From the NCBI GenBank assembly GCA_018267705.1, contig JAFDXX010000023.1, positions 365,769 through 429,768 on the forward strand: a stretch of DNA of 64,000 nt. Direction: 5' to 3'. Shown here piece after piece: positions 1 to 64,000 of the stretch. Source of the DNA: Bacteroidota bacterium. Its GTDB lineage: Bacteria; Bacteroidota; Bacteroidia; Chitinophagales; Chitinophagaceae. The translations under genes and the position numbers were made by a program. A model generated the notes under the pieces. That model searched no databases and was not told where the DNA came from. It saw nothing but the letters and a program-made list of their open reading frames with translations. The first letter of the stretch is position 1; each line of letters begins with the position of its first letter.

Positions 1-1
1 A

Positions 2-247
2 GAATTAAGTGTAACAGATTTATTTAATGCCAAAGGAATATACAGTTATAAAAACGGAATTAATACAAAAGCAATAATAGCTTTAGTTACAGGTATTTTA
101 CCTAATGTTCCAGGCTTTTTAGTTGCAGTAAAAATTATTACTGCCAATAGTTTTCCTGCATGGATTGTTAGCTTATACAACTACTCGTGGTTTGTAGGTT
201 TTTTTGTAAGTGCTATTGTATACGCTTTATTAATGAAAAAAAAGTGA
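2..247 (+). CDS. 3' end of an NCS1-family nucleobase/hydantoin:cation symporter (partial; start lies upstream of window)
   Basis: Frame 2 is open from the window edge to TGA at 245-247. The translation (...NGINTKAIIALVTGILPNVPGF...YNYSWFVGFFVSAIVYALLMKKK) is a hydrophobic C-terminal TM region resembling NCS1 permeases. It lies directly upstream of the pyrimidine catabolic genes. Absent from the ORF track because it has no start in the window. Confidence 0.55.
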   Translation, partial: ELSVTDLFNAKGIYSYKNGINTKAIIALVTGILPNVPGFLVAVKIITANSFPAWIVSLYNYSWFVGFFVSAIVYALLMKKK

Positions 248-411
248 TAGAAAAGTTGAAAAAACACAATGCTATATTTTGATTGGACAAAACATATAGT
301 GTTGAAAAAAGATATTTAACAGAGAAGAATTTTTGAAACACAGATTGAGAATGAAACAACAAAGCTAAAATAGTTTTCAAAAATAATTATCATATATCAA
401 AAAAATATATA

Positions 412-1791
412 ATGTCAATACTTATAAAAAACGGAAATATTATTACGGCAACAGACAATTATGTTGCAGATATTTTTATTGAAGAAGAAACCATAAAAGC
501 AATTGGAAAAAATTTAAGCATAACTGCCACTGAAACAATAGATGCATCGGGAATGTTAGTAATGCCCGGTGGCATTGACCCTCACGTTCATTTAGACATG
601 CCTTTTATGGGCACTTATTCAAGCGATAGTTATGAAACAGGTACACGAGCTGCATTATACGGCGGCACAACAACTGTTATAGATTTTATTTTACAAAAGC
701 AAGGCAACAGCCTACAATCTGCTTTACAAGAATGGAAAAATAGAAGTGATAATAATTGCTACGGAGATTATAGCTTTCACATGGCGGTAACAGATTTTAA
801 TGATTCAACAAAAAAAGAAATAAAACATTTTATTGAAGAAGAAGGCATTACTTCTTTCAAAACATTTATGGCATATAAAGGTGCATTAATGATTGATGAC
901 CGACAAATGATTGGTTTAATGGAAGAAGTAAAGAAACATGGCGGACTAATTAATGTACATGCAACCAACGGCGATATGATTGATTACTTAGTTGCCAAAC
1001 ATAAAGCAGAAGGCAAATACTCTCCCTTATATCATTATTTATCTCAACCAGAAATTACCGAAGCCGAAGCCAGCGAACGTTTTGTAGATATGGCAAGTTA
1101 TACGGGTTGCCCGGGTTATATTGTTCATTTAACTTGTGAAGGTGCTTTAAATGCTGTAAGAAATGCTACAAGAAGAAATCAAAAAATATTTGTAGAAACC
1201 TGTATTCAATATTTAATTATTGATGCTTCATTATACGAAAGAGAAGATGGAGCAAAATGGGTTATGAGCCCACCATTGCGTGAAAAGAAAGATCAACAAA
1301 CACTTTGGGCAGGCATCAATCAAGGTTTAGTACAAGTAGTAGCAACAGACCATTGCCCTTTTATGTGGGAACAAAAATTAATGGGCAAAGATGATTTCAG
1401 TAAAATACCAAACGGACATCCTGCAATTGAAAACAGAATAGAACTATTATTTAGCGAAGGTGTAAATAAAGGAAAAATAACACTTAACAAATTTGTTGAA
1501 GTAGCCAGTACCAATGCTGCAAAAATTTTTGGAATGTTTCCCAAAAAAGGAACTATTGCAGTAGGTAGCGATGCAGATATTGTTTTATTTAACCCAAATG
1601 AAACACATACACTCTCTGCAAAAAATCATCACATGAATGTAGATTATAGTGGTTATGAAGGTTGGGAAGTAAAAGGAAAAGTAAAAACAGTTTTATTAAG
1701 AGGCAAAGTTACTATTGATAATAATAAATGTAAGATAGAGAAAGGCTTTGGCAAGTTTGTTAAACGTAATAAAGTTGCTCAAACAATTTAA
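412..1791 (+). CDS. Dihydropyrimidinase / D-hydantoinase (cyclic amidohydrolase)
   Basis: 459-aa ORF with ATG start. Metal-binding motif GGIDPHVHLDMPFMG near the N-terminus and the overall hydantoinase/dihydropyrimidinase sequence pattern. Neighbours are beta-ureidopropionase and preTA. Confidence 0.9.
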   Translation: MSILIKNGNIITATDNYVADIFIEEETIKAIGKNLSITATETIDASGMLVMPGGIDPHVHLDMPFMGTYSSDSYETGTRAALYGGTTTVIDFILQKQGNSLQSALQEWKNRSDNNCYGDYSFHMAVTDFNDSTKKEIKHFIEEEGITSFKTFMAYKGALMIDDRQMIGLMEEVKKHGGLINVHATNGDMIDYLVAKHKAEGKYSPLYHYLSQPEITEAEASERFVDMASYTGCPGYIVHLTCEGALNAVRNATRRNQKIFVETCIQYLIIDASLYEREDGAKWVMSPPLREKKDQQTLWAGINQGLVQVVATDHCPFMWEQKLMGKDDFSKIPNGHPAIENRIELLFSEGVNKGKITLNKFVEVASTNAAKIFGMFPKKGTIAVGSDADIVLFNPNETHTLSAKNHHMNVDYSGYEGWEVKGKVKTVLLRGKVTIDNNKCKIEKGFGKFVKRNKVAQTI

Positions 1792-1869
1792 GTTTTATTA
1801 TTTGCTTAAATCAGAATAATGGAGATAGATTTAAAATATTAGGAAGAAATATTATTCTAATAAAAGTAA

Positions 1870-1910
1870 TTGATGATTAAATAACAGAACGTACAAGTGT
1901 GCGACGCAAC
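1870..1910 (+). promoter_or_regulatory. Copy A of dispersed 41-nt motif: TTG-N19-TACAAGTG-TGCGACGCAAC
   Basis: Sequence ttgatgattaaataacagaacgtacaagtgtgcgacgcaac. Same architecture and orientation as copies at 13607-13647, 34199-34159 (minus) and 48259-48299. Ends 62 nt before the GTG start at 1973. Confidence 0.5.
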
Positions 1911-1972
1911 CATAACTGAATAGAATTACAAATGTTAGTAACAAAAAATATTTAAAACTTAAATAATATAAA

Positions 1973-2839
1973 GTGCCAAGAATAATAAAATCGGGTCTCA
2001 TTCAACTATCTCTTCCTAAAACAGAAGGAGAAGGAACTATTGAAGAAATTAAAGAAGCAATGGTTCAAAAACATATCCCATTAATTGAAGAAGCAGGCAA
2101 ACAAGGTGTACAAATACTCTGCTTTCAAGAAATTTTCAATACGCCTTATTTCTGTCCGGGGCAAGATCCGGCATGGTATGCAAGTGCCGAAACAGTTCCG
2201 GGTCCTACCATTGAGCGTATGCAGCAGTATGCAAAGAAATATCAAATGGTAATTATTGTTCCGGTATATGAAAAAGAACAAGCCGGCGTTTTATACAACA
2301 CTGCTGCCGTAATTGATGCAGATGGAACTTATTTAGGTAAATACAGAAAAAATCATATTCCGCATACAGGTGGTTTTTGGGAAAAATATTTTTTTAAACC
2401 CGGAAACCTTGGCTATCCTGTATTCCAAACAAAATATGCAAAAGTTGGTGTATATATATGTTATGACAGACACTTTCCAGACGGAGCAAGATGTTTAGGC
2501 TTAAATGGAGCCGAAATAGTTTATAACCCATCTGCAACAACTGTTGGCCAATCTCAATATTTATGGAAATTAGAACAACCTGCACATGCTGTTGCCAATG
2601 GATATTTTATGGGGTGTATTAATAGAGTGGGAACAGAAAAACCTTGGAACTTAGGAAAATTTTATGGCACATCATATTTTGTAAACCCATTAGGACAAAT
2701 TATTAAAGAAGCAAGTGAAGACAACGATGAATTATTAGTAGCAGAATTTGATTTAGATTTAATTGAACAAATAAGAAGCAAATGGCAATTTTATAGAGAC
2801 AGAAGACCGGAAACCTATAATGAAATAACAAGATTATAA
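1973..2839 (+). CDS. Beta-ureidopropionase / N-carbamoyl-beta-alanine amidohydrolase (nitrilase superfamily)
   Basis: 288-aa ORF with GTG start. Carbon-nitrogen hydrolase pattern including ...CFQEIF..., ...YRKNHIP... and ...GVYICYDRHFPD... Confidence 0.85.
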   Translation: MPRIIKSGLIQLSLPKTEGEGTIEEIKEAMVQKHIPLIEEAGKQGVQILCFQEIFNTPYFCPGQDPAWYASAETVPGPTIERMQQYAKKYQMVIIVPVYEKEQAGVLYNTAAVIDADGTYLGKYRKNHIPHTGGFWEKYFFKPGNLGYPVFQTKYAKVGVYICYDRHFPDGARCLGLNGAEIVYNPSATTVGQSQYLWKLEQPAHAVANGYFMGCINRVGTEKPWNLGKFYGTSYFVNPLGQIIKEASEDNDELLVAEFDLDLIEQIRSKWQFYRDRRPETYNEITRL

Positions 2840-2910
2840 ACTACAATGATTATAAATTTTAAATGTTGAACAAAACAACATACCTAATTTAAAAATCAAA
2901 ATTTTAAATA

Positions 2911-4251
2911 ATGATAAAAAATAATCGTCTAACTACAGAACAATACGAACATAACTTCAGCGATATTAAACCACCCTTTGAAACACAAGATGCAGCTTTA
3001 GTTGAAGCCAACCGTTGTTTATTTTGTTACGATGCTCCATGCACTAAAGCATGCCCAACAAGTATAGATGTACCAAAATTTATAAAACAAATAACCACAT
3101 ACAATGTAAAAGGTTCTGCCCACACTATTTTTCAATCAAATATTATGGGTGCAGGTTGCAGCAAAGTTTGTCCGGTAGAAAAATTATGTGAAGGGGCATG
3201 TGTATATAATTTAATGGAAGAGCCTCCTATTCCCATTGCAAAACTGCAACGTTATTCAACCGAAAAAGCCATAAATAATAATTGGCAATATTTTGAAAGA
3301 AAAAAATCAAACGGAAAAAAAGTAGCCGTTATTGGTGCAGGCCCCGCAGGTTTAAGCTGTGCCCATATTTTAACAAGAGAAGGTGTTGATGTTACCATAT
3401 ATGAAAAAGAAAATAAAGGCGGAGGATTAATGACATACGGAATTGCTGCTTACAAAGTAACACCACAGTTTTGTGAAGATGAAGTAAATTATATTTTAGG
3501 AATTGGTGGTATTGAAGTAAAATACAATCAAGAACTCGGCAAAAATATTTCTTTAGAAGAATTACAAAAAAATTACGATGCTATATATATAGCATTTGGT
3601 GTAGGGCTTGCCAATAAATTAAATATACCCGGAGAAGAGTTAGAAGGTGTAGAAGATGCCATAACATTTATTTATAATTTAAGAAGTAAAACATATAAAG
3701 AAATTTCTGTTGGAGATAAAGTTGCTGTAATTGGAATGGGTATGACAGCTATTGATGCTGCCACACAAGCCAAACGTTTAGGTGCCAAAGAAGTAACAAT
3801 GGTGTATAGAAGAACAGAAGCAGAAAAAAGTTGCACACAACATGAATTAGATATTGCAAGATTAGATGGTTGTGCAACAATTTGGCTTGCAGCACCAAAA
3901 GAAATTGTAGGCGAAAATGGTAAAGTAAAAGCATTAATCTGCGATGTTATGCAACTAGCCGAACCCGATGCAAAAGGCAAACCATTGCCTGTACCAACCG
4001 GCCAAACATTAACCCTAAACGTAGATATGATTATAAAAGCAACCGGGCAAAACCCTTACTCAAACATCATTTCAGCGTATGCAATTGATAATACAAAAGG
4101 AAAAATAAACATTCAGCAATCGGCAACAAATGTTTCAAAAGTTTTTGCAGGCGGAGATTGTGTAAATGGAGGTAAAGAAGTTGTTGATGCTGTGCAGGCT
4201 GGTAAAGATGGAGCTGCTTCCATACTATCATTCCTTCAAATTAAAAATTAA
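2911..4251 (+). CDS. preT: NAD-dependent dihydropyrimidine dehydrogenase subunit PreT (GltD-like, FeS + FAD/NAD binding)
   Basis: 446-aa ORF. N-terminal Cys clusters (CLFCYDAPCTKACP, CSKVCPVEKLCEGAC) are followed by GAGPAGL dinucleotide-binding motifs. Adjacent to preA. Confidence 0.85.
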   Translation: MIKNNRLTTEQYEHNFSDIKPPFETQDAALVEANRCLFCYDAPCTKACPTSIDVPKFIKQITTYNVKGSAHTIFQSNIMGAGCSKVCPVEKLCEGACVYNLMEEPPIPIAKLQRYSTEKAINNNWQYFERKKSNGKKVAVIGAGPAGLSCAHILTREGVDVTIYEKENKGGGLMTYGIAAYKVTPQFCEDEVNYILGIGGIEVKYNQELGKNISLEELQKNYDAIYIAFGVGLANKLNIPGEELEGVEDAITFIYNLRSKTYKEISVGDKVAVIGMGMTAIDAATQAKRLGAKEVTMVYRRTEAEKSCTQHELDIARLDGCATIWLAAPKEIVGENGKVKALICDVMQLAEPDAKGKPLPVPTGQTLTLNVDMIIKATGQNPYSNIISAYAIDNTKGKINIQQSATNVSKVFAGGDCVNGGKEVVDAVQAGKDGAASILSFLQIKN

Positions 4252-4304
4252 AAATATACATTATAAATAACTATTTGTATAATTCAAAATTTAAAATAAT
4301 CACA

Positions 4305-5573
4305 ATGGCAGATATATCTTCAAACTTTCTAGGCATAAAATCACCCAATCCTTTTTGGTTAGCAAGTGCACCGCCAACCGATAAAAAAATAAACGTATTA
4401 AGAGCTTACGAAGCAGGCTGGGGTGGCGTTGTATGGAAAACATTAGGTTCACAAGTAAAAAATGTTTCTTCTCGCTATTCATCGGTAGATTATCACGGAA
4501 GCAGAGTAATGGGCTTTAATAATATTGAATTAATTAGTGATAGACCATTGGAGATTAATTTAAAAGAAATAACAGAAGTTGTAAAATTATTTCCCGACAG
4601 AGCCATGATAGTTTCTTTAATGGCAGATTCTACAAGAGAAGCATGGCATGAATTAATTAAAAAATGTGAAGATGCCGGTGCTATGGGTTTTGAATTAAAC
4701 TTTGGTTGCCCACACGGAATGACAGAACGTGGTTTAGGTGCAGCTGTTGGCCAAGATCCTGAAATTGCCAAAATGGTGGTTGAATGGGTAATGGAAAAAG
4801 CAACCATTCCTGTTATTACAAAACTTACACCCAATGTTCACAGCGTAGTGCCTACAGGGAAAGCTTGTGTAGAAGCCGGCACTAATGCATTAAGTTTAAT
4901 TAATACCATACAAAGCGTAACAGGTGTAGATTTAGATACACTTGTTCCTAATCCTTATGTAGCAGGCAAAAGCGTTTTTGGCGGATATTGTGGCCCCGCT
5001 GTAAAACCTATTGCTCTCAAATTTCTTACAACAATTGCACAAAATGCCACCACAAAAAAAGTTCCTATTAGTGGTATTGGAGGTATTAGCACATGGAGAG
5101 ATGCAGTTGAATTTATGTTACTCGGCTCAAGTACCGTACAAGTATGTACCGCAGCTATGAAACATGGTTTTAGAATTGTAGAAGATATGTGTGAAGGATT
5201 AAATAATTGGATGGATGAAAAAGGATTTAAAACATTAAACGATTTTATTGGAAAGAGTGTGAGCAACATTACACATTGGGAAGATTTAGATATCAACTAT
5301 CACCATGTAGCCAATATTAATCAAGACAAATGTATTCATTGCGGCCTATGTTATATTACTTGCGAAGACACTTCTCACCAAGCCATTAATCTAGATAAAG
5401 GAAATCCATACAACACTTATACAATAAAAGAACAAGATTGTGTTGGTTGTAATTTATGCAAATTAGTTTGCCCCGTAGATAATTGTATAACAATGGTTGA
5501 AAAACGTGTTGCACCCGAATACATTAATTGGAAAATGTGGCAAGAAAAAGGATTGCCTTTGAACGACCATTAA
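4305..5573 (+). CDS. preA: Dihydropyrimidine dehydrogenase subunit PreA (DHOD-like TIM barrel + C-terminal 2x[4Fe-4S] ferredoxin)
   Basis: ORF track starts at TTG 4275. I prefer ATG 4305 (MADISSNFLGIKSPNPF...), which matches the usual N-terminus. C-terminal CIHCGLCYITC and CVGCNLCKLVCP ferredoxin motifs. Confidence 0.85.
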   Translation: MADISSNFLGIKSPNPFWLASAPPTDKKINVLRAYEAGWGGVVWKTLGSQVKNVSSRYSSVDYHGSRVMGFNNIELISDRPLEINLKEITEVVKLFPDRAMIVSLMADSTREAWHELIKKCEDAGAMGFELNFGCPHGMTERGLGAAVGQDPEIAKMVVEWVMEKATIPVITKLTPNVHSVVPTGKACVEAGTNALSLINTIQSVTGVDLDTLVPNPYVAGKSVFGGYCGPAVKPIALKFLTTIAQNATTKKVPISGIGGISTWRDAVEFMLLGSSTVQVCTAAMKHGFRIVEDMCEGLNNWMDEKGFKTLNDFIGKSVSNITHWEDLDINYHHVANINQDKCIHCGLCYITCEDTSHQAINLDKGNPYNTYTIKEQDCVGCNLCKLVCPVDNCITMVEKRVAPEYINWKMWQEKGLPLNDH

Positions 5574-5604
5574 TTAAATTAACAATCTAATTCAAAAGAG
5601 CTGT

Positions 5605-5627
5605 AATACTTTACAGTATTGGTTTTT
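5605..5627 (+). terminator. Weak AT-rich hairpin + T-run after preA
   Basis: aatact-ttac-agtatt (6-bp stem) followed by ggttttt. Lies in the 68-nt convergent gap between preA and the 517-aa gene. Confidence 0.35.
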
Positions 5628-5641
5628 GTTGAGGGAATTGA

Positions 5642-7195
5642 TTACTTATCAATTCCCTTTTTTATATCAAATTTTTTTCTGCGTATTTCTTGTACAGGTA
5701 CTTTTTGAATTTTACTTTCTAACCATGCAATAACATCTAAATACATAAACGATCGTGTTTCTATTGCATTACCTTCCAATTTTTCCAATTTTTCTTTTAA
5801 TAATTTAAATGAAGGAATAATTTTATGCGGAGATAATGAAAACGATTTTCTTATAAATCGAAATATTTCTTCTTCTACAACACTTAGGTTTTTCATTTTA
5901 GCCATAAATCTATAAACAGATTTTATTAAATATTCCAACAACTCATAATTGCCCAATTCAAAATGTGCAATTAAATGCAGCAAACGTGCATAGCATTGTA
6001 AATCAATTCTTAAATCATATTTCTGATTAATGATTTTGTTTAAGTATTCAATAGTTTTTTCGTTATTACCACTGCCAAAATATAAACAAGCTATTTTGTA
6101 ATAGAAGACTAACACTCTATGTTTATCTAAATGTAATTTATACGCTATAAGTTTTTCATTTATAATAGGCACTAATTGTAACCCTTCCGTAAATGTTCCT
6201 TCTAAAAAATGTTTATTAATTTTTGCAATATGTAAATACACAAATGTTTGAATGCGTACATTATCATTGGTTGCTGTACTCTGCGATTTTGAAAATACTT
6301 CAAACTGTTTTAGTGTTGTTTCAAATTTATCGTAATTGTTTAAATCAAAATGTGCACTTAATAAATTGTGTAACCCTTTTATATATTGGCTTGCTTCAAC
6401 CGTTTTCATTAAAGTATATTCTTCAAACAAATCAACCCACTTTTGAGTATATCGGTAATACATTAATAAATCTTGCAATATAAATCCATACCAACAAAAA
6501 GATTGATATAAATATAATTTTTCGTAAAAGGTTAGTGTTTGAAAATTATACGATGGTAAATTGGTCTCAAAAAATATTCTTACTGCGTGTACATCTCGTT
6601 CATCTCTTGCATGACCATGTTTTATATACCAACTATACAATTCTAATGAAAGGTTGGATAGTTTATTGGTAAGTGAAAGATGTGTAGTAATTGCATCAGA
6701 ATCTTTACTCAATTGCTCGGCACGGTTTTCTAAACTTCGTGTAATATGTAAGGCCTCAATTTTTTTTTCAAACAATATAGCTTGTAATTGATAAGTAATT
6801 TGATGATGTTGTTTTGCCGTTTCTTTTAATTTATCTAATACTTTTAAACTTTGTAAATACAACCCTTTATTGTATAATATTCTTGCAAAGTCCATCTGTT
6901 CATGCAATTGAATATCAATATTTTCTTTGTCTTCCAATACTCTAAGGCTCGATAGTATTTGTTTATACAAGTGAGCCCGCATATTAGAAAGTTGTTGCTT
7001 TAAAATATCTTTATTCTTTTTTAATAATAAAGTCTCATCATATTCAGTTGCTTTGTCTAACGCATCAAATAACTGTACAATTTTCAAATTTTCTCCACCC
7101 GAATTTCTTTGAACATATAGTTTAAAATTTCGTTTTTCGGCTTTAGTAAGCGACTTTATTAACTGAAAAAGTGTATCAGTACTTCTGTTGGGCAT
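5642..7195 (-). CDS. Hypothetical all-alpha (TPR-like?) cytoplasmic protein, 517 aa
   Basis: Long uninterrupted ORF with ATG start. No signal peptide and no motif I recognise. Helix-rich, repeat-like composition. Confidence 0.7.
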   Translation of the reverse strand: MPNRSTDTLFQLIKSLTKAEKRNFKLYVQRNSGGENLKIVQLFDALDKATEYDETLLLKKNKDILKQQLSNMRAHLYKQILSSLRVLEDKENIDIQLHEQMDFARILYNKGLYLQSLKVLDKLKETAKQHHQITYQLQAILFEKKIEALHITRSLENRAEQLSKDSDAITTHLSLTNKLSNLSLELYSWYIKHGHARDERDVHAVRIFFETNLPSYNFQTLTFYEKLYLYQSFCWYGFILQDLLMYYRYTQKWVDLFEEYTLMKTVEASQYIKGLHNLLSAHFDLNNYDKFETTLKQFEVFSKSQSTATNDNVRIQTFVYLHIAKINKHFLEGTFTEGLQLVPIINEKLIAYKLHLDKHRVLVFYYKIACLYFGSGNNEKTIEYLNKIINQKYDLRIDLQCYARLLHLIAHFELGNYELLEYLIKSVYRFMAKMKNLSVVEEEIFRFIRKSFSLSPHKIIPSFKLLKEKLEKLEGNAIETRSFMYLDVIAWLESKIQKVPVQEIRRKKFDIKKGIDK

Positions 7196-7383
7196 CGTAT
7201 TTTATTTTACTTAAAACCCTTATAAATAGGGCATTTTATAAAAAATAGTCTTGTTGCATATCGTAATAAACCAGCTATTTTAATTATTATACGGTACAAC
7301 TCTTCAATACTTTTAATTATACAACAACTACTTCATAGCAAGCAATAAAATTAATCTGTTATTCTTTATAAAGTAAACCTATC

Positions 7384-8547
7384 ATGAATAAAAATAAAGT
7401 GCACATTTTTGATACCACACTTCGTGATGGCGAACAAGTGCCCGGCTGCAAGTTAAACACCAAAGAAAAAATTGAATTGGCATTAGTATTAGAAAACTTA
7501 GGTGTTGATATTATTGAAGCAGGTTTTCCTATCTCCTCTCCCGGCGATTTTGAAAGTGTAACCGAAATTTCTAAAATTATAAAAAATGCTTCCATTTGTG
7601 GATTAAGCCGTGCAGTACAAAAAGATATTGAAACTGCTGCTGCTGCTTTAAAACATGCAAAGCATCCACGTATTCACACAGGTATTGGCACTTCCGATAT
7701 TCATATTAAAGGAAAATTTAATTCTACCAGAGAAGATATTTTGCAACGTGCCATACAATGTGTAAAGTGGGCAAAAAATTTTGTTGATGATGTTGAGTTT
7801 TATGCAGAAGATGCCGGCAGAACAGATAACGATTATTTAGCAAGTGTTGTAGAAAGCGTAATTAAAGCAGGTGCAACAGTTGTAAATATTCCCGATACAA
7901 CAGGTTACTGTTTACCACACCAATACGGAGAAAAAATTGCTTATTTAATTAATCATGTTCCTAATATCGATAAAGCAATTATTTCTTGTCATTGCCATAA
8001 CGATTTAGGTTTAGCAACTGCCAACTCAATTGCAGGTGTAATTGCAGGAGCAAGGCAAATTGAATGTACCATTAATGGTTTAGGAGAACGTGCAGGCAAT
8101 ACATCTTTAGAAGAAGTTGTAATGATTATTAAACAACATAAAGATTTAGGATTTTATACAAATATCAACTCTAAACAATTAAACCCAATGAGCCGTTTGG
8201 TGAGTGATACAATGCGTATGCCTGTTCAACCAAACAAAGCTATTGTTGGTGCAAATGCTTTCAGTCATTCATCGGGCATTCATCAAGATGGATTTTTAAA
8301 AAGTGCTATTACATATGAAATAATTAATCCCACCGAAGTTGGTGCAGATACCAGCAAAATAGTTTTAACTGCACGCAGTGGAAGAAGTGCATTGGCATTT
8401 CGTTTAAAAAATTTAGGTTATGATTTTAATAGAAATGAGGTAGATAATTTATATGAGAAATTCTTACAAATTGCAGATGCTAAAAAAGAAGTATTAGATG
8501 AAGATCTTCATGCAATGGCAAAAGTATTTGAAACAATTGAAGCATAA
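7384..8547 (+). CDS. leuA: 2-isopropylmalate synthase, short form (387 aa, no C-terminal regulatory domain)
   Basis: N-terminus [16 protein letters not shown]..., plus [13 protein letters not shown] and HSSGIHQDG motifs of the HMGL-like/LeuA family. First gene of the leuCDB cluster. Confidence 0.85.
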
Positions 8548-8623
8548 AATTATTTAGATATTGTAGAATGAATTTTAAATAATATCATTCATTACACATT
8601 CAAAATATAAAATTCAAAACAAA

Positions 8624-10024
8624 GTGAGTAAAACATTATTTGATAAAATTTGGGAAAAACATATTGTTCAAAAAATTGAAGATGGCCCCTCTGTTTTATA
8701 TATTGATACCCATTTTATTCATGAAGTAACATCTCCACAAGCCTTTGCCGGATTGAATAAGAGAGGTATTAAAGTATTTCGTCCCAAACAAATTGTTGCT
8801 ACAGCCGATCATAATGTGCCAACTTTAAATCAACATCTTCCTATTAAAGAAGAATTATCACGTTTGCAAGTTGAAGCCTTAATAAAAAATTGTGCAGAAC
8901 ATAATATTGAGTTATACGGATTAGGCCATCCATACCAAGGCATTGTACATGTAATTGGCCCTGAATTAGGCATTACACAACCCGGAAAAACAATAGTTTG
9001 TGGTGATAGTCATACATCTACACATGGAGCATTTGGTGCTATTGCTTTTGGCATTGGCACCAGCGAAGTTGAAATGGTTTTAGCAACACAATGTTTATTG
9101 CAAAGTAAACCAAAATTATTGCGTATCAATGTAGAAGGAGAATTAAATAAAGGTGTTGTTTCAAAAGATATTATTCTTTACATCATATCCTTAATATCTG
9201 CAAGCGGTGCAACAGGCTATGCAGTTGAGTTTGCAGGCAGTGCCATAAAAAGTTTAAGCATGGAAGCAAGAATGACTATTTGCAATATGAGTATTGAAAT
9301 GGGTGCCCGCTGTGGTTTAATTGCCCCAGATGAAACAACTTTTAATTATATAAAAGAAAAACAATTTGCTCCTAAAGGAGATGAGTGGAATAAAAAATTA
9401 ACCTACTGGAAAACTTTATTTACAGATGCCGATGCAGTATTTGACAAAGAAATAAACATTAATGCAAAAGATATTGAACCTATGATTACCTATGGCACAA
9501 ACCCCGGAATGGGTATTGGTGTTACAAAAAATATTCCTAACATAAATGATATGGATGATAAAGAAAAAACATATTACGAAAAAAGTTTACATTATATGGG
9601 TTTAGAAGCAGGTACAAAAATGAAAGGTAAAAAAATAGATTATGTTTTTATAGGAAGTTGTACCAACAGCAGAATTGAAGATTTAAGAATGATTGCAAAT
9701 TTTGTAAAAGGAAAACAAAAAGCAAAAGATGTTGAAGTGTGGATTGTACCCGGCAGCAAACAAGTAGAAGCACAAGCACAAAAAGAAGGTATTGATAAAA
9801 TTTTAGTAGAAGCAGGTTTTATGCTTCGCCAACCAGGTTGTAGTGCATGTTTGGGAATGAATGAAGATAAAATTCCTGCAGGTAAATATTGCATCTCAAC
9901 ATCAAACAGAAATTTTGAAGGAAGGCAAGGCCCTAATGCACGTACATTTTTGGCAAGCCCTTTAACAGCAGCACTTGCAGCCATTACAGGTGAAGTTGGA
10001 GATGTGAGAGAATATTTAAATTAG
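8624..10024 (+). CDS. leuC: 3-isopropylmalate dehydratase large subunit
   Basis: 466 aa, GTG start, [13 protein letters not shown]... N-terminus. Aconitase-family Cys motifs ([20 protein letters not shown]). Confidence 0.95.
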
Positions 10025-10025
10025 A

Positions 10026-10715
10026 ATGATAAATTATCATTCAACCTTAAAAATAATTTCCATGAGTATTAATATAAATATAACAGACGAAAAGAAAAAG
10101 AATGTATCTATCACTAAATTTCAATCTGAAAGAAAAATAATTCAATCGGCTGCAGTACCTATTGAATTAGAAAATATTGATACCGATCAAATTATTCCTG
10201 CACGCTTTTTAAAAGCAACTACAAGAGATGGATTTGGCAAAAATTTGTTTCGCGATTGGCGTTATGAAAACAATAATGAAACAAAACCTATAAAAGATTT
10301 TGCTTTAAACAATACAATTTATTCCGGCAAAATTTTAGTAGCAGGAAAAAATTTTGGTTGTGGTTCTTCACGCGAACATGCAGCTTGGGCAATTAAAGAT
10401 TATGGGTTTGATGCAGTTGTAAGCAGCTTTTTTGCAGATATCTTTAAAAACAATGCATTAAATAATTTTTTATTGCCTGTACAAATAAGCGATGAGTTTT
10501 TACAAAAAATATTTAAAGCCATTAAAGAAGACGCTAATGCAGAACTTGAAATTAATTTAGAAGAACAATACATAAAAATTATATCAACAGCCGAACAAGA
10601 AAATTTTGAAATAAACAAATACAAAAAAACTTGTTTGCTGAATGGTTATGATGATATTGATTATTTATTAAACATTAAAAACAAAATTGAAGCTTTTGAG
10701 GCTGCAACTGTATAA
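10026..10715 (+). CDS. leuD: 3-isopropylmalate dehydratase small subunit
   Basis: [14 protein letters not shown] and [13 protein letters not shown] motifs. ATG 10026 sits 1 nt after the leuC stop. An alternative start at ATG 10062 would remove part of an N-terminal extension of about 15-25 aa. Confidence 0.9.
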
Positions 10716-12176
10716 ATGCTAACATCAACCATTATAGTGCAAAATATCTGCGTTAATCAATACTCAAAAAATGTATTGAACAATGTTTCATTTATCCTTA
10801 ATACAAACGAGCATTTAGCAATTATTGGTGAAAGCGGAAGCGGGAAAACTATCTTGGCAAAAGCAATTGCAGGACAATTATTTTCAAAAGGGAATATTCA
10901 AATCAACTATTCAGAAAATGATAGCTTACAAAATAAAATTCTTTTTGTAGAACATACAGAAGTATATAAAAATCTATCAAACGTTTCAAACTTTTACTAT
11001 CAGCAACGTTTTAATAGTTGCGATGCAGATGATGCAAATACTTTACAACAAGAACTGCAAAAATTATCAACCAATAATTTTCAAGTTAATACTCTTTTAG
11101 AAAAATTAAATTTATTACACAGAATACGAACTCCATTAATTCAACTTTCTAACGGAGAGCAAAAAAAATTACAGATTATTAAAGCATTAATTCAACAACC
11201 AAAAATATTAATTCTTGATAAAGTATTTACCGGATTAGATACCAATAGCAGAAATGAATTAGAACAATTGCTTTATAATTTATCTACCAAAGGCACTACA
11301 ATTATTTTAATAACAGATGAAAACAATATCCCCTTTTTTCTAACACATATTGCAGTGCTAACAAATGGCAACTTAACTCAGTTTACACAAAAAGAAAATT
11401 TCAAATTAAGTACCACAAAAAATATTTCTTACAATCAAAACAAAATTCCTAAAAACCAACAACAGCAAACATTTCATTCAATTGTTTCAATGAAAAATGT
11501 TTCTGTTAGTTATATAAATAAAATAATTCTTCAAAATATTAATTGGCAAGTAAAACAAGGTGAACGTTGGCTAATAAAAGGAGCGAATGGTGCAGGCAAA
11601 TCAACTTTATTAAGTTTAATTACCGGCGATAATCCGCAAGCTTATGCAAACGAAATTTATTTGTTTGATAAAAAACGCGGCAGTGGTGAAAGCATTTGGG
11701 AATTAAAAAATAAAATAGGATATGTTTCACCCGAGTTACACAAATATTTCGATAAGTCTATCAACATTGAACATGCTGTTGCAAGTGGTTTTTACGATAC
11801 AATGGGTTTGTATAAACCTATCAGCATTCAGCAAAAAGAAAATATAAAGCAATGGTTAGATTTTTTTGGGCTATCTCATGTGCGTAACAAATCCCTTTCT
11901 GCGGTTTCTACCGGCGAACAACGTTTAGCTCTTATAGCAAGAGCTTTCGTAAAAAATCCGCCATTGCTTGTTTTAGATGAACCTTGTCAAAATTTAGACA
12001 ATAACCATATACAACAAATTATACAATTAATAAATAACCTCTGCTCACAAACAAATGCAACAATAATTTATGTAAGCCATTATACGAATGAAATACCGGA
12101 ATGTATTACCAACGTACTTGAATTAAATAATGGCATTGCAACTATTTATACTAAAGAAAAAATTAAAGTAGCCTAA
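10716..12176 (+). CDS. modF: ModF-like soluble ABC ATPase with two nucleotide-binding domains and no TM domain
   Basis: 486 aa. NBD1: GESGSGKT, LSNGEQKK, ILILDK (Lys in place of the catalytic Glu). NBD2: GANGAGKST, LSTGEQRLALIARAF, LLVLDEP. The segment GDNPQAYANEIYLFDKKRGSGESIWELKNKIGYVSPELH resembles E. coli ModF as I recall it. The ATG directly follows the leuD stop, and its own stop lies 1 nt before the leuB ATG. Confidence 0.8.
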   Translation: MLTSTIIVQNICVNQYSKNVLNNVSFILNTNEHLAIIGESGSGKTILAKAIAGQLFSKGNIQINYSENDSLQNKILFVEHTEVYKNLSNVSNFYYQQRFNSCDADDANTLQQELQKLSTNNFQVNTLLEKLNLLHRIRTPLIQLSNGEQKKLQIIKALIQQPKILILDKVFTGLDTNSRNELEQLLYNLSTKGTTIILITDENNIPFFLTHIAVLTNGNLTQFTQKENFKLSTTKNISYNQNKIPKNQQQQTFHSIVSMKNVSVSYINKIILQNINWQVKQGERWLIKGANGAGKSTLLSLITGDNPQAYANEIYLFDKKRGSGESIWELKNKIGYVSPELHKYFDKSINIEHAVASGFYDTMGLYKPISIQQKENIKQWLDFFGLSHVRNKSLSAVSTGEQRLALIARAFVKNPPLLVLDEPCQNLDNNHIQQIIQLINNLCSQTNATIIYVSHYTNEIPECITNVLELNNGIATIYTKEKIKVA

Positions 12177-12177
12177 T

Positions 12178-13293
12178 ATGAAAAAAAATATTGCAGTAAT
12201 TAATGGAGATGGCATTGGCCCCGAAGTAACAACACAATCTGTTCGTATACTAAATGCAATTGCTGAAAAATTTAATCATGAATTTAATTACACCTATTGC
12301 TTAATGGGTGCTTGTGCTATTGATGAAACAGGTTCTCCCCTGCCTAATGAAACTATTGAAGTTTGCTTAAATAGTGATGCAATTTTATTTGGAGCAATTG
12401 GCCATCCTAAATACGATAATGACCCCACCGCAAAAGTTAGACCTGAACAAGGTTTACTAAAACTCAGAAAATCTTTACAACTATACGGAAACATACGCCC
12501 CATTAATACATATCCATCATTAGAACATTTATCTCCATTAAAAGCAAAGCAATTAGAAAACGTTGATTTTATTATTTATCGTGAATTAACAGGCGGAATT
12601 TATTTTGGCAAAAAAGAATTAAATGATGATAAAACAAAAGCATTAGATGAATGTACTTATTCAAAAGAAGAAATAGAACGCATTACACATTTAGCATTTA
12701 AGCAAGCACAACAAAGAAAAAACAAATTAACATTAGTAGATAAAGCCAATGTTTTAGAAACCTCACGTTTATGGAGAAAAGTAGTACAAGAAATTGCACC
12801 ACAATATCCCAACGTAAAAGTTGATTACATGTTTGTAGATAATGCCGCCATGCAAATTATTCTTAACCCACAACAGTTTGATGTAATACTTACCGAAAAT
12901 ATGTTTGGAGATATTATTAGCGATGAAGCAAGTGTACTAAGCGGTTCATTAGGCTTATTACCCTCAGCATCTGTTGGTGTTTGCACTGCATTATTCGAGC
13001 CCATTCATGGCTCCTACCCACAAGCAGCAGGAAAAGATATTGCCAACCCCTTAGGTTCTATTTTATCAGCATCTATGATGTTAGATTATTTTAATATGCA
13101 AAAAGAAGCTCAATTAATTAAAGATGCATGCAATTGGGCATTACAAAACAAATTCGTAACAAAAGATATTGATCCTATTAATTTCTATTTCACTTCTACC
13201 ATAGGAGAATTGATTTGCGATTTTATTTTAGGAAAAATTCATGGAGATGTAAACCACGAAAATGTTCAGTTAAGAAAATCAACCATCATTTAA
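12178..13293 (+). CDS. leuB: 3-isopropylmalate dehydrogenase
   Basis: 371 aa. Starts IAVINGDGIGPEV..., with NMFGDIISDEAS and the isocitrate/isopropylmalate dehydrogenase pattern. Confidence 0.95.
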   Translation: MKKNIAVINGDGIGPEVTTQSVRILNAIAEKFNHEFNYTYCLMGACAIDETGSPLPNETIEVCLNSDAILFGAIGHPKYDNDPTAKVRPEQGLLKLRKSLQLYGNIRPINTYPSLEHLSPLKAKQLENVDFIIYRELTGGIYFGKKELNDDKTKALDECTYSKEEIERITHLAFKQAQQRKNKLTLVDKANVLETSRLWRKVVQEIAPQYPNVKVDYMFVDNAAMQIILNPQQFDVILTENMFGDIISDEASVLSGSLGLLPSASVGVCTALFEPIHGSYPQAAGKDIANPLGSILSASMMLDYFNMQKEAQLIKDACNWALQNKFVTKDIDPINFYFTSTIGELICDFILGKIHGDVNHENVQLRKSTII

Positions 13294-13320
13294 CAAGATG
13301 AGTGATAAATAAAAAAGTTC

Positions 13321-13350
13321 TTTGTAGTTTCAATAGAGGTGTTACATTTG
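13321..13350 (+). promoter_or_regulatory. Bacteroidota-type sigma-A promoter (TTTG -33, 18-nt spacer, TAcaTTTG -7)
   Basis: tttg at 13321-13324 and tacatttg at 13343-13350, a perfect match to the TAnnTTTG -7 consensus. Lies 19 nt upstream of the leader ATG. Confidence 0.6.
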
Positions 13351-13368
13351 CATACACACAACACTTCT

Positions 13369-13467
13369 ATGGTATCAAGCAAGTTCAATAAGGCAATCAT
13401 CAGCAACATCGCAATTATTATTGTCATTATTATTCCTGCACTGCACGGAGGTGTAAGTATCATGTAA
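13369..13467 (+). CDS. 32-codon Ile/Val-rich leader peptide (candidate ilv attenuator leader)
   Basis: Translation MVSSKFNKAIISNIAIIIVIIIPALHGGVSIM*. It has 10 Ile and 3 Val; codons 16-22 are IIIVIII. Below the ORF-track size cutoff. Sits between a consensus promoter and a strong intrinsic terminator, upstream of ilvD. Confidence 0.65.
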   Translation: MVSSKFNKAIISNIAIIIVIIIPALHGGVSIM

Positions 13468-13488
13468 AAAATAACTTGTTATAACATG

Positions 13489-13517
13489 AAACCCGCCTCC
13501 AAAAAGGCGGGTTTTTT
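13489..13517 (+). terminator. Intrinsic terminator (attenuator terminator) upstream of ilvD
   Basis: aaacccgcc-tccaaaaa-ggcgggttt followed by ttt(a)ttt. The stem is 9 bp with a GC-rich core, followed by a U-run. Confidence 0.8.
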
Positions 13518-13583
13518 ATTTGTTATTACTATAAAAAATAAAAAAAAATATGAACCCAACTTTAACACATTAATGAAACACCT

Positions 13584-13647
13584 GTTGCGTCGCACTCTTC
13601 AACACATTGTTCAATATTGAACAAAACGTACAAGTGAGTGACACAAC
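13584..13647 (+). repeat. 64-nt imperfect palindrome containing copy B of the dispersed motif plus an inverted copy of its GC-rich core
   Basis: Left arm gttgcgtcgcactctt (13584-13599) is the exact reverse complement of aagagtgcgacgcaac found at 34174-34159. The centre holds a perfect 18-bp palindrome ttgttcaatattgaacaa (13607-13624). Right arm is aagtgagtgacacaac (13632-13647). The arms pair at 13 of 16 positions. Confidence 0.6.
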
Positions 13648-13690
13648 AAAAGCTAAATAAAATTACATAAGCTAAGTACAAAAAAATAAA

Positions 13691-15373
13691 ATGACAGAAT
13701 TAAACAAATACAGCAAAACACTAACACAAGATGCAACACAACCTGCAGCACAAGCAATGTATTATGCCATTGGTTTTAAAGAAGAAGATTTTTCAAAACC
13801 ACAAGTGGGCATTGTAAGCATGGGTTGGGATGGCAACCCTTGTAACATGCATCTAAACGATTTAGCAGCAAAAGTGAAAAAGAGTGTAAATAAAACAGGT
13901 TTATTAGGTTTAAACTTTTACACCATTGGCGTAAGCGATGGAATTAGTATGGGAACAGATGGTATGCGTTATAGTTTAGTAAGCAGAGATGTAATTGCCG
14001 ATAGCATTGAAACTAATGCAGGTGCTCAATATTACGATGCAATAATTGGTATTCCCGGCTGCGATAAAAATATGCCGGGTACTATTATGGCAATGGGAAG
14101 ATTAAATCGTCCGTCCATAATGTTGTATGGCGGCACTATTGCACCAGGGCATTATAAAGGCGAAGATTTAAATATAGTTTCTGCATTTGAAGCATTAGGA
14201 CAAAAAATTGCAGGCAACTTATCTGAAGGAGATTTCAAAGGAATCATTCAACATGCTTGTCCGGGTGCCGGTGCATGCGGTGGCATGTACACAGCAAATA
14301 CAATGGCTTCGGCCATTGAAGCATTGGGTATGAGTTTGCCATATTCATCATCCAACCCCGCATTAAGTAAAGAAAAACTAAAAGAATGTAATACTGTTGG
14401 TAAAGCAATAAAAACATTATTACAAAAAGATATTAAACCAAAAGATATTATGACACGTAAAGCATTTGAAAATGCAATTACAGTTGTAATGGTTTTGGGT
14501 GGAAGCACCAATGCTGTATTACATTTAATTGCTATGGCTAAAAGTGTAGGTATTGAATTAACGCAAGATGATTTTCAAAAAATAAGTAATAAAACACCCT
14601 TGCTTGCAGACTTTAAACCCAGCGGTAAATATTTAATGGAAGATTTGCATAAACATGGTGGCGTACCTGCAGTAATGAAATATTTATTAAGCAAAAAAAT
14701 GTTGCATGGAGATTGTTTAACCGTAACTGGAAAAACCATGAAACAAAATTTGAAAAAAGCACCCAATTTAAATTTTGAAATTCAAGATATTATTCACCCC
14801 ATAGAAAATCCTTTAAAAGCAACAGGGCATTTACAAATTCTTTACGGCAATCTTGCAACAGGCGGAAGTGTTGCAAAAATTACAGGAAAAGAAGGTGAAC
14901 GTTTTGAAGGAACAGCAAGAGTATTTGATGGCGAACATGATTTTATTAAAGGCATTCAAAATAAAAGAGTACATGCAGGAGATGTTGTTGTTATTAGAAA
15001 CATTGGTCCTAAAGGAGCACCTGGAATGCCCGAAATGCTTAAACCTACAGGAGCTTTAATTGGTGCAGGTTTGGGCAAAACTGTTGCATTAATTACCGAT
15101 GGAAGATTTAGCGGTGGTACACATGGTTTTGTAGTTGGGCATATTACACCTGAAGCATACAATGGAGGCTTAATAGGTTTAGTAGAAGATAATGATATTA
15201 TTGAAATTGATGCCGTAAAAAATACAATTACATTAAAAGTAAGTAACGAAATAATTGCACAACGCAAAGCTAATTGGAAACAACCTACCTTAAAAGCAAC
15301 TAACGGTGTTTTATACAAATATGCAAAATTAGTAAAAACTGCAGCCGAAGGCTGTGTAACAGATGAAGACTAA
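13691..15373 (+). CDS. ilvD: Dihydroxy-acid dehydratase
   Basis: 560 aa. ILVD/EDD family motifs ([29 protein letters not shown]). Confidence 0.95.
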
Positions 15374-15417
15374 TGATGAATGAGAATTACAAATTAAGAA
15401 TTATAAATTATTAATAT

Positions 15418-17190
15418 ATGAACGCTGAATTAAATACTATTGAATTATCAGAATCAAAAAAAACTATTACTCCATCTGTAGAAGTCGAAAGTAATATCTC
15501 AGGTTCTGTTGCAGTTTTAGAAGCATTGATTGCTGAAAATGTACAAACCATTTTCGGTTATCCCGGTGGTGCCATTATGCCTATATATGATGCATTATAT
15601 GATTATACTAACAAGCTAGAACATATATTGGTTAGACATGAACAAGGTTCTATTCATGCTGCTCAAGGTTTTGCAAGAACATCGGGAAAAGTGGGTGTAG
15701 TATTTGCAACAAGCGGTCCGGGAGCAACAAATCTTGTAACGGGTTTAGCAGATGCTATGATTGACAGCACCCCGCTTGTGTGTATTACAGGGCAAGTATT
15801 TGCTCATTTATTAGGTACCGATGCATTTCAAGAAACCGATATCATAAATATTACAACACCAGTTACAAAATGGAATTATCAAATTACCGATGCAACCGAA
15901 ATTCCACATGTATTAGCAAAAGCATTTTACATTGCAAAAACAGGAAGACCAGGACCTGTGTTGATTGATATTACCAAAAATGCACAACTTCAAAAATTTA
16001 ATTATAACGGCTACAAAAAATGCAATCATATAAGAAGTTATCGTCCTAAACCAATTGTTCGCAAAGAATATATTGAACAAGCTGCACAACTTATCAATCA
16101 AGCTAAAAAACCATTCGTAATTTTTGGGCAAGGTGTTATATTAGGCAAAGCAGAAAAAGAGTTTACACAATTTATTGAAAAAGGTGGCATACCCTCTGCA
16201 TGGACAATTATGGGCATGAGTGCCATTCCTACAACACATCCACTTGGCGTAGGTATGTTAGGAATGCACGGAAATTATGCACCCAATGTTTTAACCAATG
16301 AATGTGATGTTTTAATTGCAATAGGAATGCGTTTTGATGATAGAGTTACCGGAAGATTAGACAAATATGCTAAGCAAGCACAAATCATTCATTTTGATAT
16401 TGATCCCGCAGAAATAGATAAAAACGTAAAAACAACCATTCCTGTTTGGGGAGATTGTAAAGAAACTTTACCGCTACTCACACAATTAATTGAAAAGAAA
16501 AATCATAATGCATGGCTGCAACAATTTAGAGAATTAGAAAAAAAAGAAATAGAAAAAGTTATACATGATGAATTAAATCCTAAAGATGAAACAATGACAA
16601 TGGGCGAAGTAATTAAAACCATTAATGAATTAACCAATGGTAATGCAATTATTGTAACAGATGTTGGTCAGCATCAAATGGTGGCTTGCCGTTATGCAAA
16701 AATGAACCATTCAAAAAGCAATATAACAAGCGGTGGCTTAGGCACAATGGGCTTTGGTTTACCCGCTGCAATTGGTGCAAAATATGGAGATACAAAAAAA
16801 ACAGTTATTGCCATAATTGGTGATGGCGGCATACAAATGACCATTCAAGAATTAGGTACCATTATGCAGTTTAATATAGATGTAAAAATTTTAATATTAA
16901 ATAATCAATTTTTAGGAATGGTGCGTCAATGGCAACAACTCTTCCATGAAAAAAGATATTCGTTTGTAAATATTACTTCACCCGATTATGTGCAAGTAGC
17001 AAAAGGCTATGGTATTATAGGTAGCAGTATTTCTAAACGAGAAGATTTAAAAACTGCTTTACAAAATATGTTGCAACACAACGGAAGTTATTTATTAGAA
17101 GTAATGGTAGGTAAAGAAAATAATGTATTTCCTATGGTTCCGCAAGGGAAAGGCGTAGCTGAAATTGTATTAACAAAAGAAGAAATTTAA
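15418..17190 (+). CDS. ilvB: Acetolactate synthase large (catalytic) subunit
   Basis: 590 aa. ThDP enzyme pattern (GYPGGAIMPIYDAL, GLGTMGFGLPAAIGA, GDGGIQMTIQEL). Confidence 0.95.
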   Translation: MNAELNTIELSESKKTITPSVEVESNISGSVAVLEALIAENVQTIFGYPGGAIMPIYDALYDYTNKLEHILVRHEQGSIHAAQGFARTSGKVGVVFATSGPGATNLVTGLADAMIDSTPLVCITGQVFAHLLGTDAFQETDIINITTPVTKWNYQITDATEIPHVLAKAFYIAKTGRPGPVLIDITKNAQLQKFNYNGYKKCNHIRSYRPKPIVRKEYIEQAAQLINQAKKPFVIFGQGVILGKAEKEFTQFIEKGGIPSAWTIMGMSAIPTTHPLGVGMLGMHGNYAPNVLTNECDVLIAIGMRFDDRVTGRLDKYAKQAQIIHFDIDPAEIDKNVKTTIPVWGDCKETLPLLTQLIEKKNHNAWLQQFRELEKKEIEKVIHDELNPKDETMTMGEVIKTINELTNGNAIIVTDVGQHQMVACRYAKMNHSKSNITSGGLGTMGFGLPAAIGAKYGDTKKTVIAIIGDGGIQMTIQELGTIMQFNIDVKILILNNQFLGMVRQWQQLFHEKRYSFVNITSPDYVQVAKGYGIIGSSISKREDLKTALQNMLQHNGSYLLEVMVGKENNVFPMVPQGKGVAEIVLTKEEI

Positions 17191-17237
17191 AAGAAAAAAT
17201 TTTAGTTTAAAAAGCTGCTCTATCAAAAGTAAAAAAT

Positions 17238-17825
17238 ATGAAACAAGAATATACCATAACAATTTATACCGAGAACCAAATCGGTTTACTCAATCGCATT
17301 GCTATTATTTTTTCAAGAAGAAAAATAAGCATTGAAAGTTTCAACACTTCGCCAACAGAATCGGATAGTGTTTACAGGTTTACTATTGTGATAAATGAAA
17401 CAGAAGATGTTGTAAAAAAACTTTGCAAACAAATTGAAAAACAAGTTGAAGTTTTAAAAGCATACTACAACACCAACGATGAAATTGTATGGCAAGAAAT
17501 GGGTTTATTTAAAGTACCTGCCGATATTATTGCAGCCAAAGTTCCGGTAGAAAGGCTTTTACGCGAGTATGGAGCAAAAGCAGTTGTTATTCGTAACGAT
17601 TATATTGTTTTTGAAACCACAGGGCATAGAGAGGAAATTGAAAAATTAATTAACGCCTTAGAACCTTATGGGTTAATTGAATTTGTACGCAGTGCAAGAG
17701 TTGCTATTATTAAAAACAGCAAAGGATTTCACGATAAATTAAAAGAGTTTGAAAAAAGCGAACCAGCAGAAGAGTTAATTGAAAATGAGTTTTTAAACCA
17801 ACAAGAAGAAGTGTTTAGCATGTAA
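17238..17825 (+). CDS. ilvN: Acetolactate synthase small (regulatory) subunit
   Basis: 195 aa. N-terminal ACT domain (ITIYTENQIGLLNRIAIIFSRRKISIESF) and AHAS small-subunit C-terminal domain. Lies directly after ilvB. Confidence 0.9.
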   Translation: MKQEYTITIYTENQIGLLNRIAIIFSRRKISIESFNTSPTESDSVYRFTIVINETEDVVKKLCKQIEKQVEVLKAYYNTNDEIVWQEMGLFKVPADIIAAKVPVERLLREYGAKAVVIRNDYIVFETTGHREEIEKLINALEPYGLIEFVRSARVAIIKNSKGFHDKLKEFEKSEPAEELIENEFLNQQEEVFSM

Positions 17826-17908
17826 CAACCATATAAATGTTGAATAATATAATAAATAATAATCAATTCAACATTCAAACCTTAAAATAAAAAATAAAAA
17901 ACAACACA

Positions 17909-18961
17909 ATGGCAAAATTAAATTTTGGTGGCGTTGAAGAAAACGTTGTAACCCGCGATGAATTCCCTTTAGCAAAAGCTCAAGAAGTATTAAAAAATGA
18001 AACAGTTGCCGTAATTGGTTACGGCGTACAAGGCCCTGGGCAAGCATTAAACCAACGCGATAACGGAATTAATGTTATTGTTGGGCAAAGAAAAAATTCT
18101 AAAACATGGGATAAAGCCATTCGTGATGGTTTTGTTCCCGGCGAAACTTTATTTGAAATTGAAGAAGCATTACAACGTGGCACAATCATTTGCTATTTAT
18201 TAAGTGATGCTGCACAAATTGCACTATGGCCAACTGTACAAAAACATTTAACTGCAGGTAAAGCATTATATTTTTCTCATGGCTTTGGCATCACATTCAA
18301 TAATCAAACAAATATTATTCCTCCAAAAGATGTAGATGTTTTTTTAGTAGCACCAAAAGGTAGCGGTACAAGTTTAAGAAGAATGTTTTTACAAGGAAGA
18401 GGTTTAAACAGTTCTTACGCAATTTATCAAGATGCAACGGGCAAAGCAAAAGAAAGAGTAATTGCCTTGGGCATTGCAGTTGGCAGCGGATATTTATTTG
18501 AAACAGATTTTAAGAAAGAAGTATATAGTGATTTAACCGGTGAACGCGGAACATTAATGGGTTGCATACAAGGAATTTTTGCAGCACAATACCAAGTACT
18601 AAGAGAAAGAGGCCACTCTCCTTCTGAAGCATTTAATGAAACTGTTGAAGAATTAACACAATCATTAATGCCATTAGTTGCAGAAAATGGAATGGATTGG
18701 ATGTATGCAAACTGCTCTACCACTGCACAACGCGGTGCATTAGATTGGTGGAAAAAATTTAGAGATGCAACCTTACCTGTGTTTAATGACTTATATTCAA
18801 GCGTTGCAGCAGGAAAAGAAAGCCAACGAAGCATTGACAGCAACTCGCAAACTGATTATCGCGAAAAGTTAGATGCTGAATTAAAAGAATTACGTGAAAG
18901 TGAAATGTGGCAAGCAGGAAAAACAGTACGTTCACTTCGTCCTGAAAATCAAAAAGTATAA
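17909..18961 (+). CDS. ilvC: Ketol-acid reductoisomerase (class I)
   Basis: 350 aa. IGYGVQGPGQALNQRDNG NADP-binding motif and typical KARI C-terminal domain. Confidence 0.95.
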   Translation: MAKLNFGGVEENVVTRDEFPLAKAQEVLKNETVAVIGYGVQGPGQALNQRDNGINVIVGQRKNSKTWDKAIRDGFVPGETLFEIEEALQRGTIICYLLSDAAQIALWPTVQKHLTAGKALYFSHGFGITFNNQTNIIPPKDVDVFLVAPKGSGTSLRRMFLQGRGLNSSYAIYQDATGKAKERVIALGIAVGSGYLFETDFKKEVYSDLTGERGTLMGCIQGIFAAQYQVLRERGHSPSEAFNETVEELTQSLMPLVAENGMDWMYANCSTTAQRGALDWWKKFRDATLPVFNDLYSSVAAGKESQRSIDSNSQTDYREKLDAELKELRESEMWQAGKTVRSLRPENQKV

Positions 18962-20211
18962 TGCAATCAGCAACAACATATCAATTAGATTTCAATACTG
19001 CAAAGCAAAGACTTCACAATATTGCTTTACATACACCTTTACAACTCAATCATCATCTCTCAAAAAAATACAATTGCAAAATTTATTTAAAGCGAGAAGA
19101 TTTACAAATAGTGCGTTCTTACAAACTACGCGGTGCATATAATATGATGAGTAGTTTAACTACCGAACAGTTGCAACACGGTGTTGTTTGTGCAAGTGCC
19201 GGCAATCATGCACAAGGTTTTGCCTATAGTTGTAAAAAATTAAATGTAAAGGGCGTTGTATTTATGCCAAGCATTACACCCAAACAAAAAATAACACAAA
19301 CAAAAATGTTTGGAGAGGAAAATATAAAAATAAAATTGGTTGGCGATACTTACGATGATTGTGCCATTGCTGCAAAAAAATTCACCGAAGAAAATAATAT
19401 GGTTTTCATTCCTCCCTTTGATGATTATAAAATTATTGAAGGGCAAGGAACTGTTGGCGTTGAAATTTTAGAAGAACTAAACAATATTGATTATGTGTTT
19501 ATTCCGGTTGGCGGCGGCGGGCTAGCAGCAGGTATTGGCACATACTTTAAAACTTTTTCACCACAAACAAAAATTATTGGTTTAGAACCAGAAGGTGCAC
19601 CATCTATGCAGGCTGCATTAAAAGCAGGACATCCTGTTACATTAGAAACAATTGACAAGTTTGTGGATGGTGCTGCAGTAAAAAAAATTGGCGATATAAC
19701 TTTTGCATTATGTAAAAATGTATTAAGTGATATGCATTCTATTCCTGAAGGAAAAGTTTGTTCAACCATTTTAAAATTATATAACGAAGATGCAATTGTT
19801 GTTGAACCTGCAGGTGCATTAAGCATTGCAGCATTAGACAATTATGCAAATGAAATAAAAGGGAAAACCATTGTGTGTATTGTAAGTGGTAGTAATAATG
19901 ATATTGATAGAATGCCGGAAATAAAAGAACGCAGTTTGCAATACGAAGGATTAAAACATTATTTCTTAGTTCGTTTTGCACAACGCCCAGGTGCATTAAA
20001 AGAATTTGTAAATTATGTGTTAGGAAAGAATGATGACATTACACGTTTTGAATACATGCAAAAAACAAATAAAGAGTCAGGGCATGCGTTGGTAGGTATT
20101 GAGTTACAACGAAAAGAAGATTATAAACACTTAATGGAAAAAATGAAACAATATGGAATTGATTATTCTGAAATTAATAAAAACGATACACTATTTGGAT
20201 ATTTAATTTAA
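18961..20211 (+). CDS. ilvA: Threonine ammonia-lyase (biosynthetic threonine dehydratase)
   Basis: 416 aa. PLP-dependent motifs (KREDLQIVRSYKLRGAYN, GNHAQG, GGGGL) and one C-terminal ACT-like domain. The ATG overlaps the ilvC stop by 1 nt (TAATG). Confidence 0.9.
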   Translation: MQSATTYQLDFNTAKQRLHNIALHTPLQLNHHLSKKYNCKIYLKREDLQIVRSYKLRGAYNMMSSLTTEQLQHGVVCASAGNHAQGFAYSCKKLNVKGVVFMPSITPKQKITQTKMFGEENIKIKLVGDTYDDCAIAAKKFTEENNMVFIPPFDDYKIIEGQGTVGVEILEELNNIDYVFIPVGGGGLAAGIGTYFKTFSPQTKIIGLEPEGAPSMQAALKAGHPVTLETIDKFVDGAAVKKIGDITFALCKNVLSDMHSIPEGKVCSTILKLYNEDAIVVEPAGALSIAALDNYANEIKGKTIVCIVSGSNNDIDRMPEIKERSLQYEGLKHYFLVRFAQRPGALKEFVNYVLGKNDDITRFEYMQKTNKESGHALVGIELQRKEDYKHLMEKMKQYGIDYSEINKNDTLFGYLI

Positions 20212-20311
20212 ATGTGAAAAACTAATACGTGCCTTTTAATTAAGAAAGTTTTATTTTTAGTTCGATTGCTTTAGCCATATATTTTATAACACTTTTTATA
20301 TAAATAATTAT

Positions 20312-23300
20312 ATGACAAGCAGTCACGGTTTATACCATCCTTCTTTTGAGCATGATGCATGCGGTATTGGTTTTGTTGCCAACATTAAAGGTTACAAATC
20401 ACACCAAATTATTTCAGATGCACTCACTATTTTAGAAAACATGGAACACCGTGGTGCCTGCGGTTGCGAAAACAATACAGGCGATGGGGCAGGCATTATT
20501 ATGCAAACTCCTCATGAATTTTTTTTTGATGAATGTGTGAAGTTAGGCGTTCATCTTCCGGCTTATGGAAAATATGGTGTTGGTGTTTTGTTCTTTCCAA
20601 AAGATATTCGTTTGAAAGAAGAATGTAGAGAAATATTTACACGTTCTGCAGAAAAATTAGGATTAGAAATTGTAACATACAGAAAAATTCCTGTAAACAC
20701 ATCTGATATTGGTGCCTCTGCATTAAATGTTCAACCCGAAATGGAGCAAGTATTTATTGCCTGCCCCGATTATATTAATAACGCTGATGATTTTGAAAGA
20801 AAATTATTTGTACTTCGTAACTATGCAAATCATACAATCAACAACACTATTAAAAAAGATGCGATAGGTTTTTATGTTGCATCCTTATCTTATAAAACAG
20901 TAGTTTATAAAGGGCAATTAACAAGCCATCAATTAAGAAATTATTTCCCAGATTTAAATAACAAAAGAATAGTAAGTGCATTTGGCTTAATTCATTCACG
21001 TTTTGCAACCAATACTTTCCCATCATGGAAATTAGCACAACCATTTCGCTACATTGCACATAACGGAGAAATAAATACTTTACAAGGAAATTTAAATTGG
21101 TTAAAAACCAGCGAGAAAGGTTTCATCTCTCCATACTTCAGCAAAGAAGAAATGGACATGTTATTACCCATAATTTTTGAAGGGCAAAGTGATAGTGCAT
21201 GCTTAGATAACATGATTGAATTACTCACACTATGCGGAAGAAGTTTACCACATGTAATGATGATGTTAATTCCTGAAGCATGGGATGGACATGATGAAAT
21301 GGATGCAACAAAAAAAGCTTTTTATGAATTTCATGCTGCATTTATGGAACCCTGGGATGGGCCTGCTTCTATTTCATTTACCGATGGAAAAATAATTGGT
21401 GCAACGCTTGACAGGAACGGGTTACGCCCATCACGCTATTGTGTTACAAATGATGACAGAGTTATTATGGCAAGTGAAACAGGCGTTCTACCTATCGATC
21501 CCTCTATCATTATTGAAAACGGAAGATTACAACCCGGAAAAATGTTTGTGGTGAATATGGAGCAAGGAAGAATTATAAGTGATGATGAATTAAAACAAAA
21601 AATATGTTCACAAAAACCTTATGCCGAATGGTTGAACAAATTTAAAATTCGTTTAGAAGAATTGCCCGAACCAAGAGTAATGTTTACACATTTAGAACAT
21701 GAGCAAGTATCTAAATACCAAAAAGCATTTGGCTATTCAACAGAAGATTTAGAAACCATTATTGCACCAATGGCATTAGATGGCAAAGAACCCATTGGAA
21801 GTATGGGAACCGATACCCCTTTAGCTGTATTGAGTGAACAACCACAACATTTATCATCTTATTTTAAACAATTATTTGCACAAGTAACCAATCCTCCTAT
21901 TGATCCTATCAGAGAAAAATTGGTAATGAGCTTGGCAACTTTTGCAGGCAACAACGGCAACCTGTTAATTGAAGATCCATTAGATTGCCACAGTGTAGCA
22001 TTAAAACATCCAATACTAAATAATTATGAGTTAGAAAAAATTAGAAGTATAGATACCGGAATTTTTCAAGCAAAAACTTTACAAACTTATTTCCGAGCAG
22101 ATGGCAAAGCTGGTTCCTTACAAAAAGGATTAGAAAGATTATGCCGCTATGCGAATGATGCAGTGGAAGATGGCTTTGAAGTATTAATATTAACAGATAG
22201 AGCTATTGATAGTGAACATGCCCCTATCCCATCTTTACTGGCATGTGCCGCAGTACACCATCATTTAATAAGAAAAGGTTATCGTGGCCAAGTAGGTATT
22301 ATTGTTGAAGCAGGCGACATTTGGGAAGTACATCATTTTGCATGTTTAATTGGTTTTGGTGCAACGGCAATTAACCCTTATCTCGCTTTATCTACCATTC
22401 GTGATATGAAATTGAGCGGAAAAATTAAAACAGATTTAAAAGTAGATGATTTGAAAAAAAATTATATAAAATCTGTTTGTGATGGGTTACTGAAAGTATT
22501 CTCTAAAATGGGAATATCAACTTTACAATCTTATCAAGGTGCACAAATATTTGAAATACTAGGATTAAATAAAACAGTAGTTGATAAATATTTTACCGGA
22601 ACAATTTCACGTATTGAAGGATTAGGACTAGATGAAATTGCAAAAGAAGCTTTAGCAAAACATCAGTTTGCATTCAATAAAAAAAATATTGCTACTAACC
22701 GTTTACCTGTTGGTGGTTTATACCAATGGAAACGAAAAGGAGAATTTCATTTATTCAATCCAACTACTATTCATCTATTGCAATATTCAACAAGAATGAA
22801 TGATTACAATACTTTCAAAAAATATACAAAACATATTAACGAACAAAGTGAAAAAGCTTGCACATTAAGAAGTTTATTAGAATTTAAACGCAATCACCCT
22901 TCTATTTCAATTGATGAAGTAGAACCCGCAGAAAACATATATAAAAGATTTGCAACTGGTGCCATGAGCTTTGGTTCTATTTCACATGAAGCCCATAGTA
23001 CATTAGCAATTGCAATGAATCGTTTAGGAGCAAAAAGTAACACAGGTGAAGGTGGTGAAGATGAAATGCGATATAATAAATTACCGAATGGAGATAGCAT
23101 GCGTAGTGCTATTAAACAAGTTGCATCAGCACGTTTTGGCGTTACCAGTTTATATTTAACCGAAGCAGATGAATTACAAATTAAAATGGCACAAGGTGCT
23201 AAACCAGGTGAAGGTGGGCAATTAGCAGGGCATAAAGTTGATGAATGGATTGGAAAAGTTCGTCATTCAACTCCGGGTGTTGGATTAATTTCTCCGCCAC

Positions 23301-24832
23301 CGCATCATGATATTTACTCAATTGAAGATTTGGCACAATTAATTTTTGATTTAAAAAATGCGAACAGAAATGCACGCATTAATGTTAAGTTAGTTTCTAA
23401 AGCCGGTGTTGGCACAATTGCTGCAGGCGTAACCAAAGCAAAAGCAGATGTAGTACTAATTGCAGGATATGACGGCGGAACAGGTGCCTCCTCCATTTCA
23501 TCTATTAAACATACAGGATTACCATGGGAATTAGGTTTAGCAGAAACACATCAAACATTAGTAAAAAATAAATTAAGAAGCAGAGTTATTGTGCAAGCAG
23601 ATGGGCAAATGCGTACAGGGCGTGATATTGCCGTTGCAGCTTTACTCGGTGCAGAAGAATGGGGCATTGCAACTGCTGCATTAGTTGTTGAAGGTTGTAT
23701 TATGATGCGTAAATGCCATTTAAATACTTGTCCGGTTGGTGTTGCAACACAAGATCCGGAATTAAGAACAAGGTATACTGGCAATGTTGATCATGTAATT
23801 AATTTCTTCAAATTTTTAGTGCAAGATTTAAGAGAAATAATGGCTGAATTAGGTTTCAAAACAATTAACGAAATGATTGGTCAAGTTGATTGTTTACAAA
23901 TAAGAGAAGATATTAAACATTGGAAATATTCAAAATTAGATTTATCTCCTATCTTATATAAAGAAGAAACTTCTAAATATGTTGGATTACACAAACAAAA
24001 AGAACAAGACCATGAATTAAGTAATGTATTAGATTGGAAATTATTAAACATTGCTAAACCTGCCTTAGAAACAAAAACTAAAGTAAAAGCAACATTTGAG
24101 ATAAAAAATACTGATAGAACTGTTGGAACAATTTTATCAAATGAACTAACTAAAATATATAGAAGTGCAGGGTTGCCTGATGATACCATTCATTTTAAAT
24201 TTAAAGGAACAGCAGGACAAAGCTTTGGGGCATTCAATAACAAAGGAATTACATTAGAATTAGAAGGTGATGCCAATGATTATTTTGGAAAAGGATTAAG
24301 CGGTGCCAAATTAATTGTATATCCTTCTGCACAAGCAAAGTTTATTCCACAAGAAAATATTATTATAGGCAACGTTGCATTTTATGGTGCTACAAGTGGT
24401 GAAGCATATATAAGAGGCAAAGCTGGAGAACGATTTGCCGTACGAAACTCAGGTGCAACAACGGTTGTAGAAGGTGTTGGAGATCATGGCTGTGAATATA
24501 TGACTGGCGGGAAAGTTGTAATACTAGGTGATATCGGAAGAAATTTTGCAGCAGGTATGAGTGGTGGTATAGCATACATATATAATATAAAAGAAAATTT
24601 TGTCAACAACTGCAATAAAGAAATGGTTGATTTAGATGAAATAGATGATAATGATATCATTGAATTAAAAGCATTATTAGAAAAACATTTTCAATACACA
24701 CAAAGTACTGTTGCAAAATTTATATTAAGCGATTTACAAAATCAGATAAAAAACTTTATAAAAATATTTCCAAAAGATTATAAAAAGGCATTGCAAAACA
24801 AAAATGAAAAATTAATAATACATAATTCATAA
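20312..24832 (+). CDS. gltB: Glutamate synthase large subunit
   Basis: 1506 aa. N-terminal amidotransferase begins ...HDACGIGFVA. FMN/FeS central domains and a GXGXG C-terminal domain. Confidence 0.95.
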   Translation: MTSSHGLYHPSFEHDACGIGFVANIKGYKSHQIISDALTILENMEHRGACGCENNTGDGAGIIMQTPHEFFFDECVKLGVHLPAYGKYGVGVLFFPKDIRLKEECREIFTRSAEKLGLEIVTYRKIPVNTSDIGASALNVQPEMEQVFIACPDYINNADDFERKLFVLRNYANHTINNTIKKDAIGFYVASLSYKTVVYKGQLTSHQLRNYFPDLNNKRIVSAFGLIHSRFATNTFPSWKLAQPFRYIAHNGEINTLQGNLNWLKTSEKGFISPYFSKEEMDMLLPIIFEGQSDSACLDNMIELLTLCGRSLPHVMMMLIPEAWDGHDEMDATKKAFYEFHAAFMEPWDGPASISFTDGKIIGATLDRNGLRPSRYCVTNDDRVIMASETGVLPIDPSIIIENGRLQPGKMFVVNMEQGRIISDDELKQKICSQKPYAEWLNKFKIRLEELPEPRVMFTHLEHEQVSKYQKAFGYSTEDLETIIAPMALDGKEPIGSMGTDTPLAVLSEQPQHLSSYFKQLFAQVTNPPIDPIREKLVMSLATFAGNNGNLLIEDPLDCHSVALKHPILNNYELEKIRSIDTGIFQAKTLQTYFRADGKAGSLQKGLERLCRYANDAVEDGFEVLILTDRAIDSEHAPIPSLLACAAVHHHLIRKGYRGQVGIIVEAGDIWEVHHFACLIGFGATAINPYLALSTIRDMKLSGKIKTDLKVDDLKKNYIKSVCDGLLKVFSKMGISTLQSYQGAQIFEILGLNKTVVDKYFTGTISRIEGLGLDEIAKEALAKHQFAFNKKNIATNRLPVGGLYQWKRKGEFHLFNPTTIHLLQYSTRMNDYNTFKKYTKHINEQSEKACTLRSLLEFKRNHPSISIDEVEPAENIYKRFATGAMSFGSISHEAHSTLAIAMNRLGAKSNTGEGGEDEMRYNKLPNGDSMRSAIKQVASARFGVTSLYLTEADELQIKMAQGAKPGEGGQLAGHKVDEWIGKVRHSTPGVGLISPPPHHDIYSIEDLAQLIFDLKNANRNARINVKLVSKAGVGTIAAGVTKAKADVVLIAGYDGGTGASSISSIKHTGLPWELGLAETHQTLVKNKLRSRVIVQADGQMRTGRDIAVAALLGAEEWGIATAALVVEGCIMMRKCHLNTCPVGVATQDPELRTRYTGNVDHVINFFKFLVQDLREIMAELGFKTINEMIGQVDCLQIREDIKHWKYSKLDLSPILYKEETSKYVGLHKQKEQDHELSNVLDWKLLNIAKPALETKTKVKATFEIKNTDRTVGTILSNELTKIYRSAGLPDDTIHFKFKGTAGQSFGAFNNKGITLELEGDANDYFGKGLSGAKLIVYPSAQAKFIPQENIIIGNVAFYGATSGEAYIRGKAGERFAVRNSGATTVVEGVGDHGCEYMTGGKVVILGDIGRNFAAGMSGGIAYIYNIKENFVNNCNKEMVDLDEIDDNDIIELKALLEKHFQYTQSTVAKFILSDLQNQIKNFIKIFPKDYKKALQNKNEKLIIHNS

Positions 24833-24870
24833 TTGTTAAATATACTTCATTCATCATTTATAACTATATC

Positions 24871-26376
24871 ATGGGTAAAGCAACCGGTTTTTTAGAATTT
24901 ACAAGAGAAATGCCTGCAAAAGCAAGTGTAGCAGAACGTTTACAACACTATAAAGAATTTGAACAACCATATACCGAAGAACAATTAAATCAACAAGCAG
25001 CACGTTGTATGAATTGCGGTGTTCCATTCTGTCATAATGGTTGCCCTTTAGGAAATATTATTCCGGAATTTAATGATGCCGTGTATAATGGCAATTGGGA
25101 AGAAGCATACAGCATCTTAACATCAACAAATAATTTTCCTGAATTTACCGGAAGAATTTGCCCTGCCCCTTGCGAGAGTGCATGTGTGTTAGGAATCAAT
25201 CAACCTCCTGTTGTTATTGAAGAAATAGAAAAACATATTATTGAAATTGCATTCGATAAAAATTTTGTTCAACCACACAAACCCAATATTCGTACAGGGA
25301 AAAAAGTTGCTATCATAGGAAGCGGGCCTTCGGGTTTAGCTACTGCTGCACAATTAAATTATGCAGGGCATACCGTTATAGTTTTTGAAAGAGATGATGC
25401 TGCAGGTGGTTTATTGCGTTATGGTATTCCTGATTTTAAATTAGAGAAATGGGTAATTGATAGAAGAATAAAATTAATGGAAGAAGAAGGTATTACATTT
25501 AAATACCATAGTAATGTTGGTGTGAATATTAGTATCAACGATATTTTAAGAGAACACAATGCAGTTGTTTTAGCAGGTGGATCAACAATTCCACGCGATT
25601 TAAAAATTAAAGGAAGAGAATTAAACGGTGTTCATTTTGCTATGCCATTCTTAAAACAAAATAATAAAAGAGTTGCAGAAAAAGATTTTTTATTGCATGC
25701 TACTATTGAAAGCAATATTCTTTTAAATGAATTAAAAGCAACCAATAAAAATGTTGTTATAATTGGAGGTGGAGATACCGGAAGCGATTGTGTAGGAACT
25801 GCAAACAGACAGGGAGCTAAAACCATAACACAATTTGAATTAATGCCCAAACCAAGCATAGAGCGAACTCTATTCATGCCATGGCCAACATATCCAATGA
25901 TTTTAAAAACAACTACATCACATGAAGAAGGGGTAAATAGACATTGGGCTGTTGCAACAAAAGAATTTATTGGAGATGAAAAAGGTAATTTAAAAGCATT
26001 AAAAATTGTTGATTTAGAATGGAAAATTACAGAAGAAGGTAAACCTGCAAACTTTGTAGAAATTGCAACAAGTGAAAGAGAAATTCCTTGCGAATTAGTT
26101 TTACTGGCAATGGGTTTTGTGCATCCGCAACATGAAGGTTTATTAGATGAATTAGAAATTGATTTAGATGAAAGAGGTAATGTAAAAGCAAGCGATAAAT
26201 TATATCAAACAAATATTGCAAAAGTATTTACAGCCGGTGATATGAGAAGAGGACAAAGCTTAGTTGTATGGGCAATAAGTGAAGGAAGAGAATGTGCAAG
26301 AAAAGTAGATGAATTTTTAATGGGCACCTCTTTATTAGAAAGCAAAGACAATAGCGTTTTAAACGTAACAATTTAA
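24871..26376 (+). CDS. gltD: Glutamate synthase small subunit (NADPH)
   Basis: 501 aa. CMNCGVPFCH and CPAPCESAC FeS motifs, GSGPSGL and GGGDTGSDC dinucleotide motifs. Confidence 0.95.
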   Translation: MGKATGFLEFTREMPAKASVAERLQHYKEFEQPYTEEQLNQQAARCMNCGVPFCHNGCPLGNIIPEFNDAVYNGNWEEAYSILTSTNNFPEFTGRICPAPCESACVLGINQPPVVIEEIEKHIIEIAFDKNFVQPHKPNIRTGKKVAIIGSGPSGLATAAQLNYAGHTVIVFERDDAAGGLLRYGIPDFKLEKWVIDRRIKLMEEEGITFKYHSNVGVNISINDILREHNAVVLAGGSTIPRDLKIKGRELNGVHFAMPFLKQNNKRVAEKDFLLHATIESNILLNELKATNKNVVIIGGGDTGSDCVGTANRQGAKTITQFELMPKPSIERTLFMPWPTYPMILKTTTSHEEGVNRHWAVATKEFIGDEKGNLKALKIVDLEWKITEEGKPANFVEIATSEREIPCELVLLAMGFVHPQHEGLLDELEIDLDERGNVKASDKLYQTNIAKVFTAGDMRRGQSLVVWAISEGRECARKVDEFLMGTSLLESKDNSVLNVTI

Positions 26377-26397
26377 ATACAATATTTTTTAAATTAT

Positions 26398-28971
26398 TTA
26401 AGCCGAATTTCTACCTGCATTAATAATACCGAAAGAACAACGCATGACTAGTTTTTCTAAAGATTTTTTGTGCGGAAATTCTGCTGATTGTTCTTCCATT
26501 TCACGAATTTTTGTAAACGCATATTGTTGAATGGTAAGCAATGGCAATACAATTCTTTCACGCATTTGAATAGATAATTTTTCAACAGGATAATCATGCA
26601 TCAATTCAGCGTTTAATGATAATTTTTGTATATATGATTTTGTAAGTTCAAATTCATCGTATACCATATTCCATATTTCTCCATATTTTTCATGATGAGA
26701 CAAAAACAAAGTAAGCGGAAAAAAACATTTTTGCATTACCATTTCACAGTTATCAATAAGCGTTTTAAAAAATAAAGAGTTTTGATATAGTGTTTGTAAT
26801 TCATTCCATTTACCACTTTGCTCCATCTTTTTTAATGCAGTGCCAACGCCGTAAAAACCCGTTACATTTTGTTTTAATTGGCTCCATGCTCCAACAAAAG
26901 GAATAGCACGCAAATCTTCAAATGTTAGTTTAGATGATCCGCCTCTTTTTGTTGGCCTTGACCCAATATTAGTTTCAGCATAAAATCTTAAAGGGCTTGC
27001 ATGTTCTAAATATTCTACAAAATAAGGATGCTCTTTTAATTGGATATAAGCTAAATAACTTTCTTCTGATAATAACTGCAACAATTCTTCTTGCTTTTTT
27101 TCTAATGTAATTTTTGAAGGAGAAAAAATATCGTTGGCTATTCCTGCATGAATTAATTGTTCAATATTATACTGTGCTGCTTCAATAGTACCAAAGTTTG
27201 AACTTATAGTTTGCCCTTGAATGGTTAATTGAATTTCTTTATTTGAAATGTTTTTTCCCATTGATGCATAAAACTGATGTGTTTTACCTCCGCCTCTTGC
27301 AGGTGGCCCTCCACGGCCATCAAAAAACAATACATCAATTCCATAATTATTTGAAAGAGCAGTTAATAATTCTTTTGCTTTATAAATACACCAGTTAGCC
27401 ATTAAATAACCTCCATCCTTTGTTCCGTCAGAAAACCCTAACATAATTGTTTGCTTGTTTTGACGTTGTTGTAAATGTTTACGATACACTTCATTCTCAT
27501 ACAATTCTTTCATTATTTTTTCTGCCCGTTGCAAATCATCAATGGTTTCAAATAATGGAATAATGTCAATATGCATTTGTGTTTTTTCCCATCCACTTAT
27601 TAAAAACAAACCATATACTTCTATTACGTTTAATGCACTGTTACAATGGCTAATAATGTAACGGTTACAACCTTTCTCTCCATTATATTTCTGAATGGTT
27701 TTAATAGTTTTAATAACATCTATCGTATCCTTATAAACATCATTCGATAAAATATTTTCTTGTAAATGTTGGTTAATAGATAGCAAAGAGTTTATTTTTT
27801 CTACATCATTCAGTTCAAAGTAGTTCTTGTTTAATAAATTGGTTTTAACAGCAAGTTCATTTAACACTTGTTCGTGAATACTGCTATCTTGTCTTATATC
27901 TAACGATGCAAAGTGTAGCCCAAACAATTCTACTTTATTTATTAATTCTTCAACTTGATTCACAAATAAATTACTGTGTTCATATATTAACTGACTTCTA
28001 ATTTCATTTAATGCAATAATAATTTCATCTCTTGTTAAATCAAATTGATAATCGGGAATAAATAAATTATTATATAATCTTTTTTCTAATTTGGCTAAAG
28101 CAATATCAACATCTTTAAATGTTAATCTTCGTTTAAGTTTTCGCACATCAGTATAATAACATTTTATAATTGCACTACGCAATGCACCTGCCACTTGCAA
28201 AGTAATATCTGCTTTTACAAAAGGGTTTCCATCTCTATCTCCCCCGGGCCAAAAGCCCATTTTAATAATGGGGTTATTTAAATTGATGATTGATGAAAAA
28301 TTATTTTTTATATAAGAAACAATTCTTCCTGATGCCTGATAAAAAACATTCTCTAAATACCAAACCAAACTAATAGCTTCATCATAAGGTGTTGGTTTTT
28401 GTTGTTGAAAGAATGGTGTTCTTCCCAACTGTTGTAAATAAGTATATATTTGGTTTTCGTTGTTGTTATTTATGGCTGAAGATAAATCGTGTATAATTCC
28501 TAAAACTGCATCTCTGTAAAATTGTGTGGGGTGTGCCGTTAATACTAATTGAATACAAAAATCATTCATTTTTTTAAATACAATTTCTTCCTGATTTTGT
28601 TTTTCAATTTCAAGTGAAAGATGTTTTAATGTTCCTTTCCCGTTCATATCATTAATTTGCTTGAAAGCCGCATCTTCTAACGCATCAAACAAAACCACTT
28701 GTCTTTCTACATATTGCACAAAACGAAACAATACATCTAATTTTTCTTGAGGGTTGGTGATAGATGTTTGTTTTGCAAAAAAATCTTCAATAATTTGAAC
28801 GGGGCTTAATCTTTTTTTATACCCATCTTCACAATTCAATAAAAGCAAAGAAACCCATATACCTGTTTTTTCAATTCTATGAAAGGGAAGTGAAGTAAAT
28901 AAACTATTATACAACTGAAACTTAATGGCCACAAGGTTTTTAAACGTTTGCAGATTAGCCGAATTAGACAT
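26398..28971 (-). CDS. ppc: Phosphoenolpyruvate carboxylase
   Basis: TAHPTQ, GFWPGGDRDGNP, GYSDGTKDGG-like (GFSDGTKDGG) and FDGRGGPPARGGG motifs. The track ORF starts at TTG 29004; I prefer ATG 28971 (MSNSANLQ...). Confidence 0.9.
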   Translation of the reverse strand: MSNSANLQTFKNLVAIKFQLYNSLFTSLPFHRIEKTGIWVSLLLLNCEDGYKKRLSPVQIIEDFFAKQTSITNPQEKLDVLFRFVQYVERQVVLFDALEDAAFKQINDMNGKGTLKHLSLEIEKQNQEEIVFKKMNDFCIQLVLTAHPTQFYRDAVLGIIHDLSSAINNNNENQIYTYLQQLGRTPFFQQQKPTPYDEAISLVWYLENVFYQASGRIVSYIKNNFSSIINLNNPIIKMGFWPGGDRDGNPFVKADITLQVAGALRSAIIKCYYTDVRKLKRRLTFKDVDIALAKLEKRLYNNLFIPDYQFDLTRDEIIIALNEIRSQLIYEHSNLFVNQVEELINKVELFGLHFASLDIRQDSSIHEQVLNELAVKTNLLNKNYFELNDVEKINSLLSINQHLQENILSNDVYKDTIDVIKTIKTIQKYNGEKGCNRYIISHCNSALNVIEVYGLFLISGWEKTQMHIDIIPLFETIDDLQRAEKIMKELYENEVYRKHLQQRQNKQTIMLGFSDGTKDGGYLMANWCIYKAKELLTALSNNYGIDVLFFDGRGGPPARGGGKTHQFYASMGKNISNKEIQLTIQGQTISSNFGTIEAAQYNIEQLIHAGIANDIFSPSKITLEKKQEELLQLLSEESYLAYIQLKEHPYFVEYLEHASPLRFYAETNIGSRPTKRGGSSKLTFEDLRAIPFVGAWSQLKQNVTGFYGVGTALKKMEQSGKWNELQTLYQNSLFFKTLIDNCEMVMQKCFFPLTLFLSHHEKYGEIWNMVYDEFELTKSYIQKLSLNAELMHDYPVEKLSIQMRERIVLPLLTIQQYAFTKIREMEEQSAEFPHKKSLEKLVMRCSFGIINAGRNSA

Positions 28972-29046
28972 ATATATTTTTTTAGCAAATAAAAAAGCAG
29001 GCAATCATTAAACAAACACTAAAATACAAAAATGTTAAGCGTTTAG

Positions 29047-30654
29047 CTAATTTAATAAACTATCTTTTGTTGTATTATTTTTAAAACCTTTCAACCGATA
29101 TACATAAAAATATCTTACTGCTTTACCACCACGCATTTGATTAATAACAACAGGTGCATGTATGTATGTAAATAACCCTCCATACACTTCTTTAACATTT
29201 AATGGCAAGTTTGATGGTACAATACAATAAGCATCATCGCCTTTTTGCAAAGGTTTTCTTTCTTTATTTAACCAAGCAAATTCATGTAAATCTTCTAATT
29301 TCCCTATACCAATTACTTCTTGGTGCGATTGTCTTGCCACATACATTTCAATATGTGCTGCCGGAAACCATTTTGCCACAACAATGGGCGTTCTATCTCG
29401 CATTATGCCCGTATGCAAATCATCCTCTACCAATGCAGCATATTGTTTTCCAAAATCTTTCCATCCACTTATATCTAATGTTGGACAATATTCTCCATAA
29501 TTTTTTTCTTCTTTACTCCCTAAATTAAACGGAGCAAAATTGGCTAACAAAGTTCCCGCAAATAATATTACTATTACTAAACTTCCTGCAAATTTTAAAA
29601 CAGTTGGAATAATACGATTTGTTTTTTCACTTAAATAAATTCCGGTTAATAACATGAATGGAATAAATGCAGGACCACTCCAATGCGGTAATGTTGGATT
29701 AAATAATGCAATCATCCAAAACACCAATAACATAGGAATACTCATACAAAGTAGCCATATTGTTTTATTAAATACAAATTTTTCTTTATGTTTTATACAG
29801 AAACCAATACCTAAAATAAATACAACATAAATAACAGGATTTTGATACAACAACTCTCCTACTATTTCTTGCACAAATGCATCAAATTGAATGGTATGAT
29901 GCGTTACTCTTTCTGAATGAAAAGTGTAGGTAATAAATTTATTTTCAATGTTCCAATAAATAATAGGGAACAAACAAATAATTGTAACTAAACCTCCTAC
30001 GTATAAAAATAGGTTAGCAAATAATTTTCTTTTTTTAAGAAGGATAAATAAACCAAAACCCATCCATAAAAATAAAGCATGCACTTTACTTAAAGTTGCT
30101 AAACCAATAGTTAAACCAAGTAATACTAACAATATTTTTTTATTAGTTATTGATAAGGTTTTTGTTTGATAAGATTCCTCTTTAATTAAAGCCATGCTGC
30201 TATCTTCAGCATGAGAATCATTAAACAAAATGCAACTCATTAAATACAAAGAAGCAGTCCAGAAAGGCATTTGCGGGCTATCTGGCAAAATAAACATTCC
30301 GGCAATAATACCTGTATAAACAGAGCAGTTGTATAATAATGCAGCATACCAGCCTGCTTTTGCAGAATGCAATTTTTTTGCTGTGAGAAAAATAAAATAA
30401 GATGAAACACCACAGCCAATAATAGCTCCTAAACGCATTGAAACATCATTAATCCAATTAAGATTTAATGTTGTTAAACGAATGAATAAACCAACCATTG
30501 GCGGATGGTCAAAATAACTCCAATCGGGTCTTAATGCATAAGTATAATAATATACTTCATCATTACCCAACTCTACAAATGTTGCAATAACTATTTTAAA
30601 AATGGAAGCAAAAACAATAAGATATATTAACCGTTTTTGATAATTTATTTCCAT
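29047..30654 (-). CDS. ArnT/PMT-like polyprenyl-phosphate-sugar-dependent glycosyltransferase (multi-pass membrane)
   Basis: 535 aa. N-terminal GNDEVYYYTYALRPDWSYFDHPPMV motif typical of the GT39/GT83-like family. Many TM segments and a soluble C-terminal domain. Confidence 0.75.
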   Translation of the reverse strand: MEINYQKRLIYLIVFASIFKIVIATFVELGNDEVYYYTYALRPDWSYFDHPPMVGLFIRLTTLNLNWINDVSMRLGAIIGCGVSSYFIFLTAKKLHSAKAGWYAALLYNCSVYTGIIAGMFILPDSPQMPFWTASLYLMSCILFNDSHAEDSSMALIKEESYQTKTLSITNKKILLVLLGLTIGLATLSKVHALFLWMGFGLFILLKKRKLFANLFLYVGGLVTIICLFPIIYWNIENKFITYTFHSERVTHHTIQFDAFVQEIVGELLYQNPVIYVVFILGIGFCIKHKEKFVFNKTIWLLCMSIPMLLVFWMIALFNPTLPHWSGPAFIPFMLLTGIYLSEKTNRIIPTVLKFAGSLVIVILFAGTLLANFAPFNLGSKEEKNYGEYCPTLDISGWKDFGKQYAALVEDDLHTGIMRDRTPIVVAKWFPAAHIEMYVARQSHQEVIGIGKLEDLHEFAWLNKERKPLQKGDDAYCIVPSNLPLNVKEVYGGLFTYIHAPVVINQMRGGKAVRYFYVYRLKGFKNNTTKDSLLN

Positions 30655-30690
30655 TACATAATCTTCTTATAATAAAAAATGTATGATTAA

Positions 30691-31110
30691 TTAATTACTT
30701 ACGAACCACCTAACTGCTAATTCGTATCCTTTTAAACCTAAACCAAAAATACTACCCACACTTTTACCTGACACATGAGATAATTTTCTAAAATCTTCTC
30801 TTGCATGTACATTAGAAATATGCACTTCAATAACAGGTGTTTTAATGGCAGCAATAGCATCGCCAATAGCAACAGAAGTATGTGTATATGCAGCAGGATT
30901 AATTATAATGCCATCAAACTCATAACCTACACGTTGTAATTCATTTACCAACTCTCCTTCTATATTTGATTGAAAATAGGTGAATGAAATATCGGGAAAC
31001 ATTTGTTGTAATGTTTGCATATACGTTTCAAAAGATTGATTGCCGTATATGTCTGTTTCTCTTTTTCCTAATAAATTTAAATTAGGCCCGTTAATGATAG
31101 CTATTTTCAT
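30691..31110 (-). CDS. aroQ: Type II 3-dehydroquinate dehydratase
   Basis: MKIAIINGPNLNLLGKRE... plus INPAAYTHTS and HISN motifs. The track ORF extends to 31155, but that extension covers a terminator-like hairpin and is not part of the family N-terminus. Confidence 0.9.
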   Translation of the reverse strand: MKIAIINGPNLNLLGKRETDIYGNQSFETYMQTLQQMFPDISFTYFQSNIEGELVNELQRVGYEFDGIIINPAAYTHTSVAIGDAIAAIKTPVIEVHISNVHAREDFRKLSHVSGKSVGSIFGLGLKGYELAVRWFVSN

Positions 31111-31136
31111 ACTGCTAATTACCTTCTTTTTTTTGA

Positions 31137-31171
31137 ATAAAAAAAGCAACGGCAAAATACCATTGCTTTTT
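31137..31171 (-). terminator. Terminator-like hairpin + U-run between carA and aroQ
   Basis: Minus-strand RNA aaaaagcaa-ugguauuuugccg-uugcuuuuu followed by uuauuc. Lies only about 27 nt upstream of the aroQ ATG. Confidence 0.45.
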
Positions 31172-31255
31172 AGTTTAATAAGTCAACCAATTATTGTTGA
31201 ATGATTATATCAGCACAATTCCATTCAACTGCTTTTGTTATTGTTTTTGTGAAAA

Positions 31256-32356
31256 TTAATTTTTGTGCATCATTGCAACAAAGTCATCAAATAAATAGCG
31301 ACTATCATGTGGGCCTGGTGTTGCTTCCGGATGATATTGCACACTAAATGCAGGTTTATCTTTTAAACGTATTCCTTCAATACTTTCATCATTCAAATTA
31401 ATATGTGTTACCTCAACATTACTATTATTTTTAATTGATTCAGGATTTACGCCAAAACCATGATTTTGTGTTGTGATTTCACATTTTCCCGTAACAATAT
31501 TTTTTACCGGATGATTTAAGCCCCTATGTCCGTGATGCATTTTAAAGGTTGAAATGCCGTTTGCTAATGCCAATAGCTGATGACCTAAACAAATACCAAA
31601 CAAAGGTTTCTTTTCCTTTAAAATATCTTTAATTGTTTCTACTGCATAAGGCATTGCTGCAGGATCTCCTGGCCCGTTTGAAATAAAATAACCATCAGGG
31701 TTAAATTCTTTTAATTTACTTAAAGGGGTTTTAGCAGGATATACTTTTACATGTACACCACGTTCAACCAAACAATTCAAAATATTTTTCTTTACTCCTA
31801 AATCTAATACAGCTACTTTTAAATTACCACTTTTATTTCCTAATTCATATTCTGTTTTTGTACTTATAGTGCTTGATAATTCTAAGCCATCCATATTAGG
31901 GCATTGTGCTAATTCATATTTTAATTTTTCTATATCTGTTATTTCGGTTGATATAATGCAGTTCATAGCACCTTGTGTACGTACATGTGCTACCAATGCT
32001 CTAGTATCAATACCTTCAATTGCTATAATGTTATTAGCAATTAAATATTCATTTAAAGAACCTTTTGCTTGAATGCGACTAAATTGTTCTTCCAAATTTC
32101 TTCCTATTAAACCTTTAATTTTTACTGATTCACTTTCAACATCAGTATCTTTTATGCCATAATTACCAATATGTACGTTGTTCATAATAATAATCTGCCC
32201 TGTATAACTTGGGTCTGTAAATACTTCTTGGTAACCTGTCATTCCTGTATTAAAACAAATTTCTCCTGTAGTAGTTCCTATTTTACCAAATGATTGTCCG
32301 TAAAAAATATTTCCGTCGGCTAATAATAAGATTGCTTGTTTAGATGTGTTAGGCAT
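31256..32356 (-). CDS. carA: Carbamoyl-phosphate synthase small (glutaminase) subunit
   Basis: 366 aa. GICLGHQ catalytic Cys motif and VQYHPEA near the C-terminus. Confidence 0.95.
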   Translation of the reverse strand: MPNTSKQAILLLADGNIFYGQSFGKIGTTTGEICFNTGMTGYQEVFTDPSYTGQIIIMNNVHIGNYGIKDTDVESESVKIKGLIGRNLEEQFSRIQAKGSLNEYLIANNIIAIEGIDTRALVAHVRTQGAMNCIISTEITDIEKLKYELAQCPNMDGLELSSTISTKTEYELGNKSGNLKVAVLDLGVKKNILNCLVERGVHVKVYPAKTPLSKLKEFNPDGYFISNGPGDPAAMPYAVETIKDILKEKKPLFGICLGHQLLALANGISTFKMHHGHRGLNHPVKNIVTGKCEITTQNHGFGVNPESIKNNSNVEVTHINLNDESIEGIRLKDKPAFSVQYHPEATPGPHDSRYLFDDFVAMMHKN

Positions 32357-32389
32357 TGAGATTAAACTTTAAATTTTCGCTTGCAAAGT

Positions 32390-32422
32390 AAAAAAGGCAA
32401 CACTAAATCGTGCTGCCTTTTT
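32390..32422 (-). terminator. Intrinsic terminator after rplQ
   Basis: Minus-strand RNA ggcagcac-gauuua-guguugcc (8 bp including one G-U) flanked by A5 and followed by U6. Confidence 0.65.
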
Positions 32423-32449
32423 ATATAAACTTTTCAACATTATTAAAAA

Positions 32450-32974
32450 TTATTCTGCTGGTTTTTCTTCAGTTGCATCTGCTACTATTGTTGCTTCTTC
32501 TACAGCAGGTGTTTCTGCTTTAGGTTCAGATTTTTTACGAGTAGCACGACGTGTTTTTTTAGCAGGTTCAGCAGCTTTAGCAACAGTTTTACCGTAAATT
32601 TCATTGAAATCTACTAGTTCAATCATTGCTTTTTCTCCATTATCACCTGGGCGAATTCCTAATTTAATAATTCTTGTATAACCACCCGGGCGGCTTGCAA
32701 TTTTAGGTGCAACAACTGTAAATAATTCTTTTACAGCTGCTTTATTTTGTAAATGTGCAAACACCATTCTGTGTTGGTGGCTTATTTGTTCTTTGCTTTC
32801 GCCTTTTTTGGTTTTAGTTAATAAAGGCTCAACATAAGTACGCAATGCTTTAGCTTTAGCCAAAGTAGTTACAATACGTTTATGTGTAATTAATTGAGAA
32901 GCTAAATTGCTTAATAAGGCTTCTCTGTGTGCCTTTTTACGACCAAGATTGTTGATTTTGTCTCCGTGACGCAT
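32450..32974 (-). CDS. rplQ: 50S ribosomal protein L17 (with K/A/E-rich C-terminal tail)
   Basis: MRHGDKINNLGRKKAHREALLSNLA... is a canonical L17 N-terminus. Confidence 0.95.
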   Translation of the reverse strand: MRHGDKINNLGRKKAHREALLSNLASQLITHKRIVTTLAKAKALRTYVEPLLTKTKKGESKEQISHQHRMVFAHLQNKAAVKELFTVVAPKIASRPGGYTRIIKLGIRPGDNGEKAMIELVDFNEIYGKTVAKAAEPAKKTRRATRKKSEPKAETPAVEEATIVADATEEKPAE

Positions 32975-33093
32975 ATTTTCTGTTTTAAAGCTTATACCGT
33001 GTCAGGAATTATAAGCTGTGATTAAATAGTTTAAAAGATTATCATTCAAAGAAGTCTAAACATTTAAACCTATTGAACCTTTTAAACTTGTAA

Positions 33094-34095
33094 TTAATTA
33101 TCTAAGTTATCTAAACCTAATTTTTGTAAATCCATTCCAAAGCTTAAACCTCTTTCGTGCAATACTTGTTCAATTTCACTTAAAGATTTTTGACCAAAGT
33201 TTCTAAACTTCATTAAATCTTCTTGTTCGTATTGAACCAATTCGCTTAAGCTGTTAATTTTAGCAGCTTTCAAGCAATTAAATGCACGTACAGAAAGATC
33301 TAAATCTTCTAATGGTGTTTTTAATACTTTGCGTAATTGTAATACTTGTTCATCTACCACATCATCTTTCTTTTCTTCTTTATTATCAAAAGTTATGTTC
33401 TCGTCGGTAATAATCATCAAGTGTTGTATTAAAATACGTGATGCTTGTTTTACCGCTTCTTCCGGATGAATGGTACCATCTGTAGCAACTTCTAAAATTA
33501 ATTTTTCAAAGTCTGTTCTTTGTTCTACACGATAGTTTTCAATTGAATATTTCACATTTTTAATTGGTGTGTGAATTGAATCAATTGCAATATGTCCAAA
33601 TGGAGCTTCTTTTAATTTATTGTCTTCAGCAGGTATATAACCACGTCCTTTAGCAATAGTTAATTCAATATCTAATTTAGCAGTTGCATCCATTGTACAA
33701 ATAACTAAATCGGTATTCATTACTTCAAAGTTCTGAGAGGCATTGCCTATCATCCCTGCAGTAAATTCATTACGCCCTTTAATAGATAATGAAATTTTTT
33801 CATTTGTTACATCATGTTCAACATTTTTCTTAAAACGAACTTGTTTTAAGTTTAAAATAATTTCTGTAACATCTTCGGTAATACCTTTAATGGTTGCAAA
33901 CTCGTGGTCAACACCATCAATTTTAATACCTGTAATTGCATAACCTTCAAGGCTACTTAATAATACCCTACGTAATGCATTACCAATAGTTAAACCATAA
34001 CCCGGCTCTAACGGGCGGAATTCAAACTGACCTTCAAAATCTGTTGCTTTTTGTAAAACGATTTTATCGGGCTTTTGGAAATTTAAAATTGCCAT
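33094..34095 (-). CDS. rpoA: DNA-directed RNA polymerase alpha subunit
   Basis: 333 aa. [17 protein letters not shown] motif and a C-terminal CTD ([12 protein letters not shown]). Confidence 0.97.
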
Positions 34096-34158
34096 TGTAT
34101 GTTCCGTATTTTGTTTTTAAAATTTTTGTTACCGGCTGTTGTGCTTGTGGCATCAACT

Positions 34159-34199
34159 GTTGCGTCGCACTCTTATACTTTCTGCACTACATGCAGCAA
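34159..34199 (-). promoter_or_regulatory. Copy C of dispersed motif: TTG-N19-TATAAGAG-TGCGACGCAAC
   Basis: Minus-strand sequence ttgctgcatgtagtgcagaaagtataagagtgcgacgcaac in the rpsD-rpoA intergenic region. Ends 63 nt upstream of the rpoA ATG. Confidence 0.5.
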
Positions 34200-34202
34200 T
34201 TA

Positions 34203-34808
34203 TTATTTAGAATACAACTCTACAATTAATTGTTCCTTAATATTTTCAGGAACATTTTCTCTTTCAGGATACGTAATAAAAGTTCCTTTTTTCTCAGTTT
34301 CATTCCAATCTACCCAAGAAAATTTAGGATTTTTACCACGCACTTTGCTTAAAACAGAATTACTGTTTACACTTTTAGGAGCATACCCAATAACATCTCC
34401 AGCTTTTAATTGAAAAGAAGGTACGTTTACCACTTCACCATTTACAGTAATATGTTTGTGGCTAACTAATTGGCGAGCTTCTGGGCGGCTTGCAACCAAA
34501 CCCAAACGATAAATTGTGTTATCTAAACGAGCTTCTAATAATTTAATTAAGTTTTCACCGGTAACACCTTTTAAGCGAGAAGCTTCTTCAAATGTTTTAC
34601 GGAATTGACGTTCTAATACACCATACGTGTATTTTGCTTTTTGTTTTTCTTTTAACTGCAAAGCATATTCACCTAAAGTTTTACGCTTTTTTGCAGCACC
34701 ATGTTGGCCGGGAGGATTGCTGTTTTTATCCAACCATTTGCCATTGCCTAAAATAGGCTCTCCAAATTTGCGAGAAATTTTGGTCTTAGGACCTGTGTAA
34801 CGTGCCAT
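34203..34808 (-). CDS. rpsD: 30S ribosomal protein S4
   Basis: MARYTGPKTKISRKFGEPI... is a canonical S4 start. Confidence 0.97.
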   Translation of the reverse strand: MARYTGPKTKISRKFGEPILGNGKWLDKNSNPPGQHGAAKKRKTLGEYALQLKEKQKAKYTYGVLERQFRKTFEEASRLKGVTGENLIKLLEARLDNTIYRLGLVASRPEARQLVSHKHITVNGEVVNVPSFQLKAGDVIGYAPKSVNSNSVLSKVRGKNPKFSWVDWNETEKKGTFITYPERENVPENIKEQLIVELYSK

Positions 34809-34947
34809 AATTTTTTTTCATTTCGATTTTTTTAGCATTCGTTGCATCAATCGGTGAAAAATCGTAAAAAATTAATTGAGCAACCTTTTTTAAATGAAAG
34901 CCTTTGGCTTTTATTATGTTGTATTTTGAATTTTAATTCAAAATAAA

Positions 34948-35358
34948 TTAAACTCTTCTTGCTTTTGGCGGACGACATCCGTTATGCGGCAATGGAGTAA
35001 TATCTTTAATTGAAGTAACTTCAATACCATTTTGAGAAATTGAACGAATTGCACCTTCTCTTCCGGCACCCGGGCCTTTTACATAAACATCTACTCTTTT
35101 TAAGCCCGCTTCGCTAGCTACTTTAGCTGCATCTGCTGCTGCCATTTGTGCTGCATACGGGGTGTTCTTTTTAGAACCACGAAAACCCATTTTACCCGCA
35201 GAAGACCATGAAATAACTTGACCTTGTTTGTTGGTAAAAGAAACAATTAAATTGTTGAAAGTTGCATTAATGTGTACATCGCCTGCTGCATCTACTTTTA
35301 CAATGCGTTTTTTGGCGGCTGCTTTTGCACTGTTTTGTGCTTTTACTGGTTTTGCCAT
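34948..35358 (-). CDS. rpsK: 30S ribosomal protein S11
   Basis: ...[30 protein letters not shown]... and C-terminal [13 protein letters not shown]. Confidence 0.97.
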
Positions 35359-35485
35359 TTTAATTTTTTTGAGGTAATCTTCTTGTTATTAATTATTCGC
35401 CTCCTGCTTAAATTTTATAAGCTATCCAGCGAGTTTATAAAAAGCCAAAAGCTCTAAGCTGTGTGCTAAGAGCTTTAAGCAATTA

Positions 35486-35866
35486 TTATTTTTTAGGTGC
35501 TTTCTTTTTACCTGCAACCGTTTTACGCTTACCTTTTCTGGTACGGCTGTTAGTTTTTGTACGCTGACCACGAACAGGTAATCCTTTTCTGTGGCGTAAT
35601 CCACGATAACAAGCAATATCTAATAAACGTTTAATGTTCATTTGAGTTTCACTACGTAATGCACCTTCAACTTTTAGTTCGCTGTTAATAATGTTACGGA
35701 TAGCAGCTTGCTCATCATCATTCCACTGGCTTACTTTTTTATCAAAGTCAATGCCTGCTTCGGTTAATATGCGTTGAGCAGTAGAACGGCCAATTCCATA
35801 AATATAAGTAAGGCCAATTTCTCCTCTTTTGTTTTTTGGTAAATCTATACCGGCAATACGAGCCAT
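35486..35866 (-). CDS. rpsM: 30S ribosomal protein S13
   Basis: [26 protein letters not shown]... is a canonical S13 start. Confidence 0.97.
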
Positions 35867-35907
35867 ATTCGATTATAAATTATAAATTAAAAATTTTAAA
35901 TTAGTTT

Positions 35908-36024
35908 TTATCCTTGACGTTGTTTAAAACGAGGATTTTTTTTGTTAATAACGTAAAGTTTACCACCACGTTTAACAATTTTACAGTCTGCACTGCGTTT
36001 TTTAATAGATGCTCTTACTTTCAT
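35908..36024 (-). CDS. rpmJ: 50S ribosomal protein L36
   Basis: 38 codons, translated by hand: [38 protein letters not shown]. Below the ORF-track cutoff. Sits in the canonical position between infA and rpsM. Confidence 0.9.
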
Positions 36025-36030
36025 TTTATC

Positions 36031-36249
36031 TTATTTATATCTGAAATTGATTCTTCCTCTTGTTAAATCATATGGACTCATTTCCACACCAACTTTATCT
36101 CCAGGTAAAATTCTAATGTAATTCATTCTCATTTTACCAGATATTGTTGCCAAAATTTCATGCCCATTTTCCAACTTCACTCTAAACATAGCATTGCTTA
36201 GTGCTTCTAGTATTACTCCGTCTTGTTTAATCAACTGTTGTTTAGGCAT
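36031..36249 (-). CDS. infA: Translation initiation factor IF-1
   Basis: 72 aa, ...[43 protein letters not shown]... Confidence 0.97.
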
Positions 36250-36265
36250 AATTTTTTTCGGGCTG

Positions 36266-36273
36266 CAAAGATA
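36266..36273 (-). promoter_or_regulatory. Candidate -7 box TAtcTTTG upstream of infA
   Basis: The minus strand reads tatctttg, matching TAnnTTTG, 16 nt before the infA ATG. No clean TTG at the expected -33 position. Confidence 0.35.
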
Positions 36274-36358
36274 TTAGAATGTAATTGAAATATGAAAATT
36301 TTGTGGAAAAAATATTGATTTATGTGAAATAATTGTGCAAATGCTTTACTGGCTTGCA

Positions 36359-39193
36359 TTACAAAAACTTTGCCGTATGGCTTTTTTTCTCTTTTTTTAG
36401 ATTTTCAGGTGTTCCTGCAAAAATTAAGTTGCCACCGGCATCTCCTGCTTCTACTCCTAAATCTATAACCCAGTCGGCATTTTTAATAACATCTGTGTTG
36501 TGTTCTATAATAATTATACTATGCCCTTGTTCAATTAAAGCATTAAATGAAGCCAATAGTTTTTTTATATCGTGAAAATGAAGACCTGTAGTGGGTTCAT
36601 CAAAAATAAACAGCACTTGACCATGCCCTTTACCTTTGCCTAAAAAACTTGCCAGTTTTACGCGTTGGGCTTCTCCACCAGAAAGTGTATCGGAAGATTG
36701 GCCTAGTTTTACATAACCCAAGCCAACATCTTGCAATGGTTGAATGGCTTTTGCAATTGTTTTTTCTTCTTTAAAAAATTCAATTGCATCATCAACACTC
36801 ATTTCTAGAATATCATGAATGTTTTTATTTTCATATTTAACTTCTAACACTTCTTCTTTAAATCTTTTGCCTTTGCAAACTTCACAAGTTAAATGTACAT
36901 CTGCCAGAAATTGCATTTCAACAATTTGTTCACCCTCGCCTTTACAGGTATCGCATCTTCCTCCATCTACATTAAATGAAAAATGCTTGGGTTGAAAACC
37001 TCTTATTTTAGAAAGTGGTTGGCTGGCATACAGATCTCTTATTTGATCGTAAGCTTTTATATAAGTTACGGGATTACTGCGTGAAGATTTACCAATGGGA
37101 TTTTGATCAACCAATTCTATTTGATTAATATCATTTATACTTCCGGAAATAGTTTTATGCAGGCCAATTTTTTCTGCAAACTCTCCTTTTATTTTTTGTA
37201 ATGCCGGATATAAAATTTGTTTTATTAAAGTTGTTTTACCACTGCCACTTACGCCACTTACTACACACAGCACATTTAATGGAAATTCAACAGTTATATT
37301 TTTAAGATTATTTTGTTTTGCACCTTCAACAACAATACTTCTATTCCATTTGCGAATTTGTTTTGGTGTTTCTATTTTTAGTTCTCTGTTTAAATATTTT
37401 CCTGTTAAGCTTTTTTTATTGGAAATAATTTCATTGTAATTACCGGCAGCAATTACTTCGCCGCCTAAATGAGATGCTAATGGACCCATATCTATAATAT
37501 AATCTGCTTCACGCATCATTAATTCATCATGCTCTACTACAACAACTGTATTTCCTAAATTGCGTAAGTTTTTTAAAACTGAAATGAGTTTTAAAGTATC
37601 TCGAGAATGGAGGCCAATAGATGGTTCATCTAAAATATATAAAGAATTAGTTAAGTTAGAACCTAAGCTTCGTGTAAGTTGAATGCGTTGACTTTCTCCG
37701 CCACTTAAACTATTTGCTAAACGATTTAAAGTTAAATAACCTAAACCAACATCTATTAACGTTTGTAAGCGTTGATGAATTTCAATTAAAATTCTTTTAG
37801 CAATTTGTGCATCATGTTCATTCAATTTTAAACTATTCATCCACTGTTTTAAATCATTTGTTTGCATTTCGCATAATTCACCAATATGTTTATTATTTAT
37901 TTTAACATATAAGGCTTCTTTGCGTAAACGATACCCTTTACAATTGGTACAAGTTGTTCGGCCTCTGTAACGACTTAATAAAACGCGATACTGTACTTTG
38001 TATAAATTACTTTCAACATCTTTAAAAAAATCATCAATGCCTAAAGCTTTACCTACGCCTTTCCATAAATCAGTGTATTGTTCTTTTGTTAGTTCTGCAA
38101 TTGGTTTATGAATAGGAAAATTTTTTGCATGTGTAATAAATTGTTCTTTCCACCAAATTAACTTTTCTCCTTTCCATGGGGCAACGGCTCCATCGTATAG
38201 ACTCAATGTTTTATCAGGTATTACTAAATTTTCATCAATACCTAATACTTGACTAAAACCTTCGCAAGTTGGACAAGCCCCGTAAGGATTATTAAATGAA
38301 AATAAATTAGGAGAAGGTTCTTCAAACTGAATACCATCTAATTCAAATTTATTGCTGAAATGGATTAGGCCTTTTTTTTCAACATTAATATACATTTCAC
38401 CTTCTGATTCATAAAAAGCTGTATTTATTGAATCACTTAATCTATGCAAATCATCTTCAGTAAATTGTTTTGTAATAATTCTATCAATAAGAATATATGC
38501 ATTAAAAGATAGAAGTTGAGCATTTAGTTCTTTATCATTTAACTCAAGCAAGTCTTCTATTTTAAAAACATCTGTCATCTGTTTTTTATCATCCGTTATT
38601 TGTATTCTGCTAAAACCTTTTTGCAACAAAATATTTAATTCTTCTCTAACATCTCGTTTTATATGTTGTTTAAATTTTGTAAGAATAAAAACTTTAGTGT
38701 TTTTATCGACATTCTTAATAACGTTCAATACATCTGTTACATCATGTTTTTTTACAATATTTCCGCTAATAGGTGAAATGGTTTTACCAATGCGTGCAAA
38801 TAATAATCGCAAGTAATCATAAATTTCCGTCATACTACCAACGGTGCTGCGTGGTGTACGTGTAATAACTTTTTGTTCTATAGCAATGGCGGGGCATAAA
38901 CCTTTAATATAATCTACATCTGGTTTTATCATTCTTGCCATAAACTGTCTTGCATAGGCACTTAAGCTTTCGGCATAACGGCGTTGCCCTTCGGCAAATA
39001 ATGTATCAATGGTTAAAGAAGATTTTCCGCTACCACTAACTCCGGTTACAACTATAAATTTATTTCTTGGAAAATTGACATTTATATTTTTCAGATTATG
39101 TGTTCTTGCACCTTGAATAATTATATCTGATGAATGATTTTTTGCCGTATTCAATTCTTTTTTAATATTTCTATGTTTTATTACTGAAGACAA
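36359..39193 (-). CDS. uvrA: Excinuclease ABC subunit A
   Basis: 944 aa. Two ABC modules (GVSGSGKSS, GVSGSGKTT) and zinc-finger Cys pairs (CPTCEG, CTNCKG, CDTCKGEG...CEVCKG). Confidence 0.97.
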   Translation of the reverse strand: MSSVIKHRNIKKELNTAKNHSSDIIIQGARTHNLKNINVNFPRNKFIVVTGVSGSGKSSLTIDTLFAEGQRRYAESLSAYARQFMARMIKPDVDYIKGLCPAIAIEQKVITRTPRSTVGSMTEIYDYLRLLFARIGKTISPISGNIVKKHDVTDVLNVIKNVDKNTKVFILTKFKQHIKRDVREELNILLQKGFSRIQITDDKKQMTDVFKIEDLLELNDKELNAQLLSFNAYILIDRIITKQFTEDDLHRLSDSINTAFYESEGEMYINVEKKGLIHFSNKFELDGIQFEEPSPNLFSFNNPYGACPTCEGFSQVLGIDENLVIPDKTLSLYDGAVAPWKGEKLIWWKEQFITHAKNFPIHKPIAELTKEQYTDLWKGVGKALGIDDFFKDVESNLYKVQYRVLLSRYRGRTTCTNCKGYRLRKEALYVKINNKHIGELCEMQTNDLKQWMNSLKLNEHDAQIAKRILIEIHQRLQTLIDVGLGYLTLNRLANSLSGGESQRIQLTRSLGSNLTNSLYILDEPSIGLHSRDTLKLISVLKNLRNLGNTVVVVEHDELMMREADYIIDMGPLASHLGGEVIAAGNYNEIISNKKSLTGKYLNRELKIETPKQIRKWNRSIVVEGAKQNNLKNITVEFPLNVLCVVSGVSGSGKTTLIKQILYPALQKIKGEFAEKIGLHKTISGSINDINQIELVDQNPIGKSSRSNPVTYIKAYDQIRDLYASQPLSKIRGFQPKHFSFNVDGGRCDTCKGEGEQIVEMQFLADVHLTCEVCKGKRFKEEVLEVKYENKNIHDILEMSVDDAIEFFKEEKTIAKAIQPLQDVGLGYVKLGQSSDTLSGGEAQRVKLASFLGKGKGHGQVLFIFDEPTTGLHFHDIKKLLASFNALIEQGHSIIIIEHNTDVIKNADWVIDLGVEAGDAGGNLIFAGTPENLKKEKKSHTAKFL

Positions 39194-39416
39194 TTGCTTA
39201 TTATTTAAAACAAATAAACAGAATATTTAAATGAATAATAAAAGTTTTATGTGAATAACGCAACCATATCATTTTAATTATTCACAAACAGCAATAATGT
39301 ATTGTAGTAAAAAAATAGTGTTATAATTTAACACCAGATTTGAAATTATACATTCAAATTATGTATCCAACTATCCTATTCTTTTTTAAAATTAAAAAAT
39401 TAAAAACCGAACTGCT

Positions 39417-39995
39417 ATGAAATCATTAATGCAAGCGTTGGATACAGAATTGGTTCACTCATTTCAGAATGGAAACCAACAAGCACTTGAAGTTTTAATT
39501 AACCGTTACAAGGATAAAATATTTTCTTCTATCTTTTTTTTAGTGAAAGATAAACATCTTGCAGAAGATTTGTTTCAAGATGTTTTTATAAAAATAATTG
39601 ACTTTATACGTAATAACCGCTACAATGAAGAAGGTAAATTTATACATTGGGCTTTGCGTATTGCACATAATTTATGTGTTGATTATTTTAGAAAGACTAA
39701 ACGAACCAAAGTAATAACTACAGAAAAAGAAGAAGTATTTGAATCTTTTACCATGCCGGTTGAGAATGCAGATATTTCTTTAATTAAAGAACAAACGAAC
39801 GGTAAAATTCATAAAATGATAGAGCTTTTACCGGAAGAACAAAGAGAAGTAATTGTGTTAAGACACTTTGCAGATATGAGTTTTAAAGAAATTGCAGAAG
39901 CTACAAACACTAGTATTAATACGGCTTTAGGAAGAATGCGTTATGCTTTAATTAATTTAAGAAAAATGATGCTTGAAAATCAATTGGCATTATAA
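39417..39995 (+). CDS. ECF-type RNA polymerase sigma-70 family factor
   Basis: 192 aa. Region 2 (...DLFQDVFIKI...WALRIAHNLCVDYFRK) and region 4 (LPEEQREVIVLRHFADMSFKEIAEATNTSINTALGRMRYA). Confidence 0.9.
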   Translation: MKSLMQALDTELVHSFQNGNQQALEVLINRYKDKIFSSIFFLVKDKHLAEDLFQDVFIKIIDFIRNNRYNEEGKFIHWALRIAHNLCVDYFRKTKRTKVITTEKEEVFESFTMPVENADISLIKEQTNGKIHKMIELLPEEQREVIVLRHFADMSFKEIAEATNTSINTALGRMRYALINLRKMMLENQLAL

Positions 39996-40035
39996 TTTTT
40001 ATGAATGAAGTTAATGCTGTAACGCTCTTATAATT

Positions 40036-40917
40036 TTATTCGCTTTTACGCTTATACTTTTTTGTTGTTATATACATTTGTATAAAAACAGACAATGCAA
40101 TTAATCCCGTTCCTACATAAAAACTTGCACTTAAATATTTGTTCTCGTGCCGTACAATAAAAGCTAATGCAATTCCATATACCGGTTCTAAATTTAATGT
40201 TAGATTTTGTGTAAATGCCGATACTTTTTGTAAAGCCTGAAACATTAAATCCATTGCTACTACTGTACACAATAATGCTAATATTAACAACCAACCAATA
40301 TCAGAAAATGTTGGAAACATATATTTAGCAGGAAAATATTTTAAATAAACCGGTAAGCATAAAAGCAAAATCAACAATCCTCCCGTCAGTTCATACAACA
40401 TCATTGTTTTGGGTGAAGCTATATGTATATACTTTTTATTGAATGTTGAAAACAAGGCAGCCAATATTGCTGAGATAATTCCCAATATAATTCCCGTTCT
40501 ATACTCTATATCAAAATGAAAAATTAAACAAATACTTAATAAGCTTAATAAACCAAGCAATAATTCAGAAAGAACAAACTTTCTTTTTACAATAATAGGT
40601 TCGAAAATAGCTGTAAACAAACCCGTTGAGGCAAAACAAACCAAACCAATAGATACGTTTGCATATTTTATACTTCCAAAAAAGCACACCCAATGTAAAG
40701 CAATTAAAAAGCCTATACCTATTAATTGCAGAATATTTTTAGCAGGCAATAATTGTAACTGTTTAGTAAATAGTAGAATAAGCAATAAAGCAATTACAGT
40801 TATGGCAATACGATAAGTAACTAATAAACCTTCATTCAACTCAATGAATACACCTAATAGTCCAGTAAAGCCTGCTAAAAAAACAGCTATATGTAGTTTT
40901 ATTAAAGCAATCTTCAT
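40036..40917 (-). CDS. EamA/DMT-family transporter (10 TM)
   Basis: 293 aa, entirely hydrophobic, with a two-fold repeat organisation typical of EamA. Confidence 0.75.
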   Translation of the reverse strand: MKIALIKLHIAVFLAGFTGLLGVFIELNEGLLVTYRIAITVIALLLILLFTKQLQLLPAKNILQLIGIGFLIALHWVCFFGSIKYANVSIGLVCFASTGLFTAIFEPIIVKRKFVLSELLLGLLSLLSICLIFHFDIEYRTGIILGIISAILAALFSTFNKKYIHIASPKTMMLYELTGGLLILLLCLPVYLKYFPAKYMFPTFSDIGWLLILALLCTVVAMDLMFQALQKVSAFTQNLTLNLEPVYGIALAFIVRHENKYLSASFYVGTGLIALSVFIQMYITTKKYKRKSE

Positions 40918-40959
40918 TCAATAAAAAACACCTTAAAAATGAGGAAGTATTTATAATAT

Positions 40960-41742
40960 TTATTTTTGTTTTGCAAAAGAATGAGAATGATGGGGAACCA
41001 CTTTTGCATTTACTTTTCTTCTGTAATTTTTAAACATGCTTTGCCATTGTATTTTTAATACTCCAAAAACGCCTTCTTTTAATATACCCTTACTCATTTT
41101 ACTGTATCCAACTTTTCTATCTTTAAAAATAATAGGTACTTCTACTATTTTAAAACCCAATTTCCACACGGCAAATTTCATTTCAATTTGGAAAGCATAT
41201 CCAACAAAATTTATTGCTTTAAAATTTATGGTTTCTAATACTCTTCGTGTATAACAAATAAAACCTGCCGTTGGATCATTGACCGGCATTGATGTTATTA
41301 ATTTTGTATATAAAGCTCCTCCTTTTGAATACAGTCTTCTATCTAAAGGCCAGTTTTCGGTTTTACCTCCACTAACATAACGGCTACCTACTGCAATATC
41401 TCCTAACTTATCTTTACATGCATTGTATAATCTTTCTAAATCAAAGGGATTGTGCGAAAAATCTGCATCCATTTCAAACACATATTCATATCCGTTTTTT
41501 AATGCCCACTTAAATCCATGAATATATGCAGTACCTAATCCTTGTTTGCCTTTACGTTCTTCTAAATGCAATTGATGCGGATATTTTTCTATTAAACTTT
41601 TTACAATTTGTGCAGTACCATCGGGTGAGTTATCATCAATAATAAGTACATGATAATTTTGGTGAAGAGAGAATACAGCATTAATTATAGCTTCTATATT
41701 ATCCTTCTCATTATAGGTTGGTATAATAACAAGTTTTTCCAA
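40960..41742 (-). CDS. GT2 polyprenol-monophosphate glycosyl (mannosyl/glucosyl) transferase, Dpm1-like
   Basis: 260 aa. IIPTYNEKDNI, IIDDNSPDGT and EMDADFSH motifs. Confidence 0.8.
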   Translation of the reverse strand: MEKLVIIPTYNEKDNIEAIINAVFSLHQNYHVLIIDDNSPDGTAQIVKSLIEKYPHQLHLEERKGKQGLGTAYIHGFKWALKNGYEYVFEMDADFSHNPFDLERLYNACKDKLGDIAVGSRYVSGGKTENWPLDRRLYSKGGALYTKLITSMPVNDPTAGFICYTRRVLETINFKAINFVGYAFQIEMKFAVWKLGFKIVEVPIIFKDRKVGYSKMSKGILKEGVFGVLKIQWQSMFKNYRRKVNAKVVPHHSHSFAKQK

Positions 41743-41829
41743 TTGAGGGGGTTATTGGTATTGTGAAATTACAATATTAAACGGATGCTTAAAATTTTTT
41801 AGGGAATATTTTCGGTAAACTCCACTATT

Positions 41830-42600
41830 TTAACCCTTCTTCAACAGTGTTCTATTAAGTATTTCGGTTAGTTTTTGTTTTGTATTCATTGAAAAATCGC
41901 CTTTCATCATCCAATCATAATATTGTGGTTCTTCTTTTAAAACTTGTGCTACCGTTTTTCCTTTATGTTTCCCAAAATTAAATATTTCAATGCCATCTTG
42001 TTTTATAAACCTTCTAGCAAAATCTACAATATCATCTTCGCCCGTAAACTTTACAATACTCTGTACAGTATTGCCAATTTGCGGATAGCGTTGTAACTGA
42101 GCTTCTAATATTTCAAAAGTAGCAGTGGCATCTATTTCGGCAGAATGTGCCCCATCTAACTGTTTGTTGCAATAAAATTTATATGCAGCAGATAATGTTC
42201 GCTGCTCCATCATATGAAATATTTTTTGAACATCTAATGTTTTAATATTATCGGTACTATATTCTAAACCGGCTCGCAAAAATTCTTCAATTAACATAGG
42301 AATATCAAACCTATTGCTATTGTATCCGGCTAAATCGCAACCATTCAAAAATTGTTTTATTTCATTGGATACTTGTTTAAAAGTGGGTGCATCTTTTACC
42401 ATTTCATCGGTTATTCCATGTACATCACTTGCTGTTTTGGGTATAGGTATTTGCGGATTAATTAGTTTTCTTTTTACTTGCTTAGTGCCATCTTGTAAAA
42501 TTTTTACAATAGCTATTTCTACTATTCTATCGGTGCTTATGTTTATGCCGGTTGTTTCTAAATCTATAAATGCAAGCGGATTAATTAATTGTAAGTTCAT
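41830..42600 (-). CDS. DnaQ-like 3'-5' exonuclease with C-terminal extension
   Basis: 256 aa. Exo motifs FIDLETTG, YNSNRFDIPML and HSAEIDATAT. Confidence 0.8.
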   Translation of the reverse strand: MNLQLINPLAFIDLETTGINISTDRIVEIAIVKILQDGTKQVKRKLINPQIPIPKTASDVHGITDEMVKDAPTFKQVSNEIKQFLNGCDLAGYNSNRFDIPMLIEEFLRAGLEYSTDNIKTLDVQKIFHMMEQRTLSAAYKFYCNKQLDGAHSAEIDATATFEILEAQLQRYPQIGNTVQSIVKFTGEDDIVDFARRFIKQDGIEIFNFGKHKGKTVAQVLKEEPQYYDWMMKGDFSMNTKQKLTEILNRTLLKKG

Positions 42601-42652
42601 TCCAATTTTTTTGTACGTGAAAGTAAATTTATTTTTTGTTGAGGAAATATTA

Positions 42653-44008
42653 TTATGCTATTTCTTTTGCAAATTGTATTACATCTAACCCATCATAATT
42701 GCCACTGCTCATTAACAACAAATTAGTATTTGAATAATCTTGTGTATACAAAAATTTCATTAGTTCTTCTTTATCGTTAATTACGGTTAAACCTGTTTTT
42801 GCAAAACCTTGTATTACTTTTTCTTTAGGCAGTAAGGGCATTCGCTTTAGTTCTAAAGCATGTTTACTATAAAACACAACGGCAACATCGGCTTTCTCCA
42901 TTGCTCCGTTATATTCTTTCATAAAGTTTTCGTTTAAACTGCTAAAAGTATGCAACTCTAAAACAGCTATTAATTTTCTATTGTTATACTGTTGTTTAAC
43001 AGCATTAATAGTTGCAATTACTTTACTGGGTGCATGTGCAAAATCTCTATAAACATTAGTAGTTGCATTACTTGCCAATAATTCTAATCTTTTAGAAGCA
43101 CCGGTAAAATTAGTTATAGCATTTACAAAATGAGCAGCATTTATATTCAATTCTTTACAAACAAAATAAGCTGCATTTAAGTTTAGTAAATTGTGATTTC
43201 CAAATACTTTTATTTCTTTTGTTAGACCTTCAATAGTAATGGTTGTTTTGCCATTTTCAATTTTATGAATTGGAAGTGTATAAGCTTGATAACGAATATC
43301 ATTACGTTTATTTTCCATAACAATATTTTTCAATACAACATCATCTTCATTATATATTAAAATACCTCCTTTTTCAATTTTATTTATGAAAATAATAAAC
43401 TGTTCTTTATAGTTTTCAAACGTTGGAAAGATATTAATATGATCCCATGCAATACCTGTAATTACTGCAATATGCGGAAATAAAAAATGAAATTTTGGTT
43501 TACGTTCAATAGCACTTGCAGGATATTCATCTGCTTCGCACACAACAATAGGTGCATTGGTAATATTTACGCTTTGTTCAAACCCTTCTAATTTTGCACC
43601 TACCAAATAATCAAACTCTTTATGGCATTGTTTTAATACATGCATTACCATACTTGTTGTAGTAGTTTTACCATGACTCCCTCCAATAGCAACTCTTATC
43701 TTATTTAAACTTTCCTGATAAATATATTCTGGGAAAGAATAAATCTTTAACCCTATTTCTTTGGCTTTTTGTAATTCAGGATTATCTGTTTTAGCGTGCA
43801 TACCTAAAATAATCGCATCAATATTTTTTGTAATTATATCTGGTTGCCAGCCTATTGTTTTCGGTAATAAACCTTCTTTCTCTAAATTGGTTTTGGCAGG
43901 TTCAAAAATCTCATCGTCTGACCCTGTTACAACATATCCTTTTTTATGTAAGGCAATAGCCAACTGATGCATGACACTTCCGCCAATAGATATAAAATGT
44001 ATTTTCAT
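42653..44008 (-). CDS. mpl: UDP-N-acetylmuramate:L-alanyl-gamma-D-glutamyl-meso-DAP ligase (Mur ligase family)
   Basis: 451 aa. Starts MKIHFISIGGSVMHQLA..., with GSHGKTTTTSM P-loop. Mpl/MurC-like organisation. Confidence 0.8.
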   Translation of the reverse strand: MKIHFISIGGSVMHQLAIALHKKGYVVTGSDDEIFEPAKTNLEKEGLLPKTIGWQPDIITKNIDAIILGMHAKTDNPELQKAKEIGLKIYSFPEYIYQESLNKIRVAIGGSHGKTTTTSMVMHVLKQCHKEFDYLVGAKLEGFEQSVNITNAPIVVCEADEYPASAIERKPKFHFLFPHIAVITGIAWDHINIFPTFENYKEQFIIFINKIEKGGILIYNEDDVVLKNIVMENKRNDIRYQAYTLPIHKIENGKTTITIEGLTKEIKVFGNHNLLNLNAAYFVCKELNINAAHFVNAITNFTGASKRLELLASNATTNVYRDFAHAPSKVIATINAVKQQYNNRKLIAVLELHTFSSLNENFMKEYNGAMEKADVAVVFYSKHALELKRMPLLPKEKVIQGFAKTGLTVINDKEELMKFLYTQDYSNTNLLLMSSGNYDGLDVIQFAKEIA

Positions 44009-44112
44009 AGTAATTACTTAATTTTTTTTCAATTTTTCAGCAATTTGTTTACAACACTTATCTTCGTAATAATAAGTTGCAAAATAAGTTGATAAACTAT
44101 TAACTTTTATCT

Positions 44113-44232
44113 ATGAAAAAATTATTCATTGCATTAGTAAGCATTTTAGTATTAGGGGCATTGTTACAATCGTGTGCACCGGCACGTGGTAAAGGCTGCC
44201 CTACAACCAACCCTCGCTATTTTAGACCATAA
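44113..44232 (+). CDS. Candidate 39-aa lipoprotein
   Basis: Hand translation MKKLFIALVSILVLGALLQSCAPARGKGCPTTNPRYFRP*. Signal peptide with lipobox-like LLQSC. Below the ORF-track cutoff. Lies 14 nt upstream of ytxJ. Confidence 0.45.
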   Translation: MKKLFIALVSILVLGALLQSCAPARGKGCPTTNPRYFRP

Positions 44233-44246
44233 TTTTCGCTTACAAA

Positions 44247-44585
44247 ATGAATTGGATACCGCTTACTACAATTGAACAGTTGCAATGTATTAAGGAACTA
44301 TCTTTCAGCAAACCACAAATCATTTTTAAACACAGCACTCGTTGCAGCATCAGCAAAATGGCTTTAAACAGATTAGAAAAATTTGAAACACCCGCTGGTG
44401 CCGATTTTTATTACCTTGATTTAATTACTTATCGAAATATTTCAAATGCAGTTGCAGAAATTTTTGATGTATATCACGAATCTCCTCAAGCAATAATAAT
44501 TAAGAACGGAACATGTGTTTACAACGAAAGCCATTCTGGTATTAATATGGAAGAGATAATGCAAGAAGCATTTTCTACAAATTAG
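44247..44585 (+). CDS. ytxJ: YtxJ-like monothiol thioredoxin-fold protein
   Basis: 112 aa. IIFKHSTRCSISKMA single-Cys motif (T-x-C-x-I-S) characteristic of YtxJ/DUF2847. Confidence 0.7.
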   Translation: MNWIPLTTIEQLQCIKELSFSKPQIIFKHSTRCSISKMALNRLEKFETPAGADFYYLDLITYRNISNAVAEIFDVYHESPQAIIIKNGTCVYNESHSGINMEEIMQEAFSTN

Positions 44586-44611
44586 TTTTAACTTTATAGA
44601 AAAATACTTTT

Positions 44612-45250
44612 ATGACAATTACAGTTTTTGGTGCAACGGGAATGGTTGGCAAACATGTTGTTCAACAAGCATTAGCCAAAGGTTATACAGTAAAAGCATT
44701 TGGAAGAAATGTAGAGATATTTTTTAATGAAGAAAGTAGAAACCACAACCTGCATACTGTAAAAGGTTATGTGTTTGATGAGGCTGAAGTTAATTATGCA
44801 ATAAAGGGCTCAGATGCTGTAATTTCTGTACTTGGCGGCAGTATTGACGGGAAAGAACAAACACGGAGTTTAGGTATAAAAAATATTATAAAGCAGATGG
44901 ACAAAAATAATGTAACCAGAATTATTGCATTAGGAGGAATGGGCATTTTAAATGCCGATACTTCCGGCAATCTGCTACTTCATAGCCATTCATATCCGGT
45001 TGAATATTTACCTGTTGGGCTTGAACATGAAGGAGCTTATAACTATTTAAAGCAATCAGACCTTAATTGGACATTTGTTTGCTCTCCTGATATTATTGAT
45101 GCCCATGCAACCGGAAATTTTGTAACCAATAAAGATTTTGAACCCATCCCTAATAATTATAAAATTAATGCAGGAGATTTAGCATTTTTTATGTTGAACG
45201 AATTACAAAAAAATGAATTTGTAAAGCACCGTGTTGGTATAAGTAATTAA
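44612..45250 (+). CDS. NAD(P)H-binding atypical SDR (NmrA/BVR-B-like)
   Basis: 212 aa with N-terminal ITVFGATGMVGKHVV Rossmann motif. Confidence 0.75.
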   Translation: MTITVFGATGMVGKHVVQQALAKGYTVKAFGRNVEIFFNEESRNHNLHTVKGYVFDEAEVNYAIKGSDAVISVLGGSIDGKEQTRSLGIKNIIKQMDKNNVTRIIALGGMGILNADTSGNLLLHSHSYPVEYLPVGLEHEGAYNYLKQSDLNWTFVCSPDIIDAHATGNFVTNKDFEPIPNNYKINAGDLAFFMLNELQKNEFVKHRVGISN

Positions 45251-45876
45251 CCACCATTACTGCAAACCCAAGCCACACAAAGGTTCTCAAACAATTTGTA
45301 ATCCAATTGTAAGTTTTCTTTTATGTTATGATGAAGAAATTTTGCGTGTATTATTCCCTCATTATGTATAGATTCAAATTGCAATTGCAACATTTTTTTA
45401 AAATCAACCTCACCCCAACCCCACCATTTATACATAGCTTCTTTACAACTCCATAACAGAGTATGTAATTGAATATTTAATATTGAATGTTGAATATTTG
45501 CTATTTCATTTTCACTTAAAAACTTATTTCTAATTTTTAGAACTTTTGGGGTAGGTATTTCAATATCAATTCCAACTCTTTCAGTTTTGCTTACAATGGC
45601 TGCCGCAAAATCTCCACAATGCGAAATTGAAAAATGGTATTGTTCGTAAGGCAAATATGGTTTACGAGTATTGGCAATTAGTATTTCTTCATTAGGAAAA
45701 TCGGGGAACAAAAATTTAAGCAAATACCTTCCTGCCAAATGTTGCAGCCGTTTATGCGGATGTGTAATTTCTCTTTGTATAGAAACAGATTGTGTAAAAA
45801 AAAATTCCGTTTCTTCAATCTTCCAAATTGCTAACCTTGTATTAGAGTTAATATTTTGTTGATAAAACAAAGGCAA
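45247..45876 (-). CDS. 4'-phosphopantetheinyl transferase (Sfp-type)
   Basis: 209 aa. ISHCGDFAAAIVS, GIDIE and WSCKEAMYKWWG motifs. Apparent TTG start, with no in-frame ATG nearby. Confidence 0.7.
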   Translation of the reverse strand: MPLFYQQNINSNTRLAIWKIEETEFFFTQSVSIQREITHPHKRLQHLAGRYLLKFLFPDFPNEEILIANTRKPYLPYEQYHFSISHCGDFAAAIVSKTERVGIDIEIPTPKVLKIRNKFLSENEIANIQHSILNIQLHTLLWSCKEAMYKWWGWGEVDFKKMLQLQFESIHNEGIIHAKFLHHNIKENLQLDYKLFENLCVAWVCSNGG

Positions 45877-45977
45877 AATAAATAATGAATTTTGAGTGAT
45901 GAAGTATTATTTTGCAAAGTACAATACATGATTGAATTTTCATGCAACATTTCATTTTTTTCATTTATAATTAATAT

Positions 45978-46514
45978 ATGATTTTATCTGACAAACGCAT
46001 TTTAGAAGAAATAGAAAAAGGCACTATTAAATTAGACCCATATAATAGAGAATGTTTAGGAAGTAATAGTTACGATGTGCATTTAGGAAGCACATTGGCA
46101 ACCTATAAAGATCATTTAATTGATGCTAAAAAACATAATACAATTGAATATTTTGAAATACCCGATGAAGGCATTGTTTTATATCCGCATATTTTTTATT
46201 TAGGTGTAACATTGGAATATACCGAAACACATGCCCATGTTCCTTTTTTAGAAGGCAAATCATCTACAGGCCGTTTGGGTATTGATATACATGCAACTGC
46301 AGGAAAAGGTGATGTTGGTTTTTGCGGCAATTGGACATTAGAAATTTCTGTAAAACAACCTGTAAAAATTTATAAAGGAATGCCTATTGGACAATTAATT
46401 TATTTTCCTGTTGATGGTGAAATTGAAATAAAGTATAACCAAAAGGCAAATGCAAAATATAGCGGACAACCAAACAAACCCGTTGAGAGTATGATGTGGA
46501 AGAATACATTTTAA
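45978..46514 (+). CDS. dcd: dCTP deaminase
   Basis: 178 aa. MILSDKRILEEIEKG N-terminus and GKSSTGRLGI motif. Confidence 0.9.
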   Translation: MILSDKRILEEIEKGTIKLDPYNRECLGSNSYDVHLGSTLATYKDHLIDAKKHNTIEYFEIPDEGIVLYPHIFYLGVTLEYTETHAHVPFLEGKSSTGRLGIDIHATAGKGDVGFCGNWTLEISVKQPVKIYKGMPIGQLIYFPVDGEIEIKYNQKANAKYSGQPNKPVESMMWKNTF

Positions 46515-46755
46515 TACCTAACAAATTGAGCGTTTGTAATACACAAAATAATTAGAGATATGAAGTTGGGCATAATGAGTAATAACAAAAACGCTTTACT
46601 ATAGAATACTTATCTATAAAAATTTTTCAAACAGATTAGTTTTTAAAATACAAATCAATCTCACTATAGGTGTAAACCAACTGAAAATTCGTGAAAATAT
46701 CATGTGAGGTTTCTTACTACATTCAAAATAGCAAAAAAATCTGAAACACATTACG

Positions 46756-48168
46756 CTAAACCGCATTTCCAAAAAACAAATAACACAATAATATAGCAGT
46801 TATTATACCTACTAAATCTGCCAATAACATAGTACCAATAGAGTATCTTGTATTCTTAATACCCACTGCACCAAAATAAACAGCTACCACATAAAAAGTT
46901 GTATCAGAAGAGCCTTGTAATATGCTGGCTAATTTTCCTGCAAAAGAATCTGGGCCGTATGCTTTCATAGTATCAAACATCATCCCTCTGGCACCACTTC
47001 CACTTAAAGGTTTCATTAAAGCAGTGGGTAAGCCATCAACAAATCTTGTATCAAAACCCATAATTCCAAATAAGTTTTTCATTCCTACTAATAATACATC
47101 AAAACTTCCGCTAGTTCTTAATAAACTAATGGCAACTAATATTCCAACCACATAAGGAATAATTTTAATACTTGTTTCAAACCCACCTTTAGCTCCATCA
47201 ACAAAAGCATCAAACACATCAATTTTTTTATAAATAGCAGCTCCCATAATAATAGCTGCAAAAATCCATAATATTAATCCGTTACTTAATAAACCTGAAA
47301 AAACTTTCATGGCATCGGGAGAAAGTGAATGAAGATAAACTACCAACAATGCAATTAATGCACTTGCCCCACCAATCCACGCCAACACAACAGGTTGAAA
47401 GATTTTTATTTTTTGTTTGAAAGAAACAATAAACAATGCAGCCATTGTTGCTGCAAAAGTTGCAATCATACAAGGAATAAAAATATCGGTTGGGCTTGCT
47501 GCTTTTACCGATGCTCTTGCTGCAATAACTGTTACCGGTACTAATGTTAAACCCGATGCATGCAAACACAAAAACATTATTTGTGCATTAGATGCTTTGG
47601 TTTTATCGGTATTTAGTTCTTGCATACTTTCCATGGCTTTAATACCAAAAGGAGTAGCAGCATTATCAAGATTTAAAAGATTAGCAGAAAAATTCATAAT
47701 CATGTGCCCCATTGCCGGATGCCCTTTGGGAATTTCAGGAAAAAGTTTTGAAAAAAATGGTCCAACAATTCTTGATAAAAACCGAATACCTCCTGCTCTT
47801 TCGGCAATACTCATAAAACCCATAAACAATGCCATAATACCAATTAAACCCAAACAAATTTCAACAGCACTTTTGCAAGTGGCAATAACACCATCGGCAG
47901 ATTGAACAGAATAACTTATATACTTGCCTTGTGCGGTTTTGCTATAAATAATATCGCCTTGTTTATATTCTTTATTTTGAGAAATTTTATTAATTATTGT
48001 TGCAGATAGTGCAGCACTATCAATAGCTTTGGTATAAGCCGTATCGCCTTGTTTGCCAACAACCATTCTACTGTATATTTCTTTTCCTCCGTTAAAAAAA
48101 GCAATTTTACAAGTAGCCACTACAATTGCTATTAAAATAAAGGCACTCCATATTCTGCTTAAAGCCAT
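46756..48168 (-). CDS. Fused SpmA/SpmB-like nucleoside-recognition (Gate) domain membrane protein
   Basis: 470 aa, polytopic, with two Gate-like halves. Confidence 0.7.
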   Translation of the reverse strand: MALSRIWSAFILIAIVVATCKIAFFNGGKEIYSRMVVGKQGDTAYTKAIDSAALSATIINKISQNKEYKQGDIIYSKTAQGKYISYSVQSADGVIATCKSAVEICLGLIGIMALFMGFMSIAERAGGIRFLSRIVGPFFSKLFPEIPKGHPAMGHMIMNFSANLLNLDNAATPFGIKAMESMQELNTDKTKASNAQIMFLCLHASGLTLVPVTVIAARASVKAASPTDIFIPCMIATFAATMAALFIVSFKQKIKIFQPVVLAWIGGASALIALLVVYLHSLSPDAMKVFSGLLSNGLILWIFAAIIMGAAIYKKIDVFDAFVDGAKGGFETSIKIIPYVVGILVAISLLRTSGSFDVLLVGMKNLFGIMGFDTRFVDGLPTALMKPLSGSGARGMMFDTMKAYGPDSFAGKLASILQGSSDTTFYVVAVYFGAVGIKNTRYSIGTMLLADLVGIITAILLCYLFFGNAV

Positions 48169-48237
48169 AAGTAACTAATGTTTAGGATTTCAAATTAACA
48201 AATTTCAAAATCTAATACCTAATTTCTTTTACAACAT

Positions 48238-48245
48238 TACATTTG
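48238..48245 (+). promoter_or_regulatory. Candidate -7 box TAcaTTTG upstream of ychF
   Basis: Identical octamer to the -7 box at 13343-13350. No clean TTG at the expected -33 position. Lies 13 nt upstream of motif copy D. Confidence 0.4.
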
Positions 48246-48258
48246 CAGCCGAAATAAA

Positions 48259-48299
48259 ATGTTCAATAAAGAACAAAACGTATAAGTGAGTGACACAAC
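48259..48299 (+). promoter_or_regulatory. Copy D of dispersed motif: aTG-N19-TATAAGTG-AGTGACACAAC
   Basis: Sequence atgttcaataaagaacaaaacgtataagtgagtgacacaac, identical to copy B (13607-13647) at 37 of 41 positions. Ends 55 nt upstream of the ychF ATG. Confidence 0.5.
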
Positions 48300-48354
48300 A
48301 ACAGACTATTAAAGAGGAACTGTTAAGTGCCTATCTTAAAAAATAAAAATTATT

Positions 48355-49452
48355 ATGAGTTTAAAAGCAGGAATTGTAGGGTTGCCCAATGTTGGTAAAT
48401 CAACTTTATTTAATGCAGTAAGTAATAGTGCTAAAGCACAAGCAAGTAATTATAGGTTTTGTACCATTGAGCCTAATACTGGTTTGGTGAATGTGCCTGA
48501 TGAACGTTTAAACAAATTGGCAGAATTAGTTAAACCTAATAGAATTGTACCTACACAATTAGAAATAGTTGATATTGCAGGTTTAGTAAAAGGTGCAAGT
48601 AAAGGAGAAGGTTTAGGAAATAAATTTTTAGGAAATATTAGAGAAGTAGATGCCATAATTCATGTAATACGTTGTTTTGAAGACGAAAATGTTTTGCGTG
48701 ATGAAGGTGCCATTAATCCGATGGGTGATAAAGATATTATTGATACCGAATTACAATTAAAAGATTTAGAAAGTGTTGAAAAAAAATTGCAACGTGCCGA
48801 AAAAATGGCAAAAACAGATCCTAAAGCAAAAATTGAGTTAGAAATTTTAAACAACTGTAAACTGCATTTAGAAGCAGGAAAAAATATTAGAAGTTTAGGA
48901 TTAAGTAAAGAAGAAAAAATGGCCGTTGCCGATTTATTTTTATTAACCGATAAATCTGTTTTATATGTTGCCAATGTTGATGAAGCCAGTATGCACACAG
49001 GCAATAAATATTCTGAAGCATTAATTAACGGCGTAAAAAATGAAGGTGCAGAAGTAATTGTAATGTGTAATAATATTGAAGCTCAAATTGCAGAATTAGA
49101 AAATGCAGATGATAAGCAAATGTTTATGGATGAATATAAAATGACGCAGCCTGCACTAAACAGAATGATAAAAAGCACTTACAAACTTTTACAATTAGAA
49201 ACCTATTTTACGGCAGGTGTACAAGAAGTAAGAGCATGGACAATTCATAACGGATGGAAAGCACCGCAAGCTGCAAGCGTAATTCATACAGATTTTGAAA
49301 AAGGTTTTATTAAAGCAGAAGTTATTTCGTATGAAGATTATGTAAAATACGGAAGTGAAGCAGCAGTAAGAGATAACGGACGTTTAAGAATTGAAGGAAA
49401 AGAATACATAGTAAAAGATGGCGATATTATGCACTTTAGGTTTAATGTATAG
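48355..49452 (+). CDS. ychF: Redox-regulated ribosome-binding ATPase YchF
   Basis: 365 aa. GIVGLPNVGKSTLFNA P-loop and C-terminal TGS-like domain ending DGDIMHFRFNV. Confidence 0.95.
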   Translation: MSLKAGIVGLPNVGKSTLFNAVSNSAKAQASNYRFCTIEPNTGLVNVPDERLNKLAELVKPNRIVPTQLEIVDIAGLVKGASKGEGLGNKFLGNIREVDAIIHVIRCFEDENVLRDEGAINPMGDKDIIDTELQLKDLESVEKKLQRAEKMAKTDPKAKIELEILNNCKLHLEAGKNIRSLGLSKEEKMAVADLFLLTDKSVLYVANVDEASMHTGNKYSEALINGVKNEGAEVIVMCNNIEAQIAELENADDKQMFMDEYKMTQPALNRMIKSTYKLLQLETYFTAGVQEVRAWTIHNGWKAPQAASVIHTDFEKGFIKAEVISYEDYVKYGSEAAVRDNGRLRIEGKEYIVKDGDIMHFRFNV

Positions 49453-49474
49453 TTCATAACTTCAAAACAATTTT

Positions 49475-50290
49475 ATGAAAAAAATATATTGGTCATTCAT
49501 TGCAATTCTTCTTTTTACAGCTTGCCATAACAACACGCAGCAAGAAGAACCAACAACACCCATTTCTACTATTCCCAATATTGCATATACCATAACCAAT
49601 GTATATCCACATAATATTGAATCTTTTACCGAAGGATTAGAATTTCATAATGGTTTTTTATATGAAAGTACCGGAGATCCTGATTATAAAGGGAACAGCT
49701 TTTTAATGAAAACCGATATTAAAAACGGGAAAGATTTACAAAAAGTAAATTTAAACAAACAATATTTTGGCGAAGGTTTAACCTTATTAAATGGCAAAAT
49801 TTATCAGCTAACCTATAAAGAAAATAAATGTTTTGTTTACGATGCCAATACCTTTCAACTATTAAACACATTTATTTATGAAGGTGAAGGATGGGGAATG
49901 ACAAATGATGGCAAAGAAATTATTATGGACAATGGCAGTAATAATTTAATTTATCGCAACCCCAAAACATTTGCTATAACTAAAACAGTTCCTGTTGTTG
50001 GTGTACCAACAAGTAACGGTGCTGTATTCATCAATGAACTAGAATATGTAAATGGTTTTATATACGCCAATACATGGACGCAAGATTTTGATAAAATAGT
50101 AAAGATAGATGCAGCAACAGGGAAAGTAGTTGGAGTTCTTGATTTTACAGGTGTTTTAGATAAATACGCTACTACCAACGAAACCGCCAACAGAGATGTT
50201 TTAAATGGTATTGCATACGATAGTACAAAACAACTTTTTTATTTTACCGGAAAGAACTGGCCAAAAATGTTTGAAGTAAAACTTAATTAA
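49475..50290 (+). CDS. Glutaminyl-peptide cyclotransferase (beta-propeller type), lipoprotein
   Basis: 271 aa. Signal peptide with LLFTAC lipobox. FTEGLEF and EGWG motifs of plant/bacterial-type glutamine cyclotransferase. Confidence 0.75.
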   Translation: MKKIYWSFIAILLFTACHNNTQQEEPTTPISTIPNIAYTITNVYPHNIESFTEGLEFHNGFLYESTGDPDYKGNSFLMKTDIKNGKDLQKVNLNKQYFGEGLTLLNGKIYQLTYKENKCFVYDANTFQLLNTFIYEGEGWGMTNDGKEIIMDNGSNNLIYRNPKTFAITKTVPVVGVPTSNGAVFINELEYVNGFIYANTWTQDFDKIVKIDAATGKVVGVLDFTGVLDKYATTNETANRDVLNGIAYDSTKQLFYFTGKNWPKMFEVKLN

Positions 50291-50500
50291 ACTAACACTT
50301 CTAGTATGAATTATTGGATATGTTATTATAAATGAGTATTTATTGATAAGAAAAAACACGCAATATTATAGCCAATTAAATAATTATGTAAGAAATATTG
50401 AAATATATTAGCATTATGTTATAACTTACAAGTGTGGTCCACTTACTAATAAGCAATCCCTATTCTATGAAAAAAGTTTGCACCCTTAATCTCCTTATTA

Positions 50501-53062
50501 ATGAGACATTACAAAAGTTATTCTGTACTTTTTTATCGTAACTTTTTTGTATTGCTACAATTAAGCCTATTCATCAATATTTGTAATGCTCAAAAAACTA
50601 ATTCCTACCACAAAGCTGCCGATGCTAAATTTCAAAAACAATTGTATGAACAAGCAGGAATACTTTATTTAAGAGCTTTAGCTGTTGATGTAAAAAACGA
50701 TAGTATTGTCTATCCTTTCATTCCGTACAATCATAAATACCGCCCCTCAAAAGTTGATGATAACCCTGCATACCTTACTTATCAAGTTGCAGAGTGCTTT
50801 AGAAAATTGGGTGATTATATTAATGCTGCAAGAATGTATGAAAAATTTTTTCGTTTTAAACAAGAAGGAAGTTATCCTCTATCAAAATTTTGGTATGCAC
50901 AATGTTTAAAAAATAGCAACAACCCTGCATTAGCAATTGAAATATTTAAAGATTTTATTGCACATCATCAAGAAAATGATAATTATACTCAATCAGCAAA
51001 AGAACAAGTAGAAGAATGTCGTACAATGATTGATATTACTAATTCAAAACAAAAACCAATTATTACCAAATTAGCACAACCCATTAATGGAGTTGATAAC
51101 AGTTTTGCTTTGCAACAATACAACGATAGTCTTTTTTTATTTAGCAGTGTAATACCCGATACAATAGGCAAAAGAGTAAAATATCCGCTTAGTGTTTATT
51201 GGGGAAATTTCAATAATTTAAAAGAAGTTCAAAAAACAATAATAAACGGCAAAAGCCCCGAAATGGCTGCATCATCATTATCTCCCGATGGTCTTACATT
51301 GTATTTTACTGCTTGGAAAACAAAAAACACAAATGCAATATATTATATAAAAAGAACAAGTATTAATGCAGAATGGAGCAAGCCAACAGAAATGGAATAT
51401 CCTGTAAACGAAAAACACAGCAGTGCAAAACATCCGTTTATAACAAATGACGGGAAGTATTTATTATTTACATCAAACAGACAAGGAAGTATTGGCGGGT
51501 TTGATATTTGGTTTGTAGAATTAAAAGACGGAAAAATTATTACCGATGCCAAAAATGTAGGATACAATATTAATACAACAGATGATGAAATTTCACCATA
51601 TTATAATAACGAACAAAATATTTTATACTTCAGTTCACACAGAAAAGATGGTATTGGAGGATTTGATGTGTATAGCAGTAACGGCAATTTAACCACCAAT
51701 AAATGGCAAAAAGCCGAACTACTTTCCTACCCTATTAACACTCCGAAAGACGAACTTTATTACAAACAATATAATACCACAGCGTATATAAGCTCAAACA
51801 GACAAAATGATAATAGCTTAGAAATCTATAGCATTATTTCCGAAAAACAACAACCAACCGAAACAGTTGTTGCCACCAACACCGATACTACTACAGTAAC
51901 AACTTCAAACAAAAAAACAGAACCCACTAATACAACAGATACAACTGAAGCAACCAATAAAAACGAAACTTCAACAAAAACAAATACACCCACTTGGAAA
52001 CATATTGTAGATTCTTTAAACAGTAAAATAGAAAGCAGGTATTGTATTTATTTTAAACTTAACAGTAGTGCCATACTTAATCAAGATATGCCAACATTAG
52101 ATAGTGCATTAACACAATTAAAACATACTCCAGAATTAAATATTATAATAGGAAGTTTTACCGATTGCAAAGGAAAAGAAGAAGCAAATAGAACCGTTGC
52201 AATAAGAAGATCAAAAGCAGTAAAAGATTTTTTAATTAAAAAAGGAATTGAAAGAGAAAAAATACACACATACTATTTTATTGCTAAGCATTATGTAAAA
52301 TATTGTGCAGATGACAGTTCGTATAATGAAGCAGAACAAATGCAAAACAGACGTGCAGATATTTTACTTACAAAAGAAAAAAATGCCGATTGGGTACCAT
52401 CTGGCAAAGAAATAGATATTATAGAAATATTAGATGGAATACTAAAAAAAACACAAACCAATAACACATCAACCTATCCCGCAAGATTAATTAAGAACGC
52501 AACTAAAGCCAAAGCAAAAACAAACAATAAAATAAATTTGTTAACAACTGGCAACCCCAAAAAACAACCAATTAGCGAAGAGGAAATGTACACTAATAAA
52601 ATTATTAGAACACCTGAAACAACAGCTAAATCAACAGAAATAAATAGCACCGAAAATACCGATACTACCCACACAAAACAAAACGCAACTAATAAACATT
52701 TTTCTGCAAGGTTAAACAAACAACCGTTTATAATTTATACTTTATCTGACTCTGTAAAAATTGATTTTTATGACGATGGTTTGTTTGATTACGATAGTAT
52801 CTCTGTTTTCTACAATAAACATTTAGTAATACATAACCAATTATTACAAACTGATAAACCATTAAGTTTTACTGCATCAATAAACAATAACCCCAATAAT
52901 AATATACTTATTTTATTTGCAGAAAATTTAGGGCAACAACCTCCCAACACTGCATTAGTAATTATTACCGATGCCACCGGAAAAAGGACTGCAGTAGAAC
53001 TTACAAGTGATTTACAAAACAATGCAGTTATTCAATTTGTTAAAGGGAAAAAGACAGATTAA
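50501..53062 (+). CDS. Multidomain envelope protein: signal peptide, TPR, TolB-like (PD40) beta-propeller repeats, T/N-rich linker, OmpA-like domain, extra C-terminal domain
   Basis: 853 aa. PD40-like repeats (SPDGLTLYFT, ITNDGKYLLFTSNRQGSIGGFDIW, ILYFSSHRKDGIGGFDVY). OmpA-like core (GSFTDCKGKEEANRTVAIRRSKAVKDFLIKKGI...NRRADILL). A C-terminal module of about 110 aa that I do not recognise. Confidence 0.8.
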   Translation: MRHYKSYSVLFYRNFFVLLQLSLFINICNAQKTNSYHKAADAKFQKQLYEQAGILYLRALAVDVKNDSIVYPFIPYNHKYRPSKVDDNPAYLTYQVAECFRKLGDYINAARMYEKFFRFKQEGSYPLSKFWYAQCLKNSNNPALAIEIFKDFIAHHQENDNYTQSAKEQVEECRTMIDITNSKQKPIITKLAQPINGVDNSFALQQYNDSLFLFSSVIPDTIGKRVKYPLSVYWGNFNNLKEVQKTIINGKSPEMAASSLSPDGLTLYFTAWKTKNTNAIYYIKRTSINAEWSKPTEMEYPVNEKHSSAKHPFITNDGKYLLFTSNRQGSIGGFDIWFVELKDGKIITDAKNVGYNINTTDDEISPYYNNEQNILYFSSHRKDGIGGFDVYSSNGNLTTNKWQKAELLSYPINTPKDELYYKQYNTTAYISSNRQNDNSLEIYSIISEKQQPTETVVATNTDTTTVTTSNKKTEPTNTTDTTEATNKNETSTKTNTPTWKHIVDSLNSKIESRYCIYFKLNSSAILNQDMPTLDSALTQLKHTPELNIIIGSFTDCKGKEEANRTVAIRRSKAVKDFLIKKGIEREKIHTYYFIAKHYVKYCADDSSYNEAEQMQNRRADILLTKEKNADWVPSGKEIDIIEILDGILKKTQTNNTSTYPARLIKNATKAKAKTNNKINLLTTGNPKKQPISEEEMYTNKIIRTPETTAKSTEINSTENTDTTHTKQNATNKHFSARLNKQPFIIYTLSDSVKIDFYDDGLFDYDSISVFYNKHLVIHNQLLQTDKPLSFTASINNNPNNNILILFAENLGQQPPNTALVIITDATGKRTAVELTSDLQNNAVIQFVKGKKTD

Positions 53063-53066
53063 TAAA

Positions 53067-53963
53067 TTATTTTTTCTTTATTACATAAATAACAGAACTG
53101 CAATTTTTACTATTACCAATTGTTTTAAGGTTTGAAATAATGCCATTCCAAACTGCTTTTATTAAATTATTTTTTTGCGTCTTGTATTTTTCACTTAACA
53201 TACTAACATAAAAACTATCAAACCACATTGGTCTGAAAGTCCTTACAGTAAAGCCTTTATCAATCATTAACAATTCCATGCTTCTAGGAGAAAAATGATA
53301 TAAATGCCTTGGCACATCATAAGCAGCCCAATACTCATTATATATTTCTGCATCATAACTTGTATAATTAGGTACTGCAATAATTAATGTTCCGTTAGGT
53401 TTTAATATTTTATAAAAGGTATCAATATATTTATGTAACTCATGCACATGTTCTAAAACATGCCACATAGTAATTACATTAATGCTCTCTACTTCTTTAG
53501 TAAATAAATTTTCAGAAGATTGCAATTGTAATTGATATTTACTGGCTGCTATTGTTCTTGCCGTATCATCGGGTTCAATCCCTGTAACAATCCAACCTGC
53601 TTGTTTCATAATATTTGCAAAAGCTCCAATACCTGCACCAACATCTAACAATACTCCTTTTTGTAACCCGCTTTCTGCAATTATTAATTTCTTTTTTGTT
53701 TGTAATGTTTGATTGCGAACAATATGATACAATTTATTGATGAATCCTTCTTGTGTATCTGAATGAGAAATATATGCCGTTGATTGATAATAAGGTGCTA
53801 TATGATTTACATCAGGAATATTTTGTGTAAAACGTAATGTGCACTGATTACAATGCCATATTTCAAAAATCTCTTTACTTACCGTATAATCTTTTGCCTG
53901 CAAGGCTTTACTAATATTTGAAGATTGACATGAAGGGCATTGAGAGTATGTAATTACAGACAT
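53067..53963 (-). CDS. Class I SAM-dependent methyltransferase with N-terminal Cys4 zinc ribbon
   Basis: 298 aa. CPSCQS...CNQC followed by the LLDVGAGIGAF SAM motif. Confidence 0.8.
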   Translation of the reverse strand: MSVITYSQCPSCQSSNISKALQAKDYTVSKEIFEIWHCNQCTLRFTQNIPDVNHIAPYYQSTAYISHSDTQEGFINKLYHIVRNQTLQTKKKLIIAESGLQKGVLLDVGAGIGAFANIMKQAGWIVTGIEPDDTARTIAASKYQLQLQSSENLFTKEVESINVITMWHVLEHVHELHKYIDTFYKILKPNGTLIIAVPNYTSYDAEIYNEYWAAYDVPRHLYHFSPRSMELLMIDKGFTVRTFRPMWFDSFYVSMLSEKYKTQKNNLIKAVWNGIISNLKTIGNSKNCSSVIYVIKKK

Positions 53964-54036
53964 TCGAAAACAGATTAAACAGAATTAAAACACACAAATA
54001 AATAAAAGAAATTTAATACAACTAAAAATTGAAATA

Positions 54037-54633
54037 TTAGATATAATAATACAGCAATGCTCCCAATCCTAATATTGCTAATACAATAGCATATACCCAC
54101 CAATAATCTTCTTTTTCTTTAAGTACAATTTTTTCTTCTTCGGGTGCTGCATTTTCTCGCTTTAAAATTCTTGTATCTCCTGCATCATACAAATCAACCA
54201 AGTTAGCATTTGCTGCAACTGTATGTTCTAAATGAATATTAGTTAATAAAGGTTGTTTTGCATAATTATATTCAGGAACAAAATAAATAACATCTTCATA
54301 CGAGCGTTTTAATATACCTAAGCCCGGCAAATTCACGCCGCCATTTAATGCTCCTTCTTTTACCGTTTGTGCAAATTGATTAACCCGGTTAATAGCTTCA
54401 ACTTCATTAACTTTTAATTCTTTTGATAAATAAAAAAGAAAAGTTTTTTCAATTGTACAATTGGTTTCATTAGTAAACCTGAATTCTTGATTGGGTGCCG
54501 AAATGGTTTGTGTTATAAAATCCATTTTAGCCGGTGTTTCTTCAACCGTAAAATAGCCAATACCTGGTACAGCAGCTTTTTGGTTTAAGAGTAGATATTT
54601 ATAAAAAATGTTGTACATGAATACTTTAATCAA
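54037..54633 (-). CDS. HU-CCDC81-like two-repeat protein with C-terminal TM anchor
   Basis: 198 aa. Two repeats carry the P-G-[IL]-G signature (AAVPGIGYFTV and VNLPGLGILKR). C-terminal hydrophobic helix WWVYAIVLAILGLGALLYYYI. The true start may be the Met at 54618. Confidence 0.55.
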   Translation of the reverse strand: MIKVFMYNIFYKYLLLNQKAAVPGIGYFTVEETPAKMDFITQTISAPNQEFRFTNETNCTIEKTFLFYLSKELKVNEVEAINRVNQFAQTVKEGALNGGVNLPGLGILKRSYEDVIYFVPEYNYAKQPLLTNIHLEHTVAANANLVDLYDAGDTRILKRENAAPEEEKIVLKEKEDYWWVYAIVLAILGLGALLYYYI

Positions 54634-54636
54634 TAT

Positions 54637-56469
54637 TTAATGAAACGAATATACAACTCCTGTTAAAAAGTTAAACCCTAAAACTTGATATTGATTCCAA
54701 CGTTGATATTTATTGTTGAAAATATTATTCATTTGCAGCCATAAATTTAGTCTTTTTGCAATAGTATATTCTGCACCCGCATTAAAATCTATGGCAACGG
54801 GCAATTTATCGCTTATTAAAGTATTAGGGTTTCGGTAGTATGCTCCATCCCAAAAAAACAAATCACCTTTCACAACAAAATCTTTTGTTATTTTATAACG
54901 TAGTGTGCCATTTATTTCAATAGGAGTAATACCCCAAGCTTTGTTATATTGTTGCTGCTGTGTGTAGTTGGTGTAATTAATAGCTGCTGTTGCAAATAAT
55001 TTTTCTTGCCATGTGTAACCAATTTCTCCATGTAATTTAATGCCTTGCAATTCGGGTTCAAACAAAGTAATAAATGTTTGAGTATTATTAATGGCAGTAT
55101 CGTTAGTTAATAAAGCAAGATTATTTACTTTAAGCAAACTAAATCTGGCATTATAAGTAAAATGATTACCTGTACTGCCTTTTATACCAATATATTGCTC
55201 AATAATTTTAGTATTTAATAAGTTACCGGGTTGTGCAATAAACGGATTATATTCTGTTAAAGAACGATAAGTGTTTTTTGAAAATGAACCAACCCAACCT
55301 ATTTCTCCTACTAATTTTTTTTCTTCATTTAATTTTATTTCAGCACTTACATTGGGCAACATTGAGAAACTATTGTTATCCCAACTGGGTTGTATGCCTC
55401 CATTAATTTTAAAATTATTCGTTTTAAATTGAAGTGATGGATTTAGGTAAAATAAATTGTTATTTAAATTAGTATATGGCAAAGCAATAGTTGGTTGATA
55501 TAGTTTACTTAAGTCTGCCGTTGCCGATAAATCAAATGCAAAAGACTTTCCGAAAGATTTATTAATAGGTGCTTTAATTAATACACTAAACTCGTTCGCA
55601 TTTCTGTTATCAGTAAAGTTTGATACATTTATTTCAGGATGGTAAGTAATGCCATACTCACTTAACCCTTTGCTATGTAAAGCAACACCTCCACCTATTA
55701 AATTAAATTGTTGCTGTAATTGATCTTTTGTAAAACTTCCGGTTGTAAAACCATATTTATATTGATTGCTATTGTAATACAAACCTTTTACAATTAATTC
55801 ATTTTTTTCAGAAAGATTAAAATTAATATTCGCATTTATATTAGTTTTATTATAATCTTGAAACGGAAGGTTACCATTTGATGCGATATATTTCCCATAG
55901 AGGTTTACCGTTGTTGATTTTGGATTTCCAAAAGTTGCCCCTGCCTCAATATGTGGTGAAGCATAATTTCCATAACCAATTTTTACATATTGACTATTGC
56001 TCCAAATTGTTGCAGAATCGGGTTCGTATGCAACTGCTTTAATAGAAACAGGTTGATAAGTAAAAAATAAATTATGTGATGGGATATTATAAGTAACATC
56101 AATTTTTGAAGAATCAAATATGGGTGTTGCTGCAGTAAAATTTATTTTAGCTGCATTTTTTAAAACAGGTTTAAATGCCGATGTAACATTCACTACTCTT
56201 GGTGTTATAGTGTCTTTACTTTCTGCATTTTGTTTTTCAGCCATTCTAATTGTTTCGCCCATTGGATTGGCTGCATTGGTTTGCTCGTTTTTTGTATTAG
56301 CTTTTGATTTGCTTCTTGAAGTAGTTTTTTTATTTTTCTTTTTTGAAGAAACTTTTTTTGTAGCAGTGGTTGTAGTTTTTTTCTTTTTTGTAGTGTGCTG
56401 GGCATTAAGCATTACAAAAGGGAATAAAAAAATACAACTTATTAATAATATTTTATGTACAATCTTCAT
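54637..56469 (-). CDS. Putative outer-membrane beta-barrel (Bacteroidota putative-porin type) with polybasic N-terminal region
   Basis: 610 aa. Signal peptide ending LNAQ and a K/T/S-rich tract. Alternating beta-strand pattern and aromatic C-terminus ...GVVYSFH. Confidence 0.6.
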   Translation of the reverse strand: MKIVHKILLISCIFLFPFVMLNAQHTTKKKKTTTTATKKVSSKKKNKKTTSRSKSKANTKNEQTNAANPMGETIRMAEKQNAESKDTITPRVVNVTSAFKPVLKNAAKINFTAATPIFDSSKIDVTYNIPSHNLFFTYQPVSIKAVAYEPDSATIWSNSQYVKIGYGNYASPHIEAGATFGNPKSTTVNLYGKYIASNGNLPFQDYNKTNINANINFNLSEKNELIVKGLYYNSNQYKYGFTTGSFTKDQLQQQFNLIGGGVALHSKGLSEYGITYHPEINVSNFTDNRNANEFSVLIKAPINKSFGKSFAFDLSATADLSKLYQPTIALPYTNLNNNLFYLNPSLQFKTNNFKINGGIQPSWDNNSFSMLPNVSAEIKLNEEKKLVGEIGWVGSFSKNTYRSLTEYNPFIAQPGNLLNTKIIEQYIGIKGSTGNHFTYNARFSLLKVNNLALLTNDTAINNTQTFITLFEPELQGIKLHGEIGYTWQEKLFATAAINYTNYTQQQQYNKAWGITPIEINGTLRYKITKDFVVKGDLFFWDGAYYRNPNTLISDKLPVAIDFNAGAEYTIAKRLNLWLQMNNIFNNKYQRWNQYQVLGFNFLTGVVYSFH

Positions 56470-56480
56470 TGTATAATCTT

Positions 56481-59400
56481 TTAGTTTTGTTCTACTTTTT
56501 CTGTTTTTGCTTTTTCTGCTGTTGCAATAGCTAATTTATCAGATGCTTCTTTCTTTAAAGAGGCATCGGTTGCATTTTCGGCAACACTTTTATAAGTAGC
56601 TTCGGCATTAAACCAGTCTTTTTCTTTTGCATATACATCACCTAATAAAATATAGCTTTTGGTTACCCAATAATCGTAGGATCCATATTTTTTAATTGTT
56701 TCAAAACCTGCTTTTTCTGCTTCGGGTAATTTATTTTGTTGCAATAATATTTCTGCAATATGATATTGAGCTTCTGCACTAAATTCTGATTTGCCTAACA
56801 ATGTAACTTGTTTGTAAGAAAGTATTGCATTGTCTAACAAACTATCTAATTGATAACTTTTACCTAAAATTAAATTCGCCATCATTTTATCATCAGTTGC
56901 AATTGCTTTTTCTTTTAATAAATCTTGTGCATTATCCATGGCTTCTTTCCATTGTTGCAATTTGTATTGACAACGCAACAAACCACGCATTGCTTCTAAT
57001 TTATTTTCTTGCAAGGAAGCAATAGATTTTAATTGACCAAAGTATTTAGCTGCATTGTTATAATCTTTCAAATTAAAATAATAAATTCTTGCACTTTGCA
57101 AACTACTACGTTCAGCATATTTGTTTGGAGCTTTTGCTGCTACTGTATTGTAATAAGGCAAGGCATTATTATAATCTTTCTTAGTAATAAAAATTTCGGC
57201 CATAAAATAATTGGCTTCAATGGCATATTTACCATCGGCAAAAGATTTTAAGTAAGATGTAAAGCCTATTTGTGCTGCTGCAAAATCTTTTGCTTCGTAA
57301 CGCAACATAGCAGAACGATAAGTAAGTGAATCTTGCTCACTATAATTAACCGGTTTGCCATTTTGTTTCATAAAAGTTATGAACTCACCCGGTTTTTCTT
57401 GTTCAATAAAAATATTTCTAATGTATTCAATAGCTTCATCACTTTCTGTTGAATTAGGGAATTTAGAAACTAACTGCGTAAAGTTTTGCAATGCATCATC
57501 ATTCTTATTTAAATTAAAATATGCTACTCCTAATTTTAAATAAGCTCTCGGGAAAAATGCGGTTGCTGCTTTATCATTTAATATTTGCTGAAGCGGGGCA
57601 ATTGCATTTGCAAAATTTTCATTAGCTAAATAAGTATTGGCTAATTCCATATTAGCATCGGCTATAAGTGTTGAATTAGGGAAGTTTTTTATGAGGCTTT
57701 GTAATAAAGTAATTTTATCGGTTGTTTTATTATAAGCACCTGCAATAATTGCTTTTTGAAACAGTGCATAATCTGAGCCTTTGGTGTTTAACGCAATAAT
57801 ATTATTGTACATTAATACTGCTTCTTTGTAATTTTTATTCATAAAATAACAATCGGCGGCACGCACATACGCATCTTGCTCTAATGCAGTGGCAGCAGTA
57901 GATACAGAAGAGGATACTTGCTGAAAATAAGTAAGAGCATTTGTAAACTGTTCCTTCTTTAATAAACAATAAGCTAAATTATATTTGGCATTAGTTGCAT
58001 TAACTTCTCCATTTGTTTGCGGATTTTTTAAATAGTTTACGAAATAATTAATTGCTTCTTGTAAATTATTATTTCGATACGCAATTTCTCCTTTCCAGAA
58101 ATAAGCTAATTGAATTTGTTTTTCATTATATGGTGCTGCAATAAGTTTGGTAAGCAAAACATCTGCATTTTCTAATTGTTGGTCGTTAATCATTTCAACA
58201 GCACGACCATATAAAATTCTCGGGTAAATTTGTTTAGCTATTTCGGTTTTTACATTTAAGCTTTCAAATAAACTTAATGCATCTTTATAATTGCTTGTAT
58301 TGGCTAAAACGCTAATGGTTAATTCTTTAGCTTCTAATAAATTAATTGATGTTGGATAGTTTGCAATAAAGTTCTGTAATGCTTTTAATGCAATATCTGT
58401 AAAACCTAATTCATAACTAAGTTTTGCATAATTAAATGCTGAAACTTCTTTTTGTACACTATTGCTATTGTTGGCTGCACAAAATTGAAATGCATTTCTA
58501 GCACTGGGTTTATCATTTATTTTTAAGTACGCATCTGCCAATAAATACATACTGTTTTGTGCTAACGAATCTTCTTTACCACCTAATTGTTTAAAGCCCG
58601 TAATACTTTCCTGCCAATTGCCTGCTGCATAATAACAATAACTTAATTCATACAAATCTTCTCTTCTTATTTTATCGGTTTTGGCTGCATATTCTTTTAA
58701 GTAAGGAAGTGCATTCAAGTATTCTTTTTTATCAAACCATAAATGCCCTACTAATTGTTTTAATTGTAAGTCATAATATTGATTGCCTTGTTTTATTTTA
58801 GTTTCGGCATAAGTAAGAGCTTTATCTTTTTCGCCAATAAAATAATAAATTTCTGCAATGTAAAATGGAACAATATTATTATATACCGGATAATTTTCAA
58901 CTATTGTAAATGCATTTAATGCTTCGGAATATTGTTTTTGAGAGAATACAATAAAACCGTAATAATAGTTGGCATCATAATAATTGCTGTTATTTTTTAA
59001 TTGCCTTACAGCATCTAACAATGGTTTCGCTTCTGCAAACTGTTGTTTTGTAAATAAAATATATCCTTTATGAAATTTTAAATCGGCAACATCATCATTA
59101 CTTAAATTATCAATACTGCTTTTATTATAATACACTAATGCATCAGTTAAATTTTTTCTTCGAAAATAATATTCTCCTAAAAAGAAGCTTAACGATTGAA
59201 TTTTAGGAATGTTATTTTCTAAATTAATATAATCTACTGCTAATGTTGCTGCAGCACTATCATTTAAACGTAAACCGCAAACAATATAATAATACTTTAC
59301 TTCAGACTGAATAGTTGTAGGAAAATTTCCTTTTGCAGGATGATAAAAAATATCCTTAAATAAATTAAATGCTAAACTGTAATACTGTTGTTGGTAATAA

Positions 59401-59519
59401 TCTTTTGCTTGCTTAAAAGCAGCATCAGGATCATTATTAATTTTAGTTGACTGTGCAAATACATTAATGGTAAATAATAAACCTACCACTGTACAAATGA
59501 ATGGGCCTCTGTATTTCAT
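56481..59519 (-). CDS. Large secreted TPR-repeat protein (1012 aa)
   Basis: The track ORF extends to 59780. I start at ATG 59519 (MKYRGPFICTVVGLLFTINVFAQ, a signal peptide), which removes the overlap with the divergent thioesterase gene. The rest is TPR-like repeats (Y/A/L/N periodicity) throughout. Confidence 0.8.
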   Translation of the reverse strand: MKYRGPFICTVVGLLFTINVFAQSTKINNDPDAAFKQAKDYYQQQYYSLAFNLFKDIFYHPAKGNFPTTIQSEVKYYYIVCGLRLNDSAAATLAVDYINLENNIPKIQSLSFFLGEYYFRRKNLTDALVYYNKSSIDNLSNDDVADLKFHKGYILFTKQQFAEAKPLLDAVRQLKNNSNYYDANYYYGFIVFSQKQYSEALNAFTIVENYPVYNNIVPFYIAEIYYFIGEKDKALTYAETKIKQGNQYYDLQLKQLVGHLWFDKKEYLNALPYLKEYAAKTDKIRREDLYELSYCYYAAGNWQESITGFKQLGGKEDSLAQNSMYLLADAYLKINDKPSARNAFQFCAANNSNSVQKEVSAFNYAKLSYELGFTDIALKALQNFIANYPTSINLLEAKELTISVLANTSNYKDALSLFESLNVKTEIAKQIYPRILYGRAVEMINDQQLENADVLLTKLIAAPYNEKQIQLAYFWKGEIAYRNNNLQEAINYFVNYLKNPQTNGEVNATNAKYNLAYCLLKKEQFTNALTYFQQVSSSVSTAATALEQDAYVRAADCYFMNKNYKEAVLMYNNIIALNTKGSDYALFQKAIIAGAYNKTTDKITLLQSLIKNFPNSTLIADANMELANTYLANENFANAIAPLQQILNDKAATAFFPRAYLKLGVAYFNLNKNDDALQNFTQLVSKFPNSTESDEAIEYIRNIFIEQEKPGEFITFMKQNGKPVNYSEQDSLTYRSAMLRYEAKDFAAAQIGFTSYLKSFADGKYAIEANYFMAEIFITKKDYNNALPYYNTVAAKAPNKYAERSSLQSARIYYFNLKDYNNAAKYFGQLKSIASLQENKLEAMRGLLRCQYKLQQWKEAMDNAQDLLKEKAIATDDKMMANLILGKSYQLDSLLDNAILSYKQVTLLGKSEFSAEAQYHIAEILLQQNKLPEAEKAGFETIKKYGSYDYWVTKSYILLGDVYAKEKDWFNAEATYKSVAENATDASLKKEASDKLAIATAEKAKTEKVEQN

Positions 59520-59680
59520 AGAGTAGATATGGTGCATTACAAACAAAGATTGTGTTTTACTTCTTAACAAAAAGCAAAATCCATTTAAAGGTAATAAGCA
59601 CTTTATAAGCAAATGCCATTCCATATTTTTTGTGGATAAAGAATAACCCTTTATAACTTTACCAACAGAAATAGAATAAC

Positions 59681-60091
59681 ATGTTTGAATATAAAACACG
59701 AGTAAGGGTAAGGTATGCCGAAACAGACCAAATGAATGTGGTTTATCATGGAGTTTATGCCCAATACTTTGAAGTAGCAAGAGTTGAAAGCATAAGAAGT
59801 TTAGGAGTTTCTTATAAAGAAATGGAAACCTCGGGTACTATTATGCCAATTGTTGAGCTGCATTGCAAGTATTTACGTCCTGCACATTATGATGATTTAT
59901 TGACCGTAAAAACAATACTGAAAGAATTACCAACAAATTATAAAATTGAATTTTATCATGAAATATATAATGAAAGCGGAAAATTATTAACCACAGGAAA
60001 AGTAGTTTTATTTTTTTTAAATGCCATAACGAAAGAAAAAACAACTATGCCGCCAACATTAAAAGATAAAATGGCAATATTCTTTCAATAA
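59681..60091 (+). CDS. YbgC/4HBT-family acyl-CoA thioesterase
   Basis: 136 aa. VRVRYAETDQMNVVYHGVY hotdog-fold motif. Confidence 0.85.
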   Translation: MFEYKTRVRVRYAETDQMNVVYHGVYAQYFEVARVESIRSLGVSYKEMETSGTIMPIVELHCKYLRPAHYDDLLTVKTILKELPTNYKIEFYHEIYNESGKLLTTGKVVLFFLNAITKEKTTMPPTLKDKMAIFFQ

Positions 60092-60111
60092 TTATTGTTT
60101 ACTTTGCAATC

Positions 60112-60498
60112 ATGAAAAAAGTATTGATAGCCATACTTTTTATTTCTTTCCTTTTTGCCTATACACCTTTAAAAGAGTTATGCAAATTGCCTTTGCTTAT
60201 TACGCATTACACCGAGCATAAATCTCAAAATAAAGGCATGAGTTTTTTTGATTTTTTGAAAATGCATTATTTTAACGGAGATCCTCAATATGCAGATTAT
60301 GACAGGGATATGCAGCTCCCTTTTAAAACATTAAATTTCAATTTTGTATTTACAGTATTAAATGTTTTCCCGCAAACTAACTTCACTATAAAAAAACAAG
60401 AATTCTTTATAAAGAAAATAAAGAGTTTTGAGTATCAACCTTCTAATCTTTCTCCTGCACATTTAAATAATATTTGGCAGCCTCCCAAATTCTGTTAA
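60112..60498 (+). CDS. Hypothetical protein with N-terminal signal/TM segment, upstream of czcA
   Basis: 128-aa ORF with no recognisable motif. Same strand as, and close to, the RND pump gene. Confidence 0.5.
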   Translation: MKKVLIAILFISFLFAYTPLKELCKLPLLITHYTEHKSQNKGMSFFDFLKMHYFNGDPQYADYDRDMQLPFKTLNFNFVFTVLNVFPQTNFTIKKQEFFIKKIKSFEYQPSNLSPAHLNNIWQPPKFC

Positions 60499-60604
60499 GT
60501 TATTACCAAAGTTTTATTGTATAAAGTTTATTGAAATAAGCCGAAAATAAAGGCCTACTTCAATAATATAATTATTTCACACTGAAGTATAATAAAAATA
60601 TTAT

Positions 60605-63600
60605 ATGCTTAACAGAATTATTGAGTTTTCAATAAAAAACAAACTCATTATTGGTTTTTTAATAATTGCCTTAATAGCAACAGGCATTTATCAAACAAGT
60701 AAATTACCTATAGATGCTGTGCCAGATATTACTAACAATCAGGTACAAGTTATAACCGTTGCTCCATCATATAGTGCAACAGATATTGAAAGATTTGTAA
60801 CATTTCCGGTAGAACAAGCCAATAGCAACATTGCCGGAATAAAAGAAATAAGAAGTTTTTCAAGATTCGGCCTCTCACTTGTAACTATTGTGTTTAACGA
60901 TAATGTAGATGTTTATTGGGCAAGACAACAAGTAACAGAAAAACTTCAACAAATACAATCACAAATACCTATTGGTATTGGCACACCAACATTAGGGCCA
61001 ATTACAACAGGACTTGGAGAAATTTATCAATACGTTGTTCGGCCTAAAAAAGGTTTTGAAAAAAAATACGATGTTGTTACATTAAGAACCATTCAAGATT
61101 GGATTGTAAGAAGGCAGTTATTAGGCGTAAAAGGTGTTGCAGATGTTAGCAGCTTTGGTGGCAAGTTAAAACAATATGAAATTGCTGTAAACCCTAATAA
61201 ATTAAATGCTTACGGCATAACTATAACCGATGTTTTTAGTGCATTAGATAATAATAATCAAAACACAGGTGGTGCTTATATTGAAAAAGGGCCAACGGTT
61301 TTATTTATACGAACAGAAGGATTATTAAAAAGTATTGACGATATAAAAAATATTGCAATTAACCGACCCAACACCTCACTCCCACTTTTTTTAAGAGATG
61401 TTGCAGACATTAACATAAGTTATGCTACAAGATACGGAGCTATGTGTTATAATGATGAAGGTGAAGTAAGCGGTGCAGTAGTAATGATGTTGAAAGGATC
61501 TAACAGTAGTGAGGTAATAAAAAATGTAAAAGAACGTGTTGCACAAATTCAAAAAACATTACCAGAGGGCGTTGTAATAGAACCGTTTTTAGATAGAACA
61601 AAAATGGTAAACAATGCCATTAGTACCGTAGAAAAAAATTTAATAGAAGGTGCATTAATTGTGGTGTTTGTATTAGTAGTTTTTTTAGGAAATTTTAGAG
61701 CAGGTTTATTGGTGGCATCCGTTATTCCATTATCAATGCTGTTTGCCATTTGTATGATGAATCTTTTTGGCGTAAGTGGTAATTTAATGAGCCTTGGTGC
61801 ATTAGATTTTGGATTAATTGTAGATGGTGCCGTAATTATTGTAGAAGCCGTAATGCATATACTGCACAGCAATCAAAAAATAGATAAACACAATATTCTT
61901 TCACAAAACAAAATGAATGAACTGGTAGAAACATCTGCAAAAAAAATGATGAATAGTGCAGTGTTTGGCCAAATAATAATTCTTGTGGTATACTTACCCA
62001 TTTTTACGTTACAAGGTATTGAAGGAAAAATGTTTAAACCCATGGCACAAACGGTTTCATTTGCATTATTGGGAGCTTTCATATTATCACTCACTTATAT
62101 TCCAATGATGAGTAGCCTTGTATTATCAAAAAAACATAAACACAAGGTTAATATTTCAGAAAAAATAATGTTGCAATTAGAAAATATCTTTTCAAAAAAA
62201 TTAGCTTTCATTTTAAAATATCCAAAAACTGTATTAACAAGTGTATTTATATTATTTATTGGAAGCATCATATTACTAACACGTTTAGGCGGAGAATTTA
62301 TTCCTGCATTAGAAGAAGGAGATTTTGCAATAGATACAAAAGTATTAACAGGTAGCAATCTTAATACAACCATCGAGTTTACACAAAAAGCAGCACATGT
62401 ATTAAAAACACAATTTCCTGAAGTAGAAAAAGTAGTAACAAAAATTGGAAGCGGAGAAATACCAACTGATCCTATGCCCATGGAAGCAAGTGATATGATG
62501 GTTATTTTGAAAGATAAAAAACAATGGAAATCTGCTAAAACTTTTGATGAATTGAAAGATAAAATGACTAATGCACTTAACAATATTCCGGGCATAACAA
62601 CCAGTTTTCAGTTCCCCGTACAAATGAGATTTAATGAATTAATGACTGGTGCAAGACAAGATATTGTTTGTAAATTATTTGGAGAAAACTTAGATACGCT
62701 TGCACATTACGCCAATCAACTTGGTAAAATTGTTTCAACCGTAAAAGGAGCTTCTAACCTATACATAGAGCCAATTAAAGGGATGCCTCAAGTAGTGATA
62801 GAATACAACAGAGCTGCTATTGCACAATATCATTTATCTATTTCAGATATTAATAAAATAGTTAATTCATCATTTGCGGGGCAAAGCACCGGTTTGTTTT
62901 TTGAGGATGAAAAAAGATTTGATATAGTAGTACGTTTAAGTGGAAGCAATAAAAAAAATATTGATGATATAAAAAATTTATTAGTGCCTGTTTCTAACGG
63001 AACACAAATACCGTTGTATCAATTAGCTAACATAAATATTAAGAACGACGTTAATCAAATTCAAAGAGAAGATGCTAAACGTAGAATTATTGTTGGGTTT
63101 AATATTAATGGCAGAGATATACAAAGCATTGTAGAAGAACTTCAACAAAAAATAAACAAGCAACTTAAATTTCCGGCGGGTTATTATGTTACTTATGGTG
63201 GTGCATTTGAAAACTTAATACAAGCAAAAAACAGGTTAATGATTGCAGTGCCTGTTTCGCTTATACTTATTTTCATATTATTATTTTTTACATTTAAAAA
63301 CGTTAAACAAGCTGCCTTAATTTATACTGCTATTCCATTATCTGCTATTGGCGGAATTTTATTTCTTGTATTAAGAGGAATGCCATTTAGTATTAGTGCA
63401 GGCGTGGGCTTCATAGCATTGTTTGGCGTATCGGTACTAAACGGAATTGTATTGGTTACAGAATTTAACCGACTAAAAAAATCAGGTATTCAATCGTTGT
63501 CATTAATTGTAATGAGGGGTGCAAAACTCAGGCTGCGTCCGGTTTTAATGACGGCATCTGTTGCATCACTCGGCTTTTTGCCAATGGCTATAAGTAATGG

Positions 63601-63730
63601 TGCCGGTGCCGAGGTACAACGCCCTTTAGCAACAGTTGTAATTGGTGGATTATTAATTGCAACATTTCTTACATTATTTGTACTGCCTTTATTATATATA
63701 ATTTTTGAAAAAGGAATGAATTTAAATAAA
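60605..63730 (+). CDS. czcA: CusA/CzcA-family heavy-metal efflux RND permease (about 1042 aa; no in-frame stop, see findings)
   Basis: Hand translation from ATG 60605: MLNRIIEFSIKNKLIIGFLIIALIATGIYQ...DAVPDITNNQVQVIT...RLRPVLMTASVASLGFLPMAISNGAGAEVQRPLATVVIGGLL... Absent from the ORF track because the frame stays open to the window end. The end coordinate is the codon before the next gene's ATG, not a stop. Confidence 0.85.
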
Positions 63731-64000
63731 ATGAAAACAAAATCAGTTATCGCAATAATAGTTGTGTTATTGTTCACACAAAATATTCATGCACAAACAA
63801 ACATAAGTTTAAATCAGGCTATTGATAGTGCTATCATAAATAATAACAAAATCAAAAACGAAGTGTTGAAAGAAGCTTATTCAAAAAGTTTAATTCAAAC
63901 ATCTGCAGATATTCCTAAAACAAATGTGTATAGTGAATGGGGACAAATCAACAGCCCTTTGTTTGATTATAAATTCAGCATTAATCAAACTATACAATTT
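63731..64000 (+). CDS. TolC/CzcC-like outer membrane efflux factor, 5' part (continues beyond window)
   Basis: MKTKSVIAIIVVLLFTQNIHAQTNISLNQAIDSAIINNNKIKNE... A signal peptide with AXA-like cleavage site (IHA-Q), followed by the usual OMF N-terminal helix motif. Confidence 0.7.
   Translation, partial: MKTKSVIAIIVVLLFTQNIHAQTNISLNQAIDSAIINNNKIKNEVLKEAYSKSLIQTSADIPKTNVYSEWGQINSPLFDYKFSINQTIQF

Follow-up and report, generated by a model that had tools for sequence, protein, structure and literature searches.

In the 64,000-nt stretch of Chitinophagaceae DNA analysed here (the window), the ilvDBNCA genes are preceded by a short open reading frame (ORF) rich in isoleucine and valine codons and by an intrinsic terminator, an arrangement that very probably (at roughly 85%) represents a ribosome-mediated (leader-peptide) transcription attenuator adjusting ilvDBNCA expression to how much charged tRNA-Ile and tRNA-Val is available. 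The computational basis of this reading consists of the parts themselves, their conservation, their complementarity and their spacing. The element is genuine and its type already familiar: upstream of ilvE in Flavobacterium psychrophilum, a leader with this same design has been described. As the mechanism is textbook material, the finding confirms and extends existing knowledge and overturns nothing. The original prediction, which saw in this region an Ile/Val-dependent attenuator ahead of ilvDBNCA, is supported by conservation, complementarity, spacing and the need for read-through in relatives.

The leader occupies the junction of two gene groups, in the order leuA-leuC-leuD-ABC ATPase-leuB, leader, ilvD-ilvB-ilvN-ilvC-ilvA (Table 1). 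Its ORF opens with an ATG at 13369, closes with a TAA at 13465–13467 and translates as MVSSKFNKAIISNIAIIIVIIIPALHGGVSIM. Translation of 13369–13467 confirmed the anticipated content of 10 Ile and 3 Val among 32 codons, as well as the IIIVIII run at codons 16–22; there is a single Leu, and further Ile codons stand outside the run at codons 10, 11 and 14. The ORF itself was thus found where it had been placed, while the gap separating it from the promoter, given earlier as 19 nt, measures 18 nt. When all ATG-initiated ORFs of 12–60 codons were scanned on both strands of the window (n = 888), this was the sole one with at least 6 Ile/Val in 8 consecutive residues, so that a cluster of codons for the end products is present in a short ORF upstream of the operon. 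A Shine-Dalgarno sequence is absent ahead of it. The 171-nt leader folds with z = −3.3 relative to shuffled sequences. A Leu-specific leader was also sought upstream of leuA, within 7196–7383, and none was found, in keeping with what had been predicted for that gene.

Table 1. Features of the leader region and the downstream genes (window coordinates)
Feature	Positions	Strand	Basis or remark
−33 promoter element AGTTCTTTG	13316–13324	+	core TTTG at 13321–13324; read from sequence
−7 promoter element TACATTTG, Bacteroidota TAnnTTTG type	13343–13350	+	read from sequence
Possible region 1 (anti-antiterminator) ACACUUCU, just 5′ of AUG	13361–13368	+	pairs with GGAGGUGU at 13447–13454
Leader ORF, 32 codons + stop	13369–13467	+	product MVSSKFNKAIISNIAIIIVIIIPALHGGVSIM
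Regulatory codon run IIIVIII, codons 16–22 (ATT ATT ATT GTC ATT ATT ATT)	13414–13434	+	
CCUGC (Pro-Ala codons)	13435–13439	+	putative capture of terminator 3′ arm GGCGG, 13506–13510
Region 2, proposed antiterminator 5′ strand GGAGGUG, Gly-Gly-Val codons	13447–13453	+	7 bp with 13494–13500
Small A/U-rich hairpin UCAUGU...ACAUGA	13460–13488	+	inside antiterminator helix, overlapping stop codon
Intrinsic terminator, regions 3 and 4	13489–13517	+	pattern scan and folding
Terminator 5′ arm AAACCCGCC	13489–13497	+	
Region 3, CGCCUCC, in terminator	13494–13500	+	
Terminator loop UCCAAAAA	13498–13505	+	
Terminator 3′ arm GGCGGGUUU	13506–13514	+	U-run on to 13517
Structural genes regulated under the proposed model, ilvDBNCA in all	13691–20211	+	
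ilvD	13691–15373	+	above NCBIfam cut-off
ilvB	15418–17190	+	above NCBIfam cut-off
ilvN	17238–17825	+	above NCBIfam cut-off
ilvC	17909–18961	+	above NCBIfam cut-off
ilvA	18961–20211	+	above NCBIfam cut-off

Absence of the short ORF or of its Ile/Val run from relatives had been named beforehand as evidence against such an element; in a sample of 80 Chitinophagaceae loci, with 3 kb examined at each, a homologous Ile/Val-run leader was instead conserved, one per locus, in 50. These leaders always lie on the coding (+) strand, after leuB and just before ilvE or ilvD, and carry their own promoter motif together with the same terminator. Their consensus reads M.K..NN.I...IIIVVVIIIPA.HGGG, with IIIVVVIII as the consensus of the codon run, and leaders of the family average 32.0 codons, among them 7.8 Ile, 5.2 Val and 2.1 Leu (24%, 16% and 6.6% of residues, respectively). 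Homologues are also found in six very close relatives, and relatives with 90–97% IlvD identity have kept the leader with a diverged spacer past the terminator. No leader was present within the 3 kb examined at about 30 of the 80 loci, and leuB directly abuts ilvD in about 11 of these. In many relatives the T-run ends only 8, 9, 15 or 17 nt, and up to about 30 nt, from the ilvD or ilvE start codon, a gap of 8–30 nt too short to hold a separate promoter, so that the downstream genes need read-through. The corresponding spacer of the window is 173 nt long (13518–13690), and a search of it for TAnnTTTG or a relaxed −7 box found none.

A consensus Bacteroidota promoter had been proposed at 13321–13350, and both elements are indeed present in the sequence, with the TTTG (13321–13324) and TACATTTG (13343–13350) separated by the expected 18-nt spacer. 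The block aGTTCTTTG is kept upstream of nearly all of the 51 leaders compared, and the −33/−7 pattern occurs in 47 of them, as opposed to 1.1% of random 75-nt windows. From the end of the −7 box to the leader ATG the distance is 15–19 nt in 42 of the 47 motif-matching leaders. Judging by the position of the −7 element, transcription is predicted to start near 13357, which would leave a 5′ UTR of only ~12 nt.

Downstream of the ORF, the strong intrinsic terminator anticipated 21 nt past the stop codon was recovered both by a pattern scan, which places it at 13488–13515 with 11 pairs, including 6 G-C, and a T-run, and by folding, which assigns the hairpin alone −17.9 kcal/mol. A factor-independent terminator thus separates the leader ORF from the first structural gene. 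It is near-invariant in relatives (CCCGCCUCC-loop-GGCGGG followed by a U-run, 22–40 nt past the stop codon), and RNAalifold applied to the 51 sequences recovers it with compensatory changes at the outer pairs and with a G-C to A-U replacement in one relative (L056). On the full leader alignment it is the only structure that RNAalifold returns.

The pairing that would compete with this terminator had been proposed to sequester its left arm, and the same 7 bp, with one G-U, were found between GGAGGUG (13447–13453) and CGCCUCC (13494–13500), enclosing the UCAUGU/ACAUGA hairpin; small hairpins of an analogous GUAU...AUAC type are seen in many relatives and in the F. psychrophilum leader. The core of this helix joins GGAGG, contained in Gly-Gly codons, to CCUCC of the terminator 5′ arm and loop, thus making the two structures mutually exclusive. 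GGAGG is nearly invariant across the 51 leaders, and the UCC bases of the terminator loop show conservation above 90%. Of 48 leaders, 46 use GGA as their first Gly codon, compared with a background of 25% in ilvD genes. When GGAGG(U/C)GG is set against CCGCCUCC over the 51 sequences, 88.9% of cells pair, as against 47–58% in slid controls, and for the segment preceding the terminator 3′ arm RNAalifold predicts exactly the GGAGG:CCUCC helix. Where only one side has changed, pairing is retained: a C in place of U, a G in place of A (making G-U) and, in L056, an A in place of G (making U-A). Compensatory double substitutions were sought in the same 51 sequences, where 0 pairs had changed on both sides, both strands being almost invariant, and shuffles reached the observed values. 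The search for compensatory changes by alignment, suggested with the original prediction, was therefore successful for the outer pairs of the terminator and for L056 but not for the antiterminator helix, and support for the latter consists of conservation, complementarity and codon bias, not of covariation. Together with the loop UCC and the spacing, the conserved complementarity and the GGA bias support the proposed antiterminator indirectly.

The spacing is equally regular. From the last Ile/Val codon to GGAGG there are 12 nt in 42 of the 51 leaders, and from GGAGG to the stop codon 6–18 nt in all 51. Footprint sizes of ribosomes are established knowledge, and measured by these the distances suit both a ribosome stalled in the run and one at the stop codon; folds of correspondingly masked RNA are as expected. 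In particular, masking the RNA through 13480 (ribosome at the stop codon) leaves only the terminator in the fold. A comparison of terminator and antiterminator energies by folding, also suggested at the outset, revealed similar local stability (−17.8 kcal/mol for the antiterminator domain, about equal to the terminator hairpin) and a switch that follows the 3′ end of the RNA, the minimum-free-energy structure being the antiterminator for RNA ending at 13500–13505 and the terminator from 13512. For the full-length RNA, the terminator form (−38.2 kcal/mol) is favoured by 4.5 kcal/mol over the antiterminator form (−33.7 kcal/mol), and antitermination must therefore be kinetic.

From these elements we infer a transcription start, ribosome stalling, a kinetic competition between the two structures and a response to Ile and Val, which would combine as follows. 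The Bacteroidota-type −33/−7 promoter would start transcription ~12 nt ahead of the leader AUG; transcripts from leuB would run on into the leader as well, there being no terminator between the two. With Ile and Val plentiful, the ribosome would finish the 32-codon leader and reach the stop at 13465, thereby covering GGAGGUG, so that the CCCGCC/GGCGGG hairpin with its U-run (13489–13517) could form and RNA polymerase would terminate before ilvD. With Ile or Val scarce, the ribosome would stall within the IIIVIII run; GGAGGUG, 12 nt past the run and therefore just outside the stalled ribosome, would pair with CGCCUCC as soon as this is made, sequestering the terminator 5′ arm and allowing polymerase to read through into ilvD. 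If the leader were left untranslated, the pyrimidine tract ACACUUCU before the AUG could hold GGAGGUGU, favouring termination.

Three further pairings were considered as possible general features of the family. The ACACUUCU:GGAGGUGU pairing is part of the window minimum-free-energy structure and appears in sequential folds up to 13490 and again past 13512. Over the family, the 5′ UTR:GGAGG duplex is weakly supported, with a mean z of −0.9 and p < 0.05 in 8 of 51 leaders, and CCUUC:GGAGG was not adopted as region 1 for the family at large. For a conserved pause hairpin within the ORF (AAUAAU/AUUAUU or CACAAU/AUUGUG) the signal is modest (mean z −1.1; 10 of 51 leaders below −2). The CCUGC:GGCGG pairing, present in the forced antiterminator fold, was rejected as a conserved capture of the terminator 3′ arm, for although 85% of cells pair over the 51 sequences it is G-U rich and non-covarying; that CCUGC may capture GGCGG in antiterminated RNA is speculative.

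Other explanations of the same parts have to be weighed against attenuation. The ORF might encode a genuine small hydrophobic membrane peptide (single-pass or type I toxin-like) with its own promoter and terminator, its adjacency to ilv being incidental. Its basic N-terminus followed by ~17 hydrophobic residues does resemble a transmembrane segment, the peptide sequence is conserved over 50 loci, and the ORF is bracketed by promoter and terminator. However, the hydrophobic stretch consists nearly entirely of these two residues, Ile and Val, with Leu accounting for just 6.6% of residues, conservation of the C-terminal part is explained at the RNA level (GGA in 46 of 48; complementarity between the box and the terminator arm), the leader always stands directly ahead of ilvE or ilvD, and no small-protein family of Pfam or NCBIfam matches. 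The ORF does not group with small hydrophobic membrane peptides or type I toxins, and on the strength of its composition, and of the dependence of the next gene on read-through where this begins 8–30 nt past the terminator, as in many loci, the membrane-peptide explanation was rejected as highly improbable. The hairpin could also be a constitutive terminator of the leu operon or of the leader transcript, with ilvDBNCA expressed from a separate promoter in the spacer and the leader exerting no control. Such a promoter might be accommodated by the unusually long spacer of the window, which holds an oriented motif (13626–13647) and a palindrome with z = −3.5, and the terminator is a strong one. 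The spacer is nonetheless devoid of any −7-like box, and a second promoter at 13518–13690 was rejected on this ground; moreover, in relatives the leader and terminator end 8–40 nt from the start codon, where a promoter cannot fit, and downstream transcription depends on read-through. The spacer motif is lacking in most leader-bearing relatives, and both the GGAGG:CCUCC complementarity and the ribosome-scale spacing would be left unexplained, so that this alternative appears very unlikely.

A subtler possibility is that termination at 13517 is conditional, with GGAGG and CCUCC recognised by an RNA-binding protein or a small RNA, or acted on through Rho and translation coupling, and the Ile/Val codons of secondary importance. 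An antiterminator without covariation and without a clear 1:2 pause hairpin would agree with this, as would the sequence invariance of both GGAGG and CCUCC, which is common in binding sites for proteins or RNAs. Against it, the Ile/Val codon run is kept in every homologue and in the independent lineage of F. psychrophilum, the fixed 12-nt gap from run to G-box and the 18-nt limit from G-box to stop fit the footprint of a ribosome, and the design parallels the E. coli ilvGMEDA attenuator, which is experimentally established; a mechanism of this sort is thus given little credence. Ribosome-mediated attenuation is the explanation preferred here, and it can be placed among known systems.

The E. 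coli ilv attenuator follows the logic proposed here, a stalled ribosome leading to the antiterminator and an unimpeded one to termination. The leader of ilvXGMEDA, IlvL (MTALLRVISLVVISVVVIIIPPCGAALGRGKA), has 32 aa, as stated in the original prediction, and its motif, cited there as VVIIIPP, is by the IlvL sequence VVVIIIPP. Both leaders have 32 codons with an Ile/Val run directly followed by Pro and Gly codons, and in both the first ilv gene is separated from the leader by an intrinsic terminator. In contrast, the E. coli leader is also Leu-rich and senses three amino acids, whereas a single Leu is found here. Other differences are the lack of a Shine-Dalgarno sequence, a 5′ UTR of just ~12 nt, an antiterminator 5′ strand wholly inside the last codons of the ORF, and a coding-region 1:2 hairpin that is not evident. 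There is no detectable sequence-family relationship between the two.

Attenuators were reportedly predicted in Bacteroidetes/Chlorobi by Vitreschak et al. in 2004. The view that leader-peptide attenuation is poorly documented in Bacteroidota proved only partly right, since leaders have already been reported in F. psychrophilum, namely a TSS-mapped Ile-rich leader upstream of ilvE-ilvD-ilvB-ilvH (Guerin et al., PMC9723704), as well as His-rich and aromatic-rich leaders and the Bacteroidetes trp leader RNA (PMC9723704). Re-analysis of the supplementary sequence of that study (PMC9723704) showed the F. psychrophilum ilvE 5′ region to carry MRKFNIIPSIIIAIVIITTAKGML, with 12 nt from its last Ile codon to GGAAUGCU; the latter forms a duplex of −8.7 kcal/mol with the terminator arm AGCCUUCC. 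The two leaders thus share the phylum and the type of operon (ilvE-ilvD-ilvB-ilvH there), richness in Ile/Val, a very short 5′ UTR (9 nt there, TSS-mapped; PMC9723704), exactly 12 nt to a Gly-codon box complementary to the terminator 5′ arm, and a small A/U hairpin within the antiterminator loop. They differ in class (Flavobacteriia there, Chitinophagia here), in leader length (24 codons there, 32 here), in the box and its partner (GGAAUGCU with AGCCUUCC there, GGAGGUGG with CCGCCUCC here) and in the number of leader-terminator units, three in tandem there and one here. By its layout the present leader is therefore of the F. psychrophilum ilv type (PMC9723704), with homology and convergence alike possible.

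Curated families offered no assignment at threshold in Pfam, NCBIfam or Rfam. The leader-peptide attenuators of Rfam (Leu, Thr, His, Trp and Phe, and the Bacteroidetes trp leader) share the combination of a cognate-codon ORF and a terminator with alternative pairing, and searches covering 7–21 kb with an E-value threshold, and the entire window with the gathering threshold, returned only sub-threshold matches, the best being terminator-driven ones to Phe_leader (33.2 bits, gathering score 55) and Thr_leader (25.3 bits, gathering score 55). For the leader peptides of the window, the relatives and F. psychrophilum, Pfam gave 0 matches and NCBIfam only spurious ones (E of 0.06 or worse). Attenuators are also reported for ilvBNC of Corynebacterium glutamicum and ilv-leu of Staphylococcus aureus, where leader peptides with branched-chain codons control an ilv operon via a terminator (PMC11857589, PMC5794164), in other phyla, with other codon specificity (Leu-rich in S. 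aureus) and according to three-hairpin models. Neither Gram-positive leader has sequence similarity to the one described here.

Chitinophagaceae are abundant soil and freshwater Bacteroidota, and the leader offers a concrete explanation of how branched-chain amino-acid synthesis would be regulated in this family, for which no regulation of the pathway is annotated. In the public records examined the leader ORF is left unannotated, nor is it covered by an Rfam, Pfam or NCBIfam model, so a family seeded from the 51-sequence alignment could improve annotation. The layout held in common with Flavobacterium, comprising sensor codons, 12 nt and a Gly-codon box pairing with the terminator arm, points to a compact type of attenuator found in at least two classes of Bacteroidota, a phylum that initiates translation differently from E. 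coli. GGAGG itself resembles a Shine-Dalgarno sequence, and Bacteroidota do not initiate translation by Shine-Dalgarno pairing. A broader but unlikely reading would join these features into a phylum-wide minimal Bacteroidota attenuator, with the antiterminator strand in obligatory Gly-Gly codons (GGAGG) at a constant distance of 12 nt from the final sensor codon, the initiation region acting as anti-antiterminator and, in this genome, possibly a second layer of control at a 64-bp quasi-palindrome. Were the initiation region to act in this manner, ribosome loading or queuing, beyond stalling, would set the outcome.

That 64-bp quasi-palindrome lies between the attenuator and ilvD and is inverted in a sister strain. 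By its z score the spacer palindrome is stable, and the motif at 13626–13647, conserved and oriented, occurs upstream of two unrelated genes as well and is missing from most relatives that retain the leader. The spacer may, though devoid of a TAnnTTTG-like −7 box, provide an extra, leader-independent input to ilvD.

The 32-codon leader ORF lies between leuA, leuC, leuD, an ABC-type ATPase gene and leuB on its 5' side and ilvD, ilvB, ilvN, ilvC and ilvA on its 3' side (NCBIfam assignments). Its product contains 10 Ile and 3 Val residues, with IIIVIII at codons 16–22, and the ORF is followed by a hairpin that was the top-strength terminator-like site between 12 and 15 kb in a pattern scan and folds in isolation at -17.9 kcal/mol. 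Comparative sequence evidence suggests, with a probability of about 0.85, that this element is best explained by classical ribosome-mediated attenuation sensing charged tRNA-Ile and tRNA-Val; conservation, complementarity and spacing favour the attenuator of the original prediction as far as such analysis goes. Re-reading and folding of the sequence recovered the promoter, ORF, terminator and alternative pairing, each at its predicted position, the one correction being a promoter-to-ATG gap of 18 nt instead of 19. Only one of 888 ATG-initiated ORFs of 12–60 codons on both window strands has Ile/Val at ≥6 of 8 consecutive residues, namely the leader, which is therefore no chance product of an AT-rich genome (window G+C 31.5%).

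Features of the leader locus and of the intergenic motif in the window
Feature	Position	Strand	Basis or remark
Promoter -33 core TTTG	13321-13324	+	Read from sequence; 18-nt spacer to -7 box
Promoter -7 box TACATTTG	13343-13350	+	Read from sequence
Leader ORF, 32 codons, product MVSSKFNKAIISNIAIIIVIIIPALHGGVSIM	ATG 13369, TAA 13465-13467	+	Translation
Terminator hairpin AAACCCGCC/GGCGGGUUU and U-run	13489-13517	+	21 nt 3' of leader stop
Alternative pairing GGAGGUG:CGCCUCC	13447-13453 with 13494-13500	+	Encloses UCAUGU/ACAUGA hairpin
22-nt motif copies	13626-13647, 48278-48299, 1889-1910	+	Motif search

An IlvD protein scan limited to one genome per species yielded 80 related loci, nearly all from Chitinophagaceae (IlvD identity to the window 75–86%), and a mechanical ORF scan found a single short Ile/Val-run ORF in 50 of them, always on the ilv coding strand, directly 3' of leuB and directly 5' of ilvE or ilvD. 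Elsewhere in ~590 kb of these loci, on either strand, just two marginal matches occurred. The encoded peptides form one family (e.g., MLKSTVNNVLNIATIIIVVVVIIPALNGGGSLV and MLQSRINNVIKNVAVITIVIVIIIPALHGG) averaging 32.0 codons, of which 7.8 are for Ile, 5.2 for Val and just 2.1 for Leu. Six contigs of very close relatives (IlvD identity 90–97%) retain the leader, in one case with a 9-nt insertion within the codon run (MSVNKFNKAIINNIAIIIAIVIIIPALHGGVSIM), while indels and substitutions have accumulated in the spacer 3' of the terminator. The closest named relatives belong to the Chitinophagaceae genera Puia, Parafilimonas, Ferruginibacter and Terrimonas (IlvD identity 85–88%), and the window IlvD has 100% identity with its counterpart in a MAG, 'Bacteroidetes bacterium' (GCA_018267835.1, contig JAFDXT010000001.1), whose record has no gene call between leuB and ilvD. 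None of the public records examined annotates the leader ORF as a gene, Pfam and NCBIfam return no match for it, and the best Rfam matches are sub-threshold and terminator-driven, none reaching the gathering score across the whole window. The element is a previously unannotated, uncurated instance of a known regulator type.

Loci devoid of a leader mostly have leuB abutting ilvD or ilvE, or a truncated flank. An Ile/Val leader was absent within the 3 kb examined at L027, L031, L045, L046, L049, L050, L061, L063, L079 and L080, and at the Sediminibacterium loci L062 and L066–L069, where the gap from leuB to ilvD, or to ilvE-ilvD, is ~10–130 nt. Here leu and ilv genes appear to have been joined in one operon, the attenuator having been either lost or relocated upstream of the entire leu-ilv cluster.

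The anatomy shared by the family emerges from an alignment of 51 leader sequences. A promoter of the form aGTTCTTTG, ~19 nt, TAtATTyG accompanies 47 of the 51, as against 1.1% of random 75-nt windows, and since its -7 box ends 15–19 nt before the ATG in most promoter-bearing leaders, a 5' UTR of ~10–12 nt without a Shine-Dalgarno sequence is predicted. The codon run (consensus ATTATTATTGTGGTnGTnATTATTATT) is followed by a G box, GGAGG(U/C/A)GG, built from Gly-Gly codons; 46 of 48 leaders use GGA for the first of these, compared with a GGA share of 25% among Gly codons in the same loci's ilvD genes, a bias that argues for a constraint on the RNA rather than the peptide. ATT makes up 68% of Ile codons in leaders versus 41% in ilvD genes. 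The terminator (CCCGCCUCC, loop, GGCGGG, U-run) starts 22–40 nt 3' of the leader stop and is recovered by RNAalifold, with compensatory changes in both outer pairs and, in one relative (L056), a change from G-C to A-U. The UCC of the CCUCC partner lies within the terminator loop, yet is >90% conserved; it is dispensable for the terminator and needed for pairing with GGAGG. The sensor codons of the 51 loci are also partly self-complementary (CACAAU UAUU AUUGUG over Thr/Ala-Ile-Ile-Ile-Val-Val codons, e.g., window 13410–13425), and the AAUAAU of the conserved Asn-Asn pair is complementary to the AUUAUU of the Ile-Ile codons. This could represent a weak pause hairpin, or a mere by-product of codon repetition; the family mean for a pause-type hairpin within the ORF is a modest z = -1.1.

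The putative antiterminator helix GGAGGUGG:CCGCCUCC has 88.9% paired cells in the alignment versus 47–58% when the partner is slid by 1–3 columns, and RNAalifold, applied to the segment made before the terminator 3' arm, returns exactly the GGAGG:CCUCC helix. No double compensatory changes occur in this helix among the 51 sequences because both strands are almost invariant, for which reason a shuffle control is uninformative. The conserved Ile/Val run anticipated for the leuB-ilvD region of relatives is present, and the compensatory changes are found in the terminator but not in the antiterminator. Pairing is kept in single-sided variants, U to C giving a G-C pair (L011, L029, L065) and A to G giving a G-U pair (L017), and the terminator-arm G to A change of L056, compensated in the terminator, turns an antiterminator G-U pair into A-U. 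Conservation, complementarity and codon bias together give the antiterminator good support, which falls short of proof by covariation.

GGAGG is separated by 12 nt from the final Ile/Val codon in 42 of the 51 leaders, with an overall range of 9–21 nt, and the stop codon follows GGAGG by 6, 9, 12, 15 or 18 nt, never beyond. As a bacterial ribosome protects ~12–15 nt on each side of its decoding centre, these spacings imply that stalling at any point of the Ile/Val run would leave the G box just free of the ribosome, and that a ribosome at the stop codon would cover at least half of it. In masked folding of the window leader, a mask ending at 13435–13441 on RNA that ends at 13505 yields the antiterminator domain (-17.8 to -18.1 kcal/mol), while a mask up to 13480 leaves the terminator alone possible; the two alternative folds envisaged at the outset are both predicted, and masks switch between them as attenuation expects. 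For the full RNA the terminator form (-38.2 kcal/mol) is favoured over the antiterminator form (-33.7) by 4.5 kcal/mol, so that antitermination must work kinetically, as classical attenuators do. Sequential folding of untranslated RNA pairs the 5' UTR tract ACACUUCU with GGAGGUGU, then makes the antiterminator the minimum-free-energy structure at RNA ends 13500–13505, and lets the 5' UTR pairing and terminator dominate from 13512. Such behaviour would suit a four-region logic with the translation-initiation region as region 1, the anti-antiterminator, although across the family this is weakly supported (mean z = -0.9; p<0.05 in 8 of 51 leaders).

A plain terminator combined with a separate ilvD promoter is conceivable for the window, where the terminator-to-ilvD spacer of 173 nt is longer than in relatives, but no -7-like box was found in it. 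In L029, L014 and L011 the U-run stops 8, 9 and 15 nt, respectively, short of the ilvD ATG, and in many other relatives 17–30 nt short of the ilvE ATG, a gap that cannot fit a Bacteroidota promoter; genes in these close-spaced relatives must therefore be transcribed by read-through of a strong terminator alone, and termination must therefore be conditional. A separate promoter thus fits the data poorly and is very improbable. The same poor fit makes it highly unlikely that the leader is a real membrane peptide, against which the GGA bias can be set, or that control is exerted by a protein or small RNA, a reading deserving very little credence. Attenuation by a translating ribosome would have Ile/Val rather than Leu specificity because of the leader composition, and this also fits the absence of a Leu-rich leader before leuA.

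Vitreschak et al. reportedly predicted attenuators in Bacteroidetes/Chlorobi in 2004. The element would function like the E. coli ilvGMEDA attenuator, with which it shares a 32-codon length and a '(V)VVIIIP' motif; the E. coli leader from NC_000913 (MTALLRVISLVVISVVVIIIPPCGAALGRGKA) indeed has the 32 aa given in the original prediction, its motif being VVVIIIPP rather than VVIIIPP. The shared length and motif are best read as convergence, since Pro and Gly codons give G+C-rich stems right after the sensor codons. A leader of the same kind from the same phylum precedes ilvE in F. psychrophilum (Guerin et al., PMC9723704), with a TSS-mapped 9-nt UTR comparable to that predicted here. Re-analysis of the published sequence places GGAAUGCU 12 nt after the last Ile codon; the terminator arm AGCCUUCC is the pairing partner of this box, and the two enclose a small A/U hairpin. 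What goes beyond the textbook is the compact design, with a Gly-codon G box fixed 12 nt from the sensor codons, an initiation region possibly serving as region 1, and a layout common to two Bacteroidota classes. In B. thetaiotaomicron, sORFs 'reminiscent of leader peptides' have been described (Ryan et al. 2020, PMC7366714). The 437-nt 5' region of F. psychrophilum ilvE (PMC9723704, supplement file 8) contains three tandem Ile-rich leader ORFs, MRKFNIIPSIIIAIVIITTAKGML, MTTNTIIIISIIIRSFE and MTTNTIIIIISIIIRSFE, each with one terminator, of which the first alone is named in the PMC9723704 table; the arrangement looks like a serial, multi-stage attenuator.

The leucine branch is without visible Leu-specific control, as the LeuA regulatory domain is apparently missing and a Leu leader is absent. 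The leuA product (7384–8547, 387 aa) covers positions 3–382 of the 516-position isopropylmalate synthase profile and, with the match stopping at 382, appears to lack the C-terminal (Leu-feedback) domain. As originally predicted, no leader ORF, Leu-rich or other, was found 5' of leuA in 7196–7383, where the sole features are a tract rich in A/T and, near 7217–7236, a CCCUUAUAAAUAGGG hairpin plus T-run; the hairpin is probably the terminator of the convergent/divergent neighbour at 5642–7195 (-). Inserted into the leu cluster, a ModF-like double ABC ATPase gene (10716–12176) separates leuD from leuB.

Between the attenuator and ilvD lies an oriented 22-nt intergenic motif, ACGTACAAGTGAGTGACACAAC (variant GTACAAGTGTGCGACGCAAC), with three window matches versus 0 expected by chance, each 43–63 nt 5' of a + strand start (ilvD and two unrelated genes, for a ychF-like ATPase and a nitrilase-family amidase). 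In relatives it occurs just 5' of ilvD (L002, L004, L016, L040, L043), 5' of ilvC (L060, ~7197) and in L053 (~7374). On the 3' side of every copy come a variable short hairpin, AGCU..AGCU, ACAG..CUGU or UAAC..GUUA, and a tract rich in A. The motif has no Rfam entry and might be a 5' UTR element, an RNA-processing element or an unusual promoter; because it sits 3' of the attenuator terminator, it could subject ilvD to additional control independent of the leader. It is at the same time one of the two arms of a 64-bp quasi-palindrome (window 13584–13647; arms GTTGCGTCGCACTCTTCAAC and GTACAAGTGAGTGACACAAC; fold z = -3.5). In L082 and L086 this palindrome occupies the 64 bp after the anchor GAAACACCT. 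In L086 and L087 it reads as the L082 copy exactly reverse-complemented, 62 of 64 positions being identical to that copy after inversion and 48 of 64 directly, with identical flanks; IlvD of all three loci is 96–97% identical to that of the window. Sister lineages differ here by the clean inversion of an imperfect, short palindrome, which could reflect a site-specific inversion switch, template switching, or a small mobile palindrome inserted either way.

Follow-up and report, generated by a model that had tools for sequence, protein, structure and literature searches.

A 20-bp motif of Chitinophagaceae as the near-invariant centre of an ~85-bp dispersed intergenic repeat that is also carried by phages

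Main finding

The motif that recurs in the analysed stretch of DNA (64 kb in length, hereafter the window) is the near-invariant 20-bp centre of a dispersed intergenic repeat of ~85 bp, which is found in Chitinophagaceae and in some of their phages. The repeat resembles the REP/BIME sequences of Escherichia coli and matched no described family, neither in Rfam nor in the searched literature. We consider it probable that it is an old, slowly turning-over repeat of REP/BIME-like character, the core of which serves as the recognition site for a putative conserved factor. This likeness is to be understood as a functional analogy, and the repeat is not filed here as a REP member.

A preliminary description of the window had proposed a repeat unit of 41 nt. 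The profile and the alignment presented here give ~85 bp instead, from about -24 to +58 relative to the core. The same description had left the choice between a second promoter class, a 5'-UTR or intercistronic RNA element, and a REP/MITE-like dispersed element. The last of the three comes closest, although the repeat is neither a textbook REP, because the monomer is not itself palindromic, nor a textbook MITE, since terminal inverted repeats and near-identical copies are both missing. That a GC-rich 12-16-mer recurs beyond chance was rightly suspected: a 19-mer pattern with up to three mismatches has seven matches in the window versus 0.27 expected, and none of 100 shuffles reached seven, which excludes chance. 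Two of the seven are weak matches with three mismatches, not recovered by the profile search.

The copies in the window

A profile HMM built solely from copies in other genomes was run on the window and recognized exactly five places (E = 3e-14 to 5e-8; Table 1), the next match having E = 1.5. This corresponds to a density of 5 copies in 64 kb, or about one per 13 kb, in a stretch with a G+C content of 31.5%. Four of the places are the already described copies A to D. Their coordinates and sequences, the identity of B and D at 37/41 positions, the TGCGACGCAAC common to A and C, and the gaps of 62, 43, 63, and 55 nt between copy end and start codon (A, B, C, and D, respectively) were all reproduced. 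The neighbouring genes, too, were identified by Pfam as previously named: genes for an amidohydrolase (412-1791) and a CN-hydrolase (1973-2839) for A, leuB and ilvD for B, rpsD and rpoA for C, and, for D, a divergent gene for a Gate-domain protein (46756-48168, minus strand) and ychF (48355-49452).

The fifth place, B', had been taken for the left arm of a palindrome at ilvD. It is a complete inverted copy with its own downstream part, its leftward tail reaching to about 13541. All copies had been said to point at the downstream gene; A to D do so, but B' is antisense to ilvD. The co-orientation of A to D with the next gene is a small-sample coincidence.

Table 1. Copies of the repeat in the window and associated features
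Feature	Position	Strand	Core or content	Profile match (nhmmer)
Copy A	1867-1953	+	type-1 core 1891-1910 (GTACAAGTGTGCGACGCAAC)	E = 3e-14, profile positions 4-85
Copy B'	13541-13619	-	type-1 core 13603-13584 (GTTGAAGAGTGCGACGCAAC, 5' tag altered)	E = 1.1e-8, profile positions 29-79
Copy B	13604-13690	+	type-2 core 13628-13647 (GTACAAGTGAGTGACACAAC)	E = 1.5e-12
Copy C	34117-34202	-	type-1 core 34178-34159 (GTATAAGAGTGCGACGCAAC); rpsD-rpoA spacer	E = 5.5e-14
Copy D	48256-48342	+	type-2 core 48280-48299 (GTATAAGTGAGTGACACAAC), atypical tail	E = 5.2e-8, profile positions 3-68
Perfect 18-bp palindrome	13606-13623	strandless	ttgttcaatattgaacaa; shared 'head' of B' and B, apex of 64-nt hairpin	
ilv attenuator-like region (context, not part of the repeat)	13369-13515	+	leader ORF and terminator hairpin, upstream of the B'/B dimer	

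Anatomy of the unit and two core types

The anatomy of the unit was derived from 154 copies anchored on the core, and the consensus from a separate gapped alignment. With positions counted relative to the core, information content is raised between about -23 and +58. The core itself, GTAYAAGWGNGYGACRCAAC, spans 20 bp and combines the 5' tag GTAYAAGWG with a mini-palindrome, which is either TGCG-A-CGCA (type 1), a 9-bp inverted repeat, or retains GTG-A-CAC (type 2). Upstream lies a loosely conserved box, G-Y-T-G-A-A-T-A.., with G at -19 and T at -17, followed by A-A-T-A... Downstream come RRNNGYT at +21 to +27, the box for a second time, GCYGG at +44 to +48, and an A-run at +51 to +57, the last two forming an A-rich tail (GCYGG..CAWAAAA). 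In the gapped consensus, 'AAGCUGAAUAGAAAU' flanks the core on both sides. When only the downstream 44 nt were used as a profile on independent data, most of the places found were core-adjacent (14 of 17 matches), and the flanks therefore belong to the unit. As independent repeats, the flank modules showed no enrichment in the window. Of the -33 TTG in the initially proposed TTG-N19 pattern, only the G, at -19, is conserved; family-wide, the three positions are T in 33%, T in 38%, and G in 64% of the copies, the two T values being close to the 28% background.

Two further ideas about the unit were discarded. An origin of the two boxes by target-site duplication finds the within-copy similarity (5.97) barely higher than the between-copy similarity (5.40), and the reading frames of a small ORF in the 'gccATGAAAAAC' downstream parts are inconsistent.

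The two core types are discrete. Of 156 distinct copies, 92 have C at core position 12 and G at position 16, 64 have T and A there, and none combines the two states. With four exceptions, the base at position 10 (T or A) goes with positions 12 and 16. Position 8 is linked to type as well, being A in 61 and T in 31 copies of type 1, and T in 59 and A in seven copies of type 2 (p = 6e-13). Mutual information across all column pairs indicated linkage at positions 10, 12, and 16 alone, the remainder being local register noise. No association was found between core type and orientation class (p = 0.60). All six tight head-to-head dimers (spacer of at most 53 nt), with B'/B of the window among them, pair a type 1 with a type 2 core, an arrangement that would keep long perfect palindromes from forming.

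Distribution in Chitinophagaceae and their phages

An exact-pattern scan for GTAYAAGWGNGYGACRCAAC covered one genome per species from 185,579 species and returned at least 120 loci, to which several genomes contribute many 8-kb blocks. Among the matches listed, every named organism belongs to the Chitinophagaceae/Chitinophagales, and the others are unclassified Bacteroidota MAGs. The genera represented among these matches are Segetibacter, Ferruginibacter, Lacibacter, Niabella, Niastella, Flavisolibacter, Flavihumibacter, Foetidibacter, Deminuibacter, Pinibacter, Parasediminibacterium, and Ilyomonas. The literature search yielded one irrelevant match to the sequence string, and no described repeat in Chitinophagaceae or Chitinophaga.

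The exact core was also found in a further 36 stretches of IMG/VR phage contigs, with the full architecture of the unit, and PHROG searches identified the core-bearing stretches as genuine phage modules. One phage (L206 and its copies, four identical stretches) has a sense copy between NinB and NinG/replication genes. A second phage family has antisense copies in the gap between the large terminase (terL) or portal gene and the next gene, and in L209 an antisense copy occupies the whole of a 77-nt spacer. Both orientations are thus tolerated inside phage late operons, and the element is therefore neither a promoter nor a terminator. The phage copies are kept in relatives with portal proteins 83% identical (about 17% divergence). 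Relatives of the L206 phage without the element were sought for insertion boundaries, and the search returned identical phages only.

Position and orientation relative to genes

Genes were called as greedy longest ORFs, a crude procedure, on the at least 120 loci listed and on the window. The element is strictly intergenic: 139 of 158 copies lie outside genes, and the other 19 lie in spurious ORFs of 70-106 aa or no more than ~100 nt from an over-extended start. For a plain repeat, the preliminary description had foreseen copies in random orientation and also inside genes. The random orientation is borne out, the location inside genes is not.

Judged by these crude ORF calls, 134 copies from other genomes split evenly, 67 running the same way as the gene on their tail (downstream) side and 67 the opposite way. 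The 122 fully flanked copies divide into 44 sense co-directional, 36 antisense co-directional, 25 convergent, and 17 divergent, roughly as random orientation would give. A Pfam check of the ten opposed neighbours with the smallest gaps revealed nine real genes, whose stop codons are 37-41 nt past the core. Genes for GAPDH, an HMGL-like synthase, Omp85, and FtsW are among the real opposed genes, with stops immediately beyond the tail.

The unit has a clear polarity with respect to gene ends. Its tail side is nearer to a gene than its head side in 85 versus 37 of 122 copies (p = 1.6e-5), with median gaps of 39 versus 103 nt. Because the tail side faces the nearer gene, adjacent copies are arranged head-to-head, as seen in 17 of 18 close pairs; a tail-to-tail arrangement did not occur. 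Sense copies in relatives accumulate 43-60 nt before start codons, and 14 of 121 genes are enclosed by a pair of copies facing inward. Together, the orientation and position data refute a general role as promoter or 5'-UTR element.

RNA structure

The mean folding z-score against shuffles was -0.58 for the plus (sense) strand and +0.11 for the minus (antisense) strand. Folds of single copies have no common structure, and RNAalifold returned an empty consensus structure for 152 copies on both strands. The only covarying positions, 12 and 16 of the core, lie 3 nt apart. The Rfam check suggested earlier gave 0 matches for the whole window at the gathering score; in E-value mode, two copies produced only generic terminator and miRNA-hairpin noise.

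Age and turnover of the copies

The core is ~90% identical within genomes and ~88% between genomes. Identity of the upstream flanks is 47% within genomes and 44% between genomes, with 37% for shuffled sequences; the corresponding values for the downstream flanks are 58, 52, and 36%. No near-identical copies were found within a genome, the maximum being 88% over 42 nt, and a recent burst is therefore not indicated. Seven pairs of sampled loci from different genomes have a copy at the orthologous site in the same orientation; by our own rough estimate, about one such pair would be expected if sites were independent. These comparisons point to copies that appear to be long-lived and slowly gained and lost, with a core far better preserved than the flanks.

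Several sites illustrate this turnover. A copy at the 5' side of ilvD is common to the window (type 2) and L012 (type 1, 44 nt upstream of ilvD), and both end in ACAAAAAAATAAAATG, so that the ilvD copy keeps this sequence in two genera. At the 3' end of the GAPDH gene, a copy is present in Segetibacter (L001, type 1) and Deminuibacter (L102, type 2). The copy upstream of leuC in L012 is absent from the window. The spacing of 43-60 nt and the ACAAAAAAATAAAATG kept in two genera suggest that some copies may have been co-opted as 5' leaders.

The rpsD-rpoA spacer was surveyed in 80 metagenomic rpoA loci with RpoA identities of 84-99%. The element is present in about 13 of the 80, grouped by clade and always in sense orientation, which reflects either shared ancestry or an orientation constraint within that operon. 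Copy C is common to the closest relatives, L121 and L122, and most other rpoA loci are without the element. Decaying cores are found in L186, L188, and L183. In L165 and L123, 21-27 nt are inserted exactly within the central GCGACGC of the core, and L187 has a downstream part and tail with no core. The orthologous regions of relatives, to which the preliminary description had looked for a decision, have copies at ilvD (L012) and in the rpsD-rpoA spacer of some clades, and none in most rpoA clades.

Comparison with known systems

The REP/BIME/REPIN sequences of Enterobacteria and Pseudomonas are GTAG-tagged REPs (PMC3733652, PMC6006769). Like REP/BIME, the present repeat is short, high-copy, and extragenic, occurs in either orientation and often just past stop codons, and is vertically inherited. 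The conserved 5' tag ahead of a GC-rich inverted repeat recalls REPs, in which the tag is an unpaired tetranucleotide (GTAG or CGTC). Here the tag, an invariant GTAYAAGWG before the mini-palindrome, begins with GTAC rather than GTAG, and the reverse strand of type 1 contains CGTC. E. coli BIMEs include Y/Z REP heterodimers (PMC3733652), and here, too, head-to-head dimers predominate and preferentially join two sequence types. Unlike in REP, where the stem is 5-13 bp, the inverted repeat comprises only 3-4 bp around A14 and the monomer has no significant hairpin. Also unlike REP, the core is accompanied by flanks of ~65 bp that are loosely conserved, are not palindromic, and contain an internal direct repeat, and the same core is found across a whole family of genera, not in one species or genus, and in phages. 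A monomer that is not palindromic and has no significant fold sits uneasily with a REP/BIME-like repeat, and so does the lack of near-identical copies, which speaks against recent transposition. A RAYT gene, as accompanies REPs, was not found nearby, transposase or HUH genes were not enriched near copies in ~900 kb of flanks, and all-vs-all clustering of 756 flanking ORFs gave diverse housekeeping families only, with no recurrent small transposase-like family.

The Neisseria dRS3/NIMEs form the CGTC-1 family in PMC3733652. With dRS3 the repeat shares a conserved element of ~20 bp in variable, mosaic intergenic sequence, a phage link, and the lack of a dedicated flanking transposase. In Neisseria, dRS3 repeats are the integration targets of Nf prophages; at the cores studied here no integration junctions were seen. 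Furthermore, dRS3 is an inverted repeat that flanks units as pairs, whereas here a single core lies inside a polar unit. MITEs (Correia), BOX, and ERIC are similar in being intergenic, roughly 80-150 bp long, modular, and able to be co-transcribed with their neighbours. Unlike in MITEs, conservation is central rather than terminal, a target-site duplication is not evident, and terminal inverted repeats are lacking, the consensus ends AAAAGCTG... and ...GGTACAAAAAA not being inverted complements.

Copies A to D can be read as Bacteroidota sigma-A promoters, with TTG-N19-TA in the right geometry and pointing at genes. Unlike in such promoters (-33 TTG / -7 TAnnTTTG), the box TAYAAGWG lacks the TTTG, and conservation is all-or-none over 20 bp.

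Two other systems were considered and set aside. DNA uptake sequences (DUS/USS) occur about once per kb and are frequent in genes, whereas the repeat occurs ~1 per 13 kb and in no genes. RNA-guided (dCas12f) transcription systems in Bacteroidota are unrelated, since their targets are few and all lie upstream of, and co-oriented with, genes (PMC13472631).

Explanation and alternatives

Intact cores in old copies, together with two discrete core types, would imply recognition by a conserved factor. We propose that the core is kept intact as the recognition site of such a trans-acting factor, most likely a protein that binds or processes DNA, comparable to RAYT, gyrase, and IHF in the case of REP/BIME. 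The individual copies would mostly be neutral passengers for the adjacent genes.

A reading that shares the conserved factor, and that we think unlikely, is that of a host architectural or regulatory DNA site selected at each locus. On this view, a host protein such as gyrase, a nucleoid protein, or a dimeric regulator of dual specificity would recognize the core, which would act independently of orientation, for example on supercoiling or domain insulation, and phages would copy the site to use the host factor. This would agree with a core conserved at orthologous sites while the flanks diverged, with orientation-independent, strictly intergenic copies, with phage copies that persist across about 17% portal-protein divergence, and with the short inverted repeat and symmetric variants of the core. 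However, copies decay or vanish in many lineages without obvious replacement, the occupancy of each site is patchy, and a tolerant dimeric binder should allow GCGACAC and GTGACGC, which occur in 0 of 156 copies. The presence of the core in phage genomes, the two discrete types without intermediates, and the 21-27 nt inserted within the central GCGACGC of two rpsD-rpoA copies would also suit a recombination or attachment site, or an RNA-guided target, with the two core types standing for two enzymes or two guides. Such split cores were seen in these two copies only, the phage copies in the stretches examined lie within operons and not beside integrases, neither a recombinase nor a guide RNA was found in association with the cores, and the known RNA-guided transcription systems of Bacteroidota have few, co-oriented upstream targets (PMC13472631), all of which make this reading highly improbable.

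Two further readings concern transcription. As an RNA element of 5' UTRs or of the spacers between cistrons, the repeat could act as a signal for processing, stability, or translation, and inverted copies at the 3' ends of genes could lead to 5'-3' pairing or RNase III cleavage. An A-rich tail suits translation initiation in Bacteroidota, and here the tail abuts start or stop codons; furthermore, inward-facing copies stand on both sides of 14 of 121 genes, and long hairpins form from the head-to-head dimers (z = -3.37). The genes so bracketed are only modestly in excess, however, and element-rich genomes confound the comparison. Monomers lack structure and covariation on either strand, orientation is random with respect to transcription, with copies also between convergent genes, and Rfam is without a match, so that the preliminary reading as a 5'-UTR or intercistronic RNA element is not upheld and we regard it as very unlikely. 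As for a second promoter class of the Bacteroidota RNA polymerase, TTG-N19-TAYAAGWG would represent the -33/-7 elements, followed by a conserved initially transcribed region. Copies A to D, which point at the next gene from 43-63 nt before its start, gave rise to this idea, and the clustering of sense copies in relatives 43-60 nt before start codons and the phage copies ahead of replication genes are in line with it. Against it stand the even split of orientations (67 versus 67), the 25 of 122 copies between convergent genes, the antisense copies within phage terL/portal operons, the non-conserved -33 TTG, and the non-canonical -7 box. In addition, membership of the family is all-or-none and not a matter of graded similarity to a consensus, and at ilvD such a promoter would bypass the attenuator. 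We therefore no longer follow the preliminary description here and hold a promoter class to be extremely unlikely.

Under a bolder interpretation, which we put forward as doubtful, the two cores are an ancient family-wide DNA signal for one or more dedicated protein or guide-RNA factors, marking transcription-unit boundaries in host and phage, and not the leftovers of selfish repeats. If so, they could be, for example, a topological or insulator site, or a mark for 'self' or recombination, and phages would have copied the core to exploit or evade the same machinery.

Relevance

Intergenic repeats of high copy number have been studied thoroughly in Proteobacteria, but there are hardly any descriptions from Bacteroidota. 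The combination found here is unusual: one core across many genera and phages, two co-varying forms, a fixed polarity to gene ends, and old copies with intact cores. Finding the putative partner of the core could reveal a RAYT-like system of Bacteroidota or a new chromosome-organising factor. The element can be used as a marker for Chitinophagaceae DNA and for linking phages and hosts in metagenomes. It should be masked by annotators and by those searching for promoters or RNA motifs, as small samples like the window mimic a promoter.

The ilvD locus

With B' recognized as a complete inverted copy, the ilvD palindrome proves to consist of two ~85-bp units joined head-to-head as a dimer. The details given for it earlier mostly hold: ttgttcaatattgaacaa is a perfect palindrome, and the 16-mer of copy C recurs at 13584-13599 as its exact reverse complement. 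The pairing of the arms at 13/16 positions is true when one G-U pair is counted; Watson-Crick pairs amount to 12/16. An inverted-repeat search delimited the arms at 13583-13615 and 13616-13648, 33 nt each and 73% complementary. BLAST of the dimer against the GenBank plasmid and phage collections gave no match. The IlvD protein of the window is encoded identically on MAG contigs GCA_018267835.1 and GCA_039811205.1; in strains with identical IlvD the ilvD spacer is identical too, and hence uninformative.

Upstream of the dimer, an Ile/Val-rich leader ORF (13369-13467, MVSSKFNKAIISNIAIIIVIIIPALHGGVSIM) is followed by a terminator hairpin (13488-13515), and a terminator scan found one terminator versus 0.1 expected. 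Judging by these sequence features, the region is plausibly an ilv attenuator. Copy B had been suggested as a promoter that bypasses this attenuator; under our preferred explanation, that of an old REP/BIME-like repeat, the dimer supplies no bypass promoter. It would instead be transcribed within the ilvD leader, downstream of the attenuator, and is most simply a passenger there. The tail of copy B reaches the ilvD start codon at 13691, and the RNA of 13575-13700 folds with -22.8 kcal/mol (z = -3.37). The dimer may thereby place a stable hairpin 43 nt ahead of the ilvD ATG.

Phage copies of the repeat

Full copies of the repeat are contained in bona fide phage genomes (see table). Some of them belong to the replication module and are in sense orientation. 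Others lie antisense, directly after the portal gene or the gene for the large terminase and ahead of the gene that follows. The phage copies are kept among phages with 83% portal-protein identity.

In further phage stretches, the spacer behind the portal gene contains two copies of a second, distinct hairpin repeat, CCCGAACTTGTTTCGGG. There, one hairpin copy is joined to the initial 12 nt of the core, as GTACAAGAGTGC next to CCCGAAAC. This fusion suggests that the 5' tag of the core is able to join another, truly palindromic, module.

Bracketed genes and core variants

In some cases a gene or small operon has an inward-facing copy on each side, one sense at the 5' end and one antisense at the 3' end. 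Among the 121 genes with one or more copies, 14 are bracketed in this way. That is about 2.5 times a rough expectation, an excess confounded by element-rich genomes. In a recurrent variant of the core, the end ...GCAAC is replaced by ...GCAAG (L013, L077, L086, L089, L172, L174 and others). Where head-to-head pairs are widely spaced, this variant is often found opposite a canonical copy, and it may represent a third sub-type.

At the rpsD-rpoA spacer of two relatives, the central GCGACGC is interrupted by 21-27 nt of unrelated sequence, and in a third relative the downstream part and the tail are present without the core. These split and core-less copies could be decay products, or they could be traces left where the centre of the core was cleaved or recombined.

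Features at the compared loci
Feature	Locus	Position	Strand
Leader ORF (32 codons, Ile/Val-rich, MVSSKFNKAIISNIAIIIVIIIPALHGGVSIM), then terminator	window	13369-13515	+
Small hairpin, gaatgaat...attcattc	window	8566-8600	
Bracketed gene or small operon	L020	1684-6897	
Bracketed rpoA-rplQ	L149, L172, L174, L189		
Split core, rpsD-rpoA	L165	~1100-1150	
Split core, rpsD-rpoA	L123	~30-90	
Core-less copy, rpsD-rpoA	L187	412-451	
Other palindromic/tandem repeats	rpsD-rpoA spacers of L127, L131, L132, L138		
Other palindromic/tandem repeats	L012	6945-6990	
Full repeat copy, phage	L206; counterparts in L207, L210, L216	8643-8662 (L206)	
Full repeat copies, phage	L209	3925-3944 and 7542-7561	
Full repeat copies, phage	L218, L236, L239, L241		
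CCCGAACTTGTTTCGGG hairpins, phage	L243, L244, L245	~4030-4200	
CCCGAACTTGTTTCGGG hairpins, phage	L246	~4100-4150	

Other elements in the spacers

Upstream of ilvD in the window, the leader ORF is followed by a terminator with a stem of 11 bp and a T-run. Rfam returned only sub-threshold Thr-, Phe- and Leu-leader matches for this region, confined to the terminator part. The arrangement looks like a classical ilv attenuator, here in a Bacteroidota genome.

In relatives free of the element, other lineage-specific palindromic or tandem repeats occupy the same site, for example agtgaatagtgagtagtgaat... and aatcaatgaatcaatgaatcaatga. The intergenic spacers of this order seem to be generally prone to repeat colonisation. 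The 76-nt spacer upstream of leuC in the window holds a small hairpin, at the site where a relative (L012) has a copy of the dispersed repeat itself.
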